NCBI RefSeq assembly: GCF_028641065.1
Contig: NC_073389.1
Span: 11,346,001-11,410,000, forward strand
DNA from: Leucoraja erinacea
Taxonomy: Eukaryota
Length of the DNA stretch: 64,000 nucleotides
Reading direction: 5' to 3'
The notes under the pieces are model-generated. The model had not been told where the DNA came from, made no database searches, and was given only the letters and a program-made list of their open reading frames with translations. Made by a program: the position numbers and the translations under genes. This document shows positions 1-64,000 of this stretch, piece after piece (positions within the stretch are counted from its first letter, which is position 1; each line of letters begins with the position of its first letter).

Positions 1-104
1 TGTTGCTGTATTTTACATATAATTTAAATGTAATGTACATTTTCCAAGCACTTTTATGCTTCAATTCCTATATTTATGTTGAAACTAGTGGCTCCATATT
101 AATG

Positions 105-236
105 TGTATGAAGGAACTGCAGATGCTGGTTTAAACCAAAGATAGACACAGAGTGCTGGAGTAACTCAGAGGGATAGGCAGCATCTCTGGAGAGAAGGGG
201 TGACGTTTCTGGTCGAAACCCTTCTTCAGACTGACT
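105..236 (-). mobile_element. Short Penelope-derived 3'-end fragment with hammerhead-like motif
   Basis: Reverse complement matches the 3' tail of the Penelope element at 3660-3790 (cagtctgaagaagggt...gaaacgtca...ctccagca...ccagcatctgcagttcctt). Confidence 0.7.
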
Positions 237-2665
237 CCAGATTAATATATTGTTTTAGTATGAGGGCTTGGAAATCTCCATTACGTCCATTCTCTGGCAA
301 TGATACTTGCAAATGAATTAGGGTAAATATGCCAGAAACTTATTTATATTTCTGCAACATTCTTTACTTAAGATCCTTAATGCAGAATTTGTGATGAATG
401 TAAACCTGAATCCTAGAGTGAAAGACCACCACACTCATATTTTTACATAAAGATAATGCCATCTACAGGTGTTTATTTTACTGGCATCTCAAGCCTGCTC
501 TCCTAATATTTCCCCAGTCCTGCAAATTTCTTCCCTTCAAATACATATCCCCTTCCCTTTTTAAACACTTCTGTTATAACTGCCTCCATTACTACCCCTG
601 GAAATGTTAAAGTTTTTCCACATTACTTTTTACCGTTTCTTCAATCACTTTCACTCGATGTCTCTAGATCTTCCAAATCCCTCAGACTCATTGGAATCAC
701 TCTCTCAGCATTACAGCGTGTTATTGACATTGCAGTTGCTGGGCTAAGTGCCAGCAGCAGTGTGAACTAACAATAAATCAGTAGAGTTATGCTTAACTTG
801 GGGAAATCTGACAAGATAAATAGAATTGAAGAATAGTCACTGCACAGTAGGCAATTTGTCCAATTGCCTCTGAACTGATTCTGTGTAAGAACCATCCAGC
901 TAGGCCAACTCCCACAGACTCCAGCAGATTTCTTCCTTTCAAATACACATCCAGCTCCTTTCTAAACACCACTATTAAATCTGATAAAGTTAGAACTTTT
1001 CCACATGTTACTTCTGGCTCTTTTGTCAATCATCCTCACTCTTGCCCTTTGGATCGTGACCAATGCAGCAACAGCAAGCATTATCTCCCTCTACTCGTGC
1101 CTATGCTCATCATTATTTTAAATCATTTGTGCAATTTCCTTGTTACCTTCCCTGTTCCAAGAGAACAATCCTGGCTTCTCTCATCCCAAAACCTTTACAC
1201 CTTTCCAAAAAGATAGCACCTAAAAGCAAACACAACACTGTGGTGCTTGAACGAGCATTTTATAAAAGTGCATCGTGACAACCTTGCCCTTACACTAGAG
1301 GTATCCATTTATAAAAGCCGCAATCCAATATGCTTTCTCAAGCACGTTCTCAAGCTGCTGTGCACTATTGGAAATAAGTCATCTGAAACAAAGCCAGATC
1401 CTGTAGAGACGCAGCCTGTCTATATCGGTTTAATAATGACATATCAATTGGGTCATACAAACCTCAGGTCTCAATGTTCTGGTGCCCTTTTTAGAAGTGT
1501 ACCTTCTAGTTGGTATTACTTTTTCTCATTTCTCCAACAAAATGTACTCTGTTTGTCTCACTTGTCACCAATTCTACAGCACGTCTATTTCTCCATTTCA
1601 CACCACAACTACAAGTTTTGCGTCATCTAACCTTACAACTAAAGATTGTATTATTTGTGGTACTTTCTAAAACACCATGAGGATGACATACAATGTTGTT
1701 TTAATGCCAACTACTAGTAAAAGATAGATTTCTAGGCAAACTACAAAGATTAACCTGAACAAAACGTCAGAAACAAATTATAACCCGACTTTAAGAGATG
1801 TGACTGTAGGATTCGGCTTTGCTTCAGCTGGCCTTGCACTGTTAGTGCGATCACTACAATCCGAACACACCAGTATTTCTCCCAATCAAAATCAAAAGAG
1901 CAGCCAATATTGCCCCAGGTAAATGAATGTATCACATGACCAGCATAGATCAAGGGCCATTCATCTTCACACCGATATACTATTTTAATGTAAGGGTGTC
2001 GTTAAATTAAAAAAACAGCAAACCAGGAAATAAAAAGCATAATTTCTGACTAACGTGTTACATATTTTACAGATTGAAACTAAATTGAAACATATTGATG
2101 AGATAAAGATAGATGATGACATATCAAATTATATATTTAAAATTAAATAAATGTTTTTGTACTTTTCAGACAAGTTCTGATAAAGTTCAGATCTTTAAAA
2201 CAATTATCTCAGGGAATTACAATCCACACTTATAAAATTAGCTTTTCAAGGCCAGAAGATTTGATAAGCAATTCATTTAGTTTTGCACACTATACTAAAC
2301 AAAACACTAAACGATTGCAAATTGCCATAAGTATATACTATATGGGAGATTCTAGTGCTATGTTTTCTTCCCAACTCATCCAATTCGTATCCATTATCTG
2401 TTCTCCGAAACCCAGTAATGCAACATAATGTGCTAAAGATAAAGTATTTAACTATGTTTTATGACTGGATTTTATAAAGGGTGAGCAGGGAAACAAATCA
2501 AGGGTATTCCATTTCTGTGGTCATTACAAAATACACGTTTCAAAGTCATTGCCAAGCTATGAAAAATTATATATTACAACATAGATAGGCCAAAGTCTGG
2601 TCTTCAGACTGAAATACTTAATTAATTTGTGCCATAGCTACATAATTGATCACATGTGATCTTCA

Positions 2666-3790
2666 TCTCCATCGACTACTGACCGACATCTACTATAAAC
2701 CCACTGACTCCCATGGCTATCTGGACTTCACTTCCTCCCACCCTGCTTCCTGTAAGGACTCCATCCCCTGCTCTCAATTCCTCCGTCTACGCCGCATCTG
2801 CACACAGGATGAGGTGTTCCAAACCAGGACATCGGAGATGTCCTCCTTCTTTAGGGAACGGGGGTTCCCCTCTTCTACCATAGATGAAGCTCTCATCAAG
2901 GTCTCTTCTATACCCCGTAACTCTGCTCTCACTCCCCATCGTAGCAAGGGCAGAGATCTCCTTGTCCTCACCTTCCACCCTACCAGGCGTCACATACAAC
3001 AAAAAATCCTCCAACATTTTCGCCACCTCCAACAGGATCCCACCACTGGCCACATCTTCCCATCTCCTCCCCTTTCGGCTTTCCGCAGAGACCGCTCACT
3101 CCGTAACTCCCTTGTCCATTCATCCCTTCCCACCCAAACCACCCCTGGCACTTTCCATTGCAACCACAGGAAATGCTACACTTGTCACTTTACCTCCCCT
3201 CTTGACTCTATCCAAGGACCCAAGCAGTCTTTCCAGGTGCAGCAGAGGTTCACCTGCACCTCCTCCAACCTCATCTATTGCATCCGCTGCTCTAGGTGTC
3301 AGCTGCTCTACATTGGTGAGACCAAGCGTAGGCTTGGCGATCGCTTCGCCCAACACCTCCGCTCGGCTTGCAATAACCAACCTGATCTCCCGGTGGCTCA
3401 GCACTTCAACTCCCCCTCCCATTCCGAATCCGACCTTTCTGTCCTGGGCCTCCTCCATGGCCAGAGTGAGGCCCACCATAAATTGGAGGAGCAGCACCTC
3501 ATATTTCCCTTGGGTAGTTTACACCCCAGCGGTATGAACATTGACTTCTCCAATTCCAGGTAGTCCTTGTTTTCTCCTTCTTTCCCCTCTCCCTCCCAGC
3601 TCTCCCACAGCCCACGGTCTCAGCTTCTTCCTTTCTTCTTTCCGCCACCCACCCCCACATCAGTCTGAAGAAGGGTCTTGAACCGAAACGTTGCCTATTT
3701 AATTTGCTCCATAGATGCTCCATCACCCGCTGAGTTTCTCCAGCATTTTTGTCTACCTTCAATTTTCCAGCATCTGCAGTTCCTTCTTAA
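2666..3790 (+). mobile_element. 5'-truncated Penelope-like retroelement (RT C-terminus plus GIY-YIG endonuclease)
   Basis: ORF 2646-3563 has TDIYYKPTDSHGYL (PLE RT thumb), a Cys linker and NLIYCIRCSRCQLLYIGETKRRLGDRFAQH (GIY-YIG). Flanked by a perfect 14-bp direct repeat ACATGTGATCTTCA at 2652-2665 and 3791-3804. Confidence 0.92.
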
Positions 3791-6052
3791 ACATGTGATC
3801 TTCAGGCATGTTCGTATATGTGCTTCTTGATTATGGTTTAGGCAAAACAAGCAGAGAAGACATCAGGAACCTTTGCATTTTGCAGTGACCTGTTGTGATC
3901 ATCCTCATGAAAGGGTAGTGAACGAAATTAATTATTTCGAATCAAAACGTTTGGAAAAATAATTCTAGGGGCCTGGGAAACAGCAGAGAATAGCTGCACA
4001 CGTGCCACGAGCCAAATGACTCCCTGAGTGCTATATCATCACTCAGCTATTCTCAGATTTTTATTCCTGTTTTTTCCTCTTCTAATTATGTTGGCTGATG
4101 GTGAATCTGAACAAAGTCCCGGTCGGTTACTTCCCTTTCTGCAACACCACAGATGGGGAAAATCGTGGCTTTATCCCATCACATTTATCCCCCACAGATG
4201 CTGCCTGACTCGCTGAGTCGCTCCAGAACCTGGTGTTTTGCCCAAGATTACAGCATCTGCAATTCCTTGTGTCTCCACAGCTATGTTGTTTACAGAAGTC
4301 AACAGAAAACAACTCGGTGTGGGAACCCCTACTGATCTCTTCTTCCTTCAGGGACGTTGATGGCAGACGGAAGGTTTCTTACTGCATCCCTGGCTGACTT
4401 CAACCAGCTCAGCAGAGACCAAGTGAAGAGGCTATACCCTGGTGGCAGCAGTATATTTATACACCTGTGCCTGTAACGCGAGTAATGATAGAGAACGTCC
4501 TCACCTTCCACCCTACCAGGCGTCACATACAACAAAAAATCCTCCAACATTTTTGCCACCTCCAACGGGATCCCACCACTGGCCACATCTTCCCATCTCC
4601 TCCCCTTTTGGCTTTCCGCAGAGACCGCTCCCTCCGTAACTCCCTTGTCCATTCGTCCCTTCCCACCCAAACCACCCCCTCTCCTGGCACTTTCCATTGC
4701 AACCGCAGGAAATGCTACACTTGTCACTTTACCTCCCCTCTTGACTCTATCCAAGGACCCAAGCAGTCTTTCCAGGTGCAGCAGAGGTTCACCTGCACCT
4801 CCTCCAGCCTCATCTATTGCATCCACTGCTCTAGGTGTCAGCTGCTCTATATTGGTGAGACCAAGCGTAGGCTTGGCGATCGCTTCGCCCAACACCTCCA
4901 CTCGGCTTGCAATAACCAACCTGATCTCCCGGTGGCTCAGCACTTCAACTCCCCCTCCCATTCCGAATCCGACCTTTCTGTCCTGGGCCTCCTCCATGGC
5001 CAGAGTGAGGCCCACCATAAATTGGAGGAGCAGCACCTCATATTTCCCTTGGGTAGTTTACACCCCAGCGGTATGAACATTGACTTCTCCAATTCCAGGT
5101 AGTCCTTGTTTTCTCCTTCTTTCCCCTCTCCCTCCCAGCTCTCCCACAGCCCACGGTCTCAGCTTCTTCCTTTCTTCTTTCCGCCACCCCCCCCCCCCCC
5201 CCCCCACCCCCACATCAGTCTGAAGAAGGGTCTTGAACCGAAACGTTGCCTATTTCATTCGCTCTATAGATGCTCCCTCACACGCTGAGTTTCTCCAGCA
5301 TTTTTGTCTACCTTCAATTTTCCAGCATCTGCAGTTGCTTCTTAAACATGTGATCTTCAGGCATGTTCGTATATGTGCTTCTTGATTATGGTTTAGGCAA
5401 AACAAGCAGAGAAGACATCAGGAACCTTTGCATTTTGCAGTGACCCGTTGTGATCATCCTCATGAAAGGGTAGTGAACGAAATTAATTATTTCGAATCAA
5501 AACGTTTGGAAAAATAATTCTAGGGGCCTGGGAAACAGCAGAGAATAGCTGCACACGTGCCACGAGCCAAATGACTCCCTGGGTGCTGTATCATCACTCA
5601 GCTATTCTCAGATTTTTATTCCTGTTTTTTCCTCTTCTAATTATGTTGGCTGATGGTGAATCTGAACAAAGTCCCAGTCGGTTACTTCCCTTTCTGCAAC
5701 ACCACAGATGGGGAAAATCGTGGCTTTATCCCATCACATTTATCCCCCACAGATGCTGCCTGACTCGCTGAGTTGCTCCAGAACCTGGTGTTTTGCCCAA
5801 GATTACAGCATCTGCAATTCCTTGTGTCTCCACAGCTATGTTGTTTTACAGAAGTCAACAGAAAACAACTCGGTGTGGGAACTCCTACTGATCTCTTCTT
5901 CCTTCAGGGACGTTGATGGCAGACGGAAGGTTTCTTACTGCATCCCTGGCTGACTTCAACCAGTTCAGCAGAGACCAAGTGAAGAGGCTATACCCTGGTG
6001 GCAGCAGTATATTTATACACCTGTGCCTGTAACGCGAGTAATGATAGAGAAC
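2964..6052. repeat. Head-to-tail tandem duplication of about 1.55 kb (copy 1 2964-4496, copy 2 4497-6052)
   Basis: Near-identical sequence including unique flank. Junction reads gatagagaac|gtcctcaccttcc at 4496/4497. Confidence 0.93.
4497..5346 (+). mobile_element. Second, partial copy of the Penelope-like element created by the tandem duplication
   Basis: ORF 4467-5102 is nearly identical to the C-terminal part of ORF 2646-3563 and is followed by the same 3' flank. Confidence 0.9.
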
Positions 6053-6203
6053 TTCTAATAATTTATAATACACAACTGCATTCCTCCCCGAGAAGAACCA
6101 TGCACTATTAACCTGGCACCAGCAAAAGGAAATCTTTCCCTGTAGTAAATTTAAGATCCTGACAATGAGAAGGATTAGATTAACCTTTGAAGCGCCCACC
6201 AAC

Positions 6204-7310
6204 CTGAAATATCTGTAGAATATTGTGTTTCTCCATGTACAGCACAGATCGCTTATATGGATCTTCAAAACAGGTTCCAATTTTTTCTTCAAAGTCTGCA
6301 GACATCTCTGTCACAGCTGAAGCTAAAATCTCAGTTGCAGCTGCAGTTTGATCAGTGGTGCCAGCTGCAGGTTCAGATGTTTCAGATTTACCTACTGGTT
6401 CAGTTTTAGATCCATTAATGACCTGCCCCTCTTGTTCAGGTGCAGTCTCTGCCACCGGTTCTCCTGCAGTTTCTGTCCCTGGTTCAACTGCAGTCTCTGC
6501 CACAGGCTCAGCCGCAGGCTCTGGTTCAGTTGCAGTCTCTGCCACAGGCTCAGCCGCAGGCTCTGGTTCAGTTGCAGGCTCTGCCACAGGTTCATCTGCA
6601 GGTTCTGGTTCATCTGCAGGTTCTGGTTCATCTGCAGGTTCTGGTTCGGCTGCGGGTTCTGGTTCGGCTGCAGGTTCTGGTTCGGCTGCAGGTTCTGGTT
6701 CGGCTGCGGGTTCTGGTTCATCTGCAGGTTCTGGTTCGGCTGCGGGTTCTGGTTCGGCTGCAGGTTCTGGTTCGGCTGCAGGTTCTGGTTCGGCTGCAGG
6801 TTCTGGTTCGGCTGCGGGTTCTTGTTCGGCTGCGGGTTCTTGTTCGGCTGCAGGTTCTGGTTCGGCTGCAGGTTCTGGTTCGGCTGCAGGTTCTGTTTCG
6901 GCTGCGGGTTCTGGTTCATCTGCGGGTTCTGGTTCGGCTGCAGGTTCTGTTTCGGCTGCAGGTTCTGGTTCGGCTGCAGGTTCTGGTTCGGCTGCAGGTT
7001 CTTGTTCGGCTGCAGGTTCTTGTTCGGCTGCAGGTTCTTCTTCAGCTGCAGGTTCTTCTTCAGGTGCAGGTTCTTCTTCAGCTGCAGGTTCTTCTTCAGC
7101 TGCAGGTTCTTCTTCAGCTGCAGGTTCCTCATCTACAGGCTCTGGGTCAGCTGCAGGCTCTGCCACTGGTTCTGTATCTAGTTCCGCTGAATTTCCTCCC
7201 ACTGGTTCTGCTGACTCCATTTCTGGGGCGCGAGGGAGAATTTCTGGTTCATCAACAGGATTGACTGCAGATCCATCAGTTTCCTTTTCGGTGGGGTTCT
7301 GATCATCATT
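6204..7310 (-). CDS. TEX55: TEX55-like (C3orf30) testis protein, large internal exon: acidic Glu/Pro/Ala repeat plus start of the RIIa-like dimerization/docking domain
   Basis: Acceptor ccttacag|AAT at 7310 and donor TTTCAG|gttggt at 6204; 1107 nt, phase 0/0, no stops. C-terminal [21 protein letters not shown] matches the recalled TEX55 motif [12 protein letters not shown]. The next exon was not located in the window. Confidence 0.8.
6480..7165 (-). repeat. Coding 18-bp tandem repeat ([18 protein letters not shown], roughly 30 units) with 36-bp variant units at one end
   Basis: Plus strand (ggttctggttcggctgca)n and variants; explains the multiple overlapping long ORFs here. Confidence 0.95.
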
Positions 7311-7339
7311 CTGTAAGGTTATATAGTTAATGGATGTTC

Positions 7340-10280
7340 AATTACAGCATTTTATACAAGAAACATCTCTAATGTCCCTGATGACAAGACCAGCAGGAAG
7401 TGTGTCCAGCTGCAGCCCCCCGACAGATCACATAATGTGATTGGATCTGCGGGAGGACTTGCTATGGAGGTATCCGGGTGCAGAGATCGCAGAACCAGAC
7501 AGCTTGTTTAGTGAGTAAATCACTCCACATGTACAGACGGGGGAGGGGGAGAGCTGGTTGATCAGCAGGAAGGGCGTCAGGGCATTGGGGCAGTGCAGGA
7601 GTCCCCTGCGGACACACTCCTCTCTAACAAGTAGACCATGTTGGACCACCCTGGGGAGAACAGCAGCAAGAACCCAGTCTGTTGCACCTGGGAGGCTGAT
7701 GATGTACAGAAAGAGTGGAGCAGGACTGGGTGTGTGATAGTGAGGTAGGACTTTTCTATATTAAAGGGGTCAGAAACCTTTTTGAAGGTTGGTATCTTGC
7801 CTCTCTGGTGCGAGGGTCGAGATTGCCTTGGACTGACTATAGCACAGTCTGGAAGGAAAGGATGAACAGCTGGAGGTTATGGACATGTAGGTACCAATGA
7901 CACCGGGAAGAGAACAGGCTGAGGTCCTGGAACATGAGTTTGTAGACCTATGCAGCCATTTAAGGATCAGGACCTCAAAGGTGAGATCTCTGGATTGCTT
8001 CTGGTGTCACTAGCTAATGAGTATGGGAATAGAGGATAGGTTAGATTAATGCCTAGTTGAACATGGTTGGGGAGGATAGGCTTTAGGTTCCTAGATCAAT
8101 GGGACCATTTCAGGTGAGGATTGGATCTGTATAGGGGGACGAGTTGCACCTTAACCAGAATGGAACCAACACCCTTGCTAGGAGATTTGCTAGTGCTGTT
8201 GGGGAAGGGAGCTGCTGGGTTGGCAGGGAAGGGAGCTCAGGGTAATTAATGAGATGCAGAGGTACAATGACCTAGAGAAGAAATAGTAAGTCTAGTTGAT
8301 AAAACAAGCGGGTGAGTGAACATCAAGTGAATACAAAGCAAAGTTGTATTTATTTTAATGCAGGCATTAACTTCGCAAAGTAAATTGACTCAAAGTTTTA
8401 ATTAACTAGAGGATTACGATAGAGTAGGCATCAATGCAACATGGTTGAATGACAGGCAGGACTGGCAAGTTAGTATCCTAGGACATAGAATTTTCAAACA
8501 AAGGAATGGAGGGAGTAAAGGAGAGGAAGTATTACACTGTTAGTCATAGATTGGATCTCTTTGATGTGCTTGATGACAACGAGCTTGAATGTGGACAAAT
8601 CACCAGGACCAGATGGGATTCATCCCAAAATGGCAAGTCAAGTCAAGTCAAGTCAAGTTTATTTGTCACATACACATACGAGATGTGCAGTGAATAGGCA
8701 AGGGAATAGATTGCTAATGCTCTGGCTGAGACGTTAAAATCTTTGCTGGGCAGTAGTGAAGTACCAGATGATTGGAGGACAGCTAACATGATATCCCTTT
8801 ACAAGAAAAGCCACAGGGAGCAAGCCTGGTAGCTACAGGCCTGTGAGTCTAATATCAGTTGCAGGAAGATACTGGGAAAAAAAATCAGAAGAATTGGAGT
8901 AATGTTCAGTGGGAAAGGCAGGAATTAATTAGAGACGCCAACATGCTTAGTACTGGTGTCAGAGGTTATGGGGGAAAGGCATGAGAATGGGGTTAGGAGC
9001 AAAGATCCTATAGCTTGTTTTAGGATCTTTGGTTAGGAAGGAGAGATAGAACAGCCATGATTGAATGGCGGAGTAGACTTGATGGGCTGAATGGCCTAAT
9101 TCTGCTCCAATCATTTATGATCTTATGCTTTGTCAAGGGCAGATCCAGTCTGAGCAATTTGATTGAATTATTTGAAGACTTAAAAAGTATATTGATTAGG
9201 ACAGGCCTGTAGATATATTACACATCAACTTTGGTAAGGCTCCGTACATGGGAGATTGGTTCAACAGATTGGGGCCCATGGGAGTCGGGGCAAGTTGACA
9301 AGCAGGATCCAAATCTGGCTTGGCAATAGGGAGACAGAGAAGGATGGTAGATGATTGTTTGTTTGTGGTTGGATGTCTCTGATTTGAGGTGTCTCACACA
9401 GATGAAGCCTGGAGCCTTGCTGTTTGTAATATCATTGTTGTGTGGGTATGGGAGGCAAAATAAGTACATTTGTGCACGACAAAAAAAAAATGCTGGAAAT
9501 TGTTAGAGGATAGTCCTATGCTGCACAGAGTTATCACTGTGTTGGAGAAATGGCTGAATGAGGCCAGATGGAATTTAATTCAGACAAATATGAGGGGCTG
9601 CATTTTAGAAGCATTAATGGGGCTAGGACATACACCATGAATGACAAAGTCTGAAAGAGGGACCTTGGAATAGAAGGCCATTGATCCTTCAAGAATTCTT
9701 ACCTTCTTTAGTCAGGGCATGAAATACAGAGGTGTGGTAAGTATGTTCCAGTTTATAAAACATTGGTCACACTACAGCTGGAGTACTACGGGCAATTCTG
9801 GTCATCTCGCTATAGGAAGGATGTGAAAGTGCTGGAGAAGTGAGGGGGAAATGTATTAGATGTTGCTTGAGGTGGAGCAGTTCAGGAGAAACTGGAGAAG
9901 CAAAGACTGTTCTGTCTGGAACTGAGAACATGGTTGAGGTATATAAAACTTTGAAGAGTGTACATTGAGTAGATTGCAGGAAATGTTCCCCAATATCAAA
10001 GATAGTTTAAAGGACATGGAAATTAGGTAAGGGGGAAAAGATTTAGAGAGGATATGAGAGGGACCTTCTTCATCCAGAGAGTGGCAAGCATCTGGAATGC
10101 ACTGACTGAGAGTGGTTCAAGCTGGGTCACTGAGAGAATTTAGGAACATTTGAATCACCTGGGCATATAAGGCTATGGAGTAAATGCTCCAAGATGGGAT
10201 TAATACAGAAAGGTGCCCAATGGTTCGTATGAATGAGTTGGCATGATTGGCCTATCCCTATGCTGTATGATTCTATGACT
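7340..10280 (+). mobile_element. Old, decayed and internally deleted CR1-clade LINE (ORF1 esterase-like and ORF2 remnants) in TEX55 intron 1
   Basis: HVGTND-like (about 7885) and DELHLN-like (about 8140) SGNH ORF1 remnants; ORF2 remnants resembling VPDDWRTAN, YRPVSLISV and LEY-QFWS; CR1-type 3' tail tgctgtatgattctatgact. Boundaries approximate. Confidence 0.75.
9000..9031. mobile_element. 32-bp minimal hAT-type element (TIR tips only)
   Basis: CAAAGATCCTA...TAGGATCTTTG inverted ends identical to those of the MITE at 26865-27252; flanked by gttaggag/gttaggaa (7/8 match TSD). Confidence 0.8.
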
Positions 10281-12969
10281 GTATGCTTCCAAACTATCAG
10301 TTTGTTAATCTATTTGAACTTCTGTTGTGTAAATAATCAAGCAAAGTTTGTTATCAATCTGAAACATTAAGCCAACTTCTTCTTCCACAGATGCTACCCA
10401 ACCTCTGAGTAGTTTCACCATTCTAAGCCTGTACAGGTTGAAACTTTCTAGTCTGGCATCCTTGGGACATGACTGGTGCAACACCACATAAAATCCAGAC
10501 CACAACAATTTCCCTCGATCACCCCCCTTCTGAGAAATAGAACTTTGATAACAAACTTTTCTTTTTTGGGGTCCAGAAAGTTGCATGGGTTACATGAGGA
10601 CCATGGGTAACTGGAAGTTTCAGTAACCCAGAAACACTGTTGGCTGAGATTCCTGTCAGCTAGATCACAAAGGTTGTGCTGGTAGTTTAATGGGGTATAT
10701 TAATACAGGTCTTAGTTAATTTACGATTCTAGTTCGATATTATTAAGATAAATTAATTAGTACAGTTCTGTACCACAGCATGGCAGATCGTTGGGGGTTG
10801 CTGGACCATAAAATGCTGAACTGGAGAGTTTTAATCTGTATTACATTGATTGCAAGGCAAGAGTTAAGGCCAAGGTAAATGTAGATGCTGTGTCCCACGG
10901 GATTTGGTCTAAGACAATAAAAAGAGAAGACAGTAAACAATTAAGACGATTATTGCTGCGAGGTAAAATAGGGAATGTGGAACCATCTGGATTAGCTGAG
11001 GTGAATTATATAAAAGAAGCTTGAACAGGACATATTGATTGAGTTAGATGAGGATTATCTAGTAATTCACCAAATTTACCCACAACCTCCTATATATTTG
11101 GAAGTGGTCAAAGGGCCTATCATGGTTGAAGGGAAGCCACAGTACAGGAAGAAGAAATATATTTTGGTGACTAATTCATGTTGTCTATACAAAAAATATA
11201 TATCTGAATAGCTTTTCAAAGTGTCTTTGAGAAAATATCTTGTCAGATTTAAGTTAACTGATGCAGGAACATACGATTAGGTTTTCCAAGCAGGACATAG
11301 TTAGTGGACAAAAAGCTTTTGTATTAAATGATTAATATAATGAGTTGTATACAGTGAGGTGCAGGTTGCCAAGTGGTTACTATAGGAATTAATTTGCTAA
11401 GGAATTAATAGAATGACATTTTATCAAACTTTGAAGGCACAAAATTGGTTACATGGTTATTGACAGTAGTTGTCCTTTTATAATAACTGTAGAACTTGTG
11501 GGAATTTAGAATGATTAAAATTGAATCTGAAATTGAATCTGATCGAAATCTCCTGCATTTTTTTTTCTTGAATGACATAGAAAAAATGGACCAGGCATTT
11601 TTTTATCTATTAAAGAAAAAGAAAACCAACTGCTAGAATTGTTGCTTTACACTAATGTTTTTGTTATGTAAAAGCAAAGATGATTAAATTAAGCTCTTTT
11701 TGCATTGGCATATACAAAAGGTAATATTACAGCTAGTTTTACAGACAAAGGCTGAATTAACAGGTTCAAAGGCAAGCCATGCCACCAACCCCAGAGTTTG
11801 AAGTTACAGAGGGTGGAACTTCTTATGTTTTCTTTGTTTTCCACCTCTAGTGCCCAGTAATTAAAGGTGTTTTTTAATAAGGTGCATTATTTTCTGGGAT
11901 GTTCCAGCATGACACTGATTTGGTGCCAGCAGGGGTGTATTTTACTGAATAAAGTAAATGTGCAGCTCCAGGCATTCCACATTTTTTTGTGAACCAAAAT
12001 ATAAAGAAGGATGGTATATTTTAACTGGTAACTTTTGGCTTTGACTGCACTGTCGTTGAAAGACAAAAGAACCTTACAAAAGAAAAATACATACCAGGGA
12101 AACAATACACTCCTCTAAGATGAGACGATGGGCCATTCTCAGGGGCTTTAGCCGCTTAATTGTAAGCACTGCCATGTTTTAATTTATATGCTATCAATGC
12201 TGTGTCGAGTTGTTTTAATGTTTTCATCTTGGCTGGTAGGTTTATGTTTGTTGTGTTTTTCAACAATTTCATAAAATGGGGACAGGGTACAGTGGTCACC
12301 TTAATGTTAACATTATATGTGCAGAAATGCGTGGTATTTTTTACATTACATATTTTTTCAATTAGATTTTCATTCCTGCATCTGCACATTGTTTCTATTT
12401 TCCATACTTATTTCTTGTGCTGTAATTTATTCGTTGGGCTATTTCCATTTTTCCTTGGGCTGTTTCCATAATACCTCAGCATTACCTTTAAACATTATAC
12501 ATAGAATCAGATAATTGATGATAAACTACTTAGCACTGGGGGGTTGGCAGACAACTCTGTATGCTGTTCCCAGCATTGCTACAGTGCATATGGAAAATGG
12601 GAGGCGTTGGCCTGCTGCCTACTGACCTCAAGTCCAGTTCAGCAGGTATGGATTTACTGAGCTGCAGGGGGTGAAGCAGGAATATCCACGTCTGTATTGC
12701 AGCTCTGAGCCCTGAAGTTACTGCCCACCAGGTTGTTGGTGCTACTGACCCACAAGCAGATCTTCCCACTACAAAGTAATGAAAACGTTCTTCCTGTAAA
12801 TGACACCCACCCACCCCAGAGAGGTTTGGTGACAGCTCATCGACCTTGTCTCTATACAGCTGCTGCCCGACCTGCTGAGTGTTTCCAGTGAAAACTAATC
12901 ACACATGCAGAGGGGGACTCAGCGTGTGTGGCAGCATCTGTGGAGGGAAGTGTACAGATGCTGATTAGT

Positions 12970-13390
12970 TCGGGACCCTATTAGCTGGGATTAGCGCGCT
13001 CTGTGGCGCCGGGGGTAGTTTATCGGCCAGTGTCCGGGTTGAGAGGAGCCGGGGCTGATGCCTTGATGTTGCCGAGACACCCAGAGCCATGACTGACCAT
13101 GAATGCACAGAGGGGGATGCGGTTACCTCGCTCATCACTGCACCACCGGATTTCCGCACTCTCTTCCACAAGCCGCAAGAAAAGGAATATTAATGCCAAG
13201 TATTTTCGAAACGCGCGTCTGAGACAGTTCGCATCCCCGACACCCGCCCCCCTACTTTGTCCGCTCGGAGTTACTGTAGATGGCGGCCGTTGCCGGGGAA
13301 ACCCACACGTAATATACGTCGCGAATGACCAGCGGCCCGCCATGCCGTCGCCGTGGCAACGGGGTTCCCCGCGCCGCCAGGGGGGGAAGC
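12970..13390 (-). promoter_or_regulatory. CpG-island promoter of the TEX55-like gene with two RFX X-boxes and a YY1-like motif
   Basis: Local CpG enrichment; GTTGCCGGGGAAAC (13289-13302) and GTCGCCGTGGCAAC (13347-13360) fit the RFX X-box; AGATGGCGGC near 13278. Confidence 0.7.
13127..13135 (-). CDS. TEX55: Putative first coding exon of TEX55-like gene (Met-Ser-Glu)
   Basis: gcagtgATGAGCGAG|gtaacc inside the CpG island; phase-0 donor fits the phase-0 acceptor at 7310, giving [13 protein letters not shown]. Confidence 0.6.
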
Positions 13391-13567
13391 CCTCGCCGTG
13401 GCTGCAGGCAATGTAACAGATGCTGCCTCGCCGTGGCTGCAGGCAATGCAACACGCGCTGTCTCACCGTGGCTGCAGGCAATGTAACATGCGCTGTCTCG
13501 CCGTGGCTGCAGGCAAATGAGGCAATGCAACAGGCGCTGCCTCGCCGTGGCTGCAGGCAATGCGACA
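13391..13567. repeat. 35-bp minisatellite, about 5 copies
   Basis: Unit cctcgccgtggctgcaggcaatgtaacagatgctg with variants. Confidence 0.9.
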
Positions 13568-13664
13568 GTGACAGATCTAGTACTGGAATTTAAATTATCA
13601 TTGGTCGAAGAAATAACAGACAATAATGCTAGGATTGGAGAAGACAGACAATTAGGAACAAGTA

Positions 13665-15145
13665 TAGGAAGGAACTGCAGATGCTGGTTTACACCGAAGA
13701 TAGACACAAGATGCTGGAGTAACTCAGGGGCCAGGCAGTATCTCTGGAGAAAAGGAATGGGTGACGATTCGAGTTGAGACCCTTCTTGAGACCTTTCTGA
13801 AGTACACCTGGCTGAAGATGACCTGCGGGCCAGAGATTAGCAGAATGAAGAGAAGAGAATGTTGTTTGGACAAGGTCGTGAGCATTGAAGCAGCACCAGA
13901 GAATTAACAGAAGCATCTTGCACAAGTCAGAGGGTAGTTAATCTTTAGTCAGAGGGTAGCTAATCTGTGGATCTCAATGCCACTGAGGGCAAAAGATAGA
14001 CAGGTGTCTAGGGTTATGGGGAGAAGGCAGAAAAATGGGATTAGGAGGCAGAGATCGGCCATGATTGACTGTCGGAGAGTCAATGGGCTGAATGGCCTAA
14101 TTCTATTCCTATCACCAGGGTGAACAAGCAGTCGCCATAAGGAGGGTTGGGATGAAGGGTCTCGACCCGAAACGTCACCCATTCCTTCTTTCCAGAGATG
14201 CTGCCTGTCCCGATGAGTTACTCCAGCATTTTGTGTCTACCTATGATTATAGACGATCTTGTTTGTCATTGGAAATAAAGCCCATCAGGGGAGTTCCCCT
14301 TGCTGTGTGTATGGCCCTATGATGAACTCATGTAGCAGTAGTTAAAAACTATTGGCACCAAGGACATAAGAAATTAAACAAAATAACTGTACATTTTCTT
14401 CCTACAGATTCTGGGCAACAAAGATGGAATGCCAAAATGAGAACCTGGAAGAAATTGCCCTATAATGATTCAAAATCATGTTGCAAGACCAAGATGGTGA
14501 TGGAAAACCAAACAACTATTTCATATCCTTCCATTGCATTTGCTAAAGCTAGTTGATTATCAATGTTCTTCTTGACTTTATACCACTTGTGTGATAACAG
14601 CTGACAAAGACCCATTATAATGCAATTTCAAATGCTGTATTTAAAGGTCCGATCCAAAAGAGAATGAGGAGACAATGCATTTGCAAAGAATGATGAATTC
14701 GGAAACATGGACCTGCAGATGCTGGTTTACAAAAAAGACACAAAGTGCTGGAGTAACCCAGTTGGTCACTCCAGGCCAGGCAGTATCTTTAGAGACCATG
14801 AATAGGTGATATTTCGGGTAGAGACCCTTCAGTCTGATTGTGATGATGGGGTTGGAAAGAAAACTGGTAGAGAAGTGGGAGCAGGACAAAACCTGGCAAG
14901 TGATAGGTGGATGGTGATAGGTGGACAGGTGAGGGGTAGTTTATTTGTCAGATGGTTGGGCAAAGGCCAGAGATAAAAAGACAAGAGGTGCGAGATAAGG
15001 ATAGAAGAGGTGTGAATTATGAAGCCAGAAGATGGAATATACGTGGAAGGGCACAGGAAAAACGGGAAGGGGAGAAATGGGTATGAATCCAAGTGGGGCA
15101 CAGGGAAGAGAGGGGAAAATAGGATGGGGAGGGGATTACCTGTAG
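13665..15145. mobile_element. Cluster of Penelope-derived 3' fragments (13665-13800 minus, 14150-14240 plus, 14705-15145 minus) and a CR1 3' fragment (13950-14115)
   Basis: Similarity to the 3660-3790 tail and to CR1 tails elsewhere in the window. Confidence 0.7.
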
Positions 15146-15149
15146 GTTA

Positions 15150-15325
15150 GTTTATAACATGAATAGGTGATGTTTCAGGGCGTGTTCCTTTTATAGCATG
15201 AATATGTGACGTTTCAGATCAGTAGCCTTTTATAACATGATTTGGTGATATTTTGCGTTAGGACCCTTTCATAACATACATGGGTGACATTTCAGATCGG
15301 GAACTTTATATAACTTCAATAGATG
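15150..15325. repeat. Degenerate ~39-bp tandem array (4-5 units) derived from the Penelope hammerhead-like segment
   Basis: Units like tttataacatgaataggtgatgtttcagggcgtgttcct; compare catgaataggtgatatttcgggtagagaccctt at about 14797-14830. Confidence 0.7.
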
Positions 15326-15636
15326 AATTTAGGAATGTCATGGTCTATGCCAGTTTTGCTATGGTTCGCTGCCGGGTCAGGGCATGGTCTGGAGCAGTGA
15401 GTAAAATAAATCTGGGTTGGAGGTGGTCTATAAGCTGAGGCCTGAATTCAGTGAATAAAAAGTCTTATCGATCATTTGAAGAATGATGAGCAGTTACACA
15501 TTTGACCACAATCTGTCCCGTGCAACCCTCACTTTGCCTACTCCAAAGTATCACTCCTCATCAATTTAACTTGCAAGCATGAACATTCTTTTCATTCTTA
15601 CTTTTTCTCCATTCAAATGCTGTCCATCCTGATATA

Positions 15637-17201
15637 CAGTGCCCTCCATAATGTTTGGACAAAGACCCATCATTTATTGATTTGCCTCTGTACTCCACAA
15701 TTTGAGATTTGTAATAGAAAAAATTCACATGTAGTTAAAGTGCAGATTTTAATAAAGGCCATTTTTATACATTCTGGTTTCACCATGTAGAAATTACAGC
15801 AGTGTTTAAACATAGCCCCCCCCCCCCCCCCCCCATTTCAGGGCACCATAATGTTTGGGACACAGCACTGTCATGTAAATGAAATTAGTCATGTTTAGTA
15901 TCTTGTTGCATATCCTTTGCATGCAATGACTGCTTGAAGTCTGCAATTCATGGACATCACAAGTTGCTGGGTGTCTTCTCTCGTGATGCTCTGCCAGGCC
16001 CGTAATTGCAGCCACCTTTAGCTTATGCTTGTTTTGGAGGCTGGACCCCTTCAGTTTTCTCTTCAAGGATGATTGACTTGTCCACTCAAAAAATTACCAT
16101 TTTATTGCTTCGAAAAACTCTAGCAGTATGTTTGGGATCATTGTTTTGTTGTAGAATGAACCGCCGGCCAATGAACTTGAGGAGATAGGATGTGTCTATA
16201 CCCTTCAGAATTCATTATGCTACTACCATCAGCAGTTGTATAATCAATGAAGATAAGGGAGCCAGTATCTTCAGCAGCCATACATGCCCAGGCCATAACA
16301 CCCCCACCACCGTGTTTCACAGATGAGGTGGTATGCTTTGGATCTTGGGCAGTTCCTTCTATCCTCCATACTTTGCTCTTGCCATCACTCTGATATAAGT
16401 TAATATTTGACTCATGTATCCGTAACACCTTTTTCCAGAAGTGGTTGCTCTTTTAAGTACTTCTTGGCAACTGTAACCTGGCCATCCAATTTTTGCGGCT
16501 AACCAGTGGTTTCCATCTTGCAGTATAGTCTCTGTAGTTCTGCTCATGAAGTCTTCTGCGGACAGTGGTCATTGACAAATCCACATCTGAAGAGTGTTTC
16601 TGATCTGTCGGACAGGTGTTTGGGGATTTTTCTTTATTATAGAGAATTCTTCTGTCATCAGCTGTGGAGGTCTTCCATGGCCTGCCAGTCCCTTTGCGAC
16701 TAGTAAGCTCACCAGCACTTTTTCTTCTTAATGATGTTCCAAACAGTTGATTTTGGTAAGCCTACGGTTTGGCTGATGTCTCTAAGAGTTTTATTCTTGT
16801 TTCTCAGTCTCATAATGGCTTCTTTGACTTTTATTGGCACAACTTTGGTCCTCATGTTGATAAACAGCAATAAAGGTTTCCAAATGTGATGGAAAGACTG
16901 GAGGAAAGACTAGGTGCTGAGAGCTCTCTTATACCTGCATTAAGCAGTCAATTAAATTATAGACGCCTGTGAAGCCATGTGTCCCAAACATTATGGTGCC
17001 CTGAAATGGGGGAACTGTCTAAACACAGCTGTAATTTCTACACGGTGAAACCAAAATGTATAATGATGGTCTTTAATAAAATCTGACAATGTGCACTTTA
17101 ACCACATGTGATTTTTTTTCTATTACAAATCTCAAATTGTGGAGTATAGAGGCAAATAAATAAATTATGGTTCTTTGTCCCAAACATTATGGAGGGCAAT
17201 G
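15637..17201 (-). mobile_element. Tc1-family DNA transposon, IR/DR type, defective transposase
   Basis: TA|CAGTGCCCTCCATAATGTTTGG...CCAAACATTATGGAGGGCAATG|TA; about 230-bp TIRs with inner direct repeat ccataatgtttgggaca; minus-strand KVWRIEGTAQDPKHTTSSVKHGGGGVMAWACMAA; frameshifts present. Confidence 0.93.
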
Positions 17202-17929
17202 TATTTTATCTCCTTGATTGTCATCAAATATACTGCATCCATCCAGTGAACATATTTCTTTAGCAACTTCATGGACCTATCCTTTATCCCATTGTAAACA
17301 GAAAGCGCTGAAAATGGCTTGGAATGGATTTCACACCAACAGTTACAGAGGATGGAGCGCTGGTGACCTGTGGATTTCAGCAACCTGCTGTGTCTGAGGA
17401 GGTATCATCACAGTACACGACTCACTATTAACAACTGGGGAAGAGATAGTCAGAGCAGCATCAGAGGCCATCCCCTTTGCAGTTCTAAGCGTTGGAAGAT
17501 CCCAGTGGGGCACGAAATGTTGCCTATCCAATCCCTCCACAGATGCTGCCTGACTCACCGAGTTCCTCCAGCACTTTGTGTTTTGCTGAACATTCCAGCA
17601 TCTGCAGTTCTTTGTGTCTCACTTTCAAGTTCTGCTCAACTTGACATATGCCATACCCCGAGTGATCACTAAAGAGTAGCTGGAAATGTACAACATACTG
17701 ACCATCTGTAATAATCCTAAATGCAAATAGAATGAAGTCCTTCGCCGCTTTGAGTATACAGTGATGCATTATAATGATGGACTAGATCCCAATGACAAAC
17801 ATTGACAGTTGCAAGTAGAACTGCCAGTTTTTAGCCATTACAAATGCCAATGTATCTAGGACTACTGTGCATGTGTTGTCAAATCTTATGTTCCAAATTA
17901 ATTGAACGGACGGTATAACATGTATCACT

Positions 17930-18110
17930 GCATGTTCTCCATGATGACATGGGTTTCCTCTGGGTGTTCCAGTTTCATCCCACATCCTAAAAACGTGCAG
18001 GTTTGTACATTAATTGGCCTCTAAATTGTTCCTCGAGTATAGGGAGTGGATGTGAAAATGAGATAACATAGAACTAGTGTGAACGGGTGATCGATGGTCA
18101 GCATGGACCA
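17930..18110 (+). mobile_element. Truncated HE1/V-SINE-like element
   Basis: V-domain-like gggtttcctctgggtgttccagtttcatcccaca. Confidence 0.7.
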
Positions 18111-19354
18111 AAGCTCTTCAAAACCTTCAATTATATTAATGGCTGTTTGACTTGTTGTAAAGGGAATGTTTCCAAATTTATTTTAATCACTGCAGAAAAA
18201 AAAGTGCAATGTCCCAATAAAATTGCTTCAAGACTGTATATACTTTTATTATCAGGTATTTCAAATCTTAAGGCTTAAAACTTTAGACTGGATCAAGAGC
18301 AAATTCCTCCCCAAAATTTAAGGTCAATGACATTGAAGCAAGCTGATGGGAATTTCAAGAGACATTTTGGATCAAGAGTGACTATGTACTCATGCCACAC
18401 TTTGAGAACAGAATATTATACAAGGATTAGAGATTTTACATCAAATCATGTACAGTATTTACATTTCAACGGGTGAGCCAAATTCAGAACTTATAATTAC
18501 AATGTAACAGAAATGTCTGAACACTACTTGTTAACTTGACATATGATTATTGTAAATGTTCTGAGTTTTCCAAAGATTATAACAGTTTAAAGTTATTTAC
18601 CTAAACTTTGCCCATTACCAAGTTGCTCTGGCCACATGTGCCCCTGGAGTTGAATGACAAGCCTGCCAGGCATCTCTTGGGAATTTGCCAAGGTGGCATC
18701 ACTGTGAATTCTACGCCACATGTATTTGGCATGCACAGGCCCACTCTGATGTTGATCCAATCAACAATGGAAGCAACACACACTCCTTAAGACTGTTTTC
18801 GTAATTCACGGGCACCTGGATTCTCTTTGTAATAGTTTGTGCAAAGACAAATGTGCGTTAATTAATCAACAAAGCAACTGACAATATAATACCCTTAGTT
18901 AATAATGAAAAGAAACAAACACAATTTATGATTTTAAATAAGCCTTTCATACTTTGTATTTTCTTTTTTACAGTAAATGTCCAATAATCCACTAAATACT
19001 CATAAATCCTGTTATCTTGGTCTCAGGCTCACTAGGCAAAGTATGCTGCATTCTCTCACCATGGCTGCAGCTTCTGCACTTGCTTCCTACTTGCAATCAA
19101 CCAGAGTCCCATGTTCTTTGTTTAAGCACCAAGCCCCAGTGTCATGCACCATTTAAATTTGCCTCCTTGAATGGAAAGTGTATTATAATATTCTCAATAA
19201 GTTAACTTTTGCTGCACACTCATGGATTCATTCACAAGCAACTCTAGGAAAATTAAGAATATGTACATTTTCACTTGTTGGCACCTGTAGGACATTGACC
19301 ATCGACACAGACTTGAGCACCCACCTTTTTCTAACTGATAGAATCACAACACAG

Positions 19355-19642
19355 CAGTAGCGTGGCAGTAGAACTGCTGTTTATTTTGTGAGACCTGGGT
19401 TCGATCCTGACTGCAGGTGATGTCTGTACGGAGTTTGTATGTTCTTCCTGTAACTGCGTAGGTTTTCTCCGGGTGCTCTGGTTTCCTCCCACACTCCAAA
19501 GACATACAGGTCTGTAGGTTCATTGGCTTTGGTAAAATTGTAAATCGGCTCCAGTTTGTAGGCTAGTGTTAGTGTACGGGGTGATCGCTGTTCATCGTGC
19601 ACTCGGCGGGTCAAAGGGCCTGTTTCCTTGATGTATCTCTAA
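19355..19642 (+). mobile_element. HE1/V-SINE-like tRNA-derived SINE
   Basis: B-box ggttcgatcc, V-domain ttctccgggtgctctggtttcctcccaca, CR1-like tail gggcctgtttcc...tgtatctctaa. Confidence 0.85.
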
Positions 19643-20484
19643 AGGACGTTTCATATAATTACCACCACAACAAATAACCTATCAGGAGCCTGTATAATGC
19701 GTTTGAAGTTATTAACTTAATCTGGACACAATTTTGATAAAATCAGTGAGGAGCTGGAGGCAATAAAATTAAGGGCCTTGGTGATTTTCACTCATCGGGT
19801 CCCATAATGAGCGGGTTTTCCACTAGGAGATAATGGCTCTTTATCAACATCATTACATAATCTGAACCGCCTGGAACACTGCTCTTCTGACTTTTTTCTG
19901 GTATGTTACTTTTTTCAAAATGGTTCTTGAAACCCTTCAACACATCCAATCAGTTCACTCTTCATTAAATGTTCAACCCAGGCAGCCAGGACCCTCTCAT
20001 GATATGTGATTCACAAAGACAAAAAAATGAAGACTAGCAGTTGTGCAAACTCAGCATTTTCCACAAGCAGGCATATTTATTTCAAACAGGAATATTTATT
20101 TCTGTGTTTCTATGAGCTCGATTCCACCTTCTCAGTTTTATTATCTCTCCATATTTTCAATGGTGACTTTCAAAAAGCCCTCAGAAATCAGACCAATGCT
20201 TGGGATGTGACTTTAAATTTTAAAGTGTGCAAGACGAGGATTTAAATTGTAATCTCCTACCTATTCCACCCCAACATCAATCTTATATATCAACATAAAA
20301 TTCAACTCAGAATCTTGTGGCATAAAGTACAACTCAGGCATTTGAACACAGGGAAAGTGAGGTTGCAGAGGATGAGCTGAGGTTTTGCTGTGCCCGTTAG
20401 TAATGCCATCATTCAATTAATACTTAAACATGGTGAATAAAATTCTACTCAGCCCCACGAATTGTGCCAAATCACACACAATCA

Positions 20485-21198
20485 ATCACAATAATACTTT
20501 ATTAGCCAAGTATGTTTTGCAACATACGAGGAATTTTATATGGCAAGTCAGACGTACAAATAAAAAGCAATGGAACACACAAAACACATTTTAACATAAA
20601 CATCCATCACAGTGACTCCTCCACATTTCTCACTGTGATAGAAGTCGAAAAAAAAGTTCAGTCTCTTCCCTTTGCTCTCCCGCGGTGGGGGGGCCTCGAG
20701 CCCTCCGTTGACGGGATGATCTTGACTCCCGTAGCTGTCGGCAGGCCCTCCAGGTCGAAGCGATCAGCTCCTGCATCGGGGGGATGTTAGGTCCCCCGGG
20801 CCGGTCGATCAAACCCTGCATGGGGGCTGGTCGAATTTTCAGCGACGTTGGAGTTCCCGACGTCCACGGCCTCTCCTGAGACTGCGAGCTCCCGATGTAA
20901 AGTCCGCAGGCCGCGGTTGGAGCGATCCCAGGCAAGGGATCGACCCCGATGTAAGCCCACGCCCCACGGTGGTGCCCAAGTTCAGTCCGAGGAGGCCTCC
21001 AGCTCCATCGATGGTAGGTTGCAGAGCGACCGGAGGATGTGATCCGAAAATTAATCGCATCTCCGGCAAGGTAAGTAACTGAAATAAAGTTTCCCCTGAC
21101 CCTTCCCCACACCCCCCATCATTTGCACGAACTTTTAGCACACTAAAAAAGTTTTAGAAGATTAAAAAACAGACAAACTGTTGGCGGGGCTTCCAATC
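20485..21198 (-). repeat. Unclassified GC-rich interspersed repeat (related to 23500-24050)
   Basis: Shares aacatcca(t/c)cacag...ccacatt..tc.ctgtgat.gaag and acagac..actgttggcg with the second copy; left end resembles a reversed LINE-type tail with aataaa. Confidence 0.6.
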
Positions 21199-21919
21199 GT
21201 GAATCTAATTACTGACAACTGTAGAATCTAATTACTGACAACTGGTGAATGGTATGCTTGCTTTCTTTGAACGCTTAATTACAAATAGCAACATGCAAGG
21301 ACACAGACTTTTCATGGCATACTCCTCCTAAACTAGATGATTATTCTTGGTCAGATTGTGGCTCCCTTTTGTTCTTGTCCCAGACTCAGGTTTTCTGTCT
21401 ATTTGGTCCTAGGGTCATTCTGTGATCCAGGTTCTGGTGCTCTTCTAGGGTTTGGTTATGAGTTAAGCCCTGCTTCCAATACTCACCTCCCTCCTATCTT
21501 CTGTTCTCTTCCAATGAAACAGTACTATATTAATAGTCCAGTCCATGTCTATTCCACTTTGTTCATCTTCATCCAGTTGCAGCCAAAGTATCACCTTCTT
21601 TTTCCATTTGTGTAGCATAGTTTTTGATACTGACCCAATAGGGAAGAGAGGTACATGGAATTGATCCCGACAGTTCATTTAAGAACCTTACTTGTCATGT
21701 GTGTCTCCTGACCAATCCTTAAGTATTTCCACCTCTTAAACTATGCCTCTGATTGTATCACAGTCAACCCTAGGTAGTTTCTCAATTATTTTTGGAACAA
21801 AGATATTTAGAGGTGTATTAGGGAACAAATAATTATCTGCATGATCTGTTTCCGGAGGACTAGTGGCTCCCTATGTGCTGTACCCACGGAGATGTCTTTG
21901 TTTACATAGCCGACTATAG

Positions 21920-22412
21920 CAAAGATGCTATTAAGTTGGAAAGAGTGCACAAAAATTGACGAGGTTGTTACCAGGAATCAAGAGACTATGTTATAGGGAG
22001 AGATTGGGCAGTCGAAGACTTTATTCTTTGGTATACAAGAGAGAGAGGTGATCTTATAGGGATGTATAAAATCATCAGGGGTATAGAAAGGGTGAATGCA
22101 CAGTCTTTTGATATAGAAATCAAGAACTAGAGGGTACAGATTTAAGGTGAGGGGAAATCATTCAATGTGAACTTGAAGGGCAATTTTTTTCCCACACAAA
22201 TGGTGGGATAAATATGCAATGAGCTGTCAAACAAAGTGGTTGAGGTAGATACAGTAACATTTAAAAGACATTTGGATAGGTACATGGATGGGAAAGGTTA
22301 AGAGGGATATGGGTTCAACATGGGCAAATGGTACTAGCTTAGATGGACATTTTATCAGCACGGGCTACTTGGGTCAAATGGCCTGTTTCAGTACTATAAG
22401 AGTCGATGACTA
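21920..22412 (+). mobile_element. CR1-clade LINE 3' fragment
   Basis: Remnant of ...LERV...RGDLI..YKII.G...TRG.RFKVRG and CR1 3' UTR. Confidence 0.8.
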
Positions 22413-23185
22413 ATTCAATTAATCCTATTGACTATGAAGAGAATGGTTGAAAGCAGAATTTACAGAGACCTACGGGATCAGACAACATCCTGGTGCAGCA
22501 GTGAAGACCTCCCTCAATATCAGCCATTTCATTCAATTTGTTCAAGAATAGATACAGGATTGGAAAAAAGCCAAATCTAAGCGTTGTTCACAGTGTTAAT
22601 AAGTGACCATTACGTCTGATATCTGATGACAAATGTGCAAAGCTTCATTTCATTCGCAGCTCCTGAGAAAATGGAACCGCACACATGACCTAGTTAACAT
22701 TTAGATTAGTGGCAGAAACATTTACAACCAAAAATGGCATATAATGGCCATCTCCCATGAGCAAATCTCTATTTATCAGTCTTGAGATTCAATTGCAAGT
22801 CCCACCATATCAGCTCTTTTGAGGTTATCATTGACCAGATGATGCTGGATTCACCATGAAATTACCATGTCTTAAAGGCATTCCAGAGAATGGATATACA
22901 GCTGTGAATGCCTCTCCTCCTCATGTCTTGAGCTTTGCACCATCAACAAGGCACAAGTCAAAGGTCTTTTATTGTCATGTACCAATTAAGGTACAGTGAT
23001 ATGCAAATTACCATACAACCATACGAAAAAAAAGCAACAAGACACACAATTACATAAAAGGAGGCACGGGTTATTGATAGGGGACAATCAGCCATGATCA
23101 CAATGAATGGCAGTGCTGGCTCGAAGGGCCGAATAGCCTCCTCCTGCAACTATTTTCTATGTTTCTTTTGGTCATGGTGGTTCAG

Positions 23186-23500
23186 GGGCAGTCACGGTGG
23201 CATAGCGGTAGAGTTGTGCGAATGTAGCTCTGGAGACCCGGGTTCGATCCCAATTATGGGTGCTGTCTGTACAGTGTTTGTACGTTCTCCCAGTGACTTA
23301 CGTGGGTTTTCTCCGAGATCTTTGGTTTCCTCCCACATTCCAAAGACGTACAGGTTTGTAGGTTAAATGTCTTGGTAAACGTAAAAATTGTCCCTAGTGG
23401 GTGTAGAATAATGTTAATGTGCGGAGATCGCTGGTTGGCGCGGACCCTGTGAGCCGAAGGACCTGTTTCCTTGCTGTTTCTCTAAACTAAACTAAACTAA
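23186..23500 (+). mobile_element. HE1/V-SINE-like SINE
   Basis: gggcagtcacggtggcatagcggtagag...ggttcgatcc...ggtttcctcccaca...(taaac)n tail. Confidence 0.88.
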
Positions 23501-24050
23501 ATGAACATCCACCACAGCAGATTCCCCACATTCCTCTCTGTGATGGAAGGCAAAATGTTCCAATCTTCTTCCTCTTTATCTCCCTCAGTCGGTGCAGACG
23601 AGCCATCTGTTGGGGCGATCGAAGCTCCCATAGTCGGCGGTCAAAGCCCCTGCGTCGGGGCGATAGAAGCTCCTGCGGCTTGGAGTTCCCAAAGTCAGTC
23701 TCTGACCAGAAACCTTGGGCTCTGTGATGTTAAAGTCCACAAGCACCCATGGTTGGAGCTCCGAGGTCGATCCCTGGCAAATGGTAAGTCCACAGGCTCC
23801 ACGGTGGAGCTCTCAAAATTGGTCTCCAACTCCTCGATGTTAGGCCGCAGTGTGGACAGATACGATACGGAAAAAAAACGCATCTCCGTCGAGGTAAGAT
23901 ATTAGAAAAAGTTTTCCCCAACCCCCCACCTAAAACAAGCTAAAGAACTCTAAAAACATACATTTAACACATACTATTAAACAGTAGAAAGAAAGGACAG
24001 ACAGACAGACTGTTGGCGAGGCAGCAGCCATTGTTGGCGCCACCCGGTGT
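23500..24050 (-). repeat. Second copy of the unclassified GC-rich repeat family
   Basis: Similarity to 20485-21198. Confidence 0.6.
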
Positions 24051-25099
24051 CAGGAATATAACAGAATACACTCCACTTGTTTTGATGAGTGCCGCTCCAA
24101 CAGGCAGAAACCCCATCCATAACAAAGCAGCCCATTTGACTTGAACTATAACCAGTAACCTAAATGTTCCCTACCTAGTTCAATGGTGTACTACGCCTGC
24201 AATGTGATGACTGACAAAATGCATTGCATTCAGATGCATACACTACACAAACATCATCCAATCTTATGACCTGTCCTCGTATGAGTATAGGCAGGAGATG
24301 GATTGGTGTCAGAACAACAACCTTGCTCTCAACATCAGTGAAACCAAGGAACTTGGTTCCATATTTTCAAGAGAGTTAAATTTAGCTCTTAGGGCTAAGG
24401 GAATCAAGGGATATAGGGAGAAAGCAGGAACGTGATTGTGGATGATCTGCCATGATCACATTGAATGGCGGTGCTGGCTCGAAGGGCCGAATAGACTATT
24501 CCTGCACCTATTTTCTATGTTTCAAACTGATTGTGTAGGATCAGCTGTTACACAACTGATGCTGTCAGTTGTGCTGGTTTACACCAAAGATAGACTCAAA
24601 ATACTGGAGTAACTCAGGAATGGGTTCCTTCTCTCCAGAGATGCTGCCTGTCCAGCCGAGTAACTCTAACATTTTTTGTCTATCCAAGGAACTGGTTGTT
24701 GACTTTAGAAGAGGAAAGCAGAAGATCCATAAACCTGTGCTCATTGACAGGTGGTGGAGCTAAAATAAAAAAAATTCCTGGGCATGCATATCTCTGTTCT
24801 GCACCCAGCACATTGATGCAAACACAAAGCAAGCCCATCAACGTCCAACAAGGATCTGCAGGATTGCCAATATCAAAGATCAACAGGACTCTGGCGATGG
24901 CTCTCATTTTGCTACGACCGTTAGGAGATGGTCCATCCATTATCTCCAGAGAAGTCGCCTGACCCGCCGAGTTGCTCCAGTACTTTGTGCTTTTTCAAAA
25001 CAACCTGTTTGCTAGCGCTCTTGGGAAAAGTGTCTTGCAAACGTTCAACACACAAGATACCTACAAGTTCACTTCATCAGCGTGAACGTTTCTGATGGG

Positions 25100-25760
25100 C
25101 GTCTGTGTGGCATTCCCCAGGGGATTGTGCTGCGGAAGCGAACACTGACCGGAGATCTCCCTCCCGAGGCAGCCGGCAGCCTGTTGACCGCTCCGGCCCC
25201 CCGCGGCCGCTCGCTCGCTCGCTCCCTCCCTCCCTCCTCCCCGGACTCGGGATCCCGCTTCCCTTCCCTTCCCTCCCGGGCCCCCGCGGCCGCTCGCTCC
25301 CTCCTCCCCGGACTCGGGCTCCTGCTCCCCGCCCCGGGCCCCCGCGGCCAAAGATCCTATTGGGGAGGAAGATGCCGGCCCGGAAGCGCTTCTTGTTTTG
25401 GTCGGGCTGCCGGAAGTGACGCGAGGCGGAGCGGGTCGGTGGAGGAGAAGATGGCGGCGGTGGGTTGGAGCTGACACTCAGTCCGGGGGGGGGGCCTGGG
25501 GGGGGGGGAAAGGGAGGGAAGGAACGGCGTTGGCTTCATTGGCGGTCAAGCGCCAAGTGAAGCCGAGCGTGGAGAGGGAAGAAGGGGCGGGGGGGGTACA
25601 AGAGCGCAGGGATAGCCCCTCATGGTCCGCGGTTAGAAGGAGGGTCGCGTTGTGTGGAGGAGCGGCGGCTACTGATGTTGGTGAGTGGGGTGGAGGGGAG
25701 CCGGAGCCGGAGCCGGCGGCATCCACCGGGCAAGTGTTGCTCTTTTCACCCTAAACCCTT
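25100..25760 (+). promoter_or_regulatory. CpG-island promoter and first (leader) exon of KLHL15
   Basis: High GC/CpG; ETS-CRE-like CCGGAAGTGACGC at 25410; YY1 AAGATGGCGGC at 25448; strong donor TTG|gtgagt at 25680/25681. Confidence 0.8.
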
Positions 25761-26864
25761 AGTGAAACGGGATTAAGGTGCCCTTCTTTTCATTCACAAC
25801 GCCGCATCGTTTCACCTGAAGAAGAAAGAGATTCGAGGAGGGAAGGGAAGGGGAGGGATGTTAAACGTGGTGACAAGTTTTTTTTGATAAGCCCCTTCGC
25901 CCTGACTCCGGTTGTGTTGTACGTATTTAAAATTAAACTTTGTTGAGGTCGACCATTGAAGTATTTTAAGAAATAAGACGCTAGATTATAACCGAAGCTA
26001 GCGTTTTATTTCTTAAAATATCCCAAGATCAAATAACCCCGCTAGCACGTGTTTATTTTGAATGAGTGGGATTTAAACCATAAGTGATCGCCACAGCGTT
26101 TAATAATTTTCAGAAAAACATGAAAAGATTTTGAAGACCGGTTGTGAATGGTTAGGCTATGATATTTCCCTTTGCTATCATGAAATACACATCCTGGGAC
26201 ATAGCTTTTCACTGTACCTCGGTACATGTGACAATAAACTAAACTGAACTGTTATATCACAACGATAATTGCTAGACTGTAACCTTTCTCCCCCCCCCCC
26301 CCCCCCATCCATTCCAACAATCAGCCTGAAGAAGGGTCCTGACCCGAATCCTCACCTATCCTTGTTCTCCAAAGATGCTGCCTAACACAGCAGTGATGAT
26401 CCTGCAAGTTTCTCGAAACGTATTAAGACACGTCATGTAAATCCCAAATGCCCTTGAACATGGCATTGGTTTTTTTTTATAGTGTGGATACACATAATTA
26501 TTGTCGGCATACTGCTTGCATTCTTTCTATCATGTCTATAGGAAGGTTAAAATGGTGGTCATGTAGTGTTCATTTTTCAATTTTCTTAATGATCATGAGT
26601 AAGCCAGAACTTTTATTAAATGACTATTAAATACAACTGCAAACAATGAAGAATGTTAGATGGCAATAAGCTGAATTGGCATAGCTTGAGTCAGGTGACT
26701 CATTTTTTTCTTTAGGAAACATACAATAGTTTAAATATATGCATCAAGCATATTAACAGTAACAATTAACAGTACGCAACTCAGCTCCTCAGCCTATTCC
26801 CCAATTTCAATGAAATCTGTTTGTAAAGAGGAGGAACAAGGAATTGCAGATGCTCAGTTGGTAC

Positions 26865-27252
26865 CAAAGATCCTATAGCGAGCAAGATAATCCACTTGGC
26901 GAAAAAGACGTAGTACGGTCATGGGCAGATTCATGGGTAATTTAAGACCCCGTTTCCGTAACCAGCTTCAGTCTCCGCACCAATGATCCCATAGGATAAT
27001 AGTGCGGAGACAGAAGCCGGTTACGGAAACATCCTCGTAAAAATAAAAAGTTATTTGGTAAAAATCTTCTCATTTTCAGAATTTTATTAACCCAAACTGA
27101 TCCCCCGCATTGTTGATTACACTGCGGGTCGAGTCCAGTCCGGTTACGGAAATGGATGAAAAAAAGGCCCAGGTTCCGTTCCGCTGCGTACTACACGTCA
27201 GCCCATTGCATTTAGCAGCAGTGGTCTATCTTGCTCCGCTATAGGATCTTTG
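26865..27252. mobile_element. Non-autonomous hAT-type MITE (388 bp)
   Basis: About 35-bp TIRs starting CAAAGATCCTATAGCG; perfect 8-bp TSD GTTGGTAC (26857-26864, 27253-27260); inserted into a Penelope-derived fragment. Confidence 0.9.
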
Positions 27253-27842
27253 GTTGGTACGGCAGGATCTCTGGAGGACATGGACAGGTGACGTTTTAGG
27301 TCGTGACCCTTCAGACTGATTGTAGTATGGGAGAGAAAGCTGGAAAAGAGGTGGGGTCATCTCACGTTTGCTTTTGGCCTCAACTCCATGTTCTTGCCTA
27401 ACGCTGATAACGTTTCGCCCCCTACTTATCAAAAACTATTAAACCTTTGTCTTCAAATATTCAAAGAAGTTGTCTCATCAATTTTAAAAGGATGGCACCG
27501 TATGTTTTAACTGGTTGGTAGTTCTGCATCTGGATATCATAGCTTAACGACTTTTAAGACTCTTGAATATTGGTTACAGATTGGCTTGAGTTTCCATGTG
27601 ATTTTCATTTTAGTTGATCAGCTTCCTACTCTATTTCATTTCTAGATAAGGGAATAAAAAGGCACATAAACAAGGTTATCGAAATGTCTGTAACCCCAAG
27701 TATGAAACCCGTGGTAAGGACAAGGGGAAAAGAATAAGTTGCAAAAGCATGGATATTTTTCTCTGTAGTAGGAATCATTAAAACCTAGCATTAAACTAAG
27801 AAAATATTTGCAAACTTACTTTAATTTACTCTTCCAATGCAG

Positions 27843-27964
27843 GAGCCGTTTGCTAGCGTGGAGCCTCTTTTAGGCAGGAGCACGGGACGGTCAGGTCTGA
27901 GGACCCCGTCACGAATTCTGTCAATGTCACTACCCACGCCAACAGACAGTGCACCTCCAGCAAG
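27843..27964 (+). other. Putative KLHL15 5' leader exon 2 (122 nt)
   Basis: tttactcttccaatgcag| acceptor and CAAG|gtgaga donor; GC-richer than its flanks. Confidence 0.5.
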
Positions 27965-28486
27965 GTGAGATAACTATGCTGAATGAGAATGGTGTGTCTT
28001 TACATTACTAGCAGTCCTGGCACAAACTGATTATTTACTGCTTGCTCTTGTGGCAGCTGGAATCCATGGCTCTGTAGATGCTGTTGCCTTGCTCCACCTT
28101 GGATAGTCCTTTGGGATTGAGGATGACTTGCTACTCAGCTCCCTGTGGTTAACGTGAGGTGATGAGAAATCAAGTAACTGCAAATAACATGATTCAATGT
28201 ATGTGGGTTTTTGTGTATCAAATGTGAATACGTGTAGCATTTCTTAACTTTCTGACCTCTTTTGAGTCCGTCAACGACAGATGAAGATATGGAGGTCAAA
28301 GATTAAAAATACATTCTTTCTGTTGATTAATTCCTGCAGAGATCAGATGTTGTATAAGAAAATCTGGGAGCATCTATTTATGTCATTTGTTAGTTTGTAA
28401 AAGTACCATCAGATGTTTTCTTTTGGGGGGACGGCATCAAAGTGATATCATCTTGGGTTTTTTTTCTCACCCATACTACGTTCCAG

Positions 28487-28670
28487 GGAAGAGCGATGGC
28501 TAAAACATTTAAAACAGAGAATGAAAGAATTGTTCTTGGCCTCTTCGAGACAACCTAGTCTTAACGTCTCTGTTAGGATGGTGTCATCTTCCAAATTCAT
28601 GCTAACTTGGGCGCTGGCAAAATGTGAAGAACTAGACAAACCCTGCAGAAGAATGCAAAATGTTTTGCAA
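28487..28670 (+). other. Putative KLHL15 5' leader exon 3 (184 nt)
   Basis: tttttttctcacccatactacgttccag| acceptor; GCAA|gtaggc donor (moderate strength). Confidence 0.55.
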
Positions 28671-29089
28671 GTAGGCTGGTTAACAAATAGATGATTTTAT
28701 TTAGGAAATAAAAATCATTATAGCCAAAAAGTGCTAAAAATACTAAAATTTGCTGTGAATTTGGAGAGCAGAGTATATCTTTCAAATAGAATGGGGAAAA
28801 ATCATAGGGCACAATGAATACTGGCTTTGGAAAATTTTGAAATTGGGCCCTTCATTGCCAGAGAATTGTATTGGACATTTGGTGAGACTACATGTGAAAC
28901 ACCAGATACAGTTTTGGTCTCTTTATTTCAGTAAAGATATACTAACCTTGGTAATTGTGCAGAGGGTTCAATAGATTGATTCCTGGGGGGGAGGCGTTAT
29001 CTTCTGAGCTAGATGAATATACTTGACTGATAGTATGAGAGTTTAGAACAACAAAACCTAATATTCAGAGGTACCTTGACAAGGTTGGT

Positions 29090-29850
29090 AATGAGAGAAC
29101 CTCTCCCTCAATGTCAACAAGGCCAAGGAGATTGCGATTGACTTCAGGATGCGAAGCAGTACACACACCCTAGTCTACATTGGCGCCAAGGAGACATGGT
29201 CATTAGCTTTAAGTTCCTAGGATTAAATATCACCTGTAGTTTGCCCTGGACCAGCCACATCAATGCTATGGCCAAGAAAGCACACCAACGCCTCTACCTC
29301 TTTAGAAGGGTTATGATGTTTGGCATGTTCCAAAAAACGTTCGCTAACTTCTACAGATACTCTTTAGAAAGCATCTTATCGGGATGTATCACAGCTTGGT
29401 TTGGGAACAGCTCCAACCAAAACCACAAGAAATTACAGAGGGTTATGGACAAAGCCCACACCATCTCACAAACAAGTCTGCCTTCCATTGGCTCCATCTA
29501 CTCTTCACTCTGCCTTGGTAACGCCACCAGCACAATCAAGGACCAGTCTCATCCTGGTCACTACCTCTTCTCCCCTTTCCCATCGAGCAGGAAGTACAGA
29601 AGTTTGAAAATGCACATGTCCAGGTTCAGGACCAGTTTTTTTCCCAGTTGTTATCAGGCAACTGGTCCTCTCATCAGGTCTTTAATCAGACTTCAATGTT
29701 ATATCTTTGCTTTAAGTGTTATACCCTTTTTCTTTTATCTGTGCACTGTGGGCAGCTTGATTGTATTTATAGTGTTTTCTTTGTTGGATAGCACGCAAAC
29801 AAAAGCTTTTCACTTTACCTTGGTACATTTGGCAATGATAAACTAAACTC
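29090..29850 (+). mobile_element. Rex1/Babar-like LINE 3' fragment
   Basis: LNVNKAKEIAIDFR...FKFLGLNITCSLPWTSHINAMAKKAHQRLYLFRR...FYRYSLESILSGCITAWFGN. Confidence 0.8.
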
Positions 29851-31604
29851 AATACTTGCTAGAGGAATCTAGAATGAGGAAATATACTCTCAGGATGAAG
29901 GGACAAGCATTCAAGAAGGGACATTCATTGGGACTTGTGAAATATTATTGTCAAAGCTAAGAGATTTTTGAGCTGTAGGGGAATCTAGGGAATCAGGAAT
30001 TGGGGCCAACAACCAGATTAGCCACAAACTGATTGAATGGTTAAATTGATTTGGAAGAATTCTTCAATTTTTCTAGTACTAAAGCAAGATGATGCCAAAA
30101 TGACATGGGATCATTTCAAAAGTGTATGGTGCCAATCGTTCTGTGCAGCAGGTTGTAACGGTTTTGAAGACATTGAAATACCAAATATCATTTTACAGGG
30201 ATGAGGTAATGGTGTAGTGATGATTAAAATGAGATAGTGTTCTAGTGACGAGGTTAAGGTGGTAACCTTCTAGCTCCAATGAGGTATGTTTTATTGGATG
30301 CATTGTGAAAGTTTAAACACTTGTGATTTAGGCAAATGTTATAGTTACTACTAGAACATTTGGGGAAGGCCATTTTTTACACCCAGATGGAATAGGATAT
30401 TAAAATGCCTACTGAATCGAAGTTATTAAATTTCACAACGATTAATTTCAGGAAAAAAAATAGAATTCAGATCAATACTGATGTTTGCCTATAGTTGCAA
30501 TGATCCAAATGACCACTTTTCATGCAGAATATTTATGCATGCAAAGCACAAGTCAATAACCTGTGTAAATGCTAGACATCAATTTAATCTTTAAAGAACA
30601 CTTAGTTTAATCGTAGGATACATATTTTTTAATCTGTGTTCTATATTGTGAACTTTATGATAATTGCTAATTGATGCAGTATTGAAAGCTTATGATGAAA
30701 TGATGTTAATATACTCCAAGAAGAACAACTATTTCCTAGCTGGGGCGATCCACATTCTGTTTCCTGCCCTGGTTAGAAGAGAGAACCCTAAGTTTTTCAT
30801 AGCTGCTGAAACATCAGTTCTGAGATCACCCGTTTGAAGGAGTTCTCATCAGAAACAGACACATTTCAACTGTAACAATCCATTTTGAACAGGTTTGGAG
30901 ATCAAGATGTAACTTTGAATTGTGCGACTTGTTTTGCAGTAGAATTAATGGAATAGTCGTTAGTAATATTCTGGAGTTTAGTAAGATGTATATAAAAGTT
31001 TATAGTTTTAGGCCTTATTAGAAAACTTTGCTTCTCTTGATGTAAAAATGTACAGTTTATCACTGTTCAAGCCATTGCTTTATTTGTTTGTGATGTAGCA
31101 GCAAAGAAAGTACTCGCCTCCTTTAAGAAAGCAAACATGGAAAAAGCAATGAAGATGATTTGGTAAATTAATGGATGGAAGTTGAGATCAATTCATTTCT
31201 GAAGCTAGCCAAAAATACCACCTTGCTTTTTGCTGTGCTTGCTTAGGATAACAACTGTTTAATAATTAAAATTACAGTAAATTTGCTATTTTCTTTTCAG
31301 ATGAAGCAGTGTTTGTTGTTTGTCAGTTTAGGATCAAACGTTTTTTTTTTTTTGGCTCTTGGTAAATTGCAATCTGTATTTTTAAATTGCCATTGCACGC
31401 TCCCAACATTTGATTACTAATATTCAAGTTTAAAACTGAAATATTAATGCATTATCGAAACATAACATTTTCTTTACACATTTAAAAGTGTCGTAATTCA
31501 CAGATTTTGGTACTGGTCTTAAATCCTAGAGAAGGTACACTGCTTTCTGCACCAACTGGAACATTGAAACGTTGGGAACTGCAGGTACTGGTTTTGGAAA
31601 AAGA

Positions 31605-31912
31605 GGGACACGGTGGTGCAGCGAAAGAGTTGCTGCCTTACAGCGCCTGAGACTCTGGTTCGATCCTAACTACGGATGTTATCCGTATGGAGTTTGTACG
31701 TTCTTCCCGTGACCTATGTGGGTTTTTTCCGGATGCTCCGGTTTCCTCCCACACTCTGAAGACGTACAGGTTTGTAGGCTAATTGGCTTGGTTAAATTGT
31801 AAATTGTCCCTAGTGTGTGTAGGGTAGTGTTAGTGTGTGGGGATTGCTGGTTAGGGTGGACTCAGTAGGTGGAGGGTTTGTTTCTGCACTGTATCTTTAA
31901 AATAAACTAAAC
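31605..31912 (+). mobile_element. HE1/V-SINE-like SINE nested in a Penelope-derived fragment
   Basis: gggacacggtggtgcagcg...ggttcgatcc...ccggatgctccggtttcctcccaca...taaactaaac. Confidence 0.88.
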
Positions 31913-33905
31913 TCAGTGGTCCAGGCAGCATCTCTGGAGAATATGGATAGGCAGCGTTTCCGGTCGGGGCCCTTCATCAAACTGATTCTTTAGACAGGCA
32001 CAATTAAAACGTTTGTCTGACTCAAGGAATGAATTAAAGCGTAAATTGCAGATCTGAAAGTTCCTCATTTCATAACTTAATAGCCTTAATGCATGGCTGT
32101 ACTGATAATTTCCATAGGGTCAGCTAAATAATTGGGAAACCTGTGTCAAGCTTAAAATCTTATTAACTTTCAATTGGAATAGCTGGCCAGAATCAACAGC
32201 TTTAACTAAGTGTGTGATACTGATATTCGGCCCTTTTCTTGCTGTCTGGTAAGTTTGCGAATTGTGATTGAGATTATGCTGAAACTGTGAAACTTACCTC
32301 AGCTGGGACTCCAGCTTTATTGCCATTCTTTAACCACCATTTTAGAACTGTGCAGATGTCAACACTGAGCTTAACCACTGTGCTCAGTGAGTGAATAGCC
32401 AACCATCTTGCAACTGAAGCTCATATGTGCCCATAAGAAGAGGAGGCAGAGGATGATCTCCATGTCAATGTTAAAGAAATAAATTACTAAAAGACATATC
32501 TTAATGTTTGTGGGAAGGGAGCAAGGGCATGGCATAAGCATGCCAAAGATAGGCTGCAGAGGGGCATGGAGGTCCTACCAAATTTAGCAGCAGGTCATAT
32601 TAATTATTGTTTTTTATGCTCCTGTTCCCCACTTGCCAGCAGGCCTGATTGGGGGAAATGGACCAGAAAGCAAACAGTAAAAACTCACAACTAATGGGAA
32701 TCTGCAGCAGGCATAGAATTGGGTGAGGAAGGATCTTCCACCAGGTGTGGTGATGAGACCAGAGAAGCAAACATCTGCTAGATTTGGGTGTTGTGCCAAT
32801 CCCTGGGGACATTTCTTCAGCCGGCATTACATTTCAATGCTTGCTATACATCTAAGGAATTGAGCCTTGGTAACATTACAATGGTGTTCTTTTTTTCTTC
32901 AATGGAAGCCCCCAAGCTACCTGCAGCTAGCCAGAAATTGGTTGAGGTTGCATATTATCTATTTATCATTTTGTCTCTGATTCTCTCCCATCTTTCAGTC
33001 GGGGGGTTGGAGATTTTAGCACCCGAGTTTCTTTTAGTAAACTACTGATGGGGATTTCAGGAGAGTACAGTCGTCGTAGTAATTCAAAGGAGCAATTAAA
33101 TAATTTATGTGTAGTTATTCAGGATATTTTTGCATTCTAGCTGCCCTTTTGGGATGTATTCTATAATTACTTTTCAGTACATCAAGAAAGGCACATGGTA
33201 CATGTCCTGGGTGAAATATCACTAATGTCAACATGTAGGGTTCATTGTCACCACCCCACTAGTAATCTGGAGAGTACACAGGCACCTTATCTGATCTTCA
33301 TTATCATGTGATTGATTTAAATAGAATAAATAAAATTATTTTGGGTGTTGAAATATTCCATTGTGGTGCTAAAATTGTGAATACTATAAACATACTGACA
33401 GTGAACACTGTCTATATTGATAATGAGCCATCTGAATACAAACTGGTGATGGCACTGAAATGAGCATTAAACCTGCTAATAACAGCGATGACAAGTACTT
33501 TCGATGCAAACTGATGACAATAATGAACTGTTGATGAAAACTGATGTTACTCTTAAATTTATTTTGATGTTTGGCAATCAAATTAGTTGCTGACATTAAG
33601 CCAATGAGAATTGTGGTTTGATTATGTTTAAAAACATTTCCTACTTTAATTCTGTGCCATGCTACAGTATTCAATTAATGTAAAGCACCTAAAATGTAAT
33701 GATTAACTTAAATTACTAACTATTACCACTACCTACACCTGAAATGTAATTACTACTGCAGAGGTTTCAAAGAATACCATGGTTTATAATGTTCTCTGAA
33801 AAAAAGGGGAACTCGGGTAAGCCAATAATTCTATAGATTCCTTAAACATTTTATTTCACCTTGATGCACATTAATATTCAATGTTTTGTCTGTTTCAGGG
33901 TATTA

Positions 33906-34610
33906 ATGGCAGGAAATGTGGATGTGTACAACTCTTCTGTTCATGACTCCTGTGTATCTTCAGGGTTTAAAACCCTATACGAGGAGGGATTATTATTTGA
34001 TGTCACCCTAGTTATTGAGGATCACCAGTTTCAGGCTCACAAGGCACTGTTGGCTACACAGAGTGACTACTTTCGAATAATGTTCACAGCTGACATGAGG
34101 GAGCGGGACCAGAACAAGATTCACCTTAAAGGACTCACTCCAACAGGCTTTAGTCATGTCCTACAATTTATGTATTATGGCTCCATTGAACTGAACATGA
34201 GCACTGTCCATGAGATCCTCCAGGCAGCCATGTATGTCCAGTTAACTGAGGTGGTGAAATTCTGCTGTTCCTTCCTGTTGTCAAAAATCTGCTTGGACAA
34301 CTGTGCAGAAATCATGCGACTTTTAGATGATTTCAGTGTTAATATAGACGGTATCCAAGAACAACTGGACAAGTTCCTGCTCGAGAATTTCGTACCACTC
34401 ATGTCCCGAGCTGATTTTCTGTCGTACCTGAGTGTTGAGAAGCTCTTGACATGTTTGGAAAATGATCAACTGAGCCGATTCCCAGAGATTGAGCTCTTTG
34501 AGGCAGCACAGGCCTGGCTGCGACATGACAGAAGCCGTTGGAGGCACACAGATGCCATTGTTCAAAATGTCAGGTTTTGTCTGATGAATACAGCAAACGT
34601 TTTGGAAAAG
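33906..34610 (+). CDS. KLHL15: Kelch-like protein 15, coding exon 1 (BTB and BACK domains)
   Basis: Acceptor tgtttcag| at 33898, ATG at 33906, donor AAG|gttagt at 34610; 705 nt; LFDVTLVIEDHQFQAHKALLATQSDYFRIMFTADMRERDQ matches recalled KLHL15. Confidence 0.96.
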
Positions 34611-37600
34611 GTTAGTATGTTTGAAAGCAGTAACCAAGTCACAGCGCTGGGGCAAGACCATTGAGTGCTGTGAGGAAATGATCAGTCACGACCCATTTAC
34701 TCTTTGCTTTAGTTAGCTTGATTTATTATAATTAGCAATTAGTCTTTGCCGCATTTCACTCTTTAGCTAGTGCTGATTATAAAAGATATCATGGTGATGG
34801 AATGTGAAGACTTTTTTTGATGAAATCTAAGAATATTGTTTAAAATGGTCCAGCATTTTATAACATTGATTTCTGAGTCATGTTCTTGGGGAGGCAGATA
34901 GATTTTTTTGAATGGTACTTCAGTGTGTTTTTATTTCCTAGTTTTTATAGCAAATGCTCAGCTTTTTATCAAGCTGGAAGGATTCCCATTTTTGATCCAT
35001 TCTTGGTTGTGAATGACAGTACAAATGCCCTGGTTTATTGAGAAGTGAATTCTAGCAAGCCTTTTGGCCACTGATATTTTTAGTGCTTTGATATTTGATA
35101 TTTTCGCTACTTGGAACTGGTATTGAAGTAATTGGGTGTTTATCACCTACATTTGGAAATATGAGCCAGTATAATGTGGAGGTAAAGACAAATAAACAAT
35201 TATGGGCTAAGAGTCAGAGAATCGGTTCACATGAGTGATAATTGAATTATGAAATCTATATTAAAAAAATAGGCTTTTGGCTTTGGTTGGTTCATCTAGA
35301 TTTGATGGATTACTGGCATTTAAGCTTTTTGTGAAAGCAGTTGAACTAGAATTAATGTTCTAATTTTTCAAAACCGCATTGCTCTATAATAGTCATTTCA
35401 TCTTTATTCTTCTGTAGTTTGGTGACATGGGGCACCTCCGGGAAGTGAGCTCTTTTATGTTTATTTCTTATTTAAACTTAAATCTAGCAGCCTTTGCAAG
35501 TGTCACCATTTTGAACATTAACTTTTGCCAAGCACATCTACTTTGAAACGGTTTATGGGGAAGCTGTTAACAAACTGTAGCAGCTACTGTATGTGTTTAT
35601 CAGTCTCGTGAATTCAGAAGAATCAAGTTAATCTACATGCCCAAAACCTTTGAATTCAGACTGGGATCTTACAGGATCTGAAAGGAAAATGCACCTTGCT
35701 TTGAATTTATTCCAATCTGTGCCCACACAATTTAACATAATTCCACTCATCAAAAACAAAATGGCGTTGATTATAACTGCAAATGTAAATTCAGCTGAAA
35801 GGTACAATAGAGCTCACTTAAGGTTTACTTTTCTGTTTGTGCTAGGTGATGCATTTCTTACAACCAATTGGGTAGCTTTGCTGTGGATTTTGAGAATTGG
35901 TTTGTTGAATGTGCTTTTTCCTTTCTCCTCCCTCCTTTTGAATTGTCAGCGACGTGCATTGTAATTGGAGGTAGGCTGGGAGAAAAGGCCTGCTCTTGCC
36001 GTTCTTCCAACTTTCCAACCCCAGTACACTTCCCTTAGCACCTGAAGCTAACAGTTCTAAAGATCCAGCCTGGTGTAAAGTTTTCTATTCCTCAAAGATA
36101 ACCAGTTGATTCATAAATGTTATAGTATCTTCTGCCAACCTTTTTTTTTTTTTTTTTTTTTTAATCAACCTTCATCAGCCGTGGTCAGTTTGAGTTTTGT
36201 AGTCCAGACAAGACAACTTGACTTGTGCAACTTGGGTGACTGACGGGGTAGTTTTGGGTAAAATCTGGTGTTAAATTAATTAATAGGTGCAACATAAAAA
36301 GCTCAGTTTGGTGCTTCAGTGTTACATTTAATAGTTTGTTTGATAATGACATGTACCCTGTTGTCTTTGAGCTTTGAGCTTTTTGTACCCATTGATGCAG
36401 CATCAAACACTGAGCAGTGTGACTGCTTATCTGCAGAGAGTAGGATCTGCTACTTATTTCCTCATTCTAAGCAAAACTATTGGAGAGTATTTGGATCAAA
36501 GCTAGAATTCATACGAGCAAAAGAGACTTGGGGTTAACGCCAATTCACGGTAGTTATCAATGGGTGTTACCTGTTACCTCTGCTATTTTTGCAAGATTTG
36601 CTGATTTGGTAAGGCGAAGGAAGCAGAATAATGATGCTCATGTTAGCGACTGTAATTGTCATCCATCTTGTATGTGAAAATGTACACTTGTGATATTGAT
36701 ATAATTACAGAAACTTTCTTGAGCAAAAGAGATGTTTTATTGTTTTTGTTTGGTGTTATTATTTGGGGGAGGGAAAGGGACAGGACACACACTTTTACTC
36801 TAATACAGCTCACCTTTTGCAGTAATACACCAGCCGTGTGCCGTGGACTGATACTTCCAGCACACAACACAATGTGGAGAGCAATTATACTGGGGAAACC
36901 ATCCTAGCCTGTAAGTCTTTGTGCATTTATTTGTAAATAAAATGCAAGCTGTAAGAATGATCAGAGAGCACAATGATTTGCGCAAACTAATATAATTGGC
37001 CAGAGGTTTGCGGAAGAAAGGCATAAAGCCATAGTCTTTAAATTTAGATCTTCTATGAATCATAAAGAAGGATTTTATTTCTGTTTGATTTACTTTTCTT
37101 CGCTACTCCAGAATTAATTAATTAACAAGGAGAACGATTTCCTTGTGGTGCTGTCCAGATAGCACATGCCAAACGTAAATTCTATCCTGCAGTTTCACTT
37201 TGACTAAATTTACTTTTAGTGGGCGTTACTTAATGGTGTGTTTAAAACTGGGCTTATTAAAAATACGTCTTATTAAATGTGTTTTTCCTTCCACACATAC
37301 AATACTTCAATTTAGTTGGGTCAAGTCAAAATAAAAATAAAGCACAACCAGAGCTGCCTGTGTTGACTGAACATCCTAACACTTTTGCAATCAAGTCTTT
37401 ACAAGAATTATATTACTACTCATTCAAATGGACCAAAATTACATACTACAGCCATTAGCAATTCAAATATTCGGACATTTTACTTTTTTCTGTTTTGCAT
37501 CTGTGCTAAGTCAGGATGATGTGCTTCATTGTTCAATCTTTACCATGGCTCTATTAATTTCCTTTCATTGTAGATGCCTGTATTGTAAGTATTATATTTG

Positions 37601-40186
37601 ACCTATTTCAGTGTAAATCTGGTGAAAACCAGCAATACCAGAGGCAATGTTTTGCTATTAGAAGTGTTGTGCTTTTTAACCAGTGAAGTAGATTGGTTAC
37701 TGATTTGCACTTTTATAGTTTTGTTTTCACCTTATTGTTTTCATCATCGCACCCCATCAAAAATCAACTGTGCTTCTATTGTGAACAGTCGTATTAATCT
37801 AGGGTTTTGTCGACTCGGGTGTACTGGTACTTATTTGTATGGTTAAGTTCTGAAGCCAGGGACATTAGGGATGTCTTGGAGTTGAAATAAAGGATCTTGA
37901 TAAATCAGTTTCAATGTGTTTTGTAAATCGAAGACTTAAAATGACTTTTCCATGATCTCCTTTAGATTCCATGCCGGTAAATGCATCTGAGGTGATGGTT
38001 AAATTTCTTCTTTGTTTTCTTTTATCCTCTAAATGTAATCCTTTACGAGGGTAGCATATTTTGTGACCCATCCTTTGGTCCATTGGGGTTTTGGAAAACT
38101 TTAAACAAGCCAGCGATTGAATGTTCCACGGTTCTGTTCCAACTTATTTTTGTCCAAAAGTAGACTTTATCTGGGCCCTGACCTTTCAGATGGAGAGTAA
38201 TGGTTGGGACGTAATTGTGCTTCTAAAATTGGTATTGTGCAGTGGCTGTCACTAGTAAGCTTGGCATTTAATGCCCTTCCCTGGCTATCCAGGAGAAGGT
38301 GGTGGTATGTCCTTAATCCAAGTGGTGAAAGTATGGAATCTTTACCCAGTGACAATAAAGTAAGAGCAACATAATTTCACAATACAAGGGGTGGGGGGTG
38401 GGGGGTGCTTTATGTAAAAACTAATATTTAAGCATGGTGTATAAATATGCAACACGAGTAAGGAGTTTACCAAAATATGAAATAATTAATTTCCACAGGC
38501 TCGGTTTCTTGAGCCAAGAGATAGGGAACATCAATCACTGTCTCAGTTTTTATAAATATCAATTTGTCTTTGCTGTAAGCTATGAGCACACGGACATCGG
38601 GTGAGGGTGGGTAATAAGTAAACTGATGTTGATGTTTGACCGTTTCTGCAATCTCGCTTCAAACCGAGAGGGATTTTGGGAGAGCTGCTGGTGTCAACAG
38701 TCTATCAGCCTGATTTCAATTAGGAGGAGAGGGGAAATTGATATTGTCCCATCTGTAGTTGGACTTGTCTGTCTTTATATGGTTATACGTTGATTGATTT
38801 TATGTTTTATATATTTTCAACAATGAGTTTGAACATTGAGTGTTAATTTGCAAAAAAAAAATGCCAGCCAGGTGGAAAATCTGCCCATACTTACACATTT
38901 TCTAAAAAAGTTCCAAACTTATTAATTCTGCAATAATTTGAATAATAAAGAATTGTATAAAGTTCTGTGTTTGAATTTTGTATTATTTCTTGTTTTAAAT
39001 AATTAGATTTAATGTGACTTGTTTTAAAACTAGTTCCTGCATTCTACCTCCGTTTGAGGGTTTTGGGCAGAGATTGCATTACAATCGCAAGTAATTTAAA
39101 AAAAAAAAGTTAAATGAGAAGTGCTGATTCATGCAAAAAAAAAAAGCAGTGGAAGTCCAATTCATTGTAATGCATTTTTCTATTTGTGGCCATTAGGTAT
39201 CCATAACGTCAACAGGTGTGGGTTTTTTTTTTTTGCAGTGATCTAATCCCTTTCCCATAGATTTTGCACTGTCCTCAATATCAAAATGAAGTATTGTCCT
39301 GTGATCCTTGAAATATAAGCCTGAATCACTATCAATTTGAGCTTGTAGGGGAGAATTGTAGTTGTGTTTTAAAAAGAAAAAGGTTAACCTTGCATGAAAA
39401 CAATTGCATTTTGAGCATCCCCAATTAAACGGCGATCCAGTGAAACACTTTTTCTTCTCGTTCAATTTTAATTATCCCAGGTTAAGTTGAAGTGGTTAGC
39501 CGACTGATATTTATTTATGGGAACATTTTCAACTTCATGGTGAATTGATAACGGAATAATAATATAAGAAGGCTATAAGTTAACAATGATATCAAACCAT
39601 CAGTGTCCTGAGATTTAATCTAAGGCAAAGATATTAATCTTGATCTTTTATAACAGGAAATAATGATCCTGACATTAACATAAACGCATGTTGGGTACCA
39701 CATCTGCTCATCATGATACATTTTGTGTTGTCAGATTTCAATTTTCCACTCTTGACTATTTTCATTTGTAAAGTAACAAAATAATATTTGCTTTCTGTGG
39801 TGGTTCAATGTTACCACACAGACTTTGGTGTAGTGTATGTATTGTGTAATTACTTTTTCTTTGGTTACTTAGGCACCATACTACTTGTGTACAGTTTATT
39901 CTGCATTGCTGTTGCTACCTAAAGTGTGAAAGCTGGATTGCAATGTTGATGAATTGAAATACCTCTTGGGTCTAGCCTAAAATGGTGTAGCCATGAAGCC
40001 TACACTTTTGGTGGATTGCTGTAATGTTCATTATTTGGACACCAATTTGCTATTTTTAAGCATTATAGCCATGTTTGGATTTTTAACCAGAACTGGACTG
40101 ATTGCAGCAGGAGTGCATTATTTGTAGTTGATTCTTCCAATTTCTATCATTGTCACCATTTTATTATACCTTCTGATTTTTCTCAG

Positions 40187-41296
40187 GTAAAAACATCTGA
40201 ATTTTATCGTTACTCACGGCAGCTTCGTTTTGAGGTTGAGCAGGCTTTAAGCTACTTTCAGAACATGAATCAGCAACCACTCTTGGAGATGAAGTCTAAT
40301 CGCATTCGCTCCGCCAAGGCACAGACGGCAGTTTTTCGAGGGATGATTGGGCACAGCATGGTGAACAGCAAGATTCTTCTGCTGCACAGGCCCCGGGTTT
40401 GGTGGGAACTGGAGGGTCCACAAGTACCACTGCGACCTGATTGTCTTTCAGTTGTGAACAACTTTGTATTCTTGTTGGGAGGGGAGGAGTTGGGTCCTGA
40501 TGGTGAATTTCATGCCTCATCCAAAGTCTTCCGGTATGATCCTCGACAAAATTCCTGGCTGAGAATGTCGGACATGTCTGTCCCACGGTCTGAGTTTGCT
40601 GTTGGCATCATTGGAAAATACATCTATGCCGTGGCAGGCAGGACAAGAGATGAAACCTTTTATTCAACTGAACGTTATGATATCACGCAAAACAAGTGGG
40701 AATTTATTGATCCGTATCCAGTTAATAAATATGGCCATGAGGGAACAGTTCTTAACAGTAAGCTGTACATAACGGGTGGGATAATGTCCTCTTCAACCTC
40801 CAAGCAAGTGTGTGTTTTTGATCCCAGTAAAGAAGGCACTGTAGAACAGCGGACGAGGAGAACACAAGTGGTTACAACTTGCTGGGAGAACAAGGCTAAA
40901 ATGAATTATGCACGCTGCTTTCATAAAATGATTGCCCACAATGGGAAACTTTATGTTTTTGGTGGTGTGTGTGTAATTTTACGTGCATCTTTTGAGTCAC
41001 AAGGCTGTCCATCAACGGAGGTTTATAATCCTGATTCTGACCAATGGACTATCTTAGCATCAATGCCCATCGGGAGAAGTGGACATGGCGTGGCAGTTGT
41101 TGAAAAGCAGATCATTGTCCTTGGCGGTCTTTGTTACAATGGTCAATACAGTGACTCCATCCTTACCTTCGATCCAGAAGAAAATAAATGGAAAGAAGAT
41201 GAATATCCAAGGATGCCTTGCAAACTAGATGGCCTACAAGTCTGTAGCCTTTACTTTCCTGATTTTGTACTGCAGCATGTTCGGCGATGTACCTAA
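40187..41296 (+). CDS. KLHL15: Kelch-like protein 15, coding exon 2 (Kelch repeats)
   Basis: Acceptor tttttctcag|GTA in phase 0 (VKTSEFYRYSRQLR...); 1110 nt including stop; total CDS 1815 nt = 604 aa; Kelch GG/Y/W motifs. Confidence 0.96.
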   Translation, partial: VKTSEFYRYSRQLRFEVEQALSYFQNMNQQPLLEMKSNRIRSAKAQTAVFRGMIGHSMVNSKILLLHRPRVWWELEGPQVPLRPDCLSVVNNFVFLLGGEELGPDGEFHASSKVFRYDPRQNSWLRMSDMSVPRSEFAVGIIGKYIYAVAGRTRDETFYSTERYDITQNKWEFIDPYPVNKYGHEGTVLNSKLYITGGIMSSSTSKQVCVFDPSKEGTVEQRTRRTQVVTTCWENKAKMNYARCFHKMIAHNGKLYVFGGVCVILRASFESQGCPSTEVYNPDSDQWTILASMPIGRSGHGVAVVEKQIIVLGGLCYNGQYSDSILTFDPEENKWKEDEYPRMPCKLDGLQVCSLYFPDFVLQHVRRCT

Positions 41297-44200
41297 AGCA
41301 TTGCTGAGGCTATATGACGCTAATTAACTAGGGAAGGGAAACCATGATTTTGTTAAAACATTTGGGGAGAGCAAATTATAGTATTGTAAAGATATTGCCC
41401 TTGAAAAAATAAGGTGCCAAAATAAATGCAATTCATAATGGTTTTTCTTTACAATTGATTTTAATTGGTCAAAAATCCACAACTGATATCAGTTTAATTA
41501 ATTTTAATAAGGAAATTTACATTTCTATTACTTGACAAGTTGCCCATTCACTTCCTTGCACTCTGTACCATCGCTCAAGAGTTTACCAACTATGTCTATT
41601 TTAGAAATCTATTTATTAGGGGTTTCCTTTGTTTCTTTGCATTTTTATCAATAACTTTGGCCTTTTATCTAAAAATGTGAATTGCTACATCGAAAACAAA
41701 TTTTATCCCTATCCTTTTACAGTCTTTATTTTATTTTAATTATTTAATCTGTGGTTGTACTAAAGATCCAACTCCTTGTTGCAAAAATAGTTTTGAAAGT
41801 ACCTTGAAGTAAAAGCTGAAGATGGTGGAAACATTCAATTAGTTAGACGGCACCTGTGAAAAGGCATGCAGAGTTCATGTTTCAGGTTGAAGCCTTTCAT
41901 CAAAGTCGGCTAAGGGAGAAAACAAGTTAGTAGTAGGTTTCAGAGAGAATTGTGGGAGGGATAGCTAGGAGCATGTCATCTTTTGTTCCGTTTCTCTCCC
42001 TCCGACTGCCCCTTCCAGTGACCAGGTTACCTCAAAGATTTATCCCCATAACAACTCCAGCTTTGCTTTTTCAGAGGGGTTCCCTCTGTCCTGTCCATCT
42101 GCTCTTTTTCCCTACCAATCCTCGTTAAATCGGCTTTCTCTCTTCCCCAGTACTGGCAAAGGGCCTTCAACATGAGATATCTCTAATCTCTATTTCCACA
42201 AATGCTGCCCGACCTGCTGAGTGTTTCCAACATTTCCTGTTTCCATTTCAGATTTTTAGTTTCTGCAATTTTCATGCAGAAAATTATTTTATTCTGCAAA
42301 TGGTTCATTATTTTAGAGATCATGAGTCCAGGCTGATTTTTAAGGTGTGGTAGGACATTAAGGTGGGATCTACCAGCTGAGAGAATCCATTGATTGTTTT
42401 GTGAACATTAAAATCTTTTGAAGGAAGTGTTTAGTTTCTTCTTTTGTATAGTCTTGTGCTTTCCAAATTTAATCTTGGCTGTGCCCTTTTAATTTGGTGC
42501 AGTTTTTTTTGTCACTTTTATTTGTAATGTAATTATTTTAGTCAAGCATGGCTTTTAAATTTATTCCGAATGTTCTAGCTCCAACTACACAAACTAATTT
42601 AAGAAAGGGTTGCTGGGAAATCCTTCGCTAGGTCACTGCAAAGTCTTTTATTTGTTTAAATTTTATCATCTTTGTGTGAAATGAGGGTTTTGAAATGATA
42701 GGATAAATTTTCAGAAGAATTGCAGGAGTTGAGTCAATATTTCCAACGTGGATATGTGTGCAAATGAACTGTTCGGGTGGTGAAAACACTGGAAAGGAAT
42801 CTTTCAAAAGGAAAAAAAAGTTCTGTTATAAGAACCATTTTTCAATGCATGTATATTTTACTATCATCTCCATGTAATCATTTATTCCAGAATGGACAGG
42901 AAACAATTTGCAGCTTTTCCAGAGACTGAAAATTGTATCTTGCACATTTGTAGTACTTTGTTTCTCTTTTATAATCTCTAAAACCTATTTAAAAAATATT
43001 AGACACGTTTACCATTTTAACTATCCTGGAAACCAAAAAAGCAAGTTGTTTAATTGTAAACATAAAATTGTAAAGGGACAGAAAAGTGTAAAAAGTTTGC
43101 TTTGTAAATACTGAATCCTATTTTTCACTGAGCGTAAAGCAATGCATTAAGTTTTCAAATGAAATGTATTTAGTTAGCTATAGTCTTGAAAATGTATGTG
43201 ATGGAAATGTAGAGTATTTAAGAAAACCATGATTTATTATCTTAACATACCATTGTTGCAGCAATGAAGCCATCTACATTAAAGGCTGCTGTTGTAGGAT
43301 GTCTTTGTAAACGAGCCACATTCATCATCCATGTCACTTTACAACATGTTCTAGTCTGTAAGTTGACCCTTGCAAACCACCACTTCTTGTTTTATGAATT
43401 CAATTTCCAATGATAAATGATCATCTTCTCGACAGCATCCATATGTAAATTATCATTTTTTTTGGGCACAATTTCCATACTGATTTTTTTTTTAAGTTGG
43501 AAAAACTGTAGGTCTGGCAGTGAAAGTCAACGTTGGGCCTCTGCTCTTCATCAGAACTATTTCTATCATCTGCAGTTTTCTTTCAATGTGTATACTGAGT
43601 AGCCTCATTTTTATTTGAAGCCAAAATAAATCTAGCTGACAAAAGATTGAAGGAAAGCATATTGTGGTGGGTAATGCAGTTAAACCAACCTGAAAATATT
43701 TAGACCTTGAGTCTTGCAGAAGTTTTTTGTGGGTAACGTGTTTGTGACTGAAAACTTGTGTACCAATCATGTCCCTTAGCGATTTTACAATCTTGCAGTA
43801 GACAATTTTGTGCATGGTTTTGGAAACTGACTGGATATTCAGACTGATGTCCCAGGGATTACAAGTGCCTGTATTTATAAGCTAAATCAGAGATTATGAC
43901 CAGTCCACAAGGATTCATTTAGTACCTGGTTTTGTTCTTTGGGGTCATGGAAAGCACAGCAAGGCAAAACTTCTGTAATGACAAGGTCTTGTGCAAAAGG
44001 GAGGCGTTTGTACATTTGAAGCAGATCATTCTTGGAGCTTTTCAGTTAAAGTGCAAGAAGAATATTAGTTAAAATCCATAGCAATTTAGATTTTTGTTCT
44101 TCAATGTAAAGTTTACCATTCTCTGGCCACTGAGTCACTGACAGCTGCTCTGGTGTTGAACACCACCTATACCTGAAAGAACAGGTAGCAACATTTTCAA

Positions 44201-44440
44201 TCTAAGGCAGACCCAAGTTGTAATGAATTTGCATATCTGATGGAATGTTCATGTGTTATTATTTATGTTAACTGATATCTTCACTGGCAGATGTGGACTC
44301 ATTTCAGTAGAGTACAATATACTTCAAATACCCACTTAATCAGTGCAAAAAATATTTTGTGACTTTTTAGAGCTGAAGATATTTGTAAACAAAATGTAAA
44401 AAGTGTTAAATAAAAGAATTGTCTTTTAAAATGGACTAAT
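41297..44440 (+). other. Probable long AU-rich KLHL15 3' UTR with candidate poly(A) signal AATAAA near 44409
   Basis: AT-rich, largely repeat-free sequence after the stop; end point inferred only from AATAAA and downstream GT-rich sequence. Confidence 0.4.
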
Positions 44441-45120
44441 TTCATGTGTCAATGTCACTCATTGGATAAGAAAACTAATCAATGGCTTTAATTCTGTAAA
44501 CAGTAATTTGTGAAAAAAAATTCTGAAGATAGTATTTGTGGTTTTACCCAAATTAGTTTAAGGACACAATATGTTTAAATATGCTTGTATTTTTAAATAA
44601 GTAAATGACAGCACCCTAGATACTATATTGTGCAGTTATTTTCATATTGTAAAGGTCGACTGCTTGAAAAGCAATATACAGTTTGAATACTTGCAAAACT
44701 AGGCACTGGCATTCGTAGTGCATTGAGTAATTGTTGAAAAATACCAAGATTCCAGGAACGTTTGTGCAGGATTAGCGTGTAATGGGCACTTGAGTGAGAA
44801 CTCGGGTGTGATGGGGGTGGGGATGAGGTGTGGGGGGGGAGGCTGAAAGTATGCTGTATGGCTCTGGTTTTGAATGTTCTGGAAAATTAACCATCTTAAC
44901 TATTATCCCTGGAAACTACATGCGATTAGATAACTTATTAATTGATTTTGATTAGCTGTGACTTCACGGTTAGATAGTCGACTCCTTTGTATTTTCACAT
45001 GCAGAATGTGAGAATTGCCGGTAACCTAGATTGATCCTTGGTAGTAAATAGTGACACGGATATTGATACGATGAGGCTTCAAGTAAACATTGACAATAAA
45101 TCAGAAGTTTATTTTGCATA

Positions 45121-45625
45121 TGTAGTACGAGAATTTTGGCCGATCAGTCCATGAGCCATAGTGCTGCAGCCGGCAGCACTATATTTAAAGCCCATAAAGC
45201 TGTGGCCGGCAGCGCTTTGTTTAAAGCTCCATGTGTTAAGATGGTAACACTGTGTGTATTGCTTTACGCGCCGGTCTGCGGCTGATAGCGCTTTGTTTCG
45301 GGGGGGGGGGCCTTGCTCGGATGCAGGTTGTAATTTGGGAGCGGCGCTATTGGCCAGGATTTACTGGCAGTTATTTCAACAGTTGATTTCTGCCTGTATA
45401 AAGCCTTAAATTAGTTCATGTACGAGAGGGGTTCAGCGCCGCGGACAGAGGCAGAGAGGGAGAGGTGTGCTGCAGTAAAACACACCCCTCGCATAAGGAC
45501 AAGTATTGTTTTTGTTCTCTCTTGCCAATAAATCCGATTTGTAACTAAACAGACAATAAACTCTAAACAGACGAGTGAGCCTTTTTCTGTTCTAGTCAGA
45601 TCCTTGGACCTGTTCTCTTGTAACA
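45121..45625 (+). repeat. 5' LTR (505 bp)
   Basis: Direct repeat of 46754-47312; TATA-like gtataaag near 45396 and AATAAA near 45527. Confidence 0.9.
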
Positions 45626-45675
45626 ATTGGCCTAGTCTGACAACTAGCATAGAAAATGTATGGTAAAAAGAACAG

Positions 45676-46318
45676 CACTGGTGCAGGCCAAGCGCCCCCG
45701 CAACAAGCTGCTGCCCTCGGTGCAGGGGAGCCCGCAGCAGGACGTGCTGCAGGCGCGACCAGGAACCTCGAGTCTTCAAGCTCCTCCAATGCTTTTAACG
45801 GATCACAAGGGAGAGGTTTATTGTAAATTTCACCCAAATGGATCAACACTGGCATCTACGGGATTTGATCGACTCGCATTGTTTTGGAATGTATATGGCG
45901 ACTGCGATAATTATGCTACATTGAAAGGTCACAGTGGAGCAGTGATGGAATTTCATTATAACACAGATGGCAGCATGGTTTTTCCAGCATCAACAGATAA
46001 AACTAGCAGTGTGGGACAGTGAAACGGATGAATCAAGAGACTTAAAGGTCACACATCCTTTTGTGAATTCATGGTATGCAGCCCGACGGGGCCCACAGTT
46101 GGTCTGTACAGGAAGCGACGACGAAACAGTGAAGCTATGGGGCATTCGGAAGAAGGCTGCAACCCATACATTTCGAAACACGTACCAAGTACTGGCAGCA
46201 GTGTTTAATGATGCAAGCTATCAGATTTTCTCTGGTGGTATTGATAACGACATTAAGGTTTGGCAAAACAAGTTAATTTACACCATGCTTGGTCATACAG
46301 ACTGGGTGACTGGGTTTG
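45676..46318 (+). pseudogene. SNRNP40: Processed, 3'-truncated SNRNP40 (U5 snRNP 40 kDa WD40 protein) pseudogene inside the LTR element
   Basis: SSLQAPPMLLTDHKGEVYCKFHPNGSTLASTGFDRL...WNVYGDCDNYATLKGHSGAVME, ARRGPQLVCTGSDDETVKLW, SGGIDNDIKVW match recalled SNRNP40; no introns; frameshifts and small deletions. Confidence 0.93.
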
Positions 46319-46324
46319 ACCCTG

Positions 46325-46690
46325 CGTGGGGTAAAAGATGCCGCCATCACAGATCTATCAGTGGATAAAGTGGCCATTTGCACCGAAGCCCTACAGAACC
46401 GTATGGCCCTGGATTTCATCCTGGCTGAGAAATGGAGCACTTGTGCTATGATCGGGTGGGTGTGCTGTACTTGTATTCCCAGTGATTCGGAGAACATCAC
46501 TAACCTCGCTGACTACATCCAGAAAGACGTGGGGAAGATTCAAAAGGGTAGGAGGACAATACCACGACTACAATCCCTTTTGGAATGTTTGGAGGCTGGT
46601 GGGCAACAGTCGTGCACTGAGGACTGACCATTGGGACAATCTTATTGGCCATAATATTACTGTGTGGTGTGTGCGTATTGGCATAATGAC
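46325..46690 (+). pseudogene. Retroviral env transmembrane-subunit remnant
   Basis: ALQNRMALDFILAE (CKS-17-like immunosuppressive domain), CAMIGWVCC (CX6CC), NIT sequon; after a frameshift a hydrophobic GLTIGTILLAIILLCGVCVLA stretch. Confidence 0.88.
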
Positions 46691-46753
46691 TGTCGACTTT
46701 ACTAACGCCTGCGGGCTGGATGTGATGGTAACCTGACTGTTTGAGGAGTGGAA

Positions 46754-47312
46754 TGTAACATGAGAATTTTGTCCGAGCAGTCCATGAGCCATAGCGCTGT
46801 GTTTAAAGCCCATAGCGCTGTGGCCGGCAGCGCTTTGTTTAAAGGTCCACACGCTAAGTTCTGTTTAAGCCTTTGCTCGCCAATTCGGCAGCGCTGTGTA
46901 TATTACCTTACGCGCCAAGTCTACGGCCAGTAGCATTGTGTGTGTATTGCTTTACGCGCCAGTCTGCGGCTGATGGGGAGGGGGCTCGCTCGGATGCAGG
47001 CCTCTGCCATTGGTTGCAGTTTAAATTTGGGAGCTGCGCTATTGGCCAGGACTTAACAGCGGTTAATTCAACAGCTGATTTCTGCCTGTATAAAGCAGTA
47101 AGCCACAAGTTAGTTCATGTACGAGAGGGGTTCGATAGTTGAGTCGCGATCAGTGTCGCGGACCAAGGCAGAGAGAGAGGGAGTGTGCTGCTATAATGCG
47201 GACCCCGTCCATAGCAAGTATTGTTTTTGTTCTCTCTCCTGCCAATAAATATGAATTGTAACTAAACAGACAGTTCTACTAGACAGATCCTTGGACCTGT
47301 TTTCTTGTAACA
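46754..47312 (+). repeat. 3' LTR (559 bp)
   Basis: Begins tgtaacatgagaattttgtccgagcagtccatgagccatag and ends gatccttggacctgttttcttgtaaca, matching the 5' LTR. Confidence 0.9.
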
Positions 47313-48816
47313 GCATATTAATAATTTGTTTTTAAATGTAACAAATTATGTATTACACTATGTTACTATTTGACAATTCGTACCTAGTCATTTTTTTCGA
47401 TCATTTGTAACCGTCAGTGGCTTGCTGTTCTTTTTCCGTCAGATTTCTGGGTTTATAATCTTTACTCATATGGAATTATGCACTTAAATTACTTCCATCT
47501 TAATTTTAAAATTCAAAAGGAAGAATCACAGGTGGATTGACATCGTTTCACCATAGCAACATATTTCATTCCTAAATTTTAAAAGACATCTTTAAACTAG
47601 ATCTCGTCCAGCATCCTGGCATGTCAAAACAATCGAGTATTATTCGCATCTATTTATTTACTCTTTCTTCTAAATACTTATGCATTTAAATTACCTACAG
47701 TACCTGATCACTAACTTTGCAAAATTCTTGATGTTTCTAATTGCAGAATAAATATGGAATAATCTGGTTGCAACTTAACAAGTGTGGCAGTGCATCATTC
47801 AGTTTATCTCCTAGTGTGAATCTACGCAATGTTTCCGTTTTTAAAAACTCCAATCCATTTTGAAGAAGCCATTTGGTGATTTTCAACACATAAATATCCT
47901 CTTGATACCTTGCTTAAATATAATCTGGATAATGAATATTATATTCACCTGAAACCCAGGCTGGAAACTAAGCCCATTTGTTCCCATTGATCTCAAATGG
48001 ACTTCCACAATCCACTAGATTTCAACAATTGTTGAGACAATGTTGTCAAGCTCATCCCTGGAGATTAAGGCAGTCTCCAAAAATATGTGTACACACTGAT
48101 CAAAGATTTTTTTCTCTCTCCAGTACTTAATTTCATGCATAAGATGCCATCTCCTAAGCTGCTGCTATGTCTTAGATAATATAAAATGCATAAGGGGTTA
48201 AACACAATTGCTGTTCCCAATAGGAAGAATGGAAAGATCCATGGCACAGTTCAATGCCCGGGCCAATATTATTCCTCAACCCAGATGAAAAATATTTCAG
48301 TACTGTTTTGGGACCTTCCTTTGATCACTTTAACTGTTGTCTATCTACATTAGAGTTCAAAAGTAATCCATTGCCCACAAAATGCTGCGCTCTACCTGTA
48401 AGTAAAGTGAGCTGTTAAAGCAGATACCTCTGCTCTGATTTATCGGACCAAGAGACAAAATTGATTTTGACCACAACTGATTAAACTTCATGCATTGTTA
48501 AACCATGCATACAGTATAGTACAACTTGTTGGAAATGTATTAGAGCTACTATGCTCAGCATAAGCCATGCCTTCAAAGAAAAGGGAAATATCGCAAGGAT
48601 GTTAATTGGACTTTCTCCCAACTGTGTGTAGAAATACCATGATCCCAAACACTCAACATTTATATTAAAGATCAATTTTATATCAAAGTAAAGGCACACA
48701 ATGTAATTTGCACATGGTGTCGGTCAAAGTTAAAGGCAACAGCAAGCACATTTTTTGACAGGGCATAAATGAATGTCTGTTACATTTGATCTGCCCTTCT
48801 AATACATGGTCTTGTT

Positions 48817-49005
48817 TCAGTTGGGGAATGGTGTCCCACATGCATCAAGCGAGAGTTTCTGTGTCCAAGCATAGATTTTATCAACTTCGTGCTCCCATTC
48901 TTCCTCTGAAGTTAAATATGTAATTTGATCTTTTTCTTCAGAGTTTGTAACAATCTGAAAGTCATCCTGTGCAGGACTACGGTGAGTTGGTTTATCTGGT
49001 TCTTC
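48817..49005 (-). CDS. CXorf58: CXorf58-like protein, last coding exon
   Basis: Acceptor aattaccag|GAA in phase 0; EEEWEHEVDKIYAWTQKLSLD then stop; phase fits the upstream exon; tail-to-tail with KLHL15 as recalled for mammals. Confidence 0.75.
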   Translation of the reverse strand, partial: EEPDKPTHRSPAQDDFQIVTNSEEKDQITYLTSEEEWEHEVDKIYAWTQKLSLDACGTPFPN

Positions 49006-49329
49006 CTGGTAATTACGTGATAAGTTAAAAATTAAAGGCATTAATGCAGATCACATAACTGTTCTGTACACTTACATATGGATAATTAACATTTTCCTGC
49101 AGTTCACACTGTAATTGCACAAAAAGAGCAAATATTAACCATACCAATGTAGTGTTCAATATTACCTAAACAGCTGAAACTGCATATTAATTTACAGCTA
49201 TTCATGTTGTGGATAGACACAATGTTGGAGTAACTCAGCGGTACTGGCAGTGTCGCTGGAGAGAAGGAATGGGTGACGTTTTGGGTTGAGAACCTTCTTC
49301 AGACCCGTCCTCATATTGTGGCATATTTG

Positions 49330-50700
49330 TCACCCTGACTAAGATGCCTCATCTATACGAGTCCCACTTGCTTGTATTTGGCCCATATCCCTCCAAAACA
49401 TTTCCTATCCAGATGTACCTGTCCAAATGTCTCTTAAATCTTGTTAGAGTAACTGCCTCCTCTGGCAGCTTGTTCCATAAGCACAACAATGGAAGCCGTT
49501 GCCCCTCAGGTTCCTATGAAGTTTCCCCCCTCTCACTTTAAACCAAAGTTTCCTCATTCCCCTGCTCTAGGTAAAAGACTGTGTGCATCTCCCCTATTCT
49601 ATTCCCCTTATGATTGTGTGCACTTCTATAAGATCACCCCTCATCCTCCTGCACTCCAAAGAATAAAGTCCGAGCCTGCTCAACCGCTCCCCGTAGCTCA
49701 GGCTCTCAAGTGCTAGTAACATCCTCATAAATCTCTGCACTCCTTCCAGCTTAACAACATCTTTCCTGTAGCAGGGTGACCAAAACTGAACATGCTACTC
49801 TCAAGCCCCGAGTTAAAAATAAGAGGACGCATATTTGAAAGATTTTTGTTTTTAATTAAAATTGTATTTTAATTTTTCGAGAGAATCATTCATCTTTGGA
49901 ACTTCACTTCAATCATCTTGTGAGGGGGAAAAAAAGATTTTGAATGTTAGGGCAGAATTAGATAGATTCTTGATGAGCAAGAGTGTGATAGGTTGCTGCC
50001 TGGACCTGAATGTGAAGTTGAGATCAGCAGCGCGAGTTGGGCCGAAGGGCCTGTTTCCATGCTGTATGACTCTAAACCTTTCTTACCCATATAACTGACC
50101 AAATGTCTATTCAGCATTGTAATTGTACCCATGTCAACCACTTCATCAGGCATGGCTCCATGTACCCACCACCCTTTGTGTCATGATTTTTCCTATAATT
50201 TAAACCTTCCAGCCCTTGCAACATCTTTGTGAATCTTTTCTGCATCTTTGCTAGCTCAATCACATCCTTCCTATTATTTGCTGACCAGAACTGCACACCA
50301 CATTCCAGGTGTGGTCTCACTAACATCTTGTATTGTTACAACATGACATCCCAATCCCTGTACACAATGCTCCAATGAGGGTAAGCATGCCATATGCCAC
50401 TCTCACTACCTTGTCCACCTGTGATGCCGCTTTCAAGGAATAATGTACTTGATATCTCAGTGGAATACTCCAGCATGCTGTGTATGTTATACCCTGGTTT
50501 AATTTCCCAATCTTTGTCACTTCACACTTGAGTTAAATTCCTTTTCCCTCTGCCAATTGATCTAGGTCATGCTGTAGCCTTTAACAACCACCTTTGTCCA
50601 TCACACAAACAATTTTGGTGTCTTCAGCAAACTAACTTGTGCCACTTAGATTCCCATCCAAATCGCTAATATATATATATGACAGGCAACCTTTGGTGCA
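49330..50700 (-). mobile_element. Cluster of decayed CR1-clade LINE fragments
   Basis: LVRPHLECGVQFWS (50111-50326) and similar remnants. Confidence 0.7.
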
Positions 50701-51464
50701 TATATAGCAAGCTTACAATTCTAATGAAGTTACTTCATCAAAGTTTAATATACCAGATCTGAATAATGACAAGAAATTAAACTCTATTAACCAAAATTGA
50801 ATGAATCCATTTAGGATTACATCGGGTGCACAGCACAGAAATAGACTGATCAGTCCAACTATGCAGGTCCGACTGAATAAATGGATGTCGGAAATGGAAT
50901 TTAATGCTGAAAAGTTATAGATTGGTTGGAAGAATGAGAAAGCCATGCAAACAAGAGTGCAAAGTCCTAAAAGGATTACAAGAAAGTTGAGATCTGGCAT
51001 ATGTTGAGATATGTGCATAGGTTGTGAAAGCAGTGAAAGTTATTTTGGATCCTTCCTTTTTATAAACAGGCACACAATACAAGAGGAATGAAAAAAGACG
51101 CAGTGTCGGAGTAACTCGGTGGAACAGCATCTCTGAAGAAAATGGAAAGGTGACATTTCAAGTTGGGATCCTTCTTCAGACTGATTATGGTGCAAATATA
51201 TCACAAAATGGCATATTTGTTGAACATGGATGTGATGTTTCCGGTCGGGATACTTCAGACTGATTGTACTGGGTGGTTTAATAGGTAGGTGAATGACAAA
51301 GGCCAGAGGGGAATATGAGATGAGGATAAAATAATTATTAATTGTAATAAATGAATAAAGGGGACAGGGGAGCGAGTAGGGAAGAAATGGGTGTGAGTCA
51401 GGTGGGGCACAAGGAACAGAAGGAGGATAAAAGAGGGGGGGGGGGGGGTTATTCAGTTTGGAGG

Positions 51465-51855
51465 TTAATTACCTGAAATTGGAGAATTAAATATTCATGC
51501 CATTCTAAGTTACCCAATTAGAATATGAGCTACTTTTCCTCCTGTTTGCATATGGCCTCACTCTGGCAATGGAAGAGGCCCAGGACAGAAAGGTCAGTAT
51601 GGGATTGGGTAGAGGAGTTAAAATGATTATCAACCAGGAGATCCAGTAGGCCTTGGTGGAGTGAGCGCAAATTTTCAGCAAAACGGACGACTCGTCTACA
51701 TCAAAAAGTAATGGAGGCCACATTGGGAACACCAAATGCAGTATGTGAAGTTAGATGAAGTGCACATGTCTTACCTGGAAGGACTTCTGGGGTCTTTGGA
51801 TAGATGTAAGGGAGAAGATATTGGGAAAGATGTTGCATCTCCTGCGATTGCAGGA
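51465..51855 (-). mobile_element. Decayed Penelope GIY-YIG fragment
   Basis: Reverse complement aligns by eye with 3200-3560 (ctttctgtcctgggcctcttccattgccagagtgaggcc). Confidence 0.75.
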
Positions 51856-52424
51856 CAAAAAGGAATGAAGATACAGTTAGTCTTTAAAAAAAAAAAACTG
51901 GTTCTGGCTTAAATGAAGTAAAATGTCCAATTCGGGGAACCACACCAGAATAGATATAAAGATTTTGGAGAGGGTACAGAAAATAACATGAAAAATGTAT
52001 CTCTTTGAATTCTTCTCTACCTTATTCGACCAAGCTGTTTCATATCCCCTCATCTCCTGGTTTTCCTAAGTGACTCGACCCCCCCCCCATGGTCCATGCT
52101 GCCATTCAAACACCTCCCTAATAGCCCATGCTGCCATCCTATTCAGCATAAAAATATTCTCTATTTCCACAAGTGCATCAATTCCATTTGGATTTTTATG
52201 ATTACATCTTTATCATGGATAAAAAGGGTTATTCTGAATATCTAATTTGATTTCTGGGTGGCTGTCCTATATTGATGAACTCTTGTGTCCTTTACCAGGA
52301 ACCATTCTCTTTATATCCTCTCCATCAAGACCTTTCAGTTATAAAAGCACTGTTAGATCACCCTTCAGTACTTATTTCTCAAGAGAAAAGAAACAGTCTG
52401 TTCATCTATTTTTTATTACCCCCC

Positions 52425-52527
52425 CTGACATCAGCCTGAAGAAGGGTCTCGACCCGAAACGTCACTCATTCCTTCTCTCCAGAGATGCTGCCGGTCCCGC
52501 TGAGTTACTCCAGCATTTTGTGTCTAC
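52425..52527 (+). ncRNA. Best-preserved minimal hammerhead-ribozyme-like motif in a Penelope-derived fragment
   Basis: CTGAAGA (52436-52442), A, stem II GGGT-CTCG-ACCC, GAAA (52456-52459), CGTC; palindromic ACGT replaces stem III. Stem I is weak. Confidence 0.45.
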
Positions 52528-52659
52528 CACCTATTCTTTTACATTTTTTAATACCATTCTTATAAGTGGATGTCAAACATTGAGGAGAAAAGCACGTTAA
52601 GCCATATGCCACCAACATTAAGGAAATAAAGCATTTGTAATGAAGCCACACAATTTTAC

Positions 52660-52804
52660 CTCGTTGCTTTTATCCAAACCATACATCTTTCTCATTTTGG
52701 AAACTTTCACTCTTGCTTTATAAGAACGACGTTGTGACTCCCTTCCTCCTTTTGATGATCTTGAAGACCGCTGCGGAGTGGTGTACGAGGCTGGAGAAGG
52801 TGGC
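52660..52804 (-). CDS. CXorf58: CXorf58-like protein, penultimate coding exon
   Basis: ttttccag|G...GAG|gtaaaa; 145 nt; PPSPASYTTPQRSSRSSKGGRESQRRSYKARVKVSKMRKMYGLDKSNE; phases 2/0 match both neighbours. This frame is not in the ORF track. Confidence 0.78.
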
Positions 52805-53019
52805 CTGGAAAATTAAGAATATGGGATATCTTTAAGAGGGAACGGCAGATGCTGGAAAATTGAAGGCAGACAAAAATGCTGGAGAAACTCAGTGGGTGAG
52901 GCAGCATCTATGGAGCGAAGGAATTGGGCAATGATTCGGGTCAAGTACCTTCTTCAGACTCTGCGGCTGGAAGGGGGAGGCCGTAGACCTTCAAACAGAT
53001 TAGATAGGGATATCTGATC

Positions 53020-53525
53020 TGTTATCCTCCCTACATATTGTCGATCGGTGGTGGTCAGTGACATCGTCTTTGCTGTCTTGTGCTGGGATTGCAAGGCAAT
53101 GGCCTTGGACACCAATAGAATTAACAAGCTCATCAGGAAGGCTGGCTCTGTCCAGAAGGCAGAGTTGGATTCACTGGAGATGGTCTTCGGGAGGGGAAAC
53201 TGCAGAGCATCTTGGACATTACAGCTCACCCCATCCATGACACACTGGTCAACCTGATGAGCGCCTTCAGCAACAGACTGGTTCCACCAAGATGTAGCAC
53301 GGAATGCCACAGATCCTTTTTCCCCTGTGGCTATCAAACTGAATAACTCTTCCCCCTTCTGTCATGGGGTAGACTGACTCCCGTTCCCCCTCCCCAATCA
53401 GTGCACATCCCCAACCCTTTCCTGTCGTCACTATAATTTCATGTATCATGTACCTTGTTGTGTTTTATGACTGTTGGCAGACCAATTTCTCTCCTAGGAT
53501 AAATGAAGTTCTATCGTATGGTATC
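53020..53525 (+). mobile_element. Rex1-like LINE 3' fragment
   Basis: SVVVSDIVFAVLCW...DTNRINKLIRKAGSV; short-repeat tail. Confidence 0.7.
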
Positions 53526-55234
53526 GTGACAATAATAAAACTAAACCATTCAAGAGGATGGTTCAATGGTGCTTTTATCGTCACATGTGCAAAGTGCAAA
53601 CACACAGTGAAATTATTTTCTTACCAACAGTCCAGCAGAGGATTGCCATACCTAAGCACATCCCCGATTAACAAATTGTACAGGGATAGCTTACTGATCC
53701 CGCATGCAAGTAGTGCCATGTTTTGGCACGATTTTCACAGGCAAGCTCCGGGCTGCTGTGGGCCTCCAGCCATCACCGTCGTTTGGACGTGCAGGACAAC
53801 TTGTGAACCGATGTCCCTATCCTCACCCATCCACCTTTGTTCCCCGAAGGATGCCTCGTGCAGTCGACCTCGAGAGTGTGGTCGACCAGACCCCAGTTCC
53901 CTCTCCTCTTCCACCGTCCTCACTCCTCACCTGTCGTGTCTGTCGTCGTCACTGGCTCCATCTTTGCTGGTCTTCAGGGGCCATCACTGCGGCCTCCCCC
54001 TTCCAGCCGCAATTCGACAGTTTCCCCTTGTTGTAGGCCGCAGGGGTCTGCTTCAGTGGCTTCTCCCTGTATGCCGTGGCGTGCCAGGTCTTGTATTCAG
54101 CCGCGGATGTCCAGCTCGGCAGCTATAGACCGTGGCGCTCTGGGAGCTTGGATGGTGGATCATGACTGACCTCTTAGCATTAACCCTGTCTCATAACCCC
54201 CCCCTTAATAATCTGAAACATTTCAGTAAGAATCCATCGTCTTCTGAATTCTATTAAGTAAAATCCCAATTTACTTAACCTTTCCTCGGTGCTCAATCTA
54301 ACATACCCACAATCATCCTATTAAACATTCTCTGAACCACCTCCAATGCAGTACGATCCTTCCTAAAATAGGAGAGCAAAATTGTTCACGGTACTGTAGA
54401 TGTTGCCTGAGAATTGCCTTTACAGTTGCAGTCTGTACCTTTATACTTCAACCTCCTTGAAATGAGGGATAACATTCCATTAGCCTATAATACTAATTGC
54501 TGCACTTGCATGTTGGCTTTCCATGTCTAATGCACAAGGAACATCGTCTCTTTGTGCTGCAGCTTTTTGAAGTCTTTCTTCATTAAATAATTGCTTGTTT
54601 TTTTTCTCTCTGAAATGAACAAGTTTACATTTTCCAACATGAGACTCCATTTGCCATGTTTTGCCCTTTCAATGTTTTTCTGTAAACTGTGTGTATCCTC
54701 CTCTTAACTCAACTGCCCGACTATTATATCATCCACAATTTTGTCCGCCGTACATGAGCTTTTTCCCCCAAATAATTAATATATTTTACGATCAGTTCCA
54801 GTCGCAGTACTGATCCTTGTGGTAACCCATTGGCCACAGGTTGTAAACCTGAAAATGCCCCCCCCCCTCATCCCTACTAATTGTATCCTGATTATATGTT
54901 GCATCCTACATCATGGGCTCTTGTGACTTAACACTTTACAAGGCATCTTGTTGAATGGCTCCAGGAAACAAATACAATAGGATTGTGTTAGTCAATATTT
55001 CTTTCCTACCACTGTAAGTGCTACATCTGTTGCTACACTGACAATTTTATAGACTGCTACATCATCTTTTGCTATGTGCATTCTTTGTGGCACATTGTGG
55101 ATTATTTATTTTAGCACCAAGTCCAGCATTTCTTGTTTTAGTTTCATTCAAGGGAGCATAGGGTCTCGACCCAAAACGTCACCTATTCCTTTTGTCCAGA
55201 GATGCTGTCTGACCTGAGTTACTCCAGCTTTTTA

Positions 55235-55863
55235 CATAGAAACATGGAAAATAGGTGCAGGAGTAGGCCATTTGGCCCTTCGAGCCTGCACCGCCATTCA
55301 ATGTGATCATGGCTGATCATCCAACTCAGTATCCCGTACCTGCCTTCTCTCCATACCCCCTGATCCCCTTAGCCACAAGGGTGACATCTAAGTCCCTCTT
55401 AAATATAGCCAATGAACTGGCCTCAACTACCTTATGTGGCAGAAAATTCCACATATTCACCACTCTGTGTGAAAAATGTTTTTCTCATGTCAGTCCTAAA
55501 AGACTCCCCCCTTATCCTTAAACTGTAACCCCTTGTTCTGGACTTCCCCAACATCGGGAACAATCTTCCTGCATCTAGCCTGTCCAACCCCTTAAGAATT
55601 TTGTAAGTTTCTATAAGATCCCCCCTCAATCTTCTAAATTCTAGCGAGTACAAGCCGAGTCTCTCCAGTCTTTCTTCATATGAAAGTCCTGACATCCCAG
55701 GAATCAGTCTGGTGAACCTTCTCTGTACTCCCTCTATGGCAAGAATGTCTTTCCTCAGATTAGGAGACCAAAACTGTACGCAATACTCCAGGTGTGGTCT
55801 CACCAAGACCCTGTACAACTGCAGTAGAACCTCCCTGCTCCTATACTCAAATCCTTTTGCTAA
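55235..55863 (-). mobile_element. Young 5'-truncated CR1/HER1-like LINE
   Basis: Intact RSREVLLQLYRVLVRPHLEYCVQFWSPNLRKD... and (tttctatg)n-type tail; near-identical to 61568-62180. Confidence 0.9.
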
Positions 55864-57164
55864 AATCCTTTTGTGTCCATTTCGGAGATACATTTTGCTG
55901 TTTGCGGTTAATCTTATTTTTCTGTGAACTTGTGACAGTGACATGGATCGGAAGAGAAATGTTTGAATTGTTTTGCAGCCTGTTTGCAACAGAAGCGCAT
56001 TTAGGAGAGGAGCATCTTTGTGGTGTGGTTTTATGGCTAGAGCTGTATGGACATGCTTTTATCTTGTTCTTTAATTTTGATCCAGGAGAATAGTCCAATT
56101 AATACCTGGGCATGGTTGATTTTGATGGGGCATATAACATTGTTCACTTTGTGGTGCAATGCTTTAAAATATGCCACATTGACTTGCTTTCTTTAATAGT
56201 GAATTCAAAATCTTCTCCCTGTTTGGGCTTACAAACTCTGTTCTCTTCATAGCTACATTTCTTATAATGTTGGTGCTGGTACAGTCATCACAAAATTAAT
56301 GCAGGGCTATTAATACTTAAATCATATGAGTCATAAGCATAGCCTGTAACATTATGCAAGTAGATTGCTCTTATTGCTCTGTGGTCATCTGATGCAAGTC
56401 CCATAATACTAAACACCATCTATACGTTATGGCCAGACTGCTCAAGCTAGATAACAAGATGTATTGGAGATCATAGCCACAACCCCAACCCCAAACCCGA
56501 TCAAGTGCATGCTAACTGATCTTAGGACAACAGGGGGCTGGACATGCTAGCTCCCCAATAGGTTTCAACTGAATTTACAATGATAAGCAAACCAGAGAGC
56601 TTGTCGTGAATCTCTGAAAGCTGAGCTTTCACTGTGATCTGAATTAGCCACCTTTGCTCATTTAAGACAGTTTTAGAAATGGGTTTAACATATTACCTTG
56701 GGGGAAAAAAATGTTCAGTGAACATTTTAATGGTTGTAGAAAAAGAGAGAAATAGTTCAACAGAATAAGCAATAATTAATAAGCATGTTAAAACGAGCAA
56801 AACAAAGATGATGACACAGATAACTTCATATTAGGTAATAAAAGTAAAGTATTGAACCCATCAATAAATAGAGCAATGGCAAGCTGCAATTATGAAAGAT
56901 GAGACAATTGAAAGCCGTTTCTGAAATTCAAATGAAAGCTGTAAAAATCAGTATCAGTATATCTTTATTGTCATTTCCTGAGTACTCACATACCCAGAGG
57001 AAACAAAAAAACGTTGCTCAACCAGTGTCCATTCAGTGTGCAGTACAAATAACAACAAATAAATAGAAATAAAAATACATATATCATGAACAAATTAAAT
57101 TAAACACTCTACTCTCTACTAAACATGTGGTTAGCCCATAAAATAATAGAGAACTGTTGGTACT

Positions 57165-57920
57165 GATTCCCATCAAGTCCCCCAGTTTTGCTCTCACTCC
57201 ACATCCCCCCAGACGGACAAAGATAGAGTTCCCCAGGTCCTCGCCTTTCACCCCACCGGCCATCCCATCCAAATCGTGCTCTGACATTTCCATCACCTCC
57301 AACATCACCCCACCACTAGTCACAAGTTTCAATCCCAGCCCCTTTCCACTTTCCACAGGGACAGATCCCTCTGCAACTCCTTGGTTCACTTATCCCTTCC
57401 GATGCAAACCACCCCCTTCCCAGGTACTTTCTACTGCAGCTAATTAACCTGCAGGAAGAAGCCAGAGCACCAGTCGGAAACCCACGTGGCCACAGGAGCT
57501 GCTACTGCAAGAGATGTAACGCCTGACCCTATTCATCTTCCCTCACAACCATCCAGAGACCCCAGCAGCCCTTCCAGGTGAGACAAGAGTGCATGTACAC
57601 GTGCTCTAACCTCATCTACTGCATCTGGAGTACCCGATGTGGCCTCCTGTACATCAGCGAGACTAAGAGTAAACTTGTTCACTGTTTCGCTGAATACTTG
57701 CACTTGGTCCGCCAAAGCCTGCTGGATCTTTCGGATGCTTACCATGTTAACTCTTCCAATTCCCATGCCGACCTTTCTGTCCTGGGCTTCCTCTATTGCC
57801 AAAGTGCGGTCAAACATAAAGTGGAGGAATAACACCTCATATTCCACTTGGGTAGCTTACAACCCAACAGTATAAACATTGAATTCTCCAATTGATGTAA
57901 CTGCAAAACCCACCTCTCTC

Positions 57921-57980
<60 letters not shown>

Positions 57981-58320
57981 TTCACTTATCTTCCTCTTCC
58001 TCCGCTGTGCACCACCTATTTCACCCCTCCCCCTCCACCTACATTACTGCCTCTAGCATCACAATTTGCATTTCCTCAATCCTTTCGTCTTACACCTGTC
58101 TTTTCTCCTCTGGCCTGTGTCTACTCCCTCCCCCTCACATATCAATCCATTATCTGCAAGGCTTCGTCCTTCCTGCCTCTTCTCTCTTTCAGCTTTCGTC
58201 CCTCTCCCTCCACCCCATAATCAGTATGAAGAAGGGTCCCAGCCCAAAACGTCACCTACTCGTGTTCTACAATGATGCTCACTATCCAACTGAGTTACTC
58301 CAGCACGTTGTGTCCTTTTT
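57165..58320 (+). mobile_element. Older decayed Penelope-like element with inserted SINE fragment and ~59-nt poly-C tract
   Basis: TCSNLIYCIWSTRCGLLYISETKSKL (GIY-YIG remnant); tail atgaagaagggtcccagcccaaaacgtca; poly-C at 57922-57980. Confidence 0.8.
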
Positions 58321-58759
58321 CCCCATCATCAATACTGTTTTGACGAAGAATCTCCAATATGGCAATGTTTCCTATCCTCTCATTCACAAACAGATTCAAC
58401 TCGCATCAGTAACCCTTAGTGTAAAGAAGATATCAAGCAATATTCAAATATTCACTGCCTCCATGTTTAATGTTTTATGTGTCATTCCTAATTGTCACTA
58501 TGTCATATTAGTACTTGTGGGCGGAGCACCAAGGCAAATTCCTTGTATGTGAATATGGCCAATAAACGTATTCATTCATTCAAATGCAAAATGTTCCTTT
58601 CATTCATCCTTGCATAAGCTGTTTGTCTGATAAAGTATTGGATGGATTCATAGTCCTGTGTTTACAGTGGCATTGTTGCTACATTATATATATTGTGGTT
58701 TGTTTTGATACAATTAGACTCTGATTTCTTAAAATTTAAATAGGTTGCAACAAAAGTAC

Positions 58760-58989
58760 CTGATTTGAGAGATGGTTCTAATATGTTGAAGCTGAATATT
58801 TTCAGTAACTGGCTTGGAGAGCAGAATTGGCAATTCCACCTTCAAACGTTGTGATAAAATTCTGCTGTGCGCATAGTCTACAATGTCATACATGATTGTT
58901 GTTCTGGGCAGGTTTGTCAGAGTCAGCATCCTCCAGTAGTTATCTCTGCCTCCAAGATAGGCTGGTGTCTCATCCAGATTGCTTGCATA
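58760..58989 (-). CDS. CXorf58: CXorf58-like protein, internal coding exon
   Basis: ttcttctgaag|TAT...ATCAG|gtactt; 230 nt; YASNLDETPAYLGGRDNYWRMLTLTNLPRTTIMYDIVDYA matches recalled CXorf58 (LDETPA..GGR.N.WR.L.L.N.PRT..MYDIV). Confidence 0.85.
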
Positions 58990-59429
58990 CTTCAGAAGAA
59001 TAACACAGTGACAAAATGAACATCTCATTGATAATTGAGTTCTTACAATGTGACATATGTGATGCCCATTTTATTTCATCCAGAAAAAGACACTATGGTG
59101 ATGTTACTTTATTTATTTATCAAAAGGTACAATTTTTTGTAGGATAATAATATTACCAATTATAAGATGCCACAAGATGGCTGGCCTGCTAATTCTTTTA
59201 ACTAGACACATAGAAATGTTTTTGGTACACTTTAACACTGTAATGGTTACAGAATTATTGTGACGGAGAAGAAGGTCATTCAGACAATTGGGTCCATGCT
59301 GCTTCCCAACAGAGCAGTCCCATCAGTCTCATTCCTCTCTTACTTCCCTGTAGAGCTGCAACATATTCTCTCTCATCAGCCTAACAACTCTGTGATTTAT
59401 TTGTTTACCTACATTAAGGGTTAATTGGC

Positions 59430-59590
59430 AACTATAAATCACCCCACCAGCAGGCCTTTGAGAGGTGGGAGAAACTGGAGCACAGAGAGAACATACACAT
59501 TCTACATAGAGAGCGCCCCAGGTTAGGATTGAACATGTGTTGAAGCCGTTGAGAAAGGAGTGAGAACTGCTGCACCGTCATGCCACCATT
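59430..59590 (-). mobile_element. Decayed V-SINE-like fragment
   Basis: Reverse complement has ggtggcatgacggtgcagcag and ccagtttctcccac. Confidence 0.55.
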
Positions 59591-61567
59591 TCGCCGATGT
59601 GGGATTAGCAGCCTAGAAATCACCTGCAAAAGTCCTACCAGAGGAGCTGTGAAATTTGATTTGTCGCAGACCAGAAATTAATCTAACATTGTTATAATTA
59701 GAGTAAATTTACAGGCCAACATACAAATTCTTCCTTAAGTGTACCTGGGGCACCTTGTCCCATCTAGAGAATAGATCCAGGAAAATGGGTTATTGGCTAG
59801 GACCCCTTGGCTTCAAAACCCATGAAATTTGCAGTCTTCAAGCCAAAGAAGACTCCTAAACACCATCTTCTGGTTGTCTTCAAAGTGCTATGTCATACTT
59901 CACAATAAATATTACTTGAAGGAACCTCCAAGGGAAGGAAGAGTGTAGCTGAAGGACAGTACCTTCCACCAAATTGGTCAAATTCTGAAACTTATATTAT
60001 TATTTGTGCATTTGCATTGGATGGTAAGGGAAGCAAATTGAGTGGATCTAAATGTACTCATTAACTCACATGTTGAAGGAAAGAATTTGTCGTAAACACA
60101 TGAAGACTAAGTGACACTTCCTTTGTAAAGATACTCTGAAAAAATATGACACACAGTAATTTTGTAATCATAATATTACAACCATAGTAAAGGGGAAGAT
60201 TAAGGATTAATCTCGTGGCCCAAACTGGGCATCTATACTGCTAATCTAGATCAATAGAAAATTAGACATCATCACAATCTTTAATTTAATGGCTCTTCTT
60301 CACATGTTGATCATAATGTAGCCAGATGACTAAAATGAACCCAAAGGAAGCATCAGACCTGGCTTTGTTCTAGTTCCACATTAGTGAAGCTACTGCAGCA
60401 GCTAGATGCATGGCAAATACCATAAACAATGGAAATAAATGGGCCTACAAGGAATGGATCAGAACCTCACTACATCCACTCAAAAATGATATAGGCTGAA
60501 CAACCAATGATAAAAAAAGAGGCTTCAATAACAATGCTTAAAATAGTATGCAAGTTCTAATTGTAGGGTTGAAATTTTTACCAGAATGTTTCATACTATC
60601 ACATTGGCCATCATGTGAATTTTCAAGGTTGAATTAAATATGAATGAGATGTCCTGGTTGAAGCATTTGGTATTTTTATTATTATATAGAAAATTAGTTA
60701 ATGTTTAAATCACAGTTTTCATATCCCTTTCAAGTCAACACAAAGTATTTTACACCAAGGTGTAAATAAATGTTGTTTTATGGCAGTATTTAAAGGAAAT
60801 TGTTATGATATTATTTTAATATGTACATTATATCTGTTAGTACCATTCATGTAAAGTGGTTATCTGATTTTGTTAACATTAATTTAACAGATCAGAGATT
60901 CACCAATGAGGCCATCCTTTATTACCCATTTCTACTAGCTCTAAAGAAGGTGATGGTAAGCTGCTTTCTTGAACTGCAGTCCTTCTGGATACTCCCACAG
61001 TAGTGTGGGGCAACGAGTCCAACAATAATGGTCAGGCTACATATTTTCAAGTCAAACTAGGATGCAAACTGAAGGGGAACCTACCAGGATGGGTTGGTGA
61101 GTAAGTTTGCTGATACGCCCAAATTGGAGGACTTGCAGACAGTGAGGAAGGCTGTCAGAAGATATAGCGTGAGATAGATCAGCTGAAGAAATGGGTGGAG
61201 GAAATGGCAGATACCTGAGCATGTTTAAGGTTTTGCACAGTGGGAGGTTGAAAGTAACAGTTAATGGCAAGATATTTGGCTGCATTGACCTATAGATGGA
61301 TCTTGGAGTCCAGGTTCACAGCTTGCACAATTAGAAAGGGTTTTAAAGGAGGCATTTAGTATACTTGCTTTCATTGCTAGGGGCATTGAATATAAGAGTT
61401 GAAGACATGGTACAGCACTGCAGGATTTTGGTTGGGCCGCATTGCGTTTAGTTCTGGTCGCCCGATTACAGGAAAGATGTGGAGACTTTGGAGAGGGTGC
61501 GGAGGTAATTTTGCCAGAATGCTACCTCAATTAGAGGGCTTCAGCTACAGGGAGAGGTTGGATTTGT

Positions 61568-62180
61568 GTATAGGAGCAGGGAGGTTCTACTGCAGTTGTA
61601 CAGGGTCTTGGTGAGACCACACCTGGAGTATTGCGTACAGTTTTGGTCTCCAAATCTGAGGAAGGACATTATTGCCATAGAGGGAGTGCAGAGAAGGTTC
61701 ACCAGACTGATCCCTGGGATGTCAGGACTGTCTTATGAAGAGAGACTGGATAGACTTGGTTTATACTCTCTAGAATTTAGGAGATTGAGAGGGGATCTTA
61801 TAGAAACTTACAAAATTCTTAAGGGGTTGGACAGGCTAGATGCAGGAAGATTGTTCCCAATGTTGGGGAAGTCCAGGACAAGGGGTCACAGCTTAAGGAT
61901 AAGGGGGAAATCCTTTAAAACCGAGATGAGAAGAACCTTTTTCACACAGAGAGTGGTGAATCTCTGGAATTCTCTGCCACAGAGGGTAGTCGAGGCCAGT
62001 TCATTGGCTATATTTAAGAGGGAGTTAGATGTGGCCCTTGTGGCTAAGGGGATCAGAGGGTATGGAGAGAAGGCAGGTAAGGGATACTGAGTTGGATGAT
62101 CAGCCATGATCATATTGAATGGTGGTGCAGGCTCGAAGGGCCGAATGGCCTACTCCTGCACCTAATTTCTATGTTTCTAT
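61568..62180 (+). mobile_element. Young 5'-truncated CR1/HER1-like LINE nested in an older CR1 (about 61090-62575)
   Basis: ORF 61566-62090 is an intact ORF2 C-terminus; the older element resumes after the tail (ggttggat|...|gatagacttgcc). Confidence 0.9.
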
Positions 62181-64000
62181 GATAGACTTGCCTTACTTTC
62201 TCTGGAAGAAGTATACAAAATTATGAGAGGCATAGATAAGGTACACAGTCAGACCTTTTTGCCCAGTATGGAAATGGCCAACACCAGAGGGCATAGCTAC
62301 AATATGAGAGGGGGAAAGTTTAATGGAGATGTACGGGGCAATTGTTTTTACAGAGCTGGTGGTGGGGACCTGGAAAGTATTGCCAGGAGTGGAGGCAGAT
62401 AAGACAGTGGCAATTAAGAGGCTTAAGAGATTCAGATAGGCACATGGAAGTGCATGAAATTGAGGGATATGGATCATATGCAGGCAGATGAGATCAGTTT
62501 AACTTGGCATTATGGTTGGTACAAACATTGTGGGCTGAAGGGCCTGTTCCTATACTGTATTATTCTGTGTTCTATTGATGGTGTTTCTATGTGCCTGTTG
62601 CCCTCGTCATTCTGGTTAAGTGTTTGGGAGATACTATCAAAATAGTTTGTAGTGTAACTGCAGTGTACTTATGTGGTACATGCTGCAGTCATTGTGCACT
62701 GGTAATAGAGGGAATGAAGATTTAGATTGGTGGATGAGATGTCAATAAAGCAAGCTACTTTGTCTTGGATAGTGATATGCTTCCTATTCTGATTTGTGTC
62801 TTAAATAGATGGTGGAAGGGCTTGGGGTGTCCACTGCAGGAAATCCAGTTCTTGTAGCCACAGTGGCTGATCCAGTTAATGTTGACCTCCCAGGATATTC
62901 ATGGAAGATGACGTGGCAAAGGTAATGTCATTGAATGCAAGGATAGCTACATGCTCACTCACTGGAGATGACACTTTTGTGATGAATGTCACTTGCCCCA
63001 TATCAGCATACACCTGAATGTTTTCTAGGTTTTGTTCCATGTAGGCATGAGCTGTTTTATTTGTTGAGGAGTTGTAAATGGAACTGAATATTGTGCAGAC
63101 ATTAATGAATATCCATATAGCTGACCTTATCATGGAAGGAAAGTCACTGACAAAGCAACATTGTCAGGTATATGTTTTTGTTATGACTGGACTAGCATGG
63201 CTTGGATAAAGGCTCAGCTAGTTTTGAAGCTTGAGCATTTAGTACCATAAGTGGGATGTTAGTTGCAGCAGCTGTATCCAATGCACTGAACCATTTTGTT
63301 ATATCAGTTGGAGTCAATCAAATTCACCAGAAAGTGGTTTATGAAGATGGGATCAGGGCAAAGCTGTGATGGATAATCTATCTGGAAGTTCTGTATGAAC
63401 ATGCTGATCCCAATCATTGTACAGGATAGGGATATTCTTGGACCCTCCTCCTCCATTGTTTAAATGTCCGCCACCATTCTTGACTAGATGTGGAGGACTG
63501 GAGAGTTTCAATCTGATCATCAGCTGTGAGATTGCTTAGCTCTGCCTATTGCATATTGGCGTTGCTGTTGGTCTACACGCAGTCCTGGATGGCAGTATTT
63601 CTGGGCTGGCACCTCATGTTGTTTTTGTATGCCAGATGTTGTTTCTGGCATAGCTTTCTGCACTGCTCGTCGAAGCAGGGTTGATTTCCTGGCTTGATGC
63701 TAATGGTAGATTAAAGTATGCCAGGCCATCAGGTTACAGACTGTGATAGATTTCTGCTGCTGCTGATGACCACAGAGCTTTATGAATTCTCTTTTCCGAT
63801 CTTCCAGAACCATACTGAGGCTATTCCGCTGCATGCACATTCACTATAAATAACCAACTAAAATATCTAGGATGTTTGCATGGTATTTCTAGCTCCATTA
63901 GCATTTTACTGAGAATTTTTGTAATACCTTTTTCTCAAACAACTCCAACAATACATTTGAATTCCCCACAGAAGATGAAAAATGACCAAAGCAAAATGAC

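Follow-up and report, generated by a model that had tools for sequence, protein, structure and literature searches.

Acutely transforming retroviruses carry host coding sequence between the start of gag and a remnant of env, in a layout that depends on a helper. The same layout, for which v-src and v-sis serve as the comparison (PMC13297096), is found in an endogenous retrovirus (ERV) within a window of 64,000 nucleotides from the skate Leucoraja erinacea (the whole stretch analysed), but here the cargo is a broken piece of a housekeeping spliceosomal gene, SNRNP40, and nothing points to selection on it after insertion. The available text of two studies (PMC4299795, PMC5131818) describes the capture of host mRNA by vertebrate retroviruses in the germline as an uncommon event, with copy numbers in single digits. 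The crocodilian ERV4 captures, CrocERV31 with nectin3 and CrocERV29 with KIT-ligand (Chong et al. 2014, PMC4299795), resemble the skate case in that a germline ERV lineage of the class with 5-bp target-site duplications (TSDs) took up a host mRNA, left several copies and deletion derivatives, and appears to have done so before the host species split. As described there, the crocodilian elements number 6–9 copies, keep gag and pol and carry whole ORFs under purifying selection; in contrast, the skate element occupies at least 77 loci, and a truncated fragment, decaying neutrally, replaces gag, pol and most of env.

The LTR-mediated retrocopies of Tan et al. 2016, including HERV-K/FAM8A1 (PMC5131818), are closer in structure. 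As in these, host mRNA lies between two LTRs in place of the internal ORFs, is truncated at its 3′ end, lacks poly(A) and a TSD of its own, shows microsimilarity at its 3′ joint (against about one common base at the 5′ joint) and went through further rounds of retroposition as a non-autonomous element, here at loci with distinct TSDs and flanks. The retrocopies in the available text of that study are single loci or few insertions and come from species that do not include cartilaginous fish, whereas the skate chimera outnumbers every other form of its lineage in the set of leaders recovered. That the structure is an LTR-mediated retrocopy, or ERV mRNA capture, of a kind already known is well supported. 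Our literature search found no publication on an SNRNP40-carrying skate element; neither SNRNP40 nor skate occurs in the main text of a VGP preprint (PMC13320880), such loci may be listed in the supplementary tables of retrocopies that go with it, and the available text of PMC6001957 holds nothing specific to the element. We conclude that the window element is most probably a decayed non-autonomous ERV, formed by one template-switch capture of spliced SNRNP40 mRNA that was then copied as a passenger by a helper.

The element in the window and its SNRNP40 cargo

The element lies on the forward strand between two identical 5-bp TSDs (GCATA, 45116–45120 and 47313–47317). Its 5′ LTR (45121–45625, 505 bp, TG...CA) has 36-bp repeats in U3, a TATA-like motif at 45396 and AATAAA at 45527, and its 3′ LTR (46754–47312, 559 bp, TG...CA) has AATAAA at 47244; the two differ by 13–16%. 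A primer-binding site (PBS) remnant of the tRNA-Ser(AGA) type follows the 5′ LTR (45628–45637). The original prediction had named a PBS-like site, which we refine to about 10 bases in the window copy, while the full 18 bases are present in sister copies and are complementary to the host tRNA-Ser(AGA) genes at all four loci scanned. The viral leader and first gag codons (45638–45674, ATG at 45656) come next, and in four loci (L143–L146) this leader runs on into gag. An A-run of variable length lies between the gag start codon and the SNRNP40 joint. Behind the cargo are an env transmembrane (TM) remnant of gamma type (46319–46735) and a polypurine tract (46743–46753), recognised from its sequence. 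Thus TSDs, LTRs, env remnant and polypurine tract were all found as predicted; the claim that the cargo replaces gag and pol is also borne out, but it replaces SU and the front of env as well.

The env remnant matched syncytin-1 (E 4e-5) and TLV_coat clusters (0.95), and its identity rests on these two matches, as Pfam did not recognise it. It contains an ISD-like stretch (about 46391–46423), a CX6CC motif (46442–46468) and a frameshifted membrane anchor; ISD and CX6CC in TM are the marks of gamma-type Env (10.1101/2021.11.23.469661). The window copy represents the rarer long-env form of the family.

The parent gene, with ten exons at G000:C26:26800480-26816455, encodes a protein identical to skate SNRNP40 (P0002) at 347 of 348 residues. 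The captured fragment (45675–46318, with frameshifts) covers codons ~12–232: segment 45675–46316 aligned to host exons 1–6 in order at 87–99% identity with all five introns absent, and two of its frames matched human SNRNP40 (E 1.6e-54 and 1.1e-44). This alignment to the parental locus confirms the predicted loss of introns from a segment of about 640 bp, which also lacks its 3′ third as claimed, ending near codon 232 of 348. Gene conversion was considered for exon 3 of the window copy (91 of 92 bases identical) and rejected, chance being sufficient for an exon with almost no family-wide differences. A second host SNRNP40 copy stands in tandem 86 kb away across an N gap, 96–98% alike, and is possibly an uncollapsed haplotype.

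A family of copies and its viral relatives

Searches of the skate's own genome gave SNRNP40 matches in 72 of 78 examined loci, and five further loci (L148, L155–L157 and L161) hold the 5′ joint alone or short pieces; the resulting total of at least 77 is a lower bound, several searches having scored part of their candidates. This agrees with the suggestion that a non-autonomous ERV family captured a spliceosomal gene and may have spread it. In copies with surviving ends, the host sequence runs from CDS base ~28, immediately upstream of Met11, to ~695–707. Exon joints are contiguous in every copy that covers them (41/41, 50/50, 47/47, 54/54 and 53/53; 245/245 overall), and CDS columns 118–119 are missing in all 72 projected copies, reflecting a common 3-base deletion near CDS 118. 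Outside the host gene, no convincing match past residue ~240 was seen among the 116 of 315 candidates scored. Because the 5′ joint, the 3′ joint (with one exception), the 3-base deletion and the contiguous exon joints are common to the copies, the family appears to descend from a single capture followed by a burst of copying.

A script sorted 56 3′ joints into 52 short-env, two long-env and two other; the longer env occurs in the window copy, L073 and L070. A later in-frame deletion within env would have given rise to the short-env majority. Its length by script is inconsistent between decayed relatives (129–148 bases), and that it is in frame is judged from the env reading frame on its two flanks. 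The exception at the 3′ joint, L063, has the usual 5′ joint and exits SNRNP40 near CDS ~261 into pol-end/env-SU sequence that is missing from other copies, which suggests a second recombination with full-length helper RNA and, with it, co-packaging with a helper.

The PBS–leader pattern matched 58 sites and none in a reversed control. Classed by hand, 52 of these continue into SNRNP40, two into gag and one into a homeobox cargo, and three are unrelated; the ratio of 52/55 family leaders is limited to one sub-lineage, the pattern being biased towards near relatives of the copies. Seven of the leader matches were new, namely four more SNRNP40 copies and the three unrelated sites. A 'LOW QUALITY' SNRNP40-like skate protein (P0040) ends in env TM sequence and represents a gene model built on one such copy. 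No short SNRNP40-like protein of another elasmobranch occurs among the nine matches listed, which is not evidence of absence.

Relatives without SNRNP40 share the leader and continue into gag, followed by decayed protease, RT, tether, RNase H and integrase and by a full env. This order, together with a tRNA PBS and a polypurine tract, is that of a vertebrate endogenous retrovirus. Pfam placed RVP and RT_RNaseH_2 above cut-off and RNase_H and Integrase_H2C2 weakly, and gave no match for two gag fragments; the nearest pol matches are one uncharacterised ray protein and two unnamed proteins. The integrase motif of the relatives is, we presume, of class III. A 5-bp TSD fits ERV3 or ERV4, both of which lack a gag zinc finger, with a dUTPase after IN in ERV3 that is absent from ERV4 and some ERV3 (PMC4299795, Table 1 for the TSD). 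In one relative (L056), env follows close behind IN and a dUTPase is not clearly seen. On the basis of the TSD the lineage fits a class III-like assignment, for which the position in an RT tree would be the deciding feature. The autonomous parent anticipated by the original prediction was recovered in part, as gag/pol-bearing relatives with the common leader, all of those fetched being decayed; no intact helper provirus was present among ~35 env-, int- or gag-bearing loci, from DNA searches that scored 40 of 92, 40 of 81 and 40 of 47 candidates.

The homeobox cargo lies in L062 (G000:C12, cargo at 50910986–50911529), where family LTR, full PBS, ~100 bases of gag, homeobox mRNA and env follow one another; its 3′ LTR was not found. 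The cargo matches a three-exon gene on C15 at 435 of 539 bases over CDS 1–645, with introns of 110 and 1294 bases absent. We take this gene to be vent-like, and its Atlas lead is VEX1 (0.85). At the 5′ joint, gag and the host 5′ UTR share an exact 8-base match. No other copy of this cargo was seen among all 125 candidates scored. L062 thus represents a second capture of a spliced host gene, in a relative that has LTR and PBS in common with the SNRNP40 copies.

Insertion history, decay and transcription of the copies

The copies are independent, dispersed insertions. Both outer LTR ends were found by script in 11 of 71 copies examined, and six of these 11 are flanked by a 5-bp TSD (at most one mismatch; control rate 1.8%), while the other five have none. 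The TSDs all differ among copies, none is of 4 or 6 bp, and the 5′ flanks of 10 copies are unrelated to one another. The LTR pairs have a median K2P divergence of 0.16 (0.12–0.27). A tree of the 44 longest copies and two host rows (46 rows, shorter copies excluded, bootstrap not settled) is star-like, with 6 of 43 inner branches supported and a median end branch of 0.072.

In three other organisms (B, C and D; runs X3, X5 and X9), contigs bridge both flank–LTR joints of the window insertion at ~3–4% difference. Summed depth over the SNRNP40 part is high in the contigs of all three, and the short-env joint is also present in X3; no single contig among those listed for these organisms spans the whole element. 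Judged from the divergence of LTRs and copies against the ~3–4% between organisms, the burst is several times as old as the splits that separate these organisms. We give a relative age only: a shark rate of 7e-10 per generation (PMC10587355, as far as its available text goes) would yield ~1e8 generations, which is too old for credibility.

The cargo decays neutrally after insertion. Post-insertion non-CpG changes comprise 1637 nonsynonymous plus stop against 524 synonymous (rate ratio 1.09), and among non-CpG variants found in at least three copies (171 against 64) nonsynonymous changes are not depleted. Reading frames from Met11 run for 10–184 codons (median ~52), with none of 38 copies reaching the env joint. 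An intact cargo ORF under purifying selection, of the v-onc or KIT-ligand/nectin3 type, is thus not found here. Near-fixed differences between copies and host number 17 synonymous to 7 nonsynonymous columns. Host drift alone predicts 10–14 synonymous (p 0.04–0.49 across that range, differences unpolarised), and the excess is largely explained by it. Four of the seven near-fixed nonsynonymous changes and the lost codon fall at positions that do not vary among SNRNP40 proteins of five other vertebrates, and early selection on the cargo is unlikely. The 120-aa ORF from an ATG at 45660 (45660–46022), to which the original prediction had drawn attention, does exist, but the significance attached to it is unsupported and it is likely incidental: its start was created by a sequence change together with a deletion, both specific to the window copy, in which Met11 is lost, and it ends after a frameshift.

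In ~1% of one single-cell RNA run, 56 reads aligned, only one of them at ≥99% identity. Four reads span the short-env joint, and four reads from family LTRs carry poly(A) behind 45549, 17 bases past the LTR AATAAA. Low-level transcription of some family members follows from these reads, intronic RNA being a possible alternative source, and none of them shows it for the window copy.

Mode of capture and alternative explanations

At the 3′ joint (46319–46329), host mRNA and env match at 9 of 11 bases (chance 0.001) and encode the same residues in one frame, whereas at the 5′ joint about one base is common to the gag start and the host. Template switching is well supported at the 3′ joint, and we infer the switch itself from these two matches. 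The predicted template-switch architecture therefore stands for the 3′ joint and less clearly for the 5′ joint, where a DNA-level fusion with read-through fits equally well because only ~1 base is common. Poly(A) is absent, as the longest A-run over the 40 bases behind the host segment does not exceed 4 at 55 of 56 joints or 6 at any of the 56, and no cargo-flanking repeat was seen; neither of the two traits that would have pointed to a separate later insertion of the cargo was found. SNRNP40 and the gag start stand in different phases in 35 of 39 copies, the gag frame is closed after six codons in 25 of 39, and host Met11 is kept in 38 of 45. An in-frame fusion to gag at the 5′ end was considered, as the start codon is in phase in three of five relatives without SNRNP40, and is not claimed in view of the out-of-phase copies and the variable A-run ahead of the joint. 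Given this phase and the survival of Met11, a protein made from the master would have its start at Met11 and continue into the env tail.

In the account that we favour, a class III-like retrovirus would have supplied the reverse transcriptase, which switched between viral RNA and co-packaged host SNRNP40 mRNA; helper proteins would then have copied the chimera many times in trans, the host piece travelling along as a passenger. Mobilisation in trans is suggested because LTRs, PBS, leader and polypurine tract are kept but no enzyme is, and gag/pol relatives exist in decayed form. The success of the chimera is likely owed to its short length and active LTR rather than its cargo. Several observations sit less easily with this account: the ~1 base at the 5′ joint; the env frame, kept through the 3′ joint as well as through the subsequent deletion; the retention of Met11 and the 17 to 7 near-fixed columns; the lack of an intact helper among the loci fetched; and the small number of copies with both outer LTR ends (11 of 71), five of them with no TSD. 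The first would be accommodated by a two-step transduction, in which a provirus had integrated at or within exon 1 of SNRNP40, its 5′ end became joined to codon 10 through a DNA deletion, and the read-through RNA was spliced, co-packaged and switched at the 3′ joint only, the later history being unchanged. Similarity-independent capture is also listed as possible by Tan et al. in the available text (PMC5131818). We regard this route as possible though not likely, as 140 kb around the host gene contain exon matches only and no trace of a family LTR, and the 8-base match in L062 indicates that the family was able to form 5′ joints by switching. The preserved env frame could instead mean that the cargo was useful during the spread, either as a truncated WD40 protein that began at Met11 and continued in frame into the membrane anchor of env, or as RNA in cis. 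Retention of Met11, the closed gag frame, the 17 to 7 near-fixed columns, the 52/55 family leaders and the four RNA reads over the short-env joint could be taken in the same sense, but any in-frame joint would arise by chance one time in three, the fragment is short of a third of the propeller, shared variants are not depleted of nonsynonymous changes, and four of the near-fixed changes and the lost codon strike invariant residues; we consider such a benefit improbable.

A processed pseudogene made by a LINE might have entered a provirus already in place, with later deletions stripping away its poly(A) and TSD along with the viral genes ahead of amplification; LINEs are abundant in the host genome, and the 3′ microsimilarity could also have guided a deletion. 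Such a route would require two further deletions at an identical place in all copies, and it leaves the missing poly(A) at 56 joints, the truncated 3′ end, the lack of the last third from every copy (116 of 315 candidates scored) and the recurrence of the same architecture with a second gene in L062 to be accounted for, making it more improbable still. The tandem doubling of the host gene across an N gap might evoke an assembly chimera or segmental duplication; this has practically no standing, since TSDs and flanks differ over many contigs and the bridging of the flank–LTR joints in contigs of three other organisms refutes it.

Capture by template switching followed by copying in trans thus remains our preferred account, under which a single capture would have come to outnumber all other forms of its lineage (52 of the 55 family leaders found), present in several related species. 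A bolder reading, to which we attach little credence, is that the lineage repeatedly trapped mRNAs of the germline or early embryo (SNRNP40 and the vent-like homeobox gene) and that the chimera out-multiplied its helper through a benefit of the cargo, as a membrane-anchored WD40–Env fusion from Met11 or an RNA element; if so, a fragment of a spliceosomal gene would have been put to use by a retrovirus. The family explains the 'LOW QUALITY' database entry P0040, and its insertions are usable as presence/absence markers for skate phylogeny. The cargos may record the mRNAs present where the virus replicated. Finally, a captured cargo can spread widely with no sign of function, and the family thereby offers a useful null case to set beside proposals that a capture was selected.

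A second host gene captured by the SNRNP40-carrying family

Locus L062 of the SNRNP40-carrying ERV family has a homeobox cargo (L062:1986-2529, equal to G000:C12:50910986-50911529), which is placed between the start of gag and env and which we take to be vent-like. Both introns of the host homeobox gene, located at L141 and L142 on contig G000:C15, are absent from the cargo, and the 5′ joint, where gag meets host sequence, has a match of 8 bases. L062 is a second capture by this family, that of a spliced homeobox mRNA, and it was the only copy of its type found when all candidates were scored (125/125). The two host genes are each seen twice in tandem, SNRNP40 within G000:C26:26797001-26937000 (86 kb apart, 96-98% alike, with an N gap between) and the vent-like gene within G000:C15:6385001-6465000 (70 kb apart), possibly as uncollapsed haplotypes.

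Family copies of unusual structure

L063 (G000:C2:45650200-45652600) has the family 5′ joint, but its 3′ joint differs and leads into pol-end/env-SU, the copy having likely recombined a second time, with the genome of a helper. A tandem pair of PBS-SNRNP40 units is present in the single locus L120 (G000:C3:58090100-58091600). Int-env-LTR remnants on small unplaced contigs (L056, L057, L059, L060, L061, L064, L151, and L152) are 93-98% mutually alike, and in several of them an inverted env piece adjoins the LTR; these are probably segmental duplicates of a single old copy. The public skate protein P0040, SNRNP40-like and labelled 'LOW QUALITY', has env TM sequence at its end (compare locus L112) and is a gene model derived from a copy of the family.

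The element and its surroundings

In the element, the exon 3 part (window 45882-45973) is identical to host SNRNP40 at 91/92 positions, compared to 87-91% for the other exons. As exon 3 has hardly any family-wide differences, this high identity is probably due to chance. Elsewhere in the window, two near-identical GIY-YIG-like retroelement ends, presumably Penelope-type, lie 1.6 kb apart on the forward strand (2646-3563 and 4398-5102), and a long open frame with EPEPAA-type repeats and a likely splice donor at its end (6180-7337, reverse strand) is probably one of the exons encoding a repetitive acidic protein. Upstream of the element are two large forward-strand exons of a BTB-kelch gene (33846-34664 and 40025-41296), which we assume to be KLHL15-like. 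Because the element lies 3.8 kb downstream of the stop codon of this gene, on the same strand, its LTR poly(A) signals could be inside the 3′ UTR.
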